From: Raillietiella orientalis
Lineage: Eukaryota
Reading direction: 5' to 3'
NCBI GenBank assembly: GCA_036172245.1
Contig: JAYWIR010000015.1
Span: forward strand, 4,030,001 to 4,094,000
Length of the DNA stretch: 64,000 bases
The translations under genes were made by a program, and so were the position numbers. The notes under the pieces were generated by a model, which saw only the letters and a program-made list of their open reading frames with translations, was not told the DNA's origin and ran no database searches. Shown piece after piece: positions 1 through 64,000 of the stretch; positions within the stretch are counted from its first letter, which is position 1; each line of letters begins with the position of its first letter.

Positions 1-2000
1 CTGCTGTCCGGCGCGCCTTGATCATGTGTGGGCTCCCATTCCGGGATTGTGGTCGGGGGCGCTTCTCCAGAGTCCTCGCTCTAGAGCGTTTCACCAGTTC
101 ACATAGAGGCGGTCATCTTCGCATATACTCGTGAGTCGGGAACTCTCTTCTCGGAAGGGGACGAGAGGAAGCACACCGGAAATGACCACCGGCACGCAGG
201 TTGACTTTCAAGGAAGGAAGTCAGGAGAGGAAGACGGGAGGGCGGGGACAGGGGTCTCTGGCGTGAGCTGCTCCGTGACCAATTCTTAAAAGCAGGACGC
301 CGAGTGCTGGCGGTCTCCGTGGAGACTTACTGCTTCAAGTGGGACCACCTCGCAGACGTCCTATAAGGGAGGCCGCCACGCTGGTGGTGGCTCCTTCCGC
401 CGCGCCCAAGACTCCAGCACATGGAGCGGATGCAGCAGCGTCTAGGTAGGACCCTGCAGCCGCGTGTCCTCCGCTCCACTCGCGAAGGGATCGAGGAATA
501 AGAAGAAAAAAAAAGGGATTCCCACTTGCGTAGACGTTCGTTTTTTCTGCTCAAGGCATTGCGCAAGGAGTGTATCCTGGGCGAGGAAGGACGCTGAGAC
601 GGGATCGCTGCTACTTGAAAACTTCACCTACTCAGATGTTCATATCGCCCTCCTCACGCGAAGCATCCGAGGGTTTGGAGACGTTGCGTACAACAGTCGG
701 TGCGGCTTCCGACATCCATTTTCACGGTGCTCGGTTGGTGTCTTCCACGCAGGCTGTCAGGGCACCTCAGGCACTATCCACCGAGGTTTCTCTGGATGTC
801 TTGTGCTCCGAGCTCGTCCGGGATCCACAGTTTTTCCACGAATCGAGCGATCCGCCTCACCTCCTCCCCACGCGCTACATCCACCTGGACCTGCCCCTTT
901 CTCTTTGACTCTTCCTCCGATCCCTTGGCTTCCTTTCCTTCCGGGAATACGTGCGTCTCCGGAAAATCCGAAAGAGGGTCTCTTCCAGAGTCGTGTGTTC
1001 GGGGAGTGACTCCAGACTCTCAGTGGCCTCTCCTTGCTTCTCAAAGCAAGAGGGGATGCCTCCAGCTCCGAAGAGGAGCTGGCGGCACCCCTTCCCGCCG
1101 CTGCTCATGGGAGCCACCACCCAGATCTTCTCGTTAGGAGCGTAGCATTTCCGCCTTTCCGTTCCCTCAACGGTTTGCTCCACCGTCTGTCAGACCTCTC
1201 ACCCGGAGCCGGCGGGGAGCTGCGTCTTGATGTGCTGCGGGAGGAGGAGGCATGTCCCGGCTGCCCCTCCTCCTTATTCGGGAAGAGCAGATAGGCAGCG
1301 AGACTCGGGAAGGAATTGCAAATGAAGCCAGAACTCCCATTGAGAAACAGCGGTGAAAGAAGAGGGTGGGGAGGAGGAGGAGGAAAACTCGTGCCAAAGT
1401 CCGCGGCGATAATTCAAATTTCCAGTGAGAGATAAAACGGGCAGGGATGCAAATCTTGCACGCCCGCAGATAAAGGGATGAGTTTTCCCGAAGAAACTTT
1501 CCCGTGAACCGAATCGTGGGATGCTGCGCAAGAGTCTGAATGGCGACAGTTTTGTTCGAACGGTAAGGGCGTGTTGAAGATGCAATAAAACGATTATTGG
1601 GATAACTTGTTGGTCGAGATGCCGCTGACATGAGCCGGCGTTCCCAAGGTCACATGGAGGCTTTTCCGATCCCGCTGGCTCCGTGAGGTGCATTTTCATG
1701 GGAGTCTCTGTCAGGCATCCCTGCTCATCAGATTGCTTATCGATTATGTAAATCTGTTTCCTGGATCTCCTGGTTCCTTTATATCTTTTTGCGCTGCTCC
1801 AATCCCCTTGGAACTCTGACTCTGTACGAAGAATAGCGGCAGCTATGGCAACCGTTATATTTTTCCTCGGTTCTGTCGCCCTCTTAGAGACTTGCATCGA
1901 AAATCCTGGTTCGTTTCCGAACAGGTGCCCGGTGCCGAGTTGCATCTTCGTGCCGCTCTGCAAGATCGGAGGTGCCGGAAAGTTCCGATCCCTACAGAAG
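1..2000 (-). mobile_element. Decayed L1/Tx1-clade LINE 5' part (possible ORF1 relic plus APE endonuclease), cut by the window edge
   Basis: Minus-strand frames over ~660 to 1 give FLAQDTLL (LQET), RGCRVL (GVAIL), GGHFRC (GDFN) and LWR..HNP..HT*S in the expected order, with stops and frameshifts. The ORF1 assignment for 700-2000 is weak. Confidence 0.55.
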
Positions 2001-2449
2001 GAGGAGAAAGGAGGAAATCACGGTGCTGGAGAAACCGTCCTTAGCGACCCAGAAAAGGAGTTTTTCCTTCCTTTTCCATTTCCTTTCAAGGATGAATGAG
2101 GAAGCGACGACTTCGGCACCTTCGCATCTCGACCGCTGTGTCAAGCGATGGATTCTCTCGTTCGCTCCCGTTTACTCCCCGAAGCCATTCACTTTTCAAG
2201 GGAAGCGGATATTCAGGTTAGGGATCTCCTCCTACGGAACTTTGGAAGCTCAAGAAGGAGGCGAAGCTCGGAAGTGCATCGAAGCGTTCCATCAACAGGG
2301 AGACTGCATATCTCCAGACGAAACCTGATGACAAGAAATGGATGTCCACTGCTCGGCCTGGAATCTTAAAACTCGACTGTGATATGCAGGACGAGGAATT
2401 CTCCCGGTTGCCATGTGAATGGATGGGAGCTCGTCCATCAAACCGTGAC

Positions 2450-2960
2450 TGTCCAGTGAAACCTCCGCTGAGAAACCCAGGTCCCTGAGAGTCCACTGAG
2501 AACTTCTTGGGCTTCACGATTTTTTCTGGCAAAAGATGTCTTGCCGCAACTTCGGCCACATCGTCAGTCGGCATTTTAATTTTCGACGGTCACGAACCCC
2601 ATTCTGGAGGGAGAGAACGTGAACTTCTCCCGTCCTTCTCGCTCCGCAGACCTCGCAGGATCGGGATGGGAACAGAGGAACCGTTTGTTCTCATCAGCAG
2701 AGATGATGAGAACAAACGGGCATCTTCCTGCGCTAAGCGGAGGGCGCATCGTCTCTGCATTGAGGCGCATTTCGTGGGCACGGGATCAAAAGGGAATCTG
2801 ATGGCCCGTTTTCGAAAGCTACTGGTTGCCCCCTCCCCGAAGGGAGCTTTATCCTCTGTCCGTTCTCATCGATTCCAGTCGTCCCGTTCGGTCTCTCCTA
2901 CTTTATGCATCTTTGGGATGAGACAGATCGATGACGGTGCGGAGAGAACCCTGAGTCTGA
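2450..2960 (-). mobile_element. Gypsy-type LTR retrotransposon integrase relic
   Basis: In order on the minus strand: GRLESMRTDRG (core TD.G), LNAETMRPPLSAGRCPFVLI (YN..H.TG.SPF-like) and KPKKFSVDSQGP (GPY/F-like motif). Heavily disrupted. Confidence 0.45.
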
Positions 2961-4929
2961 CTTGACAGACTCCTTTATCAATTTGATTACCTCGGTTCAG
3001 CAGATGCTAAGTCAGATCATATTCATCCTGCTGTGACGATCAAAGTTCTTGGGAAGCGACCTTCAAAATCCCTAACTGTCGACCGCAGCAAACTGACTGC
3101 TCATTCTCCAGCGGACTGACTTACGAGCCCACTTTTGCTACTTCGTTTGGAAAGAGAGAGCACACAGGGCTTCTGCTTCCGTAGAAGGCTTGCTTTGATC
3201 CTGGAAACGGAAGAAGAGGAGCATGTTTCATCGCCAGGATCAGCATATTCGAGCTCATCAACTCGAGACCAGGGCAGAGCAATCACTTTCGCAAACAGCT
3301 CGAAGTCGTGACTTTTTATCAGTCTGCTCCCTCAGTGGTCGTCGCCCAGCCCTCCTCCCCCTTCCACTCCACTCCTCGATCTGGTACCGAGAGAAAAAGG
3401 AGCGCCTTCCAAAGTCGGTCTTCTGAGCCTAATCCATCTTTCGTGCCATGCGATGTTGGTGCGCTCCGTCACCTCAGCAGGTCCATCGGGTTTGGATTTT
3501 CTGCGAGTGTCTCTCACTGATCTCGGGAACCCTAGCTGGACCGTTGCCACAGCCTTTCCGCTAACTAAGCTTTCCTCACGCACTTGGAAAACACCCTTCT
3601 GCAGGCAAGGCGTGCTCCGTCACCCTACAAGAAGCGACGGCGGTTCCTAGGGAGTGGGAGGGAGACTTTGCTCTTTTCTTGGTTCCCTCTTCTCACTCCA
3701 TCCCCGTAGCACGGAGTTCGGAATCAGCCGTCTATAGTTCATCAACAGACGCATTCTTGTTTCTTGTTCTTATCTCGTCCCCTCGGCATGTTAGTCAACA
3801 TAATTCAAGGAAGGCAAGAAAAGGTAAACACCTCCCACAAACACCAAATTGCAATCTCGGTCCTTGCGCGCCCAAAACCCTTCACGAATGTGTGCCCAAG
3901 AGCGTCCTCCAATATGAGTCCTTCATTCTATGCAGCACCGAAAACGAACCCAAACAGAATTCCCTGTTAGAAATAATCGCAAGAGTGTGAGGGAGAGAAG
4001 TCCGGGAAAATGCGTTTCTGCAAGCCGAGCATCCCAAGCACTCACGGGGTGTGTGACCGTGACCTGACAGCGCACACTGCGGATATCGGATCTCAGTGTA
4101 CCCAACACTCGAAGATAGGGAATGGATTTTTGCGTCTCCCGCAAGAAGAGTCAAAGAACGCAGAGATGGGCGCGATCGAAGCCCTGCTGCTTCTGACTCG
4201 AATCCCCAAAACAGAGATTGCCAGAGCACAACCTTGAGAACCTAGGAAAGAATAAGAGCCTCCCTAACAAATAATTTTTTCAGCAAGTAAAAACGAGCGC
4301 AATGAGCAGCAGACCTCAGGCGATAACGAGGTGAACTGTTTGAGACGTCACCACGGATCGGTGACATGGATCGGGAGAAGTGGCCGTGCAGTCAAACACA
4401 CAGGACCAATATGCACGTGGACATGAGCAGACAAAGAAAACTTCACAGTTCACAGGAATGTTTTCTAAAAAAATTCCGAGAGGGATACTTTTGGCGCTGT
4501 GGCTGGCAATTACGTGCTTCCGTGTAAGCCTCTTATCGTTTGCTTGAATTCTGAGGGGTTCGTTCCTTCCTCTCCGTTTTTTTTTTCGGTCAGCCGCGAG
4601 TAAACGCCCCTTGTTCGAGGTAGAATTCCCTTGGCTCCAACTTCCATCTCAGAGAAAAGTCTCCCGGAACCCAGCAAAAACCTCTATCCTCCTCTGAGAC
4701 GAACCTTTGAGCTACAAAGTAGCTGGAGATTGCTTGTGAGCTTTCTGCGAAGGCGCATAAGGACGGGTGCTTCCCCAAAGGTTCCTGGAATTCTCTCCCT
4801 CGGAAATTCCGGCTCAGTCGCTCCCTTCCGTCAGCGAACCGAGTGGAAACATCAATGGTGCTCCTCATAAACTTTCGGAAACTGGCTCTGCGAAAGTGCG
4901 AATGCTGCAGATATCAAGTAGACGAGATT

Positions 4930-5218
4930 CCCTGTCCCCCGAAAATGAAGCACATCGGAAATTTGAAAAAGGGAGAAAGCTAACGACTGAAACCCATGAG
5001 CTCTCCCAGTGGCGGAAAAGGTGACTTTCCCAATATGGCACCGAAGAGCTGCGACGAAACCCACTCAAGACCATAGATTTGCCGGAGACCGGGAAAGTGT
5101 AGCGCTCTTTGTATGCAGCAACGGAGATCAGTTTTGCAAAGCAGAAGAGATTCTCTACAAAGAGATCAGGCAGTGGCTTTTTGATCACCTTGTTTTTGTC
5201 ATTTTCAAAAAAAATTGA
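4930..5218 (+). mobile_element. Possible hAT transposase C-terminal dimerization-domain relic
   Basis: ELSQWRK / KVTFPIW ... EILYKEIRQWLFDHLVFVIFKKN* loosely resembles 'L.WWK...FP.L ... R..L....L.FLK.N'. Frameshifted. Confidence 0.3.
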
Positions 5219-8200
5219 AATTTCGAGCGTAGCAACTATCTGCTCCCAGTAAATGCCCTGCATTTTTACGAAACGTTCAGTCCTCTTTGCGTGCGACGGT
5301 ACCGAAACTGAGACCTGACCATCATTCCTTCTTGGTATCCATCTTCTTGGATTACCTTTCTCTTGTCATGCTAGTTGAGAGAGCATGCAACAGAGGAACG
5401 CATCTGGGGGACTCTGTGAGCATTCTTAGATTCAGGAAAGTCAGGTTTCGGAAGAGCAAGGAAGCAATTTGGGCAGCTTGGATGCCAGGATAAATCACGC
5501 ATCTGCTTCTCGACATACAAAGTTTCCACATGATGAAAACCGTAGTGGTGAGGAGAATACAAAGGTCGAATTAGTAAAGGGCCATTCAGCATCAGGAAAA
5601 CTCATCTGAGGACGGAACAGGCCTATATGACTTCCAAATATGTTCCTGAATCCTGAAAGGAAAAGAACAATTCGTTTAGTGATTAAGAAACAGACGGAAG
5701 CTGCTGACTTTCGAACATACTAGGAAGAGTGCTGTTTCGAAGGAGTTCAGGTCCAGTTTCACGAGGGAAGGCTCAAGATATGAAGCATCTTTCGAGGATG
5801 GTTTTTTTTTCCGTCTCACGTGTCGCAGGATTGCAGATAACGTGTATAGGCCGAAAGATGAGGGCAACACAGGAAGTGTCATGTGACTCCAGGGTTAAGA
5901 ATTTCGCCCCGCATGTTCTCTGTCACTCGAGGAACGTTTAGGCACTCGCTCAAAGGAATGCAATGGTTCCCCGAATCAGAGCCAGTCTTCCTCCCACTTC
6001 GTCCTCTACCGGCATTCAGTAACGCATTTGTAAGTCCAAATTGACCCTAAAGCGAAAAGCGTTCTGTCGAGGTTTCGATTTTTCTTCGTTGTGCGCACTC
6101 AACAACAATTTGGTCTCTTTTGCTGTCCTAAGGCAGCAGCTGTGTCATTTTCACTGTTCAGTCGCCGTGCTCTGTGATGGATGAAGTTTTCTGACCCGGA
6201 TGTGAAATAAAATTCTGGAAAGGTTTCCCTCAATTCTGCGTAGGCTTCATCTCGGGCAACTTTCAGAGCTTCAGAGGTACTGTTCTTCTCTTGTTTAGAG
6301 TCACTTTCACCCGGTGGCTCTTGCTACCGTCATCCCTGCCATTGATGCCGTTTCGTTCCTATTTGGAGATGAAGAAATGCTCTGTGACTCCTCATGCCGG
6401 TTCCTAGCGCTTCCTCGAGTTTCGAGTCATCATGCCGCTTTAATGCTTGCAAGAACAGGTCTTGTCCTATTTCTCTTCATCGCTCCTGAGGAGGGTTTCT
6501 GTGATCTCCAGAGACAGTATAATTTTTTCCCAGTTGCATAGAGGCCTATAAGATAATGAAAAAAAATATCTTTTTTTTTCTTTTTTTACCTTTTAAAGAA
6601 ATCCCAAGATGCAACTATCGTGTTCAGAATCTTCAATCTTAGACCGTTGCGAATACTCAAACTCCTTGAACCAACTGTGAAAACTGAGACCAACACCCAT
6701 CTTCCTGTGCCCGGCATCATAAATTTCGGGGGAAAGGAGAAGCGCAGCTTAGCTTGCCTTACTCCCGTGCTCGCTTCTACCTGCTTAATCATATCTGTTG
6801 ACACATGAGTTACGGAAGGGTGAGTGCCAGAGTGACAACCAAAAGGATGGCTGGTTCACCGAGCTCCCGTGTTCACCTGCTGATGCGGACAGGTTCCCTG
6901 GTTCCGCTTTCTATCAAGTGAAGGGTGCATGGCAAGTGAGCTGACTTCTTCCCGAAGAGCGGATGCCATTCAAGAAGGAAGGTGCCAACGAAGGAGCTCA
7001 TGGATGCATCTTGCTGTGAGGAGAGCACGTGCTGTTTCCTCAGAAGAAGATTTCCCCTTCCTAATGCAAACCAGGAAAGATTATTCCTGTTCATATCGAA
7101 GCGGAGCTGTCTGCTATGAATCTGGCATGATTGTTCGTTAGATGGACAACGATACCATCCATCTGGGTTCCTTGAGGTAATTCCCTTATCTCAGCAGTGC
7201 TTCGAGAAAAGAATCCCTCATTATTCTACAATAAAGAGAGAGTTCTTTGAATCTTTCCGATGGAAATTCTGGATCTACAGAAACAATGGTCTTGTAGGGG
7301 GATGACGGGAGAGTCCTCCAAAAAGCTCAAGATAAAAGTTCAGCAGAAGCAGAACAATTCGAATGGGCGATTGAGTGAAAATCTGTGTTATAGCTTCGAG
7401 CATCTGGCTAATTCAAGGGGATCCAAGGAACAGCCTATCAGGAGATTCCTCCTCACCTACCATCGTCTCTCACGGCGCTAGAGCTACACTGGTCAGCTGG
7501 CCTGATGCTTGTGCATTCACAGCATCACTGGATGCTTTCCGAACTCAGTTGCATGTGGCCAGCATCCGTCTCCCGAAGAACCCTCTTTCACTTGCTCTTT
7601 GCAGTGACTTTCCTTCAGCACAATCCTGTGAGCAATCCTTGTTTGGCTGAAGACGCAACATCTTTGCTGTCGTAGGCGATGGAGATCCTTCTATCCGGAA
7701 ATCCTATTTTATCATTTTCTTTGATGTAGTGCGATTATCACGAAAATCCTCCTAGTCTCTTCAGGTGTCTTCTTCTCCCTCGTCCTTCTTTCAACGTCGG
7801 TTCTTCTTCAAGGATGCAAGGAGGTTGTAGTCTCTTGGAATATTCTCCTCTATCTGACGCAACACCTTTGTACACTGACCAAAAGACTGATTCGAGATTT
7901 ACTGTGTTTATGGTTTGATATCGAAAACATGGCAGATCAAGGATTTTCCTCCCCTGTTAGACGAAAGGACCTGAAGCGTTGCACCAACGCAGCTCCCCGA
8001 ATTTCGGCTGGAACTCTTCCACTTTCTGGTGTTCACTTGCAAGGGTATGCAAGGATTCCTGGAAGCAGCAATTGTTCGTGGTTCCCAGTGTTTTGTGGAA
8101 TGTTTTTTCTTTTTCGAGCATTCTAGATAGAACCGTGTGCTCCATGGTTTTCTCAGTGTCCTTTTGAATCGGAAGTAAATAACGAGCAAGCATTTCTCGA

Positions 8201-9499
8201 GATTCCTCTCCTGGCTCGTGACCGGGTATGAAAATATGTAAGAAGCTGAGGGGAAACATCCTTCTCTCCTTCTTCTCCTTATGATTTCCAAACTTTTACT
8301 GTCACAGGTCCGTCGTCTTGCGGACCGCGGCGATGGATCGACGACAGTTGCGCAGCGCCCATTTCGAGCTCGTATACCATTTGGTCATCGCTTCTGTGCC
8401 CTACGGGATGAAATGGTCGGCCATTTTCCTCAAAAACCAACAAGCTCACTGCCGTCTGCGCTCCTCGGTTGGCGATCATAGTGAGCTCTTGTTGCAGTGT
8501 AGAGCAGACCAGAGGCTTCGGCGGCGACGCTCACGAAGCTGCCCGCAAGATTGCTGCAAACGATCCTTTCTGAGTGCATCCCCCCTTCAGACCTTTTTAG
8601 AGCTGGACCGCTGTCTGTATCCTTCCTCTTTTGTCTTCTCGTCTCTTTTCGTGATGCTCTTCTGAGCTTTATCAGCCTCCTTCACCGCCTTCTCGCCACC
8701 AGATTTGGAGGTCACCACGCCTTCATTTGCTTTGTAAGTGTACTGTTCACTAAGTGAAAGTAACATACACGATGCAACAACTGGAAACGCCAATGGCATC
8801 CATTATAATCCTCTACTCCCACTCGGTATCCTCGATCACATATCAATAGCTTCCAACACCTCCCTCATTCGGATGTCTTGCTTCTATTTTTTCAAGCGGC
8901 CATTGCTTTAGCCTGAGCACTCACAATCGTATTCTTGCACGTTACAGCTTCGAAAAAGGACATCTAACATTGGGAAAACCCGAGGATCTTTTTTTTTGCT
9001 GTTTTCGCACAATTCGCGCCGGTCCCGAGGTGTGCTCTGCTCTTCTCTTTGAGTCTGTGCCACCCCCTTTCTAATTATTTTTTTCGTAAATTTGTTTTTG
9101 TTCTTCAGTCTGCGGAAGATTTCGCTTTCTGCCTTGGATACTTCTTTCTCCTTGATTCCGAACTCACATCTCCACTACGTGATGCTTTCCGTTTGCTGCT
9201 TCCAGTTTTGGTACGTTGGTCCAACGGGGCATTTGCACTTTCTGGAAGTTCATCTTGAATCCCAGATAAGATCTCGTTCCCTGAGATTCCATTTGTTTCC
9301 AATTCTCTCATCCTTTCAGACCTTGATTTCATGAATCAATGATCCTGAATCCTGTACGAACTTTTTTAGGGCTGCTTTTCAGAAATCTTTTTCCTCTTTC
9401 TTGCCCCAGTTTCGTGCTCCTAGTCCTGTGCCAATCGTGCAAAATCAATTTTTCCAAAATTCAATTATGACATGTGTAAGATTTGGTGTTTCATGCCAT

Positions 9500-10230
9500 T
9501 CGTTTCGTTTCCCACTTCGTTCGAACTGATCTGTCCTGGAGGAAAGTTTCCGTTTCGGGTGTGGGGAATATTTTGGAGTTTTTATAAAAATTATTTGGTC
9601 GCACTTGATCTCCATGCTGAGGTCATGCATCCGTTCACTGTGTGGTTGTTTCGTCCTTCCATTCCAGAAATCTCTCTTACATAGAGAGAACTCGGTCTAC
9701 AAAATATCACGTACTGCCATCCAGGTATTTTCTTCCTTTTTCCCCCCTGCTGCCTGACCGCAATGAGGAACATGAGTAAATATAATGTGCCATCATGGTA
9801 ATCTTCCATTGGGATCCTTCGAAACCCCTCAATGACCTCATCATTCTCAAATCTTTGCCTACCAATGGTAGTCATACGCTTCGTGGAAGGAAATCTATCT
9901 ATCATCATTCGTCTCGTGTAAAACTAGCATCACACCAACGGCGTCTTCCGGGTTTTATGTTCTGGTAGGATGAACAGTGGACAGCCTTTTGAATATCTCC
10001 GTTGCTGTTTCTTTCCTTTTCCGTTTCCCGTACTTATGGTACGGGAAAGTGTAGTTGCATTCTGTCAGTAACACCACGATGCCTGCCGGTGATTTCGTCC
10101 ATGTGTCGCGGGTCAATTTCGGCACGGACCGACCTACATACAGATTTTGATGCTCCTGCTTTTTGGTGCTCCCACATATTTTGTGTCCCAGAGTGATTCT
10201 ACTGCTTTTCGGAGTTCTGAATAAGATCAA
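9500..10230 (-). mobile_element. Possible Gypsy pol (RT end/RNase H) relic
   Basis: ITLGHKI ... VPK ... GIV ... EIFKRL, then ERMHDLSMEIKCDQIIFI, resemble 'FLGH.I ... AF..LK' and 'R..RW...L.E....I.Y'. Very degenerate. Confidence 0.35.
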
Positions 10231-13022
10231 AGTGATTCTATTGACAATTTGGCGTCAATTTTTTAGATTTTCCCAAGTATTCCCAGTTAGCTTGCCTCGG
10301 GCATCAGGCACTTAGTGACAGTGTTTTGTTTGTCGTGGTCTTTGCTAGGGCACTGGATAGCATGCTTGACAACTGGCGAAAATTCCTGAAACTGCATTTT
10401 TGCAGAGCACAGAAATCACGCATAAGACTCTGCATTTCACTTGTCGATGGTCTTCTGGACAGAGGAAAAGAGGTGAAAAAATGTATGGACTGACCGCATC
10501 GTGCTGGACTTTTTAAAATGGAAATGATGCCTTTGCGACGTGTGATCGTAAATTGGTGATTACCTTAATTATTTAATCAAGCTATTCGCTTATGATTTTA
10601 AGGAATGGAGAAGGTGAAGTTCGGATTTTGGTTTTTCTAACGTGCTCTGTATGCTGTTTCCATTTTTGTTCTCATCGATCCTTTAGCCTTCAGTGGATGA
10701 TAACATTTCGCGCTTCATGCTTATGACCACTAAACAGTTTCGATGTGAAAGAGGAGTTTATAGTGCTTGCTTCTATTACTTCTCGACAAAAGATAACAAA
10801 GAAATTGGTCGTATCTTTTAGAATACAGAATTTCTAAGGTTGTGACCATACAAGACGATTCTTTCCCACGAACAAAAGGAACTGTGAGTGAGTTTGTTTT
10901 CATGCTTTTGTAAAACACAGCTCTTCTCACAGGTGCAGAATTAGCTGAGTGCTGCCACCGCAAACATTTCTGAATTTTTCGTTAATCAATTATTTCCATT
11001 TCCGACTATCATTTGTCAACAACAAATTGGCACTGACCAGGAGTCAGTTGGTGAATTTGATGATAAAGTTTATCTGTGCTCGACTTCAACTTGCAGCCAA
11101 AGGATAAACTAGGATGTGCACTCCTTAAATTAGAAAGGACTCTTTTGCTTCTGCGACTTCAAGGGGTTTTGGAATCCCGAATCCTCAAGCTAGAACTTCC
11201 ACATCATGGAGCAATAGGATGAATCACTTTTTGCGGATGGAGATTAGCATGTTCATTATCTTCGTGTGCTTTGATGGCATTCCAGCTTCGTCACTCATCT
11301 CAAGCACGGGTTTCCTCAGTCATGCACCTTGGCTGTCTTTGTCTTAGTCTTTGATCCCTTCTTTCTAATCAAATTCTCAAGTTTCACTTTTGGTTGAGAA
11401 AATAGGCAAAAGTTTCCGTTCAATTTCAATTTCGAAATCACCTTCTAGTCCGAAGGAATTCATTGCGAGGAATTCTTCGACGCTGGAAAAGAAAAAAAGA
11501 CATAGGGACATTACTAGATCGAAGAAAAAGCATCAGCCTTCTAAACATTTGATTACTCCCAAAATATGAAATTGTGTTTTTCATCAAATTCTTCATTTTG
11601 CATTTCTTCTGCCCTGCGCGCCGTAAAACGTTGCTCATAGATTAAAAGGATGCGGCGTATCCCAGTGCAATTTTCAAATAGTTCAGCTACGTCGTGGTTT
11701 TATCCGTTTTCTAAATAAAATCGCTCACCCTGAATTTCATTACAAATTCCTGCCCTTACGTTAGCAGCAGTCTTCTATCACCCGACTTCCGGTCAAAGAG
11801 AACACCAGCACGAGCCATCTTCTTGTTTGTTCTCTCGTGAGTAGGATTTCTGGTTTCCTGACAGTCTTCACAGGATTTCACTCTTTGTTCTTTCCGGAAG
11901 CAACTTGGGTTTTGTGCAGAAAAGTTTTAGACAGGAGTGAAGAAATCATCAACTTGATGGAGACAATGTATCACGAGGTGAACAGCAAGTTCGGATGATG
12001 TCTTCTTAATCTGACCAGCAATTAATGCATGCCTCGCCTGGGACTTCGTCAAACAGCTGAAAACTCTTTGAAAGTTCGAAGAGAGTCGACTTAAGGGCAT
12101 GATTGCTAAACATAATTATCAGGACAGCTTATCGAATCCACTAGATTCGTCACCAAATGCTCCACCATTTCTTAAATTTTGGCTGCTAAGCACTCATCAG
12201 CAGAGGCTTCCGTCGGAAGTTCGCTTCTCATCCAGTTATTAGTTTCAAATCCATGCGTCCTCTTTGATTTTGCATTTGATATTCTGCTCTGCCTTCCGGA
12301 TTTATTGTTTTTTTTGCTTTGGCTTCAATTTTCTTTCCTGGATAGCTTTCTGCTTCCTTCCTGAAACTCCGAGTTCAGAGTCGCTTAGGGAGGGAGGCAA
12401 ACAGCAATTCAAAAACGGAAAAGCTTATGGCTTCCGCCATTTCCAATGATGGGTAATGAGCTCGTTGAAATGATAAGTGCTCGGTGTCTAAAAGGACTGC
12501 TGTGTATAGGGAAATGCGAGGTTTTTCTCGTCGGAGCAGTCTGGCTATGAAAACGAAACCGAAGGTCTTCCTTCGAAGCAGGAGTGAGGCACGAGCCGCG
12601 TATGCATGCAAACGTTGCGCAGCCTCCTCCATCTTCGATCCTCGGGACCGCTTGTCTCGGTGACTCTTTGACATCATCGAATGCATACTTCCTTAAAAGA
12701 AACAACTGCTGCGATAGGGACGTCCACACAAATAAATAATAAGCATGCCAAATGAGTCCGACTTCCACTTCGGCCGGTGAACCGCTTCGACCAGAGAGAT
12801 TAACTTCGGAGATGGCGAAGAGAGATAAATAAATATTTTTACGCGCGTGGGTGCTAAGAAAGCGATCGCAAGCAATTTCCGCAGTCTTCTGTACCCTATG
12901 AAGGGGTGGGCTCGTTCCTCCATACCTTGGCAGGTCACGATGGAGACAGCGTCCCTGTAGCTCCGTCTGTAGCTGGTGCTTCGTGCCGCGAGTATTTAGC
13001 CCCAATAAATTGCTAGCTGTGA

Positions 13023-13067
13023 GCCTCCTTCGAGGCTGTGGGTACTGCCCACAGCCTCGAAGAAGGC
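13023..13067. repeat. 20-bp inverted repeat (one mismatch, 5-nt loop)
   Basis: gcctccttcgaggctgtggg-tactg-cccacagcctcgaagaaggc. Confidence 0.95.
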
Positions 13068-15193
13068 ACTCTGATAGGTTTCTTCCCCACGTCTGGCAAC
13101 CGCAAATTGCGGATCGCCTATTCATGCGCTTTTTAGTGACCAACAGCCTTCGATATCAGCGAACACGCATCCATCTTCATGTGTTTCACGAACCTACGCA
13201 CATGAATGATTTTGTTTTCAATGCATGCAGACCTTGATAAGTGTGAACAGATGTGCACACACATCTTATGTAACAGGCAGGCATTTTGAAAGCATTGCAA
13301 TTGTGGGCAAATGGAACGGAAAAATGTAATGACAGAAGGAATGGGCTGTAAAACATACGAGAGGGAACATGGGAGTAGCGCCTGAAGGCAGTCAGTCGGT
13401 CTCAGAAACAAGGCACTCCAACTATCAAGGAAAAGCTGTTGCATCACGTCGTTAATAATTCGGTAGAATACAGTGATTCAGCAGTTTCTGCTATCAGCTG
13501 GACCATCCTTAGCCAAGAAGGAACGAAAGAAACTTCTAACATCTGAAGCTGCGCTGAAGGACTACACGTTTTGCGAGGAGCTTCCCAAACACTGCGTGAA
13601 AAGTCAGTATGTCCCGGAACACTTGCACTCAACACCAGTTTTCCCGATTCTTATATCTTTGCTCCAGCTGTTTCCGACTCTTATTCGGTTGTTCTAGCAG
13701 TCCAGCGCATACAAATTCCTTTTCTTTACAGAATTCCTATTTGAGGAGCGCGCTCTTGCTCCTGCTGCTGCCAAACTGTTCCAGGAAAGGGCATTCTGCT
13801 TTCTGGTCCCGGTTCTTCGCGGTAGAATTCTTTTTGCGGTGGCGGCGCATTTCAGACCGAAAACATCAAAATCAAACCCAAAGCTCTTTATAATGACTGA
13901 GAGGACATAAGCACTAAAGAGTTAAACCTAACAGGACTCCTGGACTCTGGACCTACAGTTGAAGACGAGAGCTGAATCGATCCGAGTTGTAATCACCTTA
14001 GTCAGATAACCATTATCGAATTCATCACGATTCCTCCTCCTAGCCTCTCAATCGCAACCGTGGGTACCTAGAGGGGAGACAGACGAGGAGAAACTTCTAT
14101 CTGTTGGGAAAAAACCTGAGACTTTTCCCAACAGATAGACATCTAATAATGTCGATTTGGGAACGCGACTCATCACGAGTTGCCACACTGAAATCAACTT
14201 CCCGGTCAACCGTCTCGAAACGAATCCGCAATCGTGAATGCTGGGGAATCATTGCTGTTTGCTGCAACCCCGTGAAACCAAGTTTTGATTTAGCTAAATA
14301 CTGATTGCTATCGAGGCGCCTTGGAACTGGGAAGGGGAGAATGCACCAGGCGCCACTTCATCTTCGGGAAGATTACAAGCTTGAAAAAGTTTCTCCATTC
14401 GTCTAGACAAAGAAGCACTTCCTGGACGTTTCCAGTCTTTCAGCTGAGGATAAAATCTCTTCTGCTCCTGATTTATAACCAGCATATTCTTTTTCCGCGT
14501 AAAATGTTTGAAATTTAACAGTTCTTATCATATGGAAGCTGTCGAAAGATGAAGACGTGAAACATTTTTCTTGTTCTGGCTAACCAAACTTGACCCCACA
14601 TGTCATCGATATCAGCCTCTCTGTCCGAGTGGAGCATAAAGTCTGTCGTCCGTAGCTGCCGCTCGCTTCCCAACCTTTGTTTTCGGTGTGACCTTCCACT
14701 GAGAAGATTTTCGAGCCATTTTTGAACAACTCGCTCCAGCCCGTGAGGGTGTCTTTTGAAAGAATGCGAAGGACCTGTGGCGTTTCAGTCTATCCTGCCA
14801 CTTGAGGGCAGATTTCTTTTTTTGTTGAATCCCACTTCACATTGCTCCCGGAGTGGTTCTGTCACGAGTCAGCAATTTCATGGTGATGTGATGAGTTGAC
14901 GATATGAGACGTGACAGCAATTCGAGCCACATTCGACTTGCTGTGACTAAGGTTTCCATCTTTCCAAGTAGATTCAATCCATTCGGCCGTAGAGTCGCAG
15001 TGTCTATCACAGAAGCGAAACTTCACAACAGGCACAGAAGCGCATTTTAATCTATGAAAGTCGGCGCGAAGTTTTCTCAGATTCAATTCGCGGAACTTGA
15101 GCAACTGACTTTATAAGCAGCCATGAGCTATGACGCTGTATAATTAGCTATGGTTTCAAGCAGAGGGGCTGTTGGTGATTTTTGTGTTTCCAG

Positions 15194-15372
15194 AGCTATC
15201 ACAGCTTGCTGTTTACATCAAGCTATTCAGTTTACCCCTTGCCGATACGCACACCTATGCTGAAGGTCTATACAAAGGGCCATACTTCGAGCCGATGCCA
15301 AATAATATAACTGTCACCTTGGGAGATCATTCCTATTTGCCGTGTAAAGTACGACAGCTGGGAGGCAATAGC
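15194..15372 (+). CDS. Dpr/zig-8-like two-Ig cell-surface protein, first identified coding exon (start of Ig1)
   Basis: Acceptor tttgtgtttccag| and donor AGC|gtaagt (phase 0). Encodes ...GPYFEPMPNNITVTLGDHSYLPCKVRQLGGNS, typical of the Dpr Ig1 N-terminal half. Needs an upstream phase-1 exon that was not found; the exact 5' acceptor is less certain than the donor. Confidence 0.88.
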
Positions 15373-18346
15373 GTAAGTACTAACTTCTAGTCACCCATAG
15401 CATGACATCGCAAGGCTCCTTTAGGGAACTTGATTGACTTGTGCATATCTTGTCTGTTTTGCCTTTCTTCTGGAAATCGCTTTCCTTGATTCTCCGTTCC
15501 TTTATATTCCTACGAATCAATCTGTTAAGCACGATTCACCTGTATCAGTTTTGAGAGTTTTCGGGGACGGTATCTGATCATGAAAGATCAACATGAAGTC
15601 GGAAGAAATCGGCACTATACTTCCATCCTCGGACTGCTTCAAGGATGCATCCTGCGAGAGGTCGATACGAGTGTTGCTTTTTAAAAGAGATGCAGCAGTT
15701 TTTTTTCCCTACTCTTGTCCTTGTTGAGCAAGGCAACACTGCTTTTACGTATAGTCGTTTCCTTTTTGACAAAGGGTTCAGCAGCTCTTGGAATGTCGAA
15801 CGTCATGGCAAGCTAAACTTTCTAACTTCCGGTTTCCAAATCAGAGGCTGCAATCAGAAGCGAATATGCAAAATGCTACTTAGAATAAGGGTCAATTTTC
15901 AGAAATCTCTGATGGTTTGTTGCGGTACTGTCTGCCTTTTTCCACAAATGTAAAAACTTGTACCTTCTTTCATACCTTCTTTCAGACACATTGCTGTTTT
16001 CGTTTCGGATGTCCAGTACATTGTGTTCCACGAAGTTGAACTTGAAATTTGTATACATGCAATACATCATTCCTTTCATTCCTTAGGCAAGTTCGTTCAG
16101 ATTGTCTAATGAATGAAATTATTTGCAATCATATAGAGGAAAGAGATAAATGAAAAATCCAGCTATAACTATAAATCTCTTGCTGTATTTTCTCAGCTTT
16201 GAAACATCATTGACCCATCACTTATTCCAGAAGGGAGTTTAACGTCCATTCTCATATATTTCACATTCTCAGATGTTCTCTCTTTCTGAGGCTGCAGGTC
16301 TTTCTCCACGCATATTCTCCTCGAGGATTCTTTCCTCCGGATTGTGCACATCAAGAGAATATTCAGCTTCAGACACCCAATGAGGACTCGGAAACTGCGT
16401 GCAAACATTGTAACTCTTCCAGAAATATTGAACCTTTGTGAGGGATAACTTCAAGGAATGACTCTTACTAACAGCAGACAGCACCGTGAAGATAAAAGTC
16501 GGTGAAAGAGGACGTAGTATGGAGCATTTTCCATGGAACATCCTTTGTTCCCATGTAGAGAGAAACGGGTGGAACAGCGTTTGAGTATCTTCTTAAATGT
16601 CAGTACAAGTGAGATGCACGTTTCTAAGCTCAGAGGACCTTATTTGAGAAACGTTGCGGGGTCTGAGCATTTCCTGACAACAGAATGGTCCCTCTGAAAG
16701 GAGCAGACGCCAATTCTTTCGCCATTCCTTACACTCCATGAACTAATTCCAAAAATACGGGATGGAGGCACGTTTTAGGAGACGTGGCCGAATTTTTCCG
16801 ATGAGAACTTGTGTCCACATCCTCACGAACAGAGTTATCGAATTCCGGGATTTCTGCTTAAGATGACCTTAATGCAATGACCTTAATGACCGTTGGTGAA
16901 TGTGGATCATGATCCAAAACTTAAGGAATCTGTTTTGATGAAACCATGGGTATCCAAGTGCTGCAAAACGAAATCTCCTGTTGGCTCCAACGGAGAAATG
17001 GAATGGCCCCTTTCTTTGCTCTGAGTTTCATTCAGTCTAGTCAAGGTACAGAGTGGAAATATGAATATGGATAAATAATAACATGGATCCGTGCGGCATT
17101 CCACCCATGTAGCGTCTCTTGCAATGCGTGAACCCATCAACCACCAGTATTTTGATGTGTCAGAAATGCACAGACTATGAAATCGATAACGTTCTTCGTT
17201 CGAACAGAGTGCTTCTTCAGTCAAAGTGTTCTCACAGTTCTTGGTCATTTTCAATCTCAACTGAGGGCCATTTTCAATTCAGGCTGCCACTTCATGATTC
17301 GCTTCGCCGCGACTCAAGGAATCCAAGTACTCATCCCACGTAGTCCTTTTGAAGCGTTCCAGCCTTCACCAGTCCGTGAAGTCTGGAAGGTACCTGTTTG
17401 AGAGGTTCCTGAGCAATCCTTCTCTAAAATGCCCCGGGTGGACAAAGCGGAAAGTTTCAGGAACATTCAGGAATGTCGGTTTATTCATCCTCACCAGCAT
17501 CTTGAACAGTAAATGGGAACCATTACTAGTGTTAAAACAGGAAGTCATAAGGTGATGAAGAAAAAAACAATCCTATTCAATCTGCAGAAGTTCTACTCGT
17601 TTTCCGCATGATCCTCTTTTCAAGTTTCCGGTATTTCCTTAATGTGCGAAAAAAGAATGCTTCATAATACCGTGTCTGGTGACGAGAACTTTTATAACAA
17701 CCATCTCTTGACACAAGAGTCGTAGAAAATGCCCTGTGCCTTTACTGAGTTACTTAATTTGGTCTCTTCTGAAGACAGATCGCGTTGCTTACTTAAAGCA
17801 TATCACGTGAGTTTATTCTTTGGAATTTCAACTTAGTTGCAGCAGTGCTTTCAGCTTCCTCTTTGGTGCTTATGAGAACCTTTCCTTAGATTTTTAACGA
17901 CGAGTCTTACAAACAACTCGAAGGGAAAGAACAGAGCTTCATGCTTTCAATGGCTCATCAACCTTTATTCGAGGGGGGGGGGGACATCCTAAATGACACA
18001 CAAACGTCCAAAATCCTTTGGAAATTCCTCCCCTAACGATTACAAATCTCCAAATGCAAATTATCAATACGTATGTTAATCAGTTGTTTTTGATCACGGA
18101 AAGTAGGCTCATGTTTTCGTCAGATCAGATTATAAAACTTTGTGCAATCAAGGATGCCTGCAAATGGCAACCTTGACCATCCTAGTTGTGCGCAGGGTTC
18201 AAAAATGTCTTCCTCTGAGTGCATGGTCATCTGTCTATTTGCCATCTTCCCTTGCCCTACCATTAGTAGTTGATTTTCTGTCCTTGGAATGAGAGTTGGA
18301 ACACGAGGTTCCATCCTTGGTTAAACTTCATCTCATTGTCTTTTAG

Positions 18347-18557
18347 GTTTCTTGGATCAGAAGTCGAGATTCTAGCCTTCTTACCATTGGCACTTACACT
18401 TTCACTAGTGAAAAAAGATTTCAAACGTTTTACAATGAAGACTTCGGAAGCTGGACGCTGCAAATCAAGTACACAAAACCTTCGGACCTGGGAACATACG
18501 AATGTCAAATATCTTCTGAACCTAAACTAAGTCATTTCGTGTACCTTAATGTAAGAG
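18347..18557 (+). CDS. Dpr-like gene, exon completing Ig1
   Basis: Acceptor ttgtcttttag|, donor G|gtcagt (phase 1). Encodes VSWIRSRDSSLLTIGTYTFTSEKRFQ...WTLQIKYTKPSDLGTYECQISSEPKLSHFVYLNVR, with the Dpr hallmarks VSWIR, WTLQI and DxGxYECQ. In frame with the previous exon. Confidence 0.95.
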
Positions 18558-19949
18558 GTCAGTTTCATTGTCATGCTCTTTAAGAAGTGTGCTTCTGAAT
18601 GATGCTTTAAACATTGATCCCTTTCTGGATTTGATCAAAGCCAGGTTCAATAATAACTGCTCAAATGAGCACAATGAGTACTAAGACTCAAGTAAAGTGG
18701 AGATATAGGGTCAGTTTTTGTTTCTAGCTGGACAAATAAGAAAACGATGTGACAGGCTGCAATCAGAGTAGATTCCTTAGCAACAAACTGGTTCTTTCTT
18801 CAATAGTCATGCTCTTTGTTTTTTTCGAAACATTACTTGAATCACTAATATGAACTACTGATACCAGAGAAGCGGTACTATGGATACTCATTTCATAGCA
18901 TCTAAGATTGCAGAGAGAGAATTCTAGAAAGGTACAATTACTAAAGTTCCCAATGTTTGTCAATTTCCCTTTATTAATCCATCAATTGGATGACTAATTT
19001 GTTATCAAAATCAAAGCGACTGAAAACAAGCAACTCACAAAAGTTGTAAGAGTCACATTTTCATCCTTTCAAGGTAAAGATCATTTTGTTCGCTCACGTC
19101 TTCGCCTGCTGATTTCTTCTTGTAGTCACAGCGAAGTAAATCTTCGCGGTCATTTGTTTCCCGGGCAGCAGGATGAAATACTCCAGAGTAAGCGTCGAGC
19201 TAAACTTCTCTTTACTGATGATTCTCAAGCAAAATCCTGCTTTCCGATAGGGACGAAATTGCTTTCCTTGACCTTTACTAAAAGGATTTCGAGCATGAGG
19301 TAAGATTGTCTGGGAAACTTTGCTTTTGAGGTCGCAATAGTCAGGATCAAACTTTCTGGAGATTCTCAAAGGCCATTTCCTGAAGAAGCAAGATTAAATC
19401 TGAAACTGGAGAAAATTAAGTCTTAAATGACTTCTTCTGAAAACATAGGAGGAAGGAAATACTCTGAGGCCAAGTCAATAACTTTTCAAAGGTTTCAGTA
19501 TCTATGACGGATACATTCTTTATTCTTCTTTCGTAATTTCTTCGAGCATGACCTTTTTTTATGAGGAAAGAAAAAACAGTCCGAAGTCTCATATTGAAGA
19601 AACATCGCCTCCTTAGGTACAGACCTCCTCTCTGAACTTCAAACGGAAGAAGGAAAGCAGATCTTAGAATAGACGTTGGACTGGTGGATGCTTGGAAGTC
19701 GATCGTGCATCTAAAAGAAGAATCAACTTTGCAATCGCAAGCCGCCTAATTATGTTAGCTGTTCTTCCTTTTCTAATGACTTTACTCTTTCGCCTTTGAG
19801 CTGTTGACTCATTAGAGCAGCTCCCGGAAGCCTATGAACAGTTTCCAGGAAAAATGAAGGCCTAATGGACACTTCATTTGATGTGTTGCCAAAAGGAGGA
19901 ATTTCGAAATGCGTGTTACTCTCCCTTAACTTTCGTGTGTTCCTCAGCT

Positions 19950-21600
19950 AAGCGCCTGGAGCACAACTGTTTCTTTTTTGTGTAAGGAGGGAGGCGTTTC
20001 TCCCAATTAAGAGTTCCCAGGAAGCCAAACACAAAGATCCGATTTCGCCGGAATCAGGGATGTTGCTGCTGCAAGGCTACAGAATACACCGCTAAGCAGC
20101 TGTTGCACCAGCTCAAGTTTGCAGCTGTAGAGGTTCAAAGACTCCACCTTCAAATGGATGTGGATGAAGGGAGAGGTGGATGCGAAATGAAATCCTGCCA
20201 CTCTCGCCACCAAAGATGACCGAAAAACCCAGGCTTTGTTCTTTATCATTCGTTTGCCAAGTCTCTGTGGATCCTTCGAGCTTAATTTTTTGAAAGAGGG
20301 GTCTCTATTGACTGCGCTAAGAAAGCTTTTTGAGACTAAGGGGCTATCTTTAGGGTGAGTGCCTTTCAGAAAGGCAAACTGGGCACAGTCATTCCCAATA
20401 GTCCTTCTTTCTTTACGTTTGCTTCAAAGTGGTCCATGTCATTGAAGATTCCCCCACGAGTCGCCAAAAGCGGAGCTTCCGCTATGACCACGGGTGTGCC
20501 CTGAGGGCTTTATTAGACCGCCCAGGTTTCAAACGGACGTTCATTTACAAAGTACATTTTACAAAAGTTCATGTCATTGGAGCCTTTTCAAAATATCTTC
20601 TTTGACCTACCAAAAAAAGTTCTTCAAGTGGAGACGAGCCATGTACTCTCATAGGCAGGAGCATGCGGAAACACGCATGCCTGTGTACGAGACACACGTG
20701 TAGTTGGTATTTACCACATCCTTTCCAAGTGTCTCCTAGAGCACCTGCTGTATCACCAGTATGAAAAACAGTCTTCTTCCAAAGAAGAAACCTGACACAC
20801 ATGTAGTTGGTATTTACACATCTAGCCAAGTGCAGGATTCACATATTGGCAAAGTGGAATTGCCACGAATAGGACTGGGGAGAGCTTCAGGAATCTCTTG
20901 AACATCTCAGGAAGTTTGCATTGCTGAATAGGCAGGTGGCGCTCTTGTCGAAATTCCGAAGCGTTTTATACCAAACGGAAGCTGAAGCTGGCGGAATCTG
21001 AAAGCTCCTAGACTTTCGAGGAGAAGAACAAATTGCTGAAAATCTGGGGCGGAGTCATCGAAATTTTCCAAGATACCATTCTACTTTCAACTCGTCTTGA
21101 GAAATACAAAGACATTGGTAGTCAAATTCGGGAGAAGCCAATGAGTTGGTCGGGGAGAGGCTAATTGGAGGATGGATTTCTCTCATTTTTTCCCCATTAC
21201 GTCTTTAAAACTCCGGAGTTACCTTCACAGAGAGAGGAAAGTTTTTGATGTCTTCTCGTAGTTTCCACTCTCAACACATGGATGGAACATCTTGAGATGG
21301 GATGCACCCGCTCAAGTGTTGCACTCGGAGCACTTGCCATTTTTCCTTAAGATGAGGAGAGAATTCAATGAACTGACTGGCTTGGACGTGGAAAATCCTT
21401 TCTTCCTCCGAGAGTTGAGGGAATGTGGACTTTGCCGACCAGACGTAGTACCGAATTTCTCTGCCAAATAATGAGGCATAGCTTTCATCATCCAAGTCAA
21501 TGACGGCGGGGGGTGGGTTTGGTAAAGATTCCATCAGTCTTTGACTAATCTGAATTACCCAGAGACCGGGAACGACACGGGGCGGGTGCGAGGTGATAAA
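19950..21600 (-). mobile_element. BEL/Pao LTR retrotransposon relic (gag to RT, internally deleted) in a Dpr intron
   Basis: In order on the minus strand: LMESLPNPPPAVIDLDDESY / HYLAEKFG (Pao gag), a CFS knuckle remnant (~20750), HPW, QKAFL...HRD...LWW, RVAGFHFASTSPF and QQLLSG (RT motifs EKAFLQ, RVPFG..SSPF, YVDDLLSG). Confidence 0.6.
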
Positions 21601-22415
21601 TATCCGTAATCAGTTTGCCGGCTCCGCGCTGAGAGCAATCGGATCCATCGGAATTTTTCTCCGTTTGCTTCGTGATTCGTCTCCCAGCTTTGCAGACGCC
21701 AAGCATCGTGAGCGAAACTGCAATCCTCGCCTTCCTGAAACGGGAAGGCAACATCAAAGATCATTTGAGTTCCGTGCGCTGTTTGATCATGAAGTTTTGC
21801 TTGTAACGAGGAATGATGAGTGATACTCCAGTGAGTTGCATCCGCCACTTTTCCATCTGCGGCTTTCTCACAGGAACTTTCCTCCGGAGCTCCAGAATTT
21901 CTCCATGATCAGGGTTTGAAAGTGTGCGTGTAAGAAATTTCCTGGGATAACGGCGCTGGAAGATAATTGCCGACGCGGCGATATTTCCCAACATTTTTTG
22001 CGAGCTGCCAAAGATGTTCATTCTGCTGATTCGCATCCTACAAGCACCTCTAATTCATTTTAAAAGTGCAGAACCATGTTGATTTTCATCCCTGGAAAAA
22101 ATCACTGGTCGAGAAACCAGCGGTTCGTTCTCAGTCTTCGAGATGGATCAGGAATTGAGAAAAAGTGGGAACAAGCAACACTAGACGCTCCCCCCTCTAC
22201 CCGTCTCAGCTAAGGTGGCGCAAGTACTAGGAGTGTGGGGAACTGCCCAATTGTGCCAGGCACATGAAGAAATGACTGATTCTATTATGCTGGTATGATG
22301 ACAACTATAGGCAGTAAATCTGCCGCAGAAACCTCCAAGATGAACTTAAGAGGCATCTATTCAAAGTGTGAGAAAGGAAACGTTCCTGAGTTTATTAGAA
22401 GATCGCTGACGAGGA

Positions 22416-22495
22416 TCTTTCCCAAGCATCTCCTCGAGCACTCGCTGTATCTCTGGCATGAAAAACAGTCTTCCAACGAAGAAAAGACCTGGAGT
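22416..22495 (-). repeat. Paralogous Pao gag zinc-knuckle fragment (similar to 20718-20795)
   Basis: About 78 bp align by eye with 20718-20795 (shared atgaaaaacagtcttc). The minus strand reads CFSCQRYSECSRRC. Confidence 0.55.
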
Positions 22496-24649
22496 CATCC
22501 TTTAGCAAACAGAGTGCGTTCCTTCTTTCCCGTGAGAGATGACAGCGGAGATTAACAGAAAGATTTTTTTTAAGAAAGCGTAGCCGATAGCCGAGTTACA
22601 AACTCTTCCTTTCTGGTTTGTGAGACCACAGTCCTGCTCTCTCCTTTTTGTAGAAAGGGCTTTTTTTCGACACTCCAGAGCCGCCATCTTGCATTTTTCT
22701 GCTGCAAAAGAAAACAAAAAACAAAAACCGTATTTAACCCCGCATTCCCAGAACGTTTGGTACCTCTCTGGTCCAAGTTATTGAGGGGCACCTTCACGAC
22801 CGTGGCCTCCTCGAAAAGTCCAGAAAACAACGCTCCATCCCACGACGACATTTTTCGACTGCGAGAGTGTTGCTGCAAGTGTATTAGGCCTCCTAAGAAT
22901 CTCCCCGACCCACCACTTCCAACGACTTCTTCACTAGATGAATGCTGGAGTGCTTGTCCAGCTTTTAGCAGAACCCGGAAATCATTCCGGCATCTGACTG
23001 ATTTTTGACTCGTTCAACCGGAGACTTCTGCCAACGTGAAGATGAGAATCAGCTTTCCGGGATCGGAAGCACATCCGGTGAATTTTTTATCCCCTCTAGA
23101 GTGACGCAGAATCCGATTCTCTACGAGGATCAAGTAGCGGAAAGAGCTGAATGCTGGTGTTCTTCGTCTTTTGCAGACTGGAAATGACTGAAATTTCACA
23201 ACAGTAAGGCACCAAAACCACAATGTGCCTCTTCGACCTATAGTTACCACCCCATCAGTCGGCCTCAGGAGACCAGGTTTCTCGAAGGGGGGCGACTTGC
23301 AAGAACAACCATGTCTGCGGCTATTCGCGCTTCATATTCTGTGTCCGGTTTGCTGGACAGGGTACTGCACACTTTTCCTGCAGCCACGCATTCGGCTAAA
23401 AGCCTTCGAAAGGAAAGAGGGGGGGAGGGAAAGGAGCAGGAAGTGTTTATGTGGAAATTCGAAAGACTAGATCAACCGGAATGAAGAATCCCATAAAGAA
23501 ATATCTCAGAAACTTGCCACGAGAGCTTCCTTTAATGTCAAAAGGACCAAATGAACGAGTCAAAAATCAGGTGAAATCGAAAAAAGGGGGAGGGATCGAG
23601 GAGCCAAGTTTGCTCTTCTGTGGAAGAGTTCTTCCAGTGTGTGGAGTGGCGACGATGAATCAAATCGACAAAGGACGAAAGATGTGGGCTCAAAGATGAA
23701 CTGGAATGCAGTGGTGGACCGTTACACGAGCGGCGGCCACGATGAGCGATGCTCTTTGAGTTCTCCTGTGGATGAGCAATTCTGAAGAGGAGCATATGAG
23801 ATGTGCGCTCCCTTCCTTATGGAGATAGAAAGTGCCACCTCTGGGATCTGACATCTCTGGAGTTGCAGACCACCAGAGTATGCATTCCTTCCGCAGAAGA
23901 GGCCATTCGAGGATCAGAAGCAGGCGGGAGGTAACCTCGAGAAGTAGGTGAGCGCTTCAGACTCGAAGTAGGACTCCACAGGGGAACAGGCGCATGTTCT
24001 GGAGCTGTGGAGAATGTAGAAAACACGACGTCGAAGAGCTCTGCGTCTGATATGAAAGAGTGTGCAAATTCAGCAGAGAATCGGCTCTCGTAGAGAAGCT
24101 AGAGATTAGCTTAATGATCACGGGTGGACCCAAAGAGAACAAGGCTCTCTAAAAATGCCACACCCAAGTCTAACCGTACCCTAAGTGGGGATTCGGTGAA
24201 CCCAATATAAGTGGGTTCATTTGCTGCTCCTCAAACCAGGAAATCTAGCGCCTTCTCCTTCGCTAGCCAGGAATTTCTGTTCTTCTTCTGAATAAAAATG
24301 GTCTTGGCTCTCTGGTCATTTGAGGGATCTCTAGTTCGCAAAGGAAGAAGAAACTGAAAGATGATTTGGTCCGCTGACCTTGTGTAGGGTTGTAGCAAAG
24401 CACCAACAGTCAGCTTCTAGGAAGGAAATTTCCATTCCTAAATTGAGGTTCAAGGATTCTCGAATCAAAGAAGCCGACTTTGACGATGCACAATTCTAAA
24501 AGCAGTTCATTTTGTTCTTTACAAACAGCCTTTAGTTCGAAGAACAGGAAGACAAAGCTCCTGCCGCCTTTGACTCCCATCGTGAATTCTCATGTCGGAA
24601 GTTATTCCTGGATCGCAATCTCATGGAAAATGGGAAACACTAAATTTCT

Positions 24650-24900
24650 CAACTTTCTTAAAGTCGGTCCCCAAACGCCATCTTCGGTTTTTGAATGCTC
24701 CACGGAAAGCAGTTGTTTGTTCCGATAAACTTCTCGAATTCTCCAATTTCAAGACTATCAATTTTCTGGCTGGCTGCTGTTCCCCGCACCTGGTTCCTCA
24801 CAGTTTGGTTCCTTGCAGCTCGGCTCCACTGATCATATTCCTCGAAACTGGACGTAGTGCGTTCTCTTGCTTTCAAATTCACGTTCTACAGTTTCCTAAT
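24650..24900 (-). mobile_element. Possible Pao protease-RT linker relic
   Basis: SGAELQGTKL*GTRCG followed by LEIGEFEKFIG resembles 'GP.A..TKLGW..G ... FW.LE.IG'. Confidence 0.3.
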
Positions 24901-26399
24901 GACCGCTCGCTGTCAGATTCAAGAAGCGAATCAGAATTGGTCACTGTCAAATTTGGCTTCTTTGATTCGGAAATCCCTTGGGGCATTGTGCTTGGACTAT
25001 CCGCTCTTACTCTTTGGATTGATGGATTTTACAAAGTTTCTTTCCCAATATTGCGAGCGTTGCTGCTTTCCGGTGACTAGAACATTTCACCCTCGATGAC
25101 CACGTTTCCCTTGAAGTTGCGTTGTCAGACTTTTAGGGACGCTTCCCCCCCCCCCCCTCTTTTTTTTTTTTTTTTTAGCAGCTGCACGAGTTTAGGGATG
25201 CTCAAGCGAACCATGCCTCAGCGAATCTCGCTGCATTGTGTTGAGATGGGATTCTGCAAAAAAGTAATCCTTTAGAGATCAACTATGGAATTTTCGTATT
25301 GTGTATCTTAGTCAGTTCTTCGATCCATTCATCCAGCTGATAATAGGATATGAGAACTGAGTGTTGTCTAAGTGGAGCCAAATTGACCTCCCCGCCCGAA
25401 ATCTTCTAGTGGAAGATTCATTATTTTCTGGATGCAATTAGGGGCCGAGCAAGAAGGAAGGAGGAGTGTGCTAGCAGAATAATTGCTGGGATATTGAAGA
25501 GGGGAAAGAAAGTGCTCATGGCTGTCGATGAATCGAAATACCAACCGAAACTTTTCAGAGGTGATCAATTGAGCCACAAAATCGAATTACGAACAAAAAA
25601 CGGCTACTCCAACCTACGAATACGCTGCCAGGAACAAATTCTTAAAACGCTTCCGTCATTCTCATCGAGATGAATGATCCGTGAGGAAATGAATCTCCAA
25701 GCTAACGCCTATGAGAGTGAGCAGATTCTCTTCGTTGGCTTGAAAAGTGTCCACTGTCACTCGTTTTCCTATGAGGATTTTTGAAACTGCTCCACGCATG
25801 CTGACCGCCAGCGTTCTCCACGGATTTCCAGGTACACGCAACATGCGGCTTTTTCTCTGGAGAAACGAAATGATAAGGACTGCATCCGTTTACAGCCCGT
25901 TTTACTAAGGATTCCACCCGAAAAGTAGACAAAGACAAAGGATGACTTCATATTGAATTCAGCTTGAATCATCGCTTTCAGAGCATCACCTGCGTCTCGG
26001 CGGAAATATAACACTCACAACTTCCATCGGAAAGTCAGCATTTCCTGGGGGCTAAAGACCATCTCAAAAGTAAAACCTCGAGGTATCAGAAGCCTGATGA
26101 AACGCGGTTTCTCAGATTTGGTTTATGTCGTGGAGCTGTTTCGGAGTTGCTCTCGACACGCAAAGGCATCAACGGAGTGTCGGAGAAATTCGAAATGCAT
26201 TGATTTGCACCGTGATCACAGATGCCGGTGAGTCCTGCTGCGATTCGGCTGTGTAGCTGAAGAGTGCTGATGCATCATCATGCACGATCTTCAACTGAGT
26301 TTGGCATTTCCGCCTTCCGGGAGAGTTACTCAGGAGACTTTCTGTCTTCATCCTTTTTTTCTTTTTTTTTAAAAAAGAATGATGCCAATCTGCTTCTCT

Positions 26400-26950
26400 C
26401 TACCGGCGATCTGCAGACCAAACTTCCTATTCCGCAACAACTCTGTTTTCGGTAAACGGGGCAAACCTTGGAAAGAAACCTCATGAACCGCTTCGATTCC
26501 AACGAAGGTGAAGAGGAAAGAAGGATTCGCCTTGCTTCCGAAGAGCAGCTCCGTAAAAAGTCTGGAAGATTTTCAGAGGTGGTCATATTGGAAGAAGGGA
26601 CAATTCGTGTAGCTTCGACGTGCCAGAGGCTCGCATCCAATCCCCATATTCTGTTCGAAACATTGGTGACGGAACGACCCGCGGTAGCTGAGCACAGATT
26701 TCGGAGCAAAGTAGGAGAACACCCTCATAAAGGCTCTTCAGGATCATCCACAGCAACAGTTGTTCACACCTGCATCGATGGAAATGGGCTGAGCAAAGCG
26801 GCATTCAAGCAGGAAGTCTTTGCACTCAGTTCTGGAAACCGATCCATTCCGGACTTTTTCACAGAAAAATTTCTTGTCATTATAGGGTACTGGGGTACAC
26901 ACGAGGTGCTTGTGCCTTTGTTTGAAGAGATGCTACTTTCCTTTGCAACA
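26400..26950 (-). mobile_element. Non-LTR reverse-transcriptase relic
   Basis: NFSVKKSGMD, WMILKSLYEG...SPMFRTEYG and RRILLSSSPSLE follow the LINE RT motif order (GFR..S..D; I..LY; S..F...G; DD.LL...S). Catalytic motifs are eroded. Confidence 0.35.
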
Positions 26951-27587
26951 CACGCAACCATGGCATGTTAACCACACGGGGTGAAGGAGGGGCCCTATAG
27001 TTTTGTTCCAAAGACGGCATCAATCAGCAAAGAACATCCGCCTTTTGGGGGAGAGTAAGACGCGTGCTCTAAGGGTTCCTTTACGTCTGAGACGTTGCTA
27101 CGGAATCCGCGTTAGGTTTCTTTTCTCATTCCGAGGTGACGGACCATTTATTTAGAGTAGGTAAGTAATCCTCCCAGAAATGTCAGACCTCGTCTGACGT
27201 AAATCCAAGGAGGAAACTCACAGAGACCAGCAAGCGGGAGAAGAGAAAGAGATTAAAAAAAAAAAAAAAAGTGCCAGGTATCTGCTTTTCGAGTGCCTGA
27301 GTTGGACAGGGCGAGGTGTGAAGAAAAGGCAGAAATGGGAGTCGGGGGGAGATCATTGGTTCCAGCGTGCGATCTACTCCTGAAAGCCTTGTCAACCGCG
27401 TTCCCGTCGACTGGTGATCAGGCATTAAGTGTTCCTCTGCACAGGACTGTTCATCCTTGTGTGCAGCAGCAGGGAGAGTCGAAGGAGGGAAGCGTTTTGA
27501 GCGGAGGCTGTTACCTGATGATGGAGCAGGCAGATCTCCGTCGAGTCCGACGCGAAAACAAATGGAAGGGGAGGGAAATTCTACTCT

Positions 27588-28934
27588 CAAGAAATACGTT
27601 AAAGTGGAATACAACAGCATGAACGCGATTCCCATATGATAAACCTTTCGTTCAACTTTAAAAAGTGAGGGTCTGTCCTTGGAGCCGCATCACGTGTGGG
27701 GGTGGATCCTGGCATTTCAGGCACCCTGTGCTTTGCGTGACTTCCGCCGAAACCAGTCGTAAAACTATTCGCTCCTGCTTCCATCCACTCTGCCACGAGA
27801 GCGGTTTTGACCTTGACTGGTCAACTGGAATTTCGCAGCGGGCTGCCGCGCATCCGGGACTCTGAACGCTCGTAAATGGGTCGCCTGTGGTTTAAAAGAA
27901 GCAGAAAATCCCCCGTTTAAAAATGCGCAGCTTTTCCTCCGGGACTTCACAAAGGATCCAAAAGTAAAAAAAAAAAAAAGCAAACAAATGTGGGCTGCCT
28001 AGTGCAAAGAGTTCTTGCACGCCAAAGCTGCAAGACTGAGTCTTATCCTGCAGTCAGTGGTCATATTTTTTGGGGGGAAGTCGAAGCGGGAATCGTTGTC
28101 GCTACTGAAAGTTTGGATTTGTTGGGGCTTGGACCAGGTCCATACGCAGAAACGAAGGATGCGGGAATTCTCCAAATTTCGTTGCATGTAAAGAGCTCGA
28201 GGGGCTTTTGGGGATCTCAAATACGAACATCCCGATTTTCGGAGTCCTGATAATCAGGGGCAGAAGCACTTTGAATCGAATCGGCGAGTGAGAAGAAGTA
28301 CCACAAAATGACCCACACGTCCGCTTCACTGAGACAGTGAATGTGGTGATTTCCATCTGGTGACGTTTTGTAGCTCCGTCAGAAAAGGCAAATCTTTGCT
28401 ACCAAACTGATCTTCTCTAGTAAAAGGAGGGCTCATTTATCCGTTTGAATCCTCGCCCTACGAGATAGGCTATTCGTTGCGTTATACATCTTGACTTCTT
28501 GCATGAGCTACCACGTTTGCGTGAACGGTGAGGAAGATCAGGCAACTTAGAAAACAGTCAGTAACTTCACAGATCTGAGGATTCCGTCCACCAACACCTG
28601 AATTTGTTAACAGGAGAGGTCAAGCTGCCCTTTGCTGAGACAAAGGAAGTTTCCTATTCGAGTGCGATGACATCGCTCAGAGATTAGCAACGTGCACTCT
28701 CGAAGAAAAGAGCAGTCCTCTTGTGGTGATGTGTATTCCGATAGAATTTTGTTCTTGGAGAATTTGGTGTTTCACTCAAGCTGTAGAGTACACCTAATTC
28801 CTCCCATTCGATACTGAACATTCCTCGGAAATTCGAGGGTCGGCTGTTCTTAACTCCTCCATCTAACATTCCCAAGAAATACGTTGGAGTAGAATACAAC
28901 AGCATGAACACGATTCCCGTATGCTGAACATTTC
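27588..28934 (+). repeat. ~62-bp dispersed direct repeat (27588-27649 and 28873-28934)
   Basis: caagaaatacgttaaagtggaatacaacagcatgaacgcgattcccatatg versus caagaaatacgttggagtagaatacaacagcatgaacacgattcccgtatg. Confidence 0.9.
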
Positions 28935-29562
28935 ACAGGACCCTTTTCGCCTATAGATCAACGACGTGAATTAAAATTAGGGCTGGAAAAAAAAAAGGGG
29001 GCGGGGATGCTCCTCTCACTCTACTAAAAGTTCCATTACCATCCATTCGGTTATGTCCTTGTCCATGGATAAGTGAATTGAGATCTTTCGAAACTTCAAT
29101 CACAAGAAACCAAAGATTTCAAGTGCAGCTTGATCCTGGAGCAAATAACTTCACTGGAAGGAAGTGGGACATCGAGCGAAGCGGTAACTCTTGAGCGCTT
29201 TGCACGATTCGGGGAGTTCGAGTAGTGATGGAAGATGTGAAGCTGTGCTGGGTCTCCACGACAGAGCAGCCTTGATGGTTCGAGCAAATCAGTTTCGTTT
29301 TACTTCCTCCAAGAAAATTCGGCATTCGGACTAGGACCAGCAAAGAATCCTGAGATGCAACAACTAGCTCGACGTCCGTGCTTCCATCTCGACAAAGAAC
29401 GCCGTTGAAACTCAATACTGTTCTTAGATGCTGTGCCGAGATCTCAGTGTCCGGTGAACTTCTCAAGTATCGGTGACTCGAGGCGTATCCGCTCACTTGC
29501 TGCTCCACAGATCACCCTCTCCAAAAAGCAACTCCTTCCCCGTTAACGTGCGTCTTTTCCAG

Positions 29563-29856
29563 AGACTGAAATCAAAATGCTTGGTGGAACAGACATCTAC
29601 GTTAAGGCGAACAGCACCATAGCAATAAAGTGCTCGATCGGTCAGTACCCTTCTTACATCTTCTGGCACAAGAATGGAAATCGTATAATGGATTCCACAC
29701 CCTTATCAAGGACGATAATTGAGACAAAAGCTACAGACAACAACAAGTACATCAGTCAGCTGACCCTTCTGAATACGCAGAAAGAAGACGCTGGTAACTA
29801 CAGCTGCAGCATCTCTCACGAGTTCTCTGACTCAACAATGATCCATGTTCTTGAAG
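29563..29856 (+). CDS. Dpr-like gene, Ig2 exon
   Basis: Acceptor cgtcttttccag|, donor GAA G|gtttgt (phase 1/1). Encodes ETEIKMLGGTDIYVKANSTIAIKC...IFWHKNG...SQLTLLNTQKEDAGNYSC...IHVLE. Confidence 0.95.
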
Positions 29857-32800
29857 GTTTGTTTCCCAATGATTGCATCTTGCATTTGATAGTACCTTTG
29901 CAGTCCTCTTGAGAATTAAATGATGCAGCATTCTTTCATGCTCTGCTCTTTAATGAACATGTGAATCGCGCTTGTACCAGTTTCTTGAGGATGTTTCGTC
30001 CCTCCTTTCAAACAACTTCATTTTCTTAAGAAAAGGTTCATCTTGATGATTATTTGAAACCTTGGGCTCTTTTTTCTTAAGCAGTAGTAGTGTGATACAT
30101 ATTTTTAATGTTTTTATGATCTGAAAGATCGATAGAGGTCCTCGTGCTTTCTGCTAATGGAGTTGCCATCGTCTCCAGAGAATCAACGTTGAAGAAATAT
30201 CGAATTCATTTCTGCTTAATCTACGAGTGCGGCTTCGAGGATACCTTCCCATTATGAGCCCCGAGCAGTGTGTGCTTACGAATGAAACAGGCTGCATCCG
30301 CTATCAGAAATCTTCTATCACTCCACTACTCTGTTTCAAGCTCGATCAAGTAGTGCGGTCCGTGGTTCCTTTCACAAGGATGGGAATGGGTTCTCAATGT
30401 CGTGGAAGTAGCGCAGTGCACGAGTCCAAATGGGAGGAAAATTGGAGGGAAATTTGACGTGCACAGATCACCTACAAGGACGGAATAAGCATAAGGACGA
30501 AGAGAGCTCTCTTTTCTGTCTGGTTCTACCACATATCGAAGAGAGTTTTGTGGCAAAACCACATTTGCAGTAGTTTTCAGTCGCCTAGGGAATCGGTCTG
30601 CTCGAGATCCTTTCACTTTTCCACGAGCGGCATTTCACTGACCCACGGAATCGCTGTCTTCACTGCTCGATGACTTGTGAAGGAACACTCTCGTAGGCCG
30701 ATTCCGCGCGCTGAAAGACTCTTGAGTGGCTCATCATGCATGTTTGGGCACCGCACTGATCGCACCGACGAAGCGTTGTCTCTGACTTCCTCTGGCACCG
30801 TTTCCTATGAAACTGTCTCATTTTCTGTTTGCTTAACCGGCCATACAGTCATCGGCAGGGGAACGACAACCACACACCTCTTTTCCTCTCACGTACAGCA
30901 GTGCGCCAATGGAAGGAACGGGGAAGGTCCTTCCTCGTCATTCTCGTTCAAAAGGATTGCTTCGCGATTTGAAGGAACTCGTGTTCTCCTGAAAGAAGAT
31001 TACAACTTGGGGATTACAGCCTCCGCATTTTCCCCGGAAACAGCGCTTCAAAGCCGTAAAAACGCTGATGCCAGGTTGTCCATAAAAGAGGTAGCTGCTT
31101 CCTAACAAGAGCTGTAGTGATGTGAGTTATAGGGTTTGGTAAGAGGAAGAATTCAGTAGAATTTTCGTGTTATTTCTTTTGTAAGTAAAGTTGGGTTACG
31201 AAGGCCTGTTTAATTCGTTTGTGAGATTCGTGTTGATTACCGAATAAAAGAAAAAAGACGGAAGAGATAGAAGGAGTATTTTAAGTGACTCTCTGCCCGA
31301 AAACGCCGAGCTTCCCACTTTAAGATTCCAGGAGGACCAGTCTCCAGCTGGAAGAATGGATAGGTTGTGCTCACAATACGAGCAGGAGTAAAAGGGTCTC
31401 ATATGCTTCATCATCTTTTTTTACTCCTCTGAGGGAAGGCAACTTGGTCGGTGCAATAGCGAACGCATTACAAAATGACACTGTAGTTAGGGTTAAGGGC
31501 CTTCGGTGGCTTGGCCATGAATGTTAACTAGCAAGGAGATAAGTGAATGGATTCCATGGATTCTGCTGATAGTATCTTTAAATTCGCAGCCGCATTGCCA
31601 GTTTCTAGCGAAGGAGCTTCAGAAGTCATGATTCAGTCTGTTCGCCTTGCGTTGGAGAAGTAAAATTCTGAGAACGTAGGATCACTTATCATGATGCAAG
31701 AAAGCGAAGCAATTTTCTCTACAATTCTAAAAGTGATTTGATGGACGACGAAGATGAGAAAGTTGCACTACTTATCCTTGTAGATGTCAGAGGAATTTCT
31801 GTCACTGAGGTCACAGATGAAATCAATGGACAAACTTCAGAAAACGAAAAAGATGTCAACATTCAGGAATGCAATGCAAATGAAGTACAGCAGATCAAAA
31901 TGCTGATACATTTGACTGCAAGCTGCAGAAAACTCGAAAGTTCCACGGAGTTGTTTAGCACGGCGTTTGCTTGTTGCTGAATCTCGACGGCTTCCTAGAG
32001 ATGATCAAATTCATCAGACACGTGAGAAGCCATGTATGAGGCCACAAAGGACCTGACAAAGGACCTGTTGTTGCCTTGCTTGAGACTTGTATTTAAAAGG
32101 AGTCGAGATCCAGAGGAAAAGATTCTCCCATCATTCGAGTGCCGTCGGAAGTGGCTTCCTGGAGGAGAGTGAGAACGTAAAGCTGACGGCCTCCATGTTC
32201 AGGAAGATAAGGACATGTACTTGGACGAATAAAAGGGTGGAAGCTTCCTGGGAGAGCGAGGTAGACGGAGATGGACAGGGAGCGTCTCCCTTAGGTTATG
32301 AGTGTTTCGTGACCACTCTCCATTTGTCTTTTTGTTTTGCAAGGATGTTTCATTATTTACGTGACACGCTGTCAGTCCGAAACGCGTCCAGTGGGCAACG
32401 CATTCAGGTCAAGTGCTCTCAACTTCAATGACATCACGAAGCGGTCTTGAAAGACACGTTCATCAGGGGAAAATTGCATTGCGTGATTTCAGCATCAGAG
32501 TGTTCCCGATCGATTGCAGCGTCGTTTCTATCCGGGAGAGAAATGCCCTGCATTACACGTGGGGACAGTGTTGTTAAATAAGCGCGAAGAACACAGAGAC
32601 ACCGATTGGGGCACTCCTGAATGTGCGAGTATGCTTCAGAGCCTCTAGCACCTCCGCAGAGGACAAGGTTCCAGATGCACAACCGTAACTGAACGGAGGA
32701 GTTTCCATTGCTGTGATGCTAGTTAATACCTTGACCTCTTCAGCTTCCGAAAAAGGACCGAAAGCACAAGGGCACAGTCATTTTGTTCTCTTCCTGGTGA

Positions 32801-32979
32801 TCACATAACGCAATGCGAACAGATGTGTTCTTGTTGGCAAGGAAAGAAGGAAAGGAGTGAGTTCAGGAAAGGTCTCCTTTTCCCTCATTCTGTATTCACA
32901 TCCGTCTGATCCACTCCAGAGAAATGCCTGATTGACTTAAGAATTCGCTGATTTCCAATTGATCAAGACATTCGATTTG

Positions 32980-33030
32980 AGGTTGAGGCTTCCGCGCGTG
33001 GCACCATGCGTCGCGGGTTCGAATACTCCG
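32980..33030 (+). mobile_element. SINE-like family, head fragment
   Basis: tccgcgcgtggcaccatgcgtcgcgggttcgaatactc closely matches the heads at ~40807-40845 and ~50070-50106. Confidence 0.75.
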
Positions 33031-36000
33031 GCGTATTACAAAAAGTGTCTCGAGCTGTTCGAATAAAACTCCTTGTTCCCTTTTTACCAAAGGATAGATG
33101 CTGCACCGGAACTCTCCATGAAGGGGAACCGTGTGAAATCAAAAACAGTCTGCAAGATGCTGCTGCTGAAAAAGCCTTTGGATAAAAGATCAGCTATTTC
33201 GCTTGCAATGATTTATGCACTATAAATTTGGAAGCAGACAAGAAGCTGGAGAAACACAAGGACCGACAAACCTGGGCAAACGTCCAAGCAGTGGCTGGTA
33301 GAGGACAGCAAACGCGGATGACCGTCATCTCGGAGTCGAAATTTTGTGCTCGTTCGAGGTCAGCAGAAAGTCGCAAAAGCCTGAAACAAGCAGATCTCAG
33401 CAGGATTCTCAATGAGGGAAACGTTCAGAAGCAAATGGGGTCTGAAAATTGGATCTTCAGCTCCAAGCAACCATGCCCTTATGTGAGATCACTGAGCTTT
33501 CAGATGACAGCGTTCTCCAAAGAAAGGAATCATGATCTCCATAGGAGTTAATGGGACAATCATGTGTAGTTCTTTAGCTAAGAGGCATTCGTTTCATGCA
33601 TGGTTCCGTGATTGCGGTCATGAAGACCAAAAAGGAACTCCGGAAAAGTCTCTCTACACGCCCCTATGCGCAAGAGTCTCTGATTAATCTTACATGGAAC
33701 TCGGAAGAAATTGTAAAGGAAGGAAAACTATGGAAAACTTACAGCGGAGAGACAAAAGCTCGGTTACGTGGATCAAGAAAACATGCAGATAAAAGAATAA
33801 ATAAATCTGCAACCCAGTGCGCTTTCTCATGCGATTTTCAAGATGGGGTTTCTGACAACCGAGTCAAGGTCACCGAGGTGTTGTGTTGTCGCTATCCCTG
33901 GAAGATCAGAGAAGAACCGGAGGAGAAGGATGTCACGAAGTTTTGAGCAGGTCCGTTCGGCGAACAGGGAGCTGAGGCTACACCATCCTTACTGCTAAAG
34001 AAGCATTGCATCTGATTCAGAACCATTGAATGACCGGGTTCATTCCACAGGAAGAAAAAGGGGGAGAAGGAGAGGACAAACTAACGAAAGATACTGACCT
34101 TTTATGCCCTCTAGCTATTAGAGAATCGAATCATTCAACCTTCCATTGCTAAATTACTAAAGAAGAAATCTTGTCCCTTATATAGCTGTGGAAGAATGCA
34201 TGCCATTCCTGCCGGTCCCTGTTCACAAATCCGAAGTGACCGAGCGCGTTGTCGTCAAAACAGATAAACTACGTTGATGACTGACTTTCAAATCATGGAA
34301 ATGATTGGTGGGTTACTATCACCCGTTGCTATTAGCTGTTACATCTTACAGCTAAAGGTCGACAACTTGCCGATTTGAGGGTACTCTTTCCAGTGATTGC
34401 TGTTTACCGCTGTAAGCAAAGTGCACAAGCTGGTACTTGCGTTTCAAAGGGAATGACAAAGGAATCATTCTTCCACTCTCTACATTCTTTTTCGTAAAGG
34501 GTGAGTGTCTCCAGCAGCTGGAAAGGGAAAATCAGGAAGACGAGGTCGATGAAATGCGGCTTGCACCCGTCTTCATTCGACGTTCGTAAGACATGACCGG
34601 TTTATCTTTCTCCATAGGAACAAATTTAGCGACACACTTAGTCACATTTCGTCGCCAGCATTTCAATGTAAAAGAGGTGTTTCTGTTTCAACACTAATTT
34701 GAAAAACGAAATTGAGATTCTGTCTGAAAAGATCTTGCAACCAAGGCTCCTTGTTAGTCTAGTGAACTCACTCACTTTGGAAGCATAACTCACTAGAGCA
34801 TTTTTTATGCCTTCAGTTTCCTACTGATTCAAAGCTCCTCGGGAAAGTCTTTTGTTTTCTTTTTCTTTCATATGTCTGAAGAGTTAAGGCGAATGTGGAT
34901 TGACCCGCTGCTGATTTACTATCGCAGTTGAATCTTCGTTAGGTTAGGTCGTTTTCAGAAAAGGGAGCCAAGTCATCGTACCTGACGCGTGCTTTCAATT
35001 CTCAACGGCAGCGTTTCAGAAGCTGCTAAAAGAGAAGTCAAGACATTGGGAAAGTTAGCTCCCACTTTTACTCACTTTTACTCCGGGTGTCAGTTTGCAC
35101 TATCATCGCCGGAGCATTGCGATCCAGCAACAGTTCTTGGAAAAGGAATTGAGCTTGAGGATTCTCCGAGCAACCGACCGAGCTGTCTCTTAGAAATGGC
35201 TTAGTCACTGCTAGCCAGAAGTACCAGAGATCAGGGAAAAAAAAGATAGTAGGATGCACCGTACGTTCCACACATCTCGAAAATCAGACAAGCCTGGCTC
35301 CTTCGAAGTATTTAGGGATTAAGCTTCCATTTTCAGATGGATGAGTTGGCCGAAAATAGCACTGATATCTCGGTTCAAGCACTGTGGGATCTTCATTGAA
35401 GGATCGAGAGAGAGTGCCTGCCAAAGAGCTAGCGGCACAGCGAGCAAGAATCAGAACCACAATTTTGTCCTTGCTCGGCACGGAAGTGGTTGTGATTGCT
35501 GGAGGAACTGCCACAGTCCTTCTTTCACGAAGATTTTCAACAGTCATCTGCATGCATGATTCTTCTCCTGAAGGTGCAAAAAACTTAAACAGTCCAATGA
35601 AAGTATTGCCGATCTCTCCAGAGAGCATTCTCTCTTTATGGAATCATTCAAAATCAGCAAGAAGTTGATCGTGAAAATGCTGTCAAAAAGCCATAAAATT
35701 TCGAAGCTCAACCATTTCCGTGGATCAATAGGGCTGTGCTGAGGCAGCAATGCCTGAGATGTTTGCCTTGATGTCTCCTTTTAAGAAGATTCGAAATCAA
35801 AACGAAGGGAAAGTGCTCCTTGTTTTTTTATTCAGAGCAGCTGCTACATAAGACAGATGACCTTTATTTTTCAATTTGAAAGCTAGAGATGAATATGAAG
35901 GGATTTGAGAACGAACCCTGGAAACTGGGAGAGGTTTGGAAACTGAATCTTCGACCCCTTAGCGGCAGTGTGACGGAGAAATATTTCAAGAGTTTCCTTT

Positions 36001-37759
36001 GATTCAAACGAAGCCTGTGTTTTGTTCAAGAGTTTTGTATTTGGATGCAGTCATTGCATTCGGCAGTGCATTAGAACATCCGAGAAAGCATTCATTCTTT
36101 CACGTGCACTTGACCTGTTCCTGTGATGTTCCAAGTGGGTTCACTTAATGTCATTGCATCTTGTTATCCTTCCTTTTAGTGTTCGAAAGCTGTGCGAACA
36201 CTGAAAAGTGTTCTCCGGTGAGTTCCGATGTTATCTCATCCGTTACCAGCACAACGAGGGTCTCCTTCTGCTCTTAATAGCTTTGTGGAGTTTAGTTTGC
36301 TCGTCTGTGGCTTGTGAATTTCCGGCCAAGGTCGCGATCATCGTCATGAGCACATGAGGGGAATCAAGTAGTTCTCATCTGTATGTCTGTTGTCACATTT
36401 AGACAGTCGGATTTCGCAAATCGACGGATCTTTTCTGGATGCTACGAGAGTTCGTTGCTGGTCCATTTTCTTATCTCTTGAATATTTCGCTCTTATGCGG
36501 ATCCGATCACTTTCATTCAGATCTTCATTGAAACCAATGCTGTCTCAAATCCTTTGATTGCTTCATGCCGGACTGCTCGTAATGTCGCGAGTGGAGTGCC
36601 CCATGACCTTCGGGTTGTTTTGTGCTTGCCGGACTCTTTCAGAGATGTTTGAATTTAGGCGAAATCTACTGCTGCCTCTTCCATTTTCATGCGCTGATCT
36701 GATGAGAAACTTCGTGTCCAGTCAGGCCGTTTGCTGGATTGTGTTGTTCAGTTGATTTCCTGAGGGCAATTCTCCGCTAATCCGAGGGAATTCCGTGCTG
36801 ATCCCAGTTCCACCGCGGACGTGGTTGCAGCCGGAGGACGCGAAGTGAAATACTGTCTTAGTAGGAGCAGAGCAGTCCAGGACTCTGTTCCCTGGGAAGA
36901 CGGAGTAGGAAATTTGAGAAAGAGAAAGTTCCATCGCTCAACGAAGTGGCCTTTTCTCTCAAACAGAAGCCCATCATAAAGCTGTTGAGGTCAGGGAGGG
37001 TGAGGTTCTGGAAAGGAATCTGGAGATTCAAGATCGTTGCTTATCCCTAAGCCGAAAGGGAGAACCAGATATAGCTGCTGCTTCTCTGTTTCCTTCCCCC
37101 GTAGCAAATTCTTTTTAGATTAATGGATAAAACTGTATGAAATTATTCTTCCTGATGCTAAGATGAAAAAGAAATCCAGCGACACATCCCCGTAATCTAC
37201 TGCTCCGCTTTCCTTCCTCTGCAACGATTTAGCTTCCACAGCTGACAGCGCTCGGAAAAATTCCGTGCATCTGGGAGCGAGGAATGTCGAACAAGCTGTT
37301 TTTCCATCCCGCTCTGAGATCACTGAAGATTTGCGCTGGGCGCTTGCTTCGTGTTTGCCATGGACCACACACGCCGAAGCAGCCAAGGAAGGAAACAGCA
37401 CGAAGACACGGAAGATGCTTGTCGGCAGCAGCAGCTTGATTCTCTGCAGATAGCGTTCAGAGGGCTCGATATACCGAAGTGGAAACGCGCAAAATCGGAT
37501 GCTGGTCCAAGTGCAACATGATGCACGGTCACGTGAAACACGAAATGTTCCAGTTGCTGCCCTTTTTCAAGTTCCTGAGTCCGGAATCACTCAGACCAAA
37601 GGAGGAAGGTCTACTGGATGATCAGTCCATCCTCGCAGATGGCACAGAAATCTTCGAGAAAATCACCCTTTGAAAGATGAGAGATACACCTCACTGAAGC
37701 GATAGGCCTCCGTTCCTAAAGTGGAAAAGTACCCAGCTGGCACCAAAGACTATCACGGT

Positions 37760-38245
37760 GGCACGTACGTAAGAAGCGCGGGTAATGCAAAGTGCCGAGA
37801 AATAGTCTGCATCGGAAGCGACTCTCAAGACTGCTCCAGCTACGGAAAGTGTGTAGCTTTACGAGACTGTGAAGAGAGATCAAGACGGGTCTGTGCTTGC
37901 AGAGCTGGGAGGTGGACCACCCCCTGCAAGAAGTCTGTGGGGCGCATTCGGCGTTTCGCCTATTGGAAGACACGTGCATCAGTTGCGTTCCCCGCACGAA
38001 GCGCTAGACTGTTCTGAAGGGTGTGAGTGATCCGCAGCGAGCGTACCAAGGTCGAAACAGAGGTGGAACAGGCAGACCAAAAAAGGTGGTTCGCGAGCTA
38101 TCTGATGGCCTCAGAGAAAGAGCCGCGGTGGGTCATCGGGCAGAAATCGGGATTCCTGACTGCTCTCCAGATCCCAAGATTCCACCCTCTCGCTTCGTTT
38201 CTGCACCGCGGAGATCGGAGACCGAAATTCGTCTGCGGAGGCAGA
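37760..38245 (+). pseudogene. Decayed EGF-like plus C-type lectin domain fragment nested in the last Dpr intron
   Basis: CIGSDSQDCSSYGKC...CACRAGRWTTPC (EGF-like), then across frameshifts CGAHSAFRLLEDTC...KR* (TAG where W is expected), KVETEVEQ...YL...WVIG ... KFVC (CTL motif order). Confidence 0.55.
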
Positions 38246-39489
38246 AATTTCGCATCGGTTCAGCTCGATTGATTGATGATGAAGCAGCCATTTCCATCTC
38301 TGCATAGTCACCTCATGTTCATTTACATATAGATAAAATCGATAAATCACAATGGCAGAAGGCCCAGAGTTGCAACGGAACAAGGGGCGTCGGCAGCTTC
38401 CCTTTCGGAAGTGGAACTTCCGATGCCAACTCGAGGAGGCAAATCAGCTTCCGAAGAGAGAGCCTGGAAACGGCTACGAGGATGTGATCACGCGGTGGGA
38501 GCTACTTGAGCTTTGGCACTCAAAGCACACCCAGAGGCGCAGTTTGGTTCATGCATCGCAGCCTCCACCCTGCCCACATATCGGGAAGCGTAAGTCCCGA
38601 AAAAGTACAGTGCAGGGTTCCCAACACCCAAAGAAGTTGCGCGAGGATCTGGAAATGGCTTCAAAGGCGGAACCTGGCAGTTTCCCAGGAACTCTCGGGG
38701 ATGTTCAGAGTGAGATAAAAGGGAAGGAGACTTTCTCGAGAATTGGGATGGGAGTTCTATACGCTTATCTATATCTTTTCTATACGCTCTCGCTTGCCAG
38801 CCGCGCCGCGTTCTTCCCCTTCACAACGAAATCTCCTCTTACTTTTCACTTGGTAAATCCCTCAGGTGTCCCGGGTCTTTCCCTGAAAGATGGCATCCTC
38901 AGTTTGCAAAATTTCAAAGCGGCCCACAGCGGCTGAGGTCAAAGAATCCGCTTTTTTTTCCTGCTACTCAGAGAGATTTTGGGAGTGGGCAGTCTAGGAT
39001 CAGGATCAACGCTCAAGAATGTTTAGCGACCAGACTTTTTTAGAGTAGCTTCTGGGAAAACGGAAAAATTTTCGCGGTCTATCTCGTCAACAAACAAACT
39101 GGACCGCTCTTGGAACGGGCAACATCATCGGAAAGCCAGATGCCTTCTTTATGGAAACTTAGACGAATGGCCAGCTTCTAGTTCATTCGGAAAAGATGGA
39201 AGATACTGTTGGTTGTTGTGGCTGCAAAGCCAAGAAAGGGATACTTCATACTCATCATTATTGCAGATCTCCGCTATGCATTTTTCCTTTCGTAAATTCC
39301 GTGCTTTCGAGTTTCAAGAGTAGCTCCGTGATTTGAGAAATTAAGCAACAGTTCATTTGGAAACAGCAAGATGTATGTAAAAGAACATGTTTTTGGTCCA
39401 TCCCAGGCATCCCCACGTTTTCAACTGAAACCACTTGACCCGTTCTCTGTACTTTCCTCAGCCACATTGTTTGCCAGTGATCTCATCTA

Positions 39490-39670
39490 GAGTCCATCCT
39501 GTTCTTACCACTCCCAATGCATCAATTTTTCCCTGACAACGAAGTATTCTTTCGCCGTGGGAACTCTCTGACTTTTAGAAACGGGATGTGTTTCCCCAGC
39601 AGCACTCCTCGACACATACATGTGTGCCAGGAAGCCAACTGGACACGTTCCGTGCCGTGTTTGAGCGAGT
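39490..39670 (+). pseudogene. Possible sushi/CCP domain relic
   Basis: PNASIFP / GNSLTF...HVCQEANWTRSVPCL resembles CCP 'G..V.F.C ... C....W....P.C'. One Cys is lost and there is a frameshift. Confidence 0.35.
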
Positions 39671-40777
39671 TGGTTTTCGAAATGGAACCACATTCTCAGA
39701 TCGTCCTGTCGTGTCTCAAGCCAAACGGCAGAGGCAGTTGCACGCACACGAGGACCTACTATGCCTTGCCTGCTGTCACTGCACCAGTAGCACTAACTTC
39801 TACCGTATTTGGTTCATTGAAAACCCTCTAGAAAGGGTCTCTATCTTATGAGGATTTCATTCGTGTCTCGTCCACATTGGGATGGAGAACAGAAACATAA
39901 AGAGAAGAACTCGAATGCGAATTTCCGTCTTCTAGTCTGAAGTAACGACTAATGAGAGCAAGATGTTCCGTGAATCCAGAGTGACAAATGTGACATATTC
40001 CTTCACACCTGCGACTCTAGGAGAAAAAGACTGTTATCTCCAGTTGATTTGGAAACTTTGTTTCCGTAGATCCGCTTCTGTAGTTACCTGCTCATGTTTC
40101 CCTAACCTTTTTTTCGTCAAGTGGGACCGTGAAGTGGTTCATCCGGGACACAGTTCGAAACTGATACTGCTGCAATCAAGGTCGATTCTTTGATTGATGG
40201 CAGATTTTTTGATTCTTCACATTTTCTTTTTCTTCACTTCACCAACGCTCACTGTGAACCGAAAATTTCTTCCGAGGTGCAGCGTAAGCAAACTGAGCTT
40301 TGATCTCACCTTGGAAAGTTCGAAAAGCAGGAATTCGTTTGAAGGAAGGACGAACCCTTCTTTCCTGCTCCTCCGCCAATTCGCTGCTGATTGTGGCCAT
40401 AGAGAAGCTTCCTCCAATGTGTCATTTGGTGGAGACGTGGTGGATGATGCAACAAACTGATGCTGTCGTTCAAAGCATCCGGACACCTAGCCGCATCAGC
40501 CAGGAAATCTTCTGATTGACGAAACGTAGGCATACAGAATGGATTCTCCAGGAAACCATCAACCTGTAGAATCCCTCAGCGCCGTAGATCAAGAAAGCAG
40601 AGTGGTAGCGGAGAAAGGAAGGAGAAAAGAAAAGAGAAAATTTCAACGGAGAGAAGAAAGTCCTTGTGAGAAAGGACTATCAGCAGAGGCTTCTTCCAGC
40701 CACGGAGGAGAACCTACGAGACAGATTCTGGCCCCATCAAGAACGACCTCAACACCAGTAGGCCAGCTCCCACGGAT

Positions 40778-41032
40778 TGCCCGCGTCGGAGACTGTGGTT
40801 ACGGTTTCCGCGCGTGGTACCATGCGTCGCGGGTCCGAATTCTTCGAAAGAAATCGACGCAGTGCGTCGTGGGTTCGAGTTCCTCCTGCAAGATGACGCT
40901 GGTTGTCCTACATTCATTCGGCTGCAACACTGGTAGTGTTTTAAACCGGACGCTTCCGATGAGTGGCCGGAAATGTGGGAGTCGACCCTCGGGTCCTTCC
41001 AGGAATCAAGGAGTGGGGACTTCCCCCTACTG
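40778..41032 (+). mobile_element. SINE-like family copy (head and start of body)
   Basis: Collinear with 50031-50300: gcccgcgt ... gggttcgagttcctcctgcaagatgacgctggtt ... ggtccttccaggaatcaaggag. Confidence 0.8.
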
Positions 41033-41839
41033 GTGTTGGTACGGGAAAAGCTTTCTTAACACTGATCTGAAATGTGAAGAAGGAAGATGAGTTCCTACTT
41101 TTGAGGCGATCTAAAGCTGTCAATGATTCAGTTACGCCATTTTGTTCATCTTTTATCCAGACAGGACTTTGAACTGTCTTTAAAGCGTTATCTGAAGGAG
41201 AGCACACGAGACACTGTCGCTCAATCAGGGTACTGAGAGGCGGAAGCTGGCAAGGAAAGTCGTCGACTCGTAAAACTTAGGCAAATTCTCACAAAGCGAC
41301 TTGTTTTGAGATCCATAACACCCCGAGGAATTTTTTTTCCAAGGATGAATCAGCAATTAAAGTTCTGCTATTAAAAGTTGGACGACCCTGGATTCAAATT
41401 CCCTCTTTCCAGTAACCCGATACAAACATCGAGTGTCTCTCATACACGGAAACCGGATACATCTTTTTCATCCTTTGATGCACGATCTCGTCTTTTTTTT
41501 TCTTTTTTTTTTCCTGTAGCTCTGTATTCTCTTAAGTCCTTGGATGAGAGGCTCTTATATTTACGGTTAAGCAAGAAATCTCTAGAGGTCACAAATCAAT
41601 GAAGAAGTTCCATTTCGGGGAGATGGAAAGTCATCATTGCTTTGCGACTGTCACAGTTACTCAGGCAGTGTGGCTGTGACGAGAGAAGACGCCACAGTCC
41701 ACTCCCGGAATCTTTGCCCAGCCCGAAATTCTTGCCAGCACTCTTTGACTGTGGAATGTCTTTCCTCCCTCACGTACTTTTCTCAACAGTCGTCTTATCG
41801 AGCATCTGAAGATGATTTTCCGAATTTTTTTCTTCTTAG

Positions 41840-41976
41840 AGGAAAATCCAGCAGCCATGCAGAAAAGCTCTTCAAAGTTCCTTAGAATCTGCCGTTGGTG
41901 GTGCATCTCAAACATCGGAGCGTTCCATCTAATTCTACGAATTTGGAAAGAAGAGCTGCTGAACTTCATCGAGTGA
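41840..41976 (+). CDS. Dpr-like gene, terminal coding exon
   Basis: Acceptor tttttttcttcttag|. The phase-1 join gives VLE-EENPAAMQKSSS...IE*, matching the Dpr 'VLxGExPAAMQ' motif after Ig2. AATAAA hexamers follow near 42289 and 42320. Confidence 0.85.
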
Positions 41977-42840
41977 ATGAAGGGATGGAGAAAAACAGGA
42001 TTGCAAAGACTGACGCCAGGAAAGGCTCATTTATAAGAAGAAACATCCTTTGAGGAGTGCACACGCAGTCTCGACACCCATAACGCAAACTTCGGTACGC
42101 ATCTTTGAAGCTCATGTATTGTTTTTTAGATCGCCTTCCAATTTTGTTGGATGTCTACAATTAGTAATCAGTACCAATTTGCTTTCCTCTATTGAAATTC
42201 GGAAATGAAGAGGGTCTCAATGAAATGTCTGTTATGGCTATTTTTGTATTCAGAGAGTAGAAGCTAAAACATTCTATGCTTCTGAGCAAATAAATAGCAT
42301 CTACATCTTCGTGCCGTAAAATAAAGCAAATCTGTTCGCAAAGAGGGTATTTTCTTTTGGTTCCAGTCAATCGATGTCTTTGGGAGCTTGCATTCCTAAT
42401 TAATACCAAAATTCGAAATACCTAAAAAAACATACAAAAACAAAAATCCTCGATTAACGAGAGAGCGCAAGAACGACATTTCTTAATTTAAGAGGAGAAG
42501 TTAAAATGAAGATAGCTTGCCGTGCTAGTAACCAAGAGAGGCATGAAACCCTAAGGATTTGGATATCTTTTAACCGTAACTCGGCCACCTCAGAAATGAT
42601 TTGATGATAAGAGAGGCAAAGGTACTGAAGACCTCGATTTTAAATGTCGAAAAATATGGATTCGTAAAGGCTTTCTTGACAGGAACCTCGCTGCATTAAG
42701 AACGGAACAAGCGAGCAACTGTTTCTTTTTTGCTTAATTTATGGTATGTTTGATTTTCCCATCTTCAGAGTTCTCAAGATGGAAGAAATGCGTCGGAGTA
42801 AATTACCATGTGTCCACATAGTGTGCACATAGGAACTTTA

Positions 42841-43240
42841 GGATGCCTCCACTGGACTGGTCGGGATTGGAGGTTGACCCTCCTAGGTCATTTCGGAAAT
42901 CAAGGAGGAGCCCTTCCAAGTTTCTCCTTCGGTTGGGAGGATGGAACCGTTACCATGGAGCTGAGGTGGAAACAGGGGACTGTTCCTTCCGGAGGAGAAA
43001 TTCCAGGAGCACACCCTTTCCGGGTCCCCCTTGAGGAAGAAAGGAGCAATGGATCCCTCCAGTTGGCCACGTGCGTCCCTCTGGAGAGAAGAAGGAAGAG
43101 GTTCCCTTCGGAGACGAAACCGGATGGCCCCGTTGACCGTTGGTTGGAAAGGGATCGGGAGCTGAACCTCCGGGGTTCTTCCAGGAATCTCGGAGCCAGC
43201 TGGTTCCCTTCGGGTTACCCCCTCCGGTTGGGAAAAGTGT
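42841..43240 (+). mobile_element. SINE-like family copy lacking the head (body plus minisatellite tail)
   Basis: ggatgcctcc...gggattggaggttgacc...aatcaaggag followed by ggttcccttcgg-type units, as in 50220-50740. Confidence 0.7.
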
Positions 43241-43399
43241 AAACACTCATTAGTTAAGCTACACATCTGTAAAACATATGGATGGGCGCTGCATAGTTGC
43301 AAGATCATTCCATCGCTGACGAGGACTCGTCACAGAATGGATGAATTGTCAGCCTGCGAGGCAGCCACAGGAAAGTACAACTCACTGCATCTCCAAGTC

Positions 43400-43900
43400 T
43401 ACTGCTGATTCTCGAAGCTTCCTAGAACTTCCAGCCATGTCATTCGAAGCTGCGAAGAGTGCCAGAGATATGCAGTTCGGAGAACGGTAAGATACCTGAT
43501 GTCAGGAGATCCCAACGCGGTAACGTGGACGACTTCCCATAGTCTTAGGAGAAAAACCCCTTTCTTCCGTGCCATTACCAATGAAGCGATCAATAAGCTT
43601 GTGCAGCATATCAATGCAAACAGAATATGCATGCTGGAAGCCTCTTCAAGGCAAAGTGTTTCTGGAGAACTTTTTGAAGACATCTCCCATCGCATCCGCC
43701 ACAACTCGGGCGCCAAAGCCTAAAATTGTACCGAATGGTATTGTGCAATCGAAGAATAACTGTAGTAGGATATGGTCTGGTGCGATCCACGAAGACTCAT
43801 CTTCATCTCATCAGCCCGCATCCGTTTCGGACATCGTCTTTATATTATCTGTACCACCGTGAGCACGTGTGTCACCCAGCAAGCTTTGCAAACTGCGATG
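43400..43900 (-). mobile_element. Possible C-terminal relic of an RLE-type (R4/Dong-like) LINE
   Basis: QTISY ... YHSVQF*ALAPEL..W ... KK..LLRLWEVVHVTALGS ... VLRTAYL resembles 'ETI.H ... RH..V...L ... K..KY...RLW...V.GALG'. Confidence 0.3.
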
Positions 43901-44277
43901 TGTGCTGGTTTTGTGGATCTTACTGACCGGTCTGCATCTTCTAATTGGTCTAATGATATACATCGACTATGCTGCTCCCATCATCTCATCTGAGAAGTTT
44001 TTTTAGAAGGCACTCAGAAAACTTCAGAAAAATCGTTCTTCCGTCTTGAAATTGCCTCGTCAGATTGCCAAAGTGAAAGCTGTATTGCAGTGATCAGTTC
44101 GAGGATTAAATCTCATCTCATCATTGGAAAGGAAGTTTCAATGCTCGATTACTGAGGAAACCAAACTTATAGCGGACAATTCCTGAGGTCATTCGGATTT
44201 TGCGTGCGACTTAAGTGAAAGCGGACGGCTCATAAAGGCGACCTGCAGATGCGACAGAATGTCATCCGTTCAACGTG

Positions 44278-44430
44278 CTCCGCCCCCGTTGGTGGCCCTG
44301 TGGCTGCGGTCTTCGCGCATGATACCAAGAGTGAAGAATCGACGCCAGAGAAATGGGTGCGTAGTGGGTCTCGAGTTCTCCCACGCAAGATAACGCTGGC
44401 TGGCCTGCATTCGGACGCAGTGCACTGGTT
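44278..44430 (+). mobile_element. SINE-like head abutting an antisense LINE
   Basis: gaatcgacgcc...gtgggtctcgagttctcc...caagataacgctggctgg...cactggt, homologous to the other heads. Confidence 0.75.
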
Positions 44431-44432
44431 GA

Positions 44433-45215
44433 CACCCGGTCACGCCGGGGCGCTTATTTATGAAAAATAAATGCCTGTGGCAGGGCATTTGATCCTGCCA
44501 CGTTACTTATAACTACGAGAAGGAACCTGCCAGGAACTGGCACGCAGGCCACAGGAGTTCGCCCTGGCAGCACAAGGAAAAGGGAGGTAAACAAAAAGAA
44601 CAAAACTAAAACCAAAAACATACAGTCAGAAAATAGAAGGGGGGTTCGGGAAAGGATCCCTGTGTGCTGGAGGGTGTCTTCTGCATCCTTGTAAGGATGC
44701 CGGCAAGTTCCTGTTCCAAGACTCCCAGATGGGGCCATCTTGACGCCATCCTCATGAAGAGGACAACAAAATAGATGGTATCCCTGTCGTACTGGCCTCC
44801 TCGGGAGTTGCTCCATGCAGCCACGATCCCGCCGTGAGGGCACAAAAGTGCTGCTAGGGATGCGACCGGCGTGAGGGAGTCGCGCTGGAACAGGCGACAC
44901 TCAATGGAACCCACGACGTTGCCGCCGTGGGTTCCAAAGGTCGCGGCAAGCATTTCCAAAGGGGTCGGAGAACAACACAGTCCATTAGAAGGTGCGGTAA
45001 GGATTCCCGCTCCCCGCACCTTGCACAGTTTGGGTCCACCCCTCACCCCCGTGTCTAATGATTCCGGCGAGCGTTGCACGGGAAGTCCCAGTGCAGCAGC
45101 ATCAATGCCGACTTCTGCCACTTCGAGAGAAGGATGCGGGTGTTCGTGAGCATTGCAGACCACTGAAGGTCTTTTTCCGGAATACCCAGTAGCACGCCCC
45201 AGCTCAAAAGTCCAA
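44433..45215 (-). mobile_element. Tx1/L1-clade LINE family A, 3' fragment (zf-RVT plus 3' UTR)
   Basis: LLHWDFPCNARRNH*TRG*GVDPNCARCGERESLPHLLMDC is the L1-type C-terminal zinc knuckle. T-rich 3' UTR with AATAAA. Near-identical to 55206-55985. Confidence 0.88.
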
Positions 45216-46589
45216 GTCGGAGCAACAACCAGCTTGTCAAACTCACTCCCGGTCAGCTAGCAAAGTGGAGGCCAGAGGCTGTCAGCGAGTAGCTGCATGC
45301 TGGATTTTGTTCCGAGGAGCTTGTTTGGGTGCGCTGTGATGTTTGCTTAATGACGCTTGGTACTGTCCAGTGGAAGCTGGCTTCTGGAAATTTGCTGCCA
45401 GGGGTTGAGGGAGTGAAGTTTTCGACGAAGAACTGCGTGGATCTTCCTCCTGCCTCAAATCAGCGCAATTGGACGGAAACGGAATCAGTTAGCTAAACGT
45501 CATGGATTTAGTTCCGGATAGCCGCGAGAATGATTTCATCTTCACAAATGTGCCTGGAACATACAGCAAGGAAACGCAACTGAGCTGAGAGAGGAGCAGG
45601 CGGAATGAAAGTGTGGACCGAGGCTCACTTGTGTGGTGGACTTGATCATATTCTGAAAGAGAACATCAGTATTTACTTAACATCCAAGATATTTGCAACT
45701 CAAAAGCAAACGACAAATCGAAATTAAATGATTACTTACTGAAAATTTGGGTTTTGTTTCGGTGACTCTCGGGAAAGAATGAGATTTTCGTTTTCAATCT
45801 CGAAATGAAAAGCTGTAAAATCACGGAATTTGAATTTTTATTTTATTTTGAAAATCACGAAGTGATAGGAGTGTAAATATCATGTTAAGAACTATAAATG
45901 AGGTAACCATAGTTGGCGCAGCAGAAAGGGGTGCAACACTCTTAGAAGTCCAAAGCTGTCTACTATTCTAAGCGATATCAGGGGATGAAGTCTAAGGCTA
46001 CTCTCAAAACGTATGAGGCACCAATTAGGAGGCAGCGTGGCCAACGTCATGTTTTCTTGAGAGGGTTACATTGTATCCAGTGTCCTTAGAGGACGCGATG
46101 TGGAAGAAGAAGAACGCAAAAGAAGAATGAGGTTGAGAATGTTTTTCTATTGCTTTCAATTCTTAAAAATATATTTCCTTCACATTTCCAAAAAGTTGCT
46201 CGAGATAATGTGAGACTGACGACCGGGAAAAAAAAACACAACAGCTAATGCATTCCAAATAACCTGGCGGTTTTCACAAGCCAGCCAGCACACACTTTTA
46301 AGCAGGCCTTACACTTTCGAAAAATAAAAGTCAAGTTTGACACCAGGGTTATTTGTCGTATTTAAATGGAAATTTTAGCTAAGTGTAATCTTGATTTTTA
46401 TGAATTTTCGTTAATTAAATGTTCTTATTCTTTCCGTTCCCAACTACCCCAATTTTTCCTTCAGTGAGATGGCCAGTCATCTTCAACATCTCTACTTCAC
46501 CCGTTACAATTTTTCAGCACTTTCCCCTGCATCTTCTGAGGGATCTCGATGTTTGGGGAGAGTTCGATGTAGATTGCGAGCATCCTTTG

Positions 46590-48860
46590 GTTAACAAAAC
46601 CGCTTGGCACAGAATTCATATTTGTTGCAGATGTTTCCAGGGAAACGTTGAAAAAAGATACCAAATAAAGCCTAGTTGCTGATGTTTTCTTGACTGCTCT
46701 TCGTAGAATGGATCGAGATGTGTTTGCTTTCCAGTGACTCCCACAAAACATGTCCTCCCAGCAAGATGTTTCTGTGCTTCTGATGGTCTCAATGGAATCA
46801 CTGAGTTCGCTGAATTAACAGCGTGTGTTTACGGAACCATCGTGACCCTTCTGAAGCGAAACTGCAACTCCCTTGCCATGGGTTAGATATCCACTACACC
46901 TCTTGTTTTGCTTGTAGGACCAATGAGCGATTTTGAACCATCGCTCAGACGTCGTGTGAATTTAATCATTCTCAAAGAGACGTCTGGATACGTTAAGCCT
47001 TGCACTGTGAGCCCGACACGAGTTCAGTTGACCAAAATTTTGGGGTACTAATCTTCGTTGAACATTGAGATGCGTTCGTGTGCGCGAAACAGAGATCCAC
47101 ATGGCTCAAAACAGGAGACTGAACTAGTCCAATGGGGATACGGGAATTCTTGCTAACTCGAGACTTCCGGACTGCAAATTCAGCAACCAAGGAAACATCC
47201 GATTGTGGATGGCTCGAGATATTATGAACCTTGGATGAGCATCAAACACGCACGTGTTTGGACTTAGACCGAATGATCGAATGGTTAAGATCAACGTCAG
47301 GAGAATGATGGCTCAGAGATTTCTACCTCCTGTTACCCTTTCCCACTTTGCTTGACTACCTCCAGATTGGACTGGTTCCTGTTGAATATCATCGCTCGTT
47401 GGAAACCGAAATCTAAATGTGGACAGTAGAAACAAAGACATTTGAGGTAACCAACTGGATATACATTCCCGCTCTCTCCATCTCGGAAAAATAGCATACC
47501 AATTCGAATGCTGGGGAAAACAATGATCTTGCAATCTCTTTCACGGGATGGGAAGAATGTGCAGAAGGCATTCAGGAAGAGATCGGAAGTTCTTTAACGA
47601 ACGGCTTGCAGAAAAGCAACCCTCAGTGAAGAGTTCAGATGGGAAACGAAACGGCTTGTAGATAACTAAAGACGGAACGAGACTGGAAACAGCCTCTGAA
47701 ATGAATGGTCCAAGATGCTTCTTCCCTCCACTTTCCTTCTTTCCGCGACTGGGATGATTTCTGTGAAAGGGAGCTCAGGACATCCTCTGATAAGATGCTC
47801 TTAATTCGAGGCTATCTATCAGAGCCTCCAGTTTTGCTCCAGTGTATGTGGACTTCGGAGTAATGAACAGAGATGATGACATCACTGTAATTATTTTTTA
47901 CTAAAAAGAGGAGAACGCTTCTGATAAAAGACAAGCAAGGATTTATGGATTTATCTCTTTCCGCCTCCAATGCGTCATCTTCAGTGGGCTCTCATGATAC
48001 AGTGTCAGGAAAGGAATTCCTGGAACTAAACCTTATGTATATTCTGCTCGTGCTTGCACACTGCAATTTAAGTGACCCATGCATACCTGTTTTCAATGTA
48101 CTCATGTCAATCGCCTGGTGAAGACTGCAGGTAGACAACCAAAATTTCCTGATCACCATCTCAGTCAGATTTCGGGATTCGAATCCAGAAAAACGCCCCG
48201 TTTCCGTCCATTTTCGACGCGAATTTTCAAAATTTATCGATGCCGGGAGGACGGCCCGTGCCCACATTTATTTACCAATGTATCGTTTCATTGGTCTTCG
48301 CTACCTCCAAAGTGCTGCCGACCATGACACTTACCTCCCGTGGATTCAATTCAGACAGAGTTTGGAGTTTTATCCCTCCCGGGATGTGGAAGTCTTGCGT
48401 TCTTCTTCATGGGCACTTCCCCAGCTGCCCATCAAGGAAACAGTTGAGAATTGTCCTTTGAGTTCGCCTTGCTATTCGGCCACGTTCAAGAACTCCGCAT
48501 GCTTGAACTTTTCCTTAGTAAGGAAGTAGTAGGAAGTCAGTGAAGGAAAGGGTGCTGATGTCTGGAGAGAAAGAGCGAACCGGCACTTCAACTTTGCGGG
48601 TCGTTAGTGTTCACGACAACCATAATCCAGATAGGGCATGAGAGGAGGGCTGAAATCAGGGAAAAGGTACTTCTTTCGTGGAAGCATCTAGTCATTCATA
48701 GTCCAAAATTCTGAAGTAGTAAATCCTAATAAAATGAACAGCGGGGCATCGAAAAGCTGATCTAAGGAATTGAACCTCCAAAAACACTTTCCTTCTCAGA
48801 ACGGCAATAAGAAAATCCTTGTGGATGAACGGATAAGATTCTGAGATCATTGGAATGAGC
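46590..48860 (+). mobile_element. BEL/Pao pol relic (RNase H to integrase C-terminus)
   Basis: In order: FVADVS, FVCAKQR, DRMIEWLRS, NWIYIP, NGP; then CFQC...PF, YRFIGLR, WSFIPP and RGIEKLI*G...ILRSLE*, matching Pao DAS, AKSR, RRFI.RRG, W.FIPP and W..G.I..L..G motifs. Confidence 0.6.
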
Positions 48861-50030
48861 GGCAGGTTGTCTCCAAGAGGATCGGAGATTCGAAAAGTTT
48901 TCTTCTGCCGCAGTTGCGGCAGTCTCACTACCCTTTTTTCAGCACTCCAGTCTCAGACATTTTATGAATTCCCTACTAAGGATCCATTCCGAAACCTCAT
49001 TGTCTCTTGTGAAGATGAAAGCACAAGAGCTCAAGTTCGCCTTTAAAAACCCTACTCTCTCCTTAAGCACCAGTGGTTTCTGCTGTGAGTCGAAGTTTCT
49101 AGCTTGAGTTTCAAAGCTGTGGCTGTCCAAAGGTCTGCCACCCGCAGGTGACTCGAGTCGATATGCGAGTCTATGCTCTGCATTCGAACCAGGTCTGCCA
49201 CTGCGCAGGGTAGAAGAATGGTCATCTTAGATGTCTGCGCTTTCGAGAGCTCTCTGATGCATTCAGGAGTGTTTGCGGAAGGAAGGAGACCTAGTACAGG
49301 GACCTCGCTGTCTCCTCCTCAAACAAGCATGTTTAGATAATGGTCGGAGTAGGAATGGTACGCGCTCTAGGGTCCTGGGACCCCGAATGAAGAGGTGACA
49401 GGTCTGAAGATCTTGCAGCTATACCTCGAAAAAATTTCGTCTCTGACATCTAACATAACCAAAATGTCTGTTAGACCCATAGATTGGAATTTCCTCTCAG
49501 CGAAGAGATAGCACAATACATCGACGCCCAAGAAGAACTGCTATAAGCTGATGTGGATGTGGACAGAGGATTTTTGGAAACGATGCCATAACTCCCTGAA
49601 GAGCGCAAGTGCAGATCGAACAAGAAGATGGTAAGAGTGCAAATCTCCCGATCCATTTTATGTGATTTCTCTCCTGTCACTCAAATCAGCAGATCTGGTA
49701 TGCATGCATTCTTGGAATCTCCAGCTCTTTCGCCACGTCGTCGTTCTTTAGGTCTGAAGGTTCCAATCTCCAGAGGACAATCGTGAGAACTGACACTTGG
49801 GTTCTTCCTGAGAGAGTAGGAGAAAAAGATGAACAGAGCCAACATTTTCCTTCTCGTTCACGCACCTTCTTGAACTCGCCCTGTCTCCAACCTCTCGGAG
49901 GGGCAGCATGTATGTGTTGAGGATGATGACGGAAGAGGGGAAGGGGGGGGGACTTTGTGTATTCATTGATAATTCAGCATAAAATGAGAATCCTCACCTG
50001 AGGCACTGTAAATGGTCTTAATAATGACCC

Positions 50031-50745
50031 AGGTGGCCCGCGTTGGAGACCACGTGGCTGATGAGATCTCTGCGCATGGCACCACGCGTCGCGGGTTCGA
50101 ATACTCGGAAAGAATCGACGCCGGGAGATGAGGATGCGTCGTGGATTCGAGTTCCTCCCGCAAGATGACGCTGGTTGGCTCCACATTCATTTGGGTGCGG
50201 CACCGGTAGCGGTCCAAACCGGATGCCCCCGGTGAGTGGCCGGGATTAGAAATCGACCTCCGGGTCCTTCCAGGAAACAAAATCAAGGAGTGCGGTTCCC
50301 TTCAGGGTTCTCTTCCGTTTGTGCAAAGGAGCCATCCCTCCTCCCTCGTGGATGAATCCTCCGTCTCGACCATGAAGCTGGTGAATTAATGTGCTCCAGT
50401 GTACAAAGGAGCGCGCTGCTCCCTTCGGGGAGCGCCCTTCAGAGAAAATTTGGAAGCGTCCCTTTGGAGTTCTCTTCAGAGGGGTAAGCAGGAACGGTTC
50501 CCTTGCGGGTTCCCTCCGGACAAGAAATTCCTACTAGCGAATCCTTTCCGAGTTCCCTTCGGAGAAGAAAAAATGGAGCGGATCCCTTCGAAGGTCCTTC
50601 CCCAGGCGGAAAAGGATAAGGAAGGAGGTTCCCCCTCGGGGATCCCTCCGCAGGCGTGAGAGGAACGGATTTCCTTCTCCGAAGCCCTTCCTGGATTCAT
50701 AGGGTGGTCCCCTCCAGGAGAACCCCCTATCTTGGAGAAAATGAG
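50031..50745 (+). mobile_element. Full-length copy of the tRNA-related SINE-like family (~710 bp)
   Basis: Two B-box-like motifs (gggttcgaatac ~50093, ggattcgagttcc ~50143), a body, then about 8-10 degenerate ~40-bp units ending cccctatcttggagaaa. Collinear end to end with 52960-53677. Confidence 0.82.
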
Positions 50746-51914
50746 ACCGTGTTGTAACATCAGTGAGCAGAATACTCTTCTTGGAAGCATCACTGGATCA
50801 TACGGAATGACCTCGGGCTCCAGAGGTTCCCAATGGCATCTTTTGTCTGTTTAAGTCACTGCATCCTCGTGCTTAAAGGGTACTTTTGTCCGCTTCGCGA
50901 CGGATTTCGCACGGAGTACGCGAACCGGAAAGTGAGCAGTTCCAAGAGTTCCAGATAGCTTTGGGCTATCCTAGACTTCCTGCAGTTCCCAGTTCAGAAT
51001 CACCATTGCTCTTCTAGCACGCGATGGACTTCATCGCGCAAGAGACCACCGCACGGTTTTCGATGACGGCTCTCTACTGCATCCCGTTGTTTTTTTCTCC
51101 CTGTTTCCAGAAGCTGGGAATATCACCTTCAGAGTTCCTGCTGAGAGGCTTGTAGGCCGGCACGAGTGGATTTCTAGGAAAGGAAGCTGCTCTGGAGCCT
51201 GCTCTTCAGTGGAATCGGTCCTCACTGGGAAAGAGGGAAAAAATCGGACATGATGAAATAATCAGAAAAGAATTCGCTTTTCCTGAAAGTGCCATTCATC
51301 ACGAAGATCACAGGAAGTGCTCAGTGAACACTGCGATTCTAGACAGCAGTGTTCTCTCAACAGAACAGGCTTCCAGTTCCTCTGCAGGAGACCTCGTGAT
51401 CCATTCTACTCCCTAGTGAAGACAGCTCTTGGAAATCTCGGATTCCTATTTTCGCTTCTGAGATAATCTTGGATTTTATCTATCCATCATTGCATTTGGA
51501 CTCCTACCGCTCACTTCTAAAAAAGGATAATCTCACAAAAAGGATAATCTCACTTTATTGGGGTGCTTGTCTGTGACAGATGATGCTGCGAACAAGACGT
51601 CTCATTTTTTTTTTCTCGGATGAGAGGCATCTCTTCCCGTGATTCCAGCCGTGGAAACAGTTGCAGAGAGCAGTGGATGTGGATTCTTGTGGGAGTTTCT
51701 TTTTGTTTGGTTCTCTACCAGAAAGGATTCAATAGATCTCAGTGAGGAGGGGGCTGCCCTGCTGAGCACAACACCCCGATTCGTACGTTGGTTGTCTACA
51801 GCGCGCCCACGCTCACCATGCATTTTCTTTTTATTTGGTTCGCTAAGTACTCAGAAAACGCTTTGCATTCCTCATCGCAGAGCTGTGCCTGTCGGTTGCT
51901 ACAGCACCACGATG

Positions 51915-52539
51915 ATTGCACAGCGCATCCGTCATTTTTTCAAATTTTCATTCCTGCTGATTCTGTCAGCTCTTCAAAACCTGCCGTGGTGTTTACAAAC
52001 ATCCGGCAGGAGCTGGTGCGAGTTGGAAGAGGAAGGTGGAGAGGACGAAACCCAGATGCAATCTTGCAAGAGATGCGAATGCATCCAAAACCGAAAGGAT
52101 TTCCATTACTACTCACGAGTTGCCAGGGAGCTTCATGAGATAACAGCGAATCGTGTCATCAAGACTGGACTCTAATGTCGCGCGTGCAAATGGCATGACT
52201 TGCGATATAGCATCTATCACTGCTTCAGGGAAAAGTCACATCCCACAATTGAATCCTCATTGAATCCTCGAACTGAATTGCAAACACAGAGTGAAATTAA
52301 AATAGAAATGAAAGAATCATCGCATGGAGAAGATTTGCCTCTCCCAACACCTTCCTCCTCCAGGTTATGCAACGCAGCAGAGTCTCCTTATGGATTTCTA
52401 TGATGCACTGTATAATTCTGTTACTTTGGATGCGCTTGAAAGACAACTTGTTCCAGCTGAAATTCTGATTGCAGTACCGAACATGAATCTTAAATTCGTA
52501 GACTCCGGCTATCCAAGGGAGTTGAAATTGCAAATCAAC
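51915..52539 (+). pseudogene. Possible decayed serpin fragment
   Basis: FIPADSVSSSKPAVVFTN...GRW, then in a splice-bounded segment (cag|52364-52539|gtaagt) CNAAESPYG / SMM..IILL / LDALERQL...EILIAVPNMNL. This follows the serpin order LVL.N..FKG.W, ELPY, SM.I.LP, L..LE..L, V.LPKF. Confidence 0.4.
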
Positions 52540-52959
52540 GTAAGTAATCGGTCTTGTGAAATACAAAGAGAGGATAGAGTCGCATGAAACCTTATTACTC
52601 CAGCGTCTCAAGTAACCTGGGACAGCACAAAGGCAGGAAGAAACCGATGGTAACGCAGATTCTTTGGCTCGATTGGCAAGGTAGCATACGCAAACATTGA
52701 AAAACCGTCTGTAAAAGTGTCGAATTCGTTACTACATTAAAAGTTTCTTGACCCCAGTGATTTCCATATAAGATTTAAGCATATGTATACTGTATGAAAT
52801 GAAATGACGACAATTTTTTTAGAAAAAACATCGTGGTCAGTTTCACTTGCGTCATTGACCGCTATTTACGTTAGAGGTGAACCAGCAGAGGATGATGGAA
52901 ATCCTTTCTTTTCTGTCTTCGCAGTTCTTCGACACGGTTCCACGCCACCCGAGGGTGGG

Positions 52960-53677
52960 TAATTCTTCAAGATAGGGGTTACCCCAGGAGGGATCCGCTC
53001 TATGAATCCAGGAAGGACTCGGAGTCCGTTGCTCTCACTCCCGGGGAGGGATCCCCGGAAATGGAGATCACCTCCACCATGGTTTTCTCCGAAGAGAAAT
53101 CCAGAAGAGAATCTCCTTCCTTATTCTCTCCGGAGGACCCCCGGAGGGTCTGCTCCATTCTTTCTTCTCGGAACCCGAAAAGGATCCGATCCTGGAATTT
53201 CTTCTCCGGAGGGATCCCCCCGCAAGGGATCTGCTCCTGTTTTTACTCCTCTGAAGAGAACCCCGAAGGGATGCTTCCGAAATTCAGAAGGGCACAGCTT
53301 CCCCGAAGAAATCGGCTCGCTTCTCTGCACTCTCTCTGGAGAGGTGGTGGCGACACACCTACTCCATCAGTACGACGCGGAGGGGTCCTCCCCTGAATAG
53401 GAGGTACGCTTCTTCACAACCGAAAGGGAACTCTCACTCTTTGATTCCTGGAAGGACCCAGAGGTCTACTCCCATTTGTCCCGGCCCTCATCGGAGGCAT
53501 CCGGTTTCAACCGCTACCAATGCCGCACCCTGATGAATCAAAGTAGGCGTCATCTTGTGGGGTGAACTCTGAACCCACGACGCAGTGAGTCGATTCCTTT
53601 AGGAGTATTCGAACCCACGACATATGGTGGCACGCGCAAAGACCACCGTAAGCACACGGCCCCCTACGCGGGCACCT
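52960..53677 (-). mobile_element. Full-length SINE-like copy, reverse orientation
   Basis: The reverse complement starts aggtgcccgcgt, has gtgggttcgaatactc and the same ordered tail units, and ends cccctatcttgaagaa. Confidence 0.82.
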
Positions 53678-55064
53678 CTAACACTGTGTCGGATGCTGGA
53701 TGTCTTCAACTTGCCTGCTGGCCTCACTTGTGGCTTTAAAAGCTAAACCATTTGTTGTTTATTGCAATTAATAATTCAGCCATTATATGCTGTCTGCAGA
53801 GACAACAAAATATCCAAACTGGAAGCTTCGAGGATTGCTTCCCTTCGTGATAATAAGTATCATTGCAAGTACAGGGAAGAACAGAGAAGAATTGTGACTT
53901 TATGAAAGACAATCGTAAGACCGTAGAGAATGACCGTGAATATCGTATAAATTTCGTTAACTCAAGAGGCGAAGCGTGCTATATTATTAGCAAAATTGCA
54001 GTAGTAAGGGTGAAACGAGGTATGCCGATACTTTGTTAAAGATGGGTTCGCTGGAAGTGAATAGCAACGGTGGTAATCTCGGGGAAAGTCAACAGTAAGA
54101 AGTGTTTGGGGAAATTGGGTTTAGGTCCCGGAGAACAGGATGCTAAAGTGTAAGAGGATTTTTCAAGCTTAGCTGCTGTTGAACCAACTAAACAAGGCCA
54201 TGAAAAAAGAGGGAAAAGAGGCGGCGAGACAGTAGGTAAGGGGCACTGTCCAAGTTATACATAGTTACAGAATGAGCAGCAACAAAGAGCTTATTGCGGA
54301 TGCTGTGGAGCCTTGGATGCAGTGAAGGAATTCTCTTGGAAGGACTTTTGTGAAAGCTAATTAAAGTTAAGTTTTAAAAAACATGCGCGTATAATAGCGT
54401 TTACATGTGCTTATGAGCACGGGGTAGTAAAATTCTTGGCGCAGCAACAACACGTAGCCCTTTGAGGATCTGGTAAAAAAACACGAAATAAAGTGGCATT
54501 TGTTCCTTTCTTTCTTTAGCATTCCTTTGCTGATTCTGCAAATTTTTCACCCAGAAATTTTTGATTTTGAGGCCTCGCTATTTCACTTGCGTGTTCCACG
54601 GCTCCCTTCTATATTATTGTCCGTCTGCTTCGTCTGCAATAAAAATTGGCGTTCGATTTTCAAGTTGCTGCTGTATCTTCTGAACTTCATTTCCTTTTTC
54701 GCTTTTAAGATACTGACATTTTTTACTGCACTATCACTGTGCCGCTGTCTTAGTTGCTTATGACCCCTTTCACTTTCTCATCGTCCTACTTGCGGAGCAT
54801 GGATGCTCCCGCCATTTTCTCCAGTTATCCTTCATGTACTGGACCCTTATCAGAGATATTTTGGTACTCTCTCAGGTTCTGCGGTTTCTTCTCATCCCAT
54901 ACTCTGAAGCGAAGACATCATTTCTGTTGAGAAACCCAACTATGAGTGAGGCCCTATTGAACGTGCATGAATTCTAATATCAACCAATTAAAACTCTGCT
55001 TGAATCCTGCTGGGAAACCATCATCCAAGTCTAAACACTTCTTAGCGAGAATGCTGCGAGGAAA

Positions 55065-55203
55065 ACGCATTGGGGACCGTGTCAAGCGTTGTAGGTTTGA
55101 ATCCCCACGTGGAGGATCGACGCAGAGAGATGGGTGAGCCGTAGGTTTTGAGTCCCTCCCGCAGGACGACGCTGGTTGGTCGGCTTCGGGTGCGACACTG
55201 GTT
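55065..55203 (+). mobile_element. SINE-like head (left half of a LINE-interrupted copy)
   Basis: ggtttgaatcccc...gatcgacgc...gagtccctcccgcaggacgacgctggttgg...gggtgcgacactggt. Confidence 0.75.
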
Positions 55204-55205
55204 GA

Positions 55206-56280
55206 CATCCGGTCACGCCGAGGAGTTTATTTATACAAAATAAATGCCTGTGGCAGGGCGTTTAATCCTGCCACGTTACTTATAACTACGAGAAGGAACC
55301 TGCCGGGAACTGGCACGCAGGTCACAGGAGTTCGCCCTGGCAGCATAGGAGAAAGGGAGGTAAACAAAAAGAACAAAACTAAAACCAAAAACATACAGTC
55401 AGAAAATAGAAGGGGGGTTCGGGAAAGGATCCCTGTGTGCTGGAGGGTGTCTTCTGCATCCTTGTAAGGATGCCGGCAAGTTCCTGTTCCAAGACTCCCA
55501 GATGGGGCCATCTTGACGCCATCCTCATGAAGAGGACAACAAAATAGATGGTATCCCTGTCGTACTGGCCTTCTCTGGAGTTGCTCCATGCAGCCACGAT
55601 CCCACCGTGTGGGCACCAAAGTGCTGCTAGGGATGCGACCGGCGTGAGGGAGTCGCGCTGGAACAGGCGCTGTCCAACGTCTCTGGCGTTGCCGCCGTGG
55701 GTTCCAAAGGTCGCGGCAAGCATTTCCAAAGGGGTCGGAGGACAACACAGTCCATTAGAAGGTGCAGTAAGGATTCCCGCTCCCCGCACCTTGCACAGTT
55801 TGGGTCCACCCCTCACCCCCGTGTCTAATGATTCCGGCGAGCGTTGCACGGGAAGTCCCAGTGCAGCAGCATCAATGCCGACTTCTGCCACTTCGAGGGA
55901 AGGATGCGGGTGTTCGTGAATATTGCAGACCACTGAAGGTCTTTTTCCGGAATACCCAGTAGCACGCTTCAGCGCAAAAGTCCAGGAGGTCGAGCAATCG
56001 GGGTCGCAGCGTCGGTGAGCTGGCCCGTCGCCCACTCGCCCAGTCCTTTCCTCCCTTCCGGAGATTTCCACAGGAACCTCCCATCTAGCCGTAAGGCTAC
56101 TGTCCATGTGTTCCCTGAGGGAGGACAGGGAGGAAAGGGTGGCAAGGAATGTCCTTCTTGCCCATGCACTATTCACGGGATCTTCCAGGATCTCCCGATC
56201 ATGCAGTTGTTGTTACGCGCGTACAGGAAACGTCGCACTTGTTCCGCGCTTGGCTCCTGCATCCTCGCCAACGTGCAAAC
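55206..56280 (-). mobile_element. Tx1/L1-clade LINE family A, 5'-truncated copy
   Basis: zf-RVT CARCGERESLLHLLMDC. Upstream peptides WARRTFLATL and RWEVPVEISG align with family B (WARNTSIAATL, RWEVSCVIAG). Confidence 0.88.
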
Positions 56281-56505
56281 GGGTAGGGCGCTGGTGAAAG
56301 CCGGAAACCCGGGTGCCCTCCTTGACTCTCTGGGATTGGAAATTGACTTTCCGGATTCCTTCCAGGAATCAAGGAGCACTTCGGGGTTCCCCTCCGGTTG
56401 TGAAAATGGAGCTGCCCTCCCTTCAGGGGTCAATCCTCCATCGCGTACCGTGGAGCTGGTTGATGCCCTCTTCCGGGAAGTTACCTCTGCAGAGTGTGAG
56501 AAGCG
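56281..56505 (+). mobile_element. SINE-like body (right half of the interrupted copy)
   Basis: gggtagggcgctggt...aaacccgggtgccc...gggattggaaattgac...ccttccaggaatcaaggag...aatcctcc...gagctggt is collinear with 50193-50385. Confidence 0.75.
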
Positions 56506-56544
56506 CTCTAAAGGATGAATTTCGCAGAACCGTCTCGATGACTT

Positions 56545-57950
56545 CCTAGTGATTAGACAGTTCCTCAAACCAGGCGGACATGAAGACGATAGCCTCCCTG
56601 GAACTTCCTCGGAGGATTCTCAATTTTCACGGCAAGCCACGGTAGAAGGCAGTGATCTGACAGCAAAATTTTCTTGCCTTGGGACTACTGTGTGCGGTTC
56701 CGATCTCCTTGCTGTGGAGGAAGTGATCCATTAACTTGTGGCTCGCTGCCATTCGCAGCAATCGGAGTTCCTCAGGCAGCTGCCGATACACCGTCCTTCC
56801 TTGGGCGCCGCCCTTTCTAGGGCATGATGTTTCCCAGCAGCTGCAACCAGCCACCTACAACGATGACATGTCTTTGGGTAATACTTTGCTGCGCCTCACA
56901 CCTGTGCTTTCCTTCGTAAGGTTCGCACATGTTCACCAGGAATAGGAAGTCCTTTCCGGGCATGCGAATGCTGATGATGCGGCTGGATCACGGAGAGAAC
57001 GTCTCTAGTATGATGTGTTCAGTCTTGCTCTTCCAGAGAAATCTTCATCCCTTTTCTCTGTTTTCACACCCACTGGCGAGCAGCTGGGTGTCCAGTCGTC
57101 GCTCGAGTTTCGATCCAATCTTGCGACCCATATCGCAGGTTTCTTGCAGACACCCGCTGAGGTCACACTCCATGGTCCGCGTGATGCTCCTCCTTTTATC
57201 TTGATTTCACAATCCGTTGATGTTCCAGGAAGCGATTTTCACGTTCCTGACTGTCGACAGTAGAGAGGTCACTGGGATTTATCTGAGTACCTAGTCTTCT
57301 TGCACCTCGAGCCGGACTGCTCATCCAAAGCCTCGAGGCCAGCGAGGGCGAGGCTAATTCCGGAGTCTTCCGCCGCCCAGACTAGCCAGACGCGCGGTTT
57401 CGGAAGCAAACCGACGTCAAGTTTCCCTCTAGAAGTATCCACCGCTGCGACCGGACGCCAGTCTCCCAGGATGCGCTGATCTCCTCCCTTCGAGAGCGAA
57501 CGAGCCCTCGCTGATCGGGAAGGATGCAGGCACGTCGCCCGTGCTCCCGATCAGTTCCGTGGGCTGCAGCACAAGGGGACCCAGTAGCCCCTGCGAGGCT
57601 CTGATGAGGCTCCGCTTTCCTGGTGTCTTTTCGCCTCTTGGGACTCGCGACACCATCCGGAATTCCTGCCGTCGCGGAAGGCTCGTCGATGATTGGTGTT
57701 GCTCCTCCTGCATGGTGTGAGCGTCTTCCGGCAGGAATCGCTGTGCGGAGTCTCGCTCCACGGGTTTGCGCGCATACAGGAAAGAGAAGCTCTTTTGTGC
57801 GGAGGCACATCTCCGCTCATGTGCAAAGGCTCGTCTAGCAGGCACGGTGCTCTGGAATGCCAAGTTTCCCTCTAGAAGTGTAGATGGTACCCCTCGAAAC
57901 GGTTCCAATCCCGGATGGCAAGGCTGCTCAGGAAACTGCAGAAGATCTCT
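56545..57950 (-). mobile_element. Tx1/L1-like ORF1 end plus APE endonuclease relic
   Basis: From ~57245: KIASWNINGL*NQDKRRSI...LQET...RII...FLVN...VIVVGGW...LMDHF...LSNH, a clear EEP endonuclease. Eroded knuckle-like ORF1 sequence lies at ~57750-57900. Confidence 0.75.
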
Positions 57951-58019
57951 CCTTCTCTTCCGATTGGCTCAGACAGTCTCCCGTTGGTTGTCAGCTGGTC
58001 ATCGGGACCCTTTCTAGGT

Positions 58020-60000
58020 GGCAATAGTCCCAGCTCTATCCTGGATTATCGGATAACGTTCCCGTTTGCCCATCCTCCCCTTCATCCGACCCCAGTCACA
58101 GGTGCATGTCCCAAAAAGCACGTGGTCGGCGGATATCGTAATTTGAGGCTCGCGGGTCAGCAAGTCTGTTGTGCTCACGGACGCGCGCAGTTCATTGACC
58201 TGAAGCCCGCTGATTGTGATCCTGAGAGTCATCCGATAGAAGGAGAATGTTAAAGCCTCCCACAAAGAGATGTGAGACCTCAGGATCAGAAGCGGAGGAC
58301 ATTTATGAATCCAGGATGAGCAAGAGCCTCTCGGAGCGTACATATCTCCTACAATCAGGTGGATTGAGTTGGATCACTTGATGGCAATCTGGTTCATCCG
58401 ACCGGAGCAAATACTCACCGCAGCGTCCGAGATCTCGAGCTTTACCAAGATGCGACTGTGCAGGAGCACGCGGAGAATGACTTCTCGTGTAGCGTCTCAC
58501 CCGTGTCCTGCTTTGGCTTTTGTCTCATCCTGCCTGGAGATCTAATAGATCTCTTGCAGGATCGAGGCCAATGATCTGCACCCCGCTGGTGTTCTGAGAG
58601 ATCACACACATGTGGCGAGAGAAGGCAATCGCCCTCTAGAGGGCTGGGGAGGTGAGGTCGGGTTTCCGCCTGTGGGTGGCGTTTCCCAGACTCGCCAACG
58701 TGGCGCACATCCCTGTTCCTTGTTCGCGGACGTGTCCAACTGCTCGTTGGACCACTCCACGGCACGGCGGCGTTCGGCGCAGAGGGCATATCTACGTCTT
58801 GAGCAGGGTAGGGGATGACCTTGGTCGATGTCGATCCGTCTCGTTCTTGCGCCTTCTGCAGGCGCCTCCTTAGCATGAGCTGTCCCTTGCGAGAACGGCC
58901 TCCTACTCTTCGACCTGAGATTCTGCAATCGAGGGCGAGGAATCCGACGTTCTTTGCCTATGCATCACCTCACGCTGGAACGACTTGCTTCTTTGCGTCT
59001 TCCACGATAGCGGAAGATCCCACGGCAGGTTCACACCCCGCGGAAGCTCTTAGAGAAAGTACTTACTATGCCTCTACCTCGGGGAGGTCCCAACACACCC
59101 ATGGTCATCGTTTAGGTTCGCTACCTTACTGGAAAGGAGAGAGGGAGCGTTGTATCTCTCATGCTGGGAAGATTTTCACAGTTCAGCCTTCCTCCTGTTC
59201 TTTTCCTCTCCAGCTTCGTCGACGCCGTCTCCTCTCTTCCTTGCTTCCTCTGCCTGTTGCTTGGGGTGTCGATTGGTGATGCTCACGACTGCAGTTGCAG
59301 GTACCTCTGCTGCTATGCACCTCTATCCTTGTTTTCTATATAGTTTTTTTTCTGCATTTTTTCCGCTTGCTGTGCGTGTGGATTTGATGTGGCCCTTCCG
59401 GTTATATTTCCGAGACGGGATGAAGGGTTTGAGGTGTTCCACATTCCCCAAGTGGCCGCACACCTTTTTCTTTTCCTCACCACAGGGAGAGGGGACGGAG
59501 ACGCCATCCACCCTTAATTCGTATGGAATCGTTTTCCTGTCGCGCACCCCAACCTGCGCTTCTGGGCCCCATCACTGGGTGCCGCTTGCACCAGAAGGCC
59601 TACTCCTCTAGGGGAATCGCGATTTGCACGTCCGCAACATGAATCAGGGAAGGGTTGCGCCCACCCAGGACTTCCTGGTACGCAGCAGGAGCTGTGTTTT
59701 CTGGAGTCCTTTCGTGCACTGCTCCCGCTCGCAGGCATGAGGGAGACAAGGTCTTCTCTTCCATCCACATGGATACGTTCGCTTCCGAGCTCCCTCAGCG
59801 TTTCTTTAGCATTCACACGATTGACCCGATGGTGGAAGGTGGGCCTGTGGCTGTTCGCTACCATGCCCGTAGCTCCGCCGACGCGGTGAGCAGGATAAGT
59901 GCTGGGTAAGTGCTGGTGCCACCACATTCGGTCCCCACTTTAGTGACCTCCGTTCCACGGCCCGGTCCTGTGACGTCTTCCAGACTGCTCGGGAGAAGTG
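58020..60000 (-). mobile_element. Second Tx1/L1-like ORF1 plus endonuclease relic
   Basis: ORF1-like KTIPYELRVDGV...KVCGHLGNVEH...KGHIK (59370-59540). Endonuclease-like SLATCV*SLR...QDETK...GRM...VGDMYAP...TFSFYR...SADH (58640-58100). Confidence 0.6.
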
Positions 60001-60787
60001 CTCGTGGCTTTCCTTGAGAGGGACGTCATCGGTCCACGCTGCACTGAATTAAGTGCCCGAGAAACTCAAGCCTCCGATGCACCCTCTCATTGGGGAGGGT
60101 GGTTCTCCGAAAGAAGGTTAGCGACTCAAAAGAGCGCAAACTCCCTTCCCCCCCTTCCCCCTTACTCCTCACCTCCCCGAGTCCGTTAACTCGGTCCCTG
60201 ACCGAAGGACGCCGAAAAATGTGATCGCTGTCTTAACGAAAACCTTGCGCTAACCCTGAACCGAAGAAGCGACGAGAAGACGCGAGCAGCCGTTTCTGGA
60301 GAAGGGCTCGTCTGCAACAGGTTCCGAAGAGTGAAGAGTTGTTTTCTGTTTCTTTCTGTCACAGAAATATCAGTTTGAAACATCTTGAGAGTGCGCTTTA
60401 GGTGTTACAATTTCCAGGCATCTTTGGAGACAAACATTTCTTCAGATTCCTTTAGCTTCCCTCTGGTTTCCCTGAATATTATCGCTAATCCTGAGGACTC
60501 CGCGAGGTCTCTTCTCTCGCTCAGCAAATTGCTTACTTCTCACGGAACGGTTGTGTATGTGCGTCCTGGTGGGAAGAGTGGGACCGTAGTTTACTTAAGA
60601 GAATCATTTCAGGAAGTTGTCAGCAGAACAATGATCTGTAGTCAGTAATCTTGGGCTGAAGGCTTACGAAGAAGGTTCAGCAAGTGGAGGAACTTTTCAG
60701 ATAACTGGCTATTCACTGTCTTCATACGTTGCTTTGAATGCAAACAGCATTCTTAAGCCACGGAAACACCCTCGGTTCCTTTATTTT

Positions 60788-61950
60788 CACCCGGTCACGC
60801 CGGAGCGTTTATTTCAAAAAAATATCTGCAAGAAAAAGTCATATAAAATAGAAAAGAACATCTTCCTTCGTAGTGACTCCACATCACCATCACGAAAGGA
60901 AATGCCTCGGAGGAGCTGCTTCTCGTGAACTTCTCCCCGATAAGGTCCCCACAGAAGGAGTGGGGGAAGGGGTAAACAAAAACAAAAAAAACACAAAAGT
61001 TCAGTTTAAAAGTTTGTTTGTTTTTTTCTGAGGGTGGGGAGAATGGATTACAAATTTCTTCTTGAAGTCCTCAGCATCCTTTGGAGGATGGTGGCAACAT
61101 CCCCCAGAGGATGCTGGCATCCTCTGGCAGAGATGTGTTCATCGTGTCGCCTTCCTCATGAAGGAGCAGACAAATGAGATGACCTCATCATTCGGATGGC
61201 CTCTTTCGGTGTGGCTTCTTGGTGCCACGATCCCACGAAGGCAGCATAGCGCTGCAAGGGAAGAAGCTGCAGACGACATCGAATCGCGCGTGGAGAGGTC
61301 ATCACATGACCTCTCTGCCGTTGCCCATCGGTAGTGGGAGAACCGCAGCGAAGCGTTCCCAAACACTCCGGAGGGCAACAAAATATAACAGGTGCGGGAA
61401 GGTTTCCCGTTCCCCACACCTGGAGCAGAATGGGACTACACTCCCCCCTGTCCGGTGGTGGACTCGTGCGTTGCATGGGATCGCCCAGTGCAACAACTGC
61501 AATGTCGATTCCTGCCACTTCAGGGGAAGAGTGGAGCTGTCCACAAACACTGAGGGAATTTCCGCTTCTTCAGGAGGAATATCCAAGAGGAAGAGGAATA
61601 CCCAGCGACGATTTCCTTCCTGGAGGGCGACGGGGGGGGCATGCATCAGCCAGTTGATGCGCCTTCCAGCATTCCAGCTGTTCCTTTTTCCCGCGATCAC
61701 GCAGGATACTTCCCATCTCTCAAGGCCATCGCTACTTCCACTTTGTTGGATCGTGTTGAGCGTCGCTGCAATTGAAGTGTTCCGCGCCCAAGTGGTCTCC
61801 CTGGGGCAGCCCATGATTTCCTGCAACGAACAGCGAGCGTTGCTCGAGGATCGCAGTGCCTCGATTCCTTTCAAAACCCAGTCGGAGGGGCAGCTTTGCA
61901 GTCTCCGACAGCAGATGTTTGGCTTGGAGATGCACCTCGACATCCTGGAT
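60788..61950 (-). mobile_element. Tx1/L1-clade LINE family B, 3' fragment
   Basis: ORF 61302-61943 encodes KWQESTLQLLHWAIPCNARVHH...CSRCGERETFPHLL. Homologous to but clearly diverged from family A, with the same terminal 20-mer. Confidence 0.85.
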
Positions 61951-62059
61951 GTACAAACAAGTAAAAAGTATCGATCACTCTTGCTTTCCTTCTCCCTTCT
62001 TTAGATGATTGATGAACTTGCAGCATCCCCATGTCATTTCACTGTCGACCGTTTCATCA

Positions 62060-62322
62060 CGGGGGCGGCCGTGTGGCTGTGGTCTCCACTCGTGGCACCA
62101 AGCGATGCGGTTTCGAATCCACACTTGGAGGGTCGACGCCGAGAATGGGAGTACGTCGTGGGTTTCGAGTCGCTCCCCCGCAGGACGACGCTGGTCTGTC
62201 TGTAGACTTGGGGGGCAGCACTAGTGGAATGAGAAAACCTTCGTATGACCCTGTTGACTGTCCGGGACTGTCCTTCCGAAAATCAGGAAGCCGGTTTTCC
62301 TCGAGGGTCCCCTCCGGTTGCA
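62060..62322 (+). mobile_element. SINE-like copy (head plus partial body)
   Basis: gtggcacc...ggtttcgaatcc...gtcgacgcc...gtgggtttcgagtc...caggacgacgctggt...tccttccgaaaatcagg...cccctccggttg. Confidence 0.75.
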
Positions 62323-62494
62323 TGAACAAATTTTCTTTCGAAGAATATTTTCTGTAGATGAAGCTCGGAAATACCCTGAAGAGTTTTCTCCTGAGTGGGC
62401 GCAGGCTTCATTAATCTTAAACTTAGCACTTAATGAGAATCACCAGAAGAGAAAGAAAATAACTACGTGGAAAACATATGGCAAGACATTCATT

Positions 62495-62667
62495 GGTGAT
62501 GGATCTAGGTTGTCGACAGTGGTAGCGGAAGCTCGAAGAACTTTTATTAGTTCTTATCGCAAAGTGCTATGCTAAGAGCTCGTGATGAAACTGGGTTCTC
62601 GATAGCAGATGAGAATTCTAGGAAGACTTTCATTAGTTCTTATCTCACATTCCTATGCCTGAAGAGC
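62495..62667 (+). repeat. Diverged ~87-bp tandem duplication
   Basis: Two units, each gtgatg...ct.ggtt.tcga.ag...actt..attagttcttatc.ca...ctatgc..aagagc. Confidence 0.75.
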
Positions 62668-63519
62668 AAAACACATAGTCATTAGATATGGATAGAGGAA
62701 ATGAAACCTCTGATTCGGAATGCTTTAGAAGTGAACGGATCTTTGATCACGGGCTAGTATTAAGTCTGCATAGTGTACATCCAATCCCGTCTGTATAGCT
62801 CCGATGTGGGGTCATATGGCAGGAATTTCGGTGCCCCTTCCTATCAGTAACCTTGCAATTGTGTTTTCACCTCTAGGATTATTGGGTCGGAATTTGTTTT
62901 CCCTCATAACGAATGAATTTCTTCATAAAAGGATGCACCGAATCTTTTGCTTCTCAAGGAAAATGGAATGCACGCATCAGCAGTACTTGCTCAGATGAGC
63001 GGACTTGAAATTTTGTTCGAAACACGATTTCGTGTAGTCCTCTTTCAAAATAATTTGCAGTGCAAATAGTTTAGCAAGGAATCAATTCGAGAGGGAATCC
63101 ATTAGATCGGCTTCTCCGTATTTGCATCCCTGGACAGAGGTTGCAACGAATCACACCTTCGGCTTTATTGATGATTTCGATACGAATGAGAAAAGTGACG
63201 ATCCATAGTATTTGAAATTCCAGTTCCAAAAATTAAGTTTCGATTGCAAAGGTTCGGTACTAGTGTCGCATTCCCTTCTGTTCTGTTTTCTTTCTTGCTT
63301 TCATTCCGATTTTATCTTCTATTTCCACTTTTTATTCCATTCTTATGTTTAAAAATTCAGGTTCTGACTACACTCTTACTGCCCATTCAAAGCTGGAGCA
63401 CTGAGCAAGAGGATCATGACAGGTTCAGCAAAAGCGCTGACCTAAAACTGACATGCAAATTTTGAAATTCAAAGATAATGTATCTTAATTCGTGCCAACA
63501 GTGTATGAGTTCTCTAAAA

Positions 63520-63960
63520 TCGTCTATCAAATAGATTCGGTGAAGAGTTCTCGAAATTGTGTTTTCCAATCTCATGGCACTTAAAAGCAAAGGGAATAGG
63601 AGGAACGCACGAGGTTTGTGTTCTTTGGATAGGAGGAACACGAATCCACTGCATCCGTGTAAATACCATCCGCGAAGATTCTTGGACAAAGATGTATGGG
63701 CTAAACGAAGGAATATTCAGGTATTTCAACCTGACTGATTCGAAACTTCCAGTTCCACTGCTTGCTAGCGAAGAGATACTGAGGGCAGTTTCCGTTTCGC
63801 AGACGTCGAAAGCAACTATTGCCTCAAGGACATCCCACACTTATCGAAGAAGTTTCTTCGAGATACCGCTGTTGAAGTCTTGCCCTTTCCTTAAAATAGG
63901 TATGGGTTCGAAAGACACATTCGGTTGAATCAAAGAGCCAAGAAGAATGCTTTTGATAAC
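63520..63960 (-). pseudogene. Possible decayed leucine-rich-repeat gene fragment
   Basis: LSISSLASSGTGSFESVRLKYLNI, KNLRGWYLHGC and LSAMRLENTISRTL resemble LxxLxLxxNxI repeats, interrupted by stops and frameshifts. Confidence 0.3.
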
Positions 63961-64000
63961 TCCATGTTTCTAAAAGTGGATTTTCGAGGGAAACTGAAAC

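Follow-up and report, generated by a model that had tools for sequence, protein, structure and literature searches.

Two antisense LINE insertions at the same nucleotide of a dispersed SINE in Raillietiella orientalis hint at targeted integration

Tx1 elements are placed inside the L1 group as target-specific members in the part of the source used here (PMC3747384). In the sections of a second source on which we draw, many elements of the Tx1 clade are target-specific: Tx1L of Xenopus laevis inserts into Tx1D, a piggyBac-type DNA transposon, U2 snRNA genes are the target of Keno, and microsatellites are the targets of Kibi and Koshi (PMC4494074). The same sections report that crocodilian Tx1-Mar families prefer Mariner-N4_AMi, that Tx1-8_Crp and Tx1-4_AMi target LTR retrotransposons and Tx1-9_AMi targets Harbinger, and that a 16-nt target-site duplication (TSD) is inferred for co-targeting SINEU-3 copies (PMC4494074). 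On targets, PMC5753468 and PMC10294476 have nothing to add in the sections consulted. LINEs with a specific target offer natural cases of insertion that is RNA-templated, programmable and directed to safe sites, and each new LINE target helps to show how APE-type endonucleases gain specificity. Dewa is directed to tRNA spacers and Mutsu to 5S rRNA. Dictyostelium TRE elements are non-LTR elements found near tRNA genes, and their integration depends on position relative to the gene, not on one nucleotide; the targeting of retrotransposons to Pol III genes is reportedly covered by a review.

Here we describe a stretch of 64,000 nucleotides of Raillietiella orientalis DNA (the window), in which a LINE interrupts a SINE. 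The SINE is about 300 bp long, dispersed and multicopy, with four full and two interrupted or partial copies in 64 kb. The four uninterrupted copies, which served as the source of the SINE profile, are S1 (50037-50350, plus strand; nhmmer E 5.6e-86 and alignment), S2 (40780-41044, plus), S3 (62060-62344, plus) and S6 (53401-53672, minus), the last three identified by profile match and alignment. Their pairwise identity is 70-80%, and each has an empty target site. One partial copy consists of a head only (head A, 44284-44429, plus strand), with an nhmmer match at 44284-44431 to profile positions 2-170 (E 6.1e-22) that was placed by alignment. The other is divided into a head (head B, 55065-55202, plus strand; nhmmer 55083-55205, profile 44-171, E 1.5e-21), the start of which was pushed out to about 55065 by MAFFT alignment, and a body (56281-56470, plus strand; nhmmer 56280-56419, profile 153-294, E 3e-18) that aligns with S1 up to about 56465. 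The insertion site discussed below is covered by six SINE copies in 64 kb and is uninterrupted in four of them, which marks it as an ordinary position in the SINE rather than a feature of the whole family. Body units without a head also occur, in tandem or isolated, at 42841-43236 (43113-43236 and 42841-42943), 52964-53296 (minus strand) and 50582-50746. They start at about profile position 173-182, and the junction lies at most about 2 nt from this head/body boundary; given these headless units, the SINE looks modular, composed of a head and a unit of about 110 nt.

The SINE had been called tRNA-related from the letters alone, and the predictions support this label weakly. With a relaxed threshold, ARAGORN returned a 72-nt cloverleaf of poor quality, spanning consensus positions 4-75, along with other overlapping calls, and a GGTTCGAAT motif in the head resembles a B box. 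On the other hand, ARAGORN at default settings gave 0 tRNA genes, and Rfam gave no tRNA match at the gathering threshold or at E<=10. Both LINE-bearing heads lack part of the promoter-like region, and the first plus-strand run of at least four T lies 740 nt into the LINE. A small-RNA gene hidden in the SINE was considered as the true target and rejected, as no copy had an Rfam match at E<=10. We found no SINE 3' tail shared with this LINE; within the window, LINE similarity is confined to the three LINE copies.

All three LINE copies lie on the minus strand. Copy B (55203-56280, 1078 bp) contains a degraded ORF2 C-terminus and the 3' UTR. Copy A (44430-45226, 797 bp) is 5'-truncated more than B and matches it (55203-55990) at 746 of 788 aligned bases, or 94.7%. 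Copy C (60788-61958, possibly reaching about 62050) is a diverged relative, about 66% identical. LINE B runs on to 56280, aligning there with C; beyond the 5' end of A the sequence is neither LINE nor SINE. The 5' end of C (61958) lies about 10-100 nt from the start of S3 (62060), and the two are in opposite orientations. The LINE 3' end is common to A, B and C, and the TGA on the plus strand that adjoins the SINE head (55203-55205 and 44430-44432) is common to A and B and absent from C. The 3' end of C carries a tail of 8 nt that is rich in A, and its flank there is not SINE; no poly(A) tail is kept at the 3' end of A or B. Two of the three copies have an AATAAA signal at a distance of 20-23 nt from the 3' end, 23 nt in the case of B (55226-55231, minus strand), and A has AATAAG. 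The octamer ACCGGATG, found at the LINE 3' end on the LINE sense strand (55207-55214), also occurs in S1 (50226-50233) and in S6, where it is found on the sense strand of the SINE, some 12 nt past the insertion point in the downstream direction; its presence in both LINE and SINE could be due to chance or be linked to target recognition.

The differences between A and B are distributed unevenly along the LINE: 14 in bases 1-160, 5 in 161-430, 17 in 468-484 and 3 in 490-700. This pattern suggests gene conversion or recombination among copies, which blurs dating. Along with the position of C outside the SINE, the missing SINE body at A, the mismatched duplication at B and the coding lesions common to A and B, all described below, it suggests that the insertions are older than the identity of 94.7% implies; these points limit dating and leave the same-site observation in place. 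At 44903-44936 LINE A carries a perfect hairpin with a stem of about 11 bp, first flagged by an Rfam match at chance level, and B and C carry unrelated bases there; the patch of 17 differences looks like a templated quasi-palindrome correction.

The sequence-only reading had proposed a candidate Tx1-like LINE, and what is left of ORF2 is compatible with such a candidate clade. A CCHC knuckle of the form C-x2-C-x7-H-x4-C was identified by translation in the ORF2 C-terminus of B (55747-55797, minus strand); it is present in A and B, and its last Cys is lost in C. Pfam zf-RVT matched the LINE B frame with E 0.0071 and 17.4 bits, below the cut-off of 27.5, and a feature search of the ESM Atlas placed 19 of its 30 hits in eukaryotic clusters with zf-RVT in 29-43% of members, which serves as a lead only. 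The knuckle and the weak zf-RVT match point to an ORF2 of L1/Tx1 type, the CCHC being non-diagnostic as it also occurs in L1. RT and EN domains are absent from all three copies, and the window lacks the 5' part of the element. The open reading frames scanned (150 of the 299 of at least 75 aa, those of the 35-64 kb half in part, plus 30 of at least 60 aa) contained no RVT or endonuclease family. A word-indexed protein search with a 277-aa frame of B, partly in the wrong frame, returned no relatives. The 232-aa frame of C gave 0 HMMER hits at E<=0.001 against 1.84 billion representatives and nothing in Pfam at E<=0.1. A frameshift and two stops precede the knuckle in both A and B, the two in-frame stops lying just upstream of it within 55810-55839, and C is open there. 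These common lesions point to the descent of A and B from a single defective template or to an exchange of sequence between them.

At the copy B locus, a single SINE copy (55065-56470) is interrupted by 1078 bp of 5'-truncated, minus-strand LINE. The sequence-only reading had described this split, and the split stands; the boundary is shifted slightly, with the head ending at 55202 and the LINE taken to start at 55203, the TGA being assigned to it provisionally. The reading had also noted that the SINE resumes at 56281 with a 15-mer matching the left junction at 11 positions, and this holds as stated: the left 15-mer, GGGTGCGACACTGGT (55188-55202, plus strand), and the right one, GGGTAGGGCGCTGGT (56281-56295, plus strand), are identical at 11 of 15 positions, and on the SINE profile head B and body B overlap by about 15-18 positions, in agreement. 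Against the SINE majority consensus, the left 15-mer, a putative TSD copy, scores 14/15 and the right one 12/15. Together with the 5' truncation and the defined 3' end, the 15-nt overlap is a hallmark of target-primed reverse transcription (TPRT), and the arrangement supports an antisense insertion of LINE B into a SINE with a duplication-like overlap. The 4 mismatches in 15 between the two halves exceed the expectation from the A/B LINE divergence (Poisson P(>=4) 0.007-0.07 for lambda 0.75-1.5). CpG decay was rejected as the cause of divergence in the heads and the duplication, as the CpG observed/expected ratio is 0.82 in the window, which amounts to little CpG depletion, and about 1.0 in the heads. 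Alternatively, recombination between LINE copies may have joined in B a head and a body that belonged to different SINE copies. For copy A (797 bp) no target-site duplication was found.

The same junction between a SINE head and the LINE 3' end recurs at 44429|44430 in a second, diverged SINE head, as had been noted before. The junction 25-mer CACTGGTTGACAYCCGGTCACGCCG occurs twice in the window (44423-44447 and 55196-55220), with 0.00 occurrences expected in 100 shuffles. Both heads stop in the same SINE alignment column, at profile position 170/171, and at the junction both LINE copies are antisense to the SINE. The two heads are only about 70-76% identical, compared with 94.7% for the LINE parts. 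In the shared head block the A-B identity is 0.70, and the nearest copy to B is S3 (0.77) and the nearest to A is S2 (0.77); the 73 informative head columns include 5 with a shared-derived state, compared with 8 that are private to A and 10 to B. The deletions differ as well: the one in head A takes out the first B-box-like segment, and the one in head B removes about 27 nt of the sequence upstream of that segment. No homology was found between the A and B loci to the left of the SINE starts or to the right of the LINE ends. Divergence changes abruptly at the junction, where the last 100 head columns hold 33 differences and the first 160 bases of the LINE hold 14 (Fisher p 1.7e-6), and the 5' truncation points differ (about 797 bp in A and about 1078 bp in B). 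The unlike heads, the different deletions and the unrelated flanks indicate that the LINE sits in two distinct SINE copies, at one and the same nucleotide and antisense in both. That all SINE-flanked copies might trace to one duplicated locus had been raised along with the original proposal; within the window, and for two junctions, this evidence favours two events.

Of the three LINE 3' ends in the window, two lie at one SINE nucleotide, and that of C lies outside the SINE. If the 64 kb offer six sites and either orientation is allowed, simple arithmetic gives a chance of about 5e-5 per insertion and about 7e-9 for two of three, and the coincidence of junctions in two independent SINE copies, one with an overlap, is well beyond chance. 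On the 5' side of copy A no SINE body follows, so that for A the 3' junction alone counts. As regards the 3' flanks, the earlier account of A and B within the SINE is retained, and it is extended by the copy at 60788 (C), which is additional to that account and has a non-SINE flank. The central proposal, that the SINE is a specific target of the LINE, gains from the identical junction in two SINE copies and is tempered by the position of C outside the SINE, the missing body at A and the imperfect duplication at B. Exact scans for a LINE 20-mer gave 0 matches in metagenome and viral contigs, and those for a SINE 26-mer gave 0 matches in metagenome and genome contigs.

The shared junction could be due to either repeated insertion or the copying of a single event at the DNA level, in which one ancestral LINE-in-SINE insertion was later multiplied by segmental duplication, gene conversion or ectopic recombination, and no target specificity of the LINE is needed. 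Such copying would be in line with the two junctions lying 10.8 kb apart on one contig in direct orientation, with the frameshift and stops that A and B have in common, and with an A/B identity that peaks in the LINE interior and drops toward the junction, as in conversion tracts; the 4/15 mismatches of the duplication correspond to the level between SINE copies, which fits a head and a body from different copies. However, the heads are not sisters, each being closer to another copy than to its counterpart (0.77 with S3 for B and with S2 for A, against 0.70 between them) and having few shared-derived columns relative to private ones (5 versus 18), their deletions differ, and outside the SINE there is no homology on either side. 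The 40 head bases at the junction contain 13 differences, the highest of any 40-base bin, although conversion would equalise them, and flanks of 70-80% identity are poor conversion substrates. We consider DNA-level copying quite unlikely. A looser preference in place of the recognition of a long SINE sequence, whether for a short nick motif, for a DNA structure or through tethering by Pol III factors at tRNA-like promoters as in the Dictyostelium TRE elements, with the abundant SINE simply supplying most of the sites, is unlikely too, if a little less so. The SINE is dense, with six site-covering copies in 64 kb, the B-box-like motif is about 100 nt upstream of the site, and LINE C shows that relatives land elsewhere, all of which a loose preference would accommodate; it does not readily explain why both insertions share the exact nucleotide and orientation. 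Factor-tethered integration usually scatters over several bases. The loss of the first B-box-like segment from head A, and that of about 27 nt farther upstream from head B, may also speak against such a preference.

A third possibility is that the junctions are chimeras, formed when a SINE-head RNA ending at position 171, a module boundary, primed or was joined to LINE cDNA. The start of the body-only units at about profile 173-182, with the boundary within about 2 nt of the junction, speaks for such an origin. Yet the right-hand part of B takes up the SINE 15-18 positions short of the boundary, so that the end of the head is present a second time, a mark of insertion into an unbroken SINE. 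Furthermore, divergence is much greater in the heads than in the LINE ends, whereas a chimera formed in one event would have a single age, and the antisense orientation is unlike that of the template-switch chimeras described in the part of the source used here (PMC4494074); a chimeric origin therefore appears very improbable. Two further candidates were rejected. Transduction of the SINE from one source at the 3' end would give heads as alike as the LINE parts, and these are about 70-76% identical versus 94.7%. A composite of SINE and LINE that was retrotransposed under the SINE promoter fails on the same count, the heads being too diverged, and a T5 run occurs 740 nt into the antisense LINE.

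The reading we lean towards, with a confidence slightly above even, is that of two independent TPRT insertions of a LINE subfamily with an L1/Tx1-type knuckle, at the same SINE nucleotide and in antisense orientation, by sequence-specific or strongly preferential targeting. From the coincidence of the junctions we infer that the choice of target lies with the LINE machinery and is sequence-specific or strongly preferential; two cases in one 64-kb window hint at targeted insertion and are no proof of it. In the proposed mechanism, the target, a dispersed SINE, would be older than the LINE insertions. The LINE endonuclease would nick the SINE sense strand after ...GGCACTGGT, and the nicked 3' end would prime cDNA synthesis at the 3' end of the LINE RNA (...GTGACCGGRTG[TCA]), with no A-tail kept. 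A cut of the second strand about 15 nt upstream would then give rise to the 15-nt duplication of B, a length that would be compatible with staggered nicks of the APE type, and 5' truncation would end A and B at different points. The broader interpretation, in which a LINE lineage has an abundant SINE as its dedicated landing site, inserting antisense at one nucleotide at the head/body boundary and using it as a 'parasite of a parasite' safe haven in which parasite and host element are both retroposons, is plausible at somewhat less than an even chance.

If the pattern is true genome-wide, a retroposon would join the published Tx1 targets, which comprise DNA transposons, LTR elements, RNA genes and microsatellites. 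On the broader interpretation, units combining a SINE promoter with an antisense LINE would arise in their thousands, a possible feed for small-RNA silencing of the LINE. For repeat annotation, SINE-LINE-SINE composites are open to being mistaken for new families. Elsewhere in the window, an open frame at 29547-29909 (plus strand) matches Pfam ig with E 5e-12 and another at 18347-18580 (plus strand) matches V-set with E 1.3e-4, below the cut-off; the two are probably exons of an Ig-superfamily gene. The segment 56000-60000 has a G+C content of 55-56% and, on either strand, numerous open frames of 100-190 aa that overlap one another, and the 10 frames scanned there contained no Pfam family at E<=0.1, the single match listed having E 0.18.

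How the locus relates to known systems can be set out case by case. A search of full-text literature, with most subscription journals and Repbase Reports outside its coverage, found no report of a LINE targeting a SINE. The Dictyostelium TRE elements resemble the present case in that a non-LTR element is tied to Pol III-type promoter sequences; here the insertion is fixed to one nucleotide. Keno, Kibi and Koshi are sequence-specific and belong to the same candidate clade, but in the sections of the source used here their targets are multicopy RNA genes or simple repeats and not a retroposon (PMC4494074). Tx1L likewise uses a single site within a different family of dispersed repeats, and an ORF2 C-terminus of the L1-superfamily type with CCHC is consistent with the comparison; as far as the same sections describe it, its target is a DNA transposon, whereas here it is a SINE, with two insertions and a candidate clade (PMC4494074). 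The crocodilian Tx1 families are similar in their preferential use of a fixed position in an old, abundant transposon, in their antisense orientation to the target and in the length of the duplication, 16 nt for the SINEU-3 copies compared with about 15 nt here (PMC4494074, in part). They differ in that many copies and an RT phylogeny stand behind them, compared with two of three copies and no RT in the window, and in that their partner SINEUs are poly(A)-tailed, whereas no A-tail is kept at the junction described here (PMC4494074, same sections). As Tx1 LINEs targeting other transposon families have already been published, a SINE would be a new target for such elements, and not a new principle.
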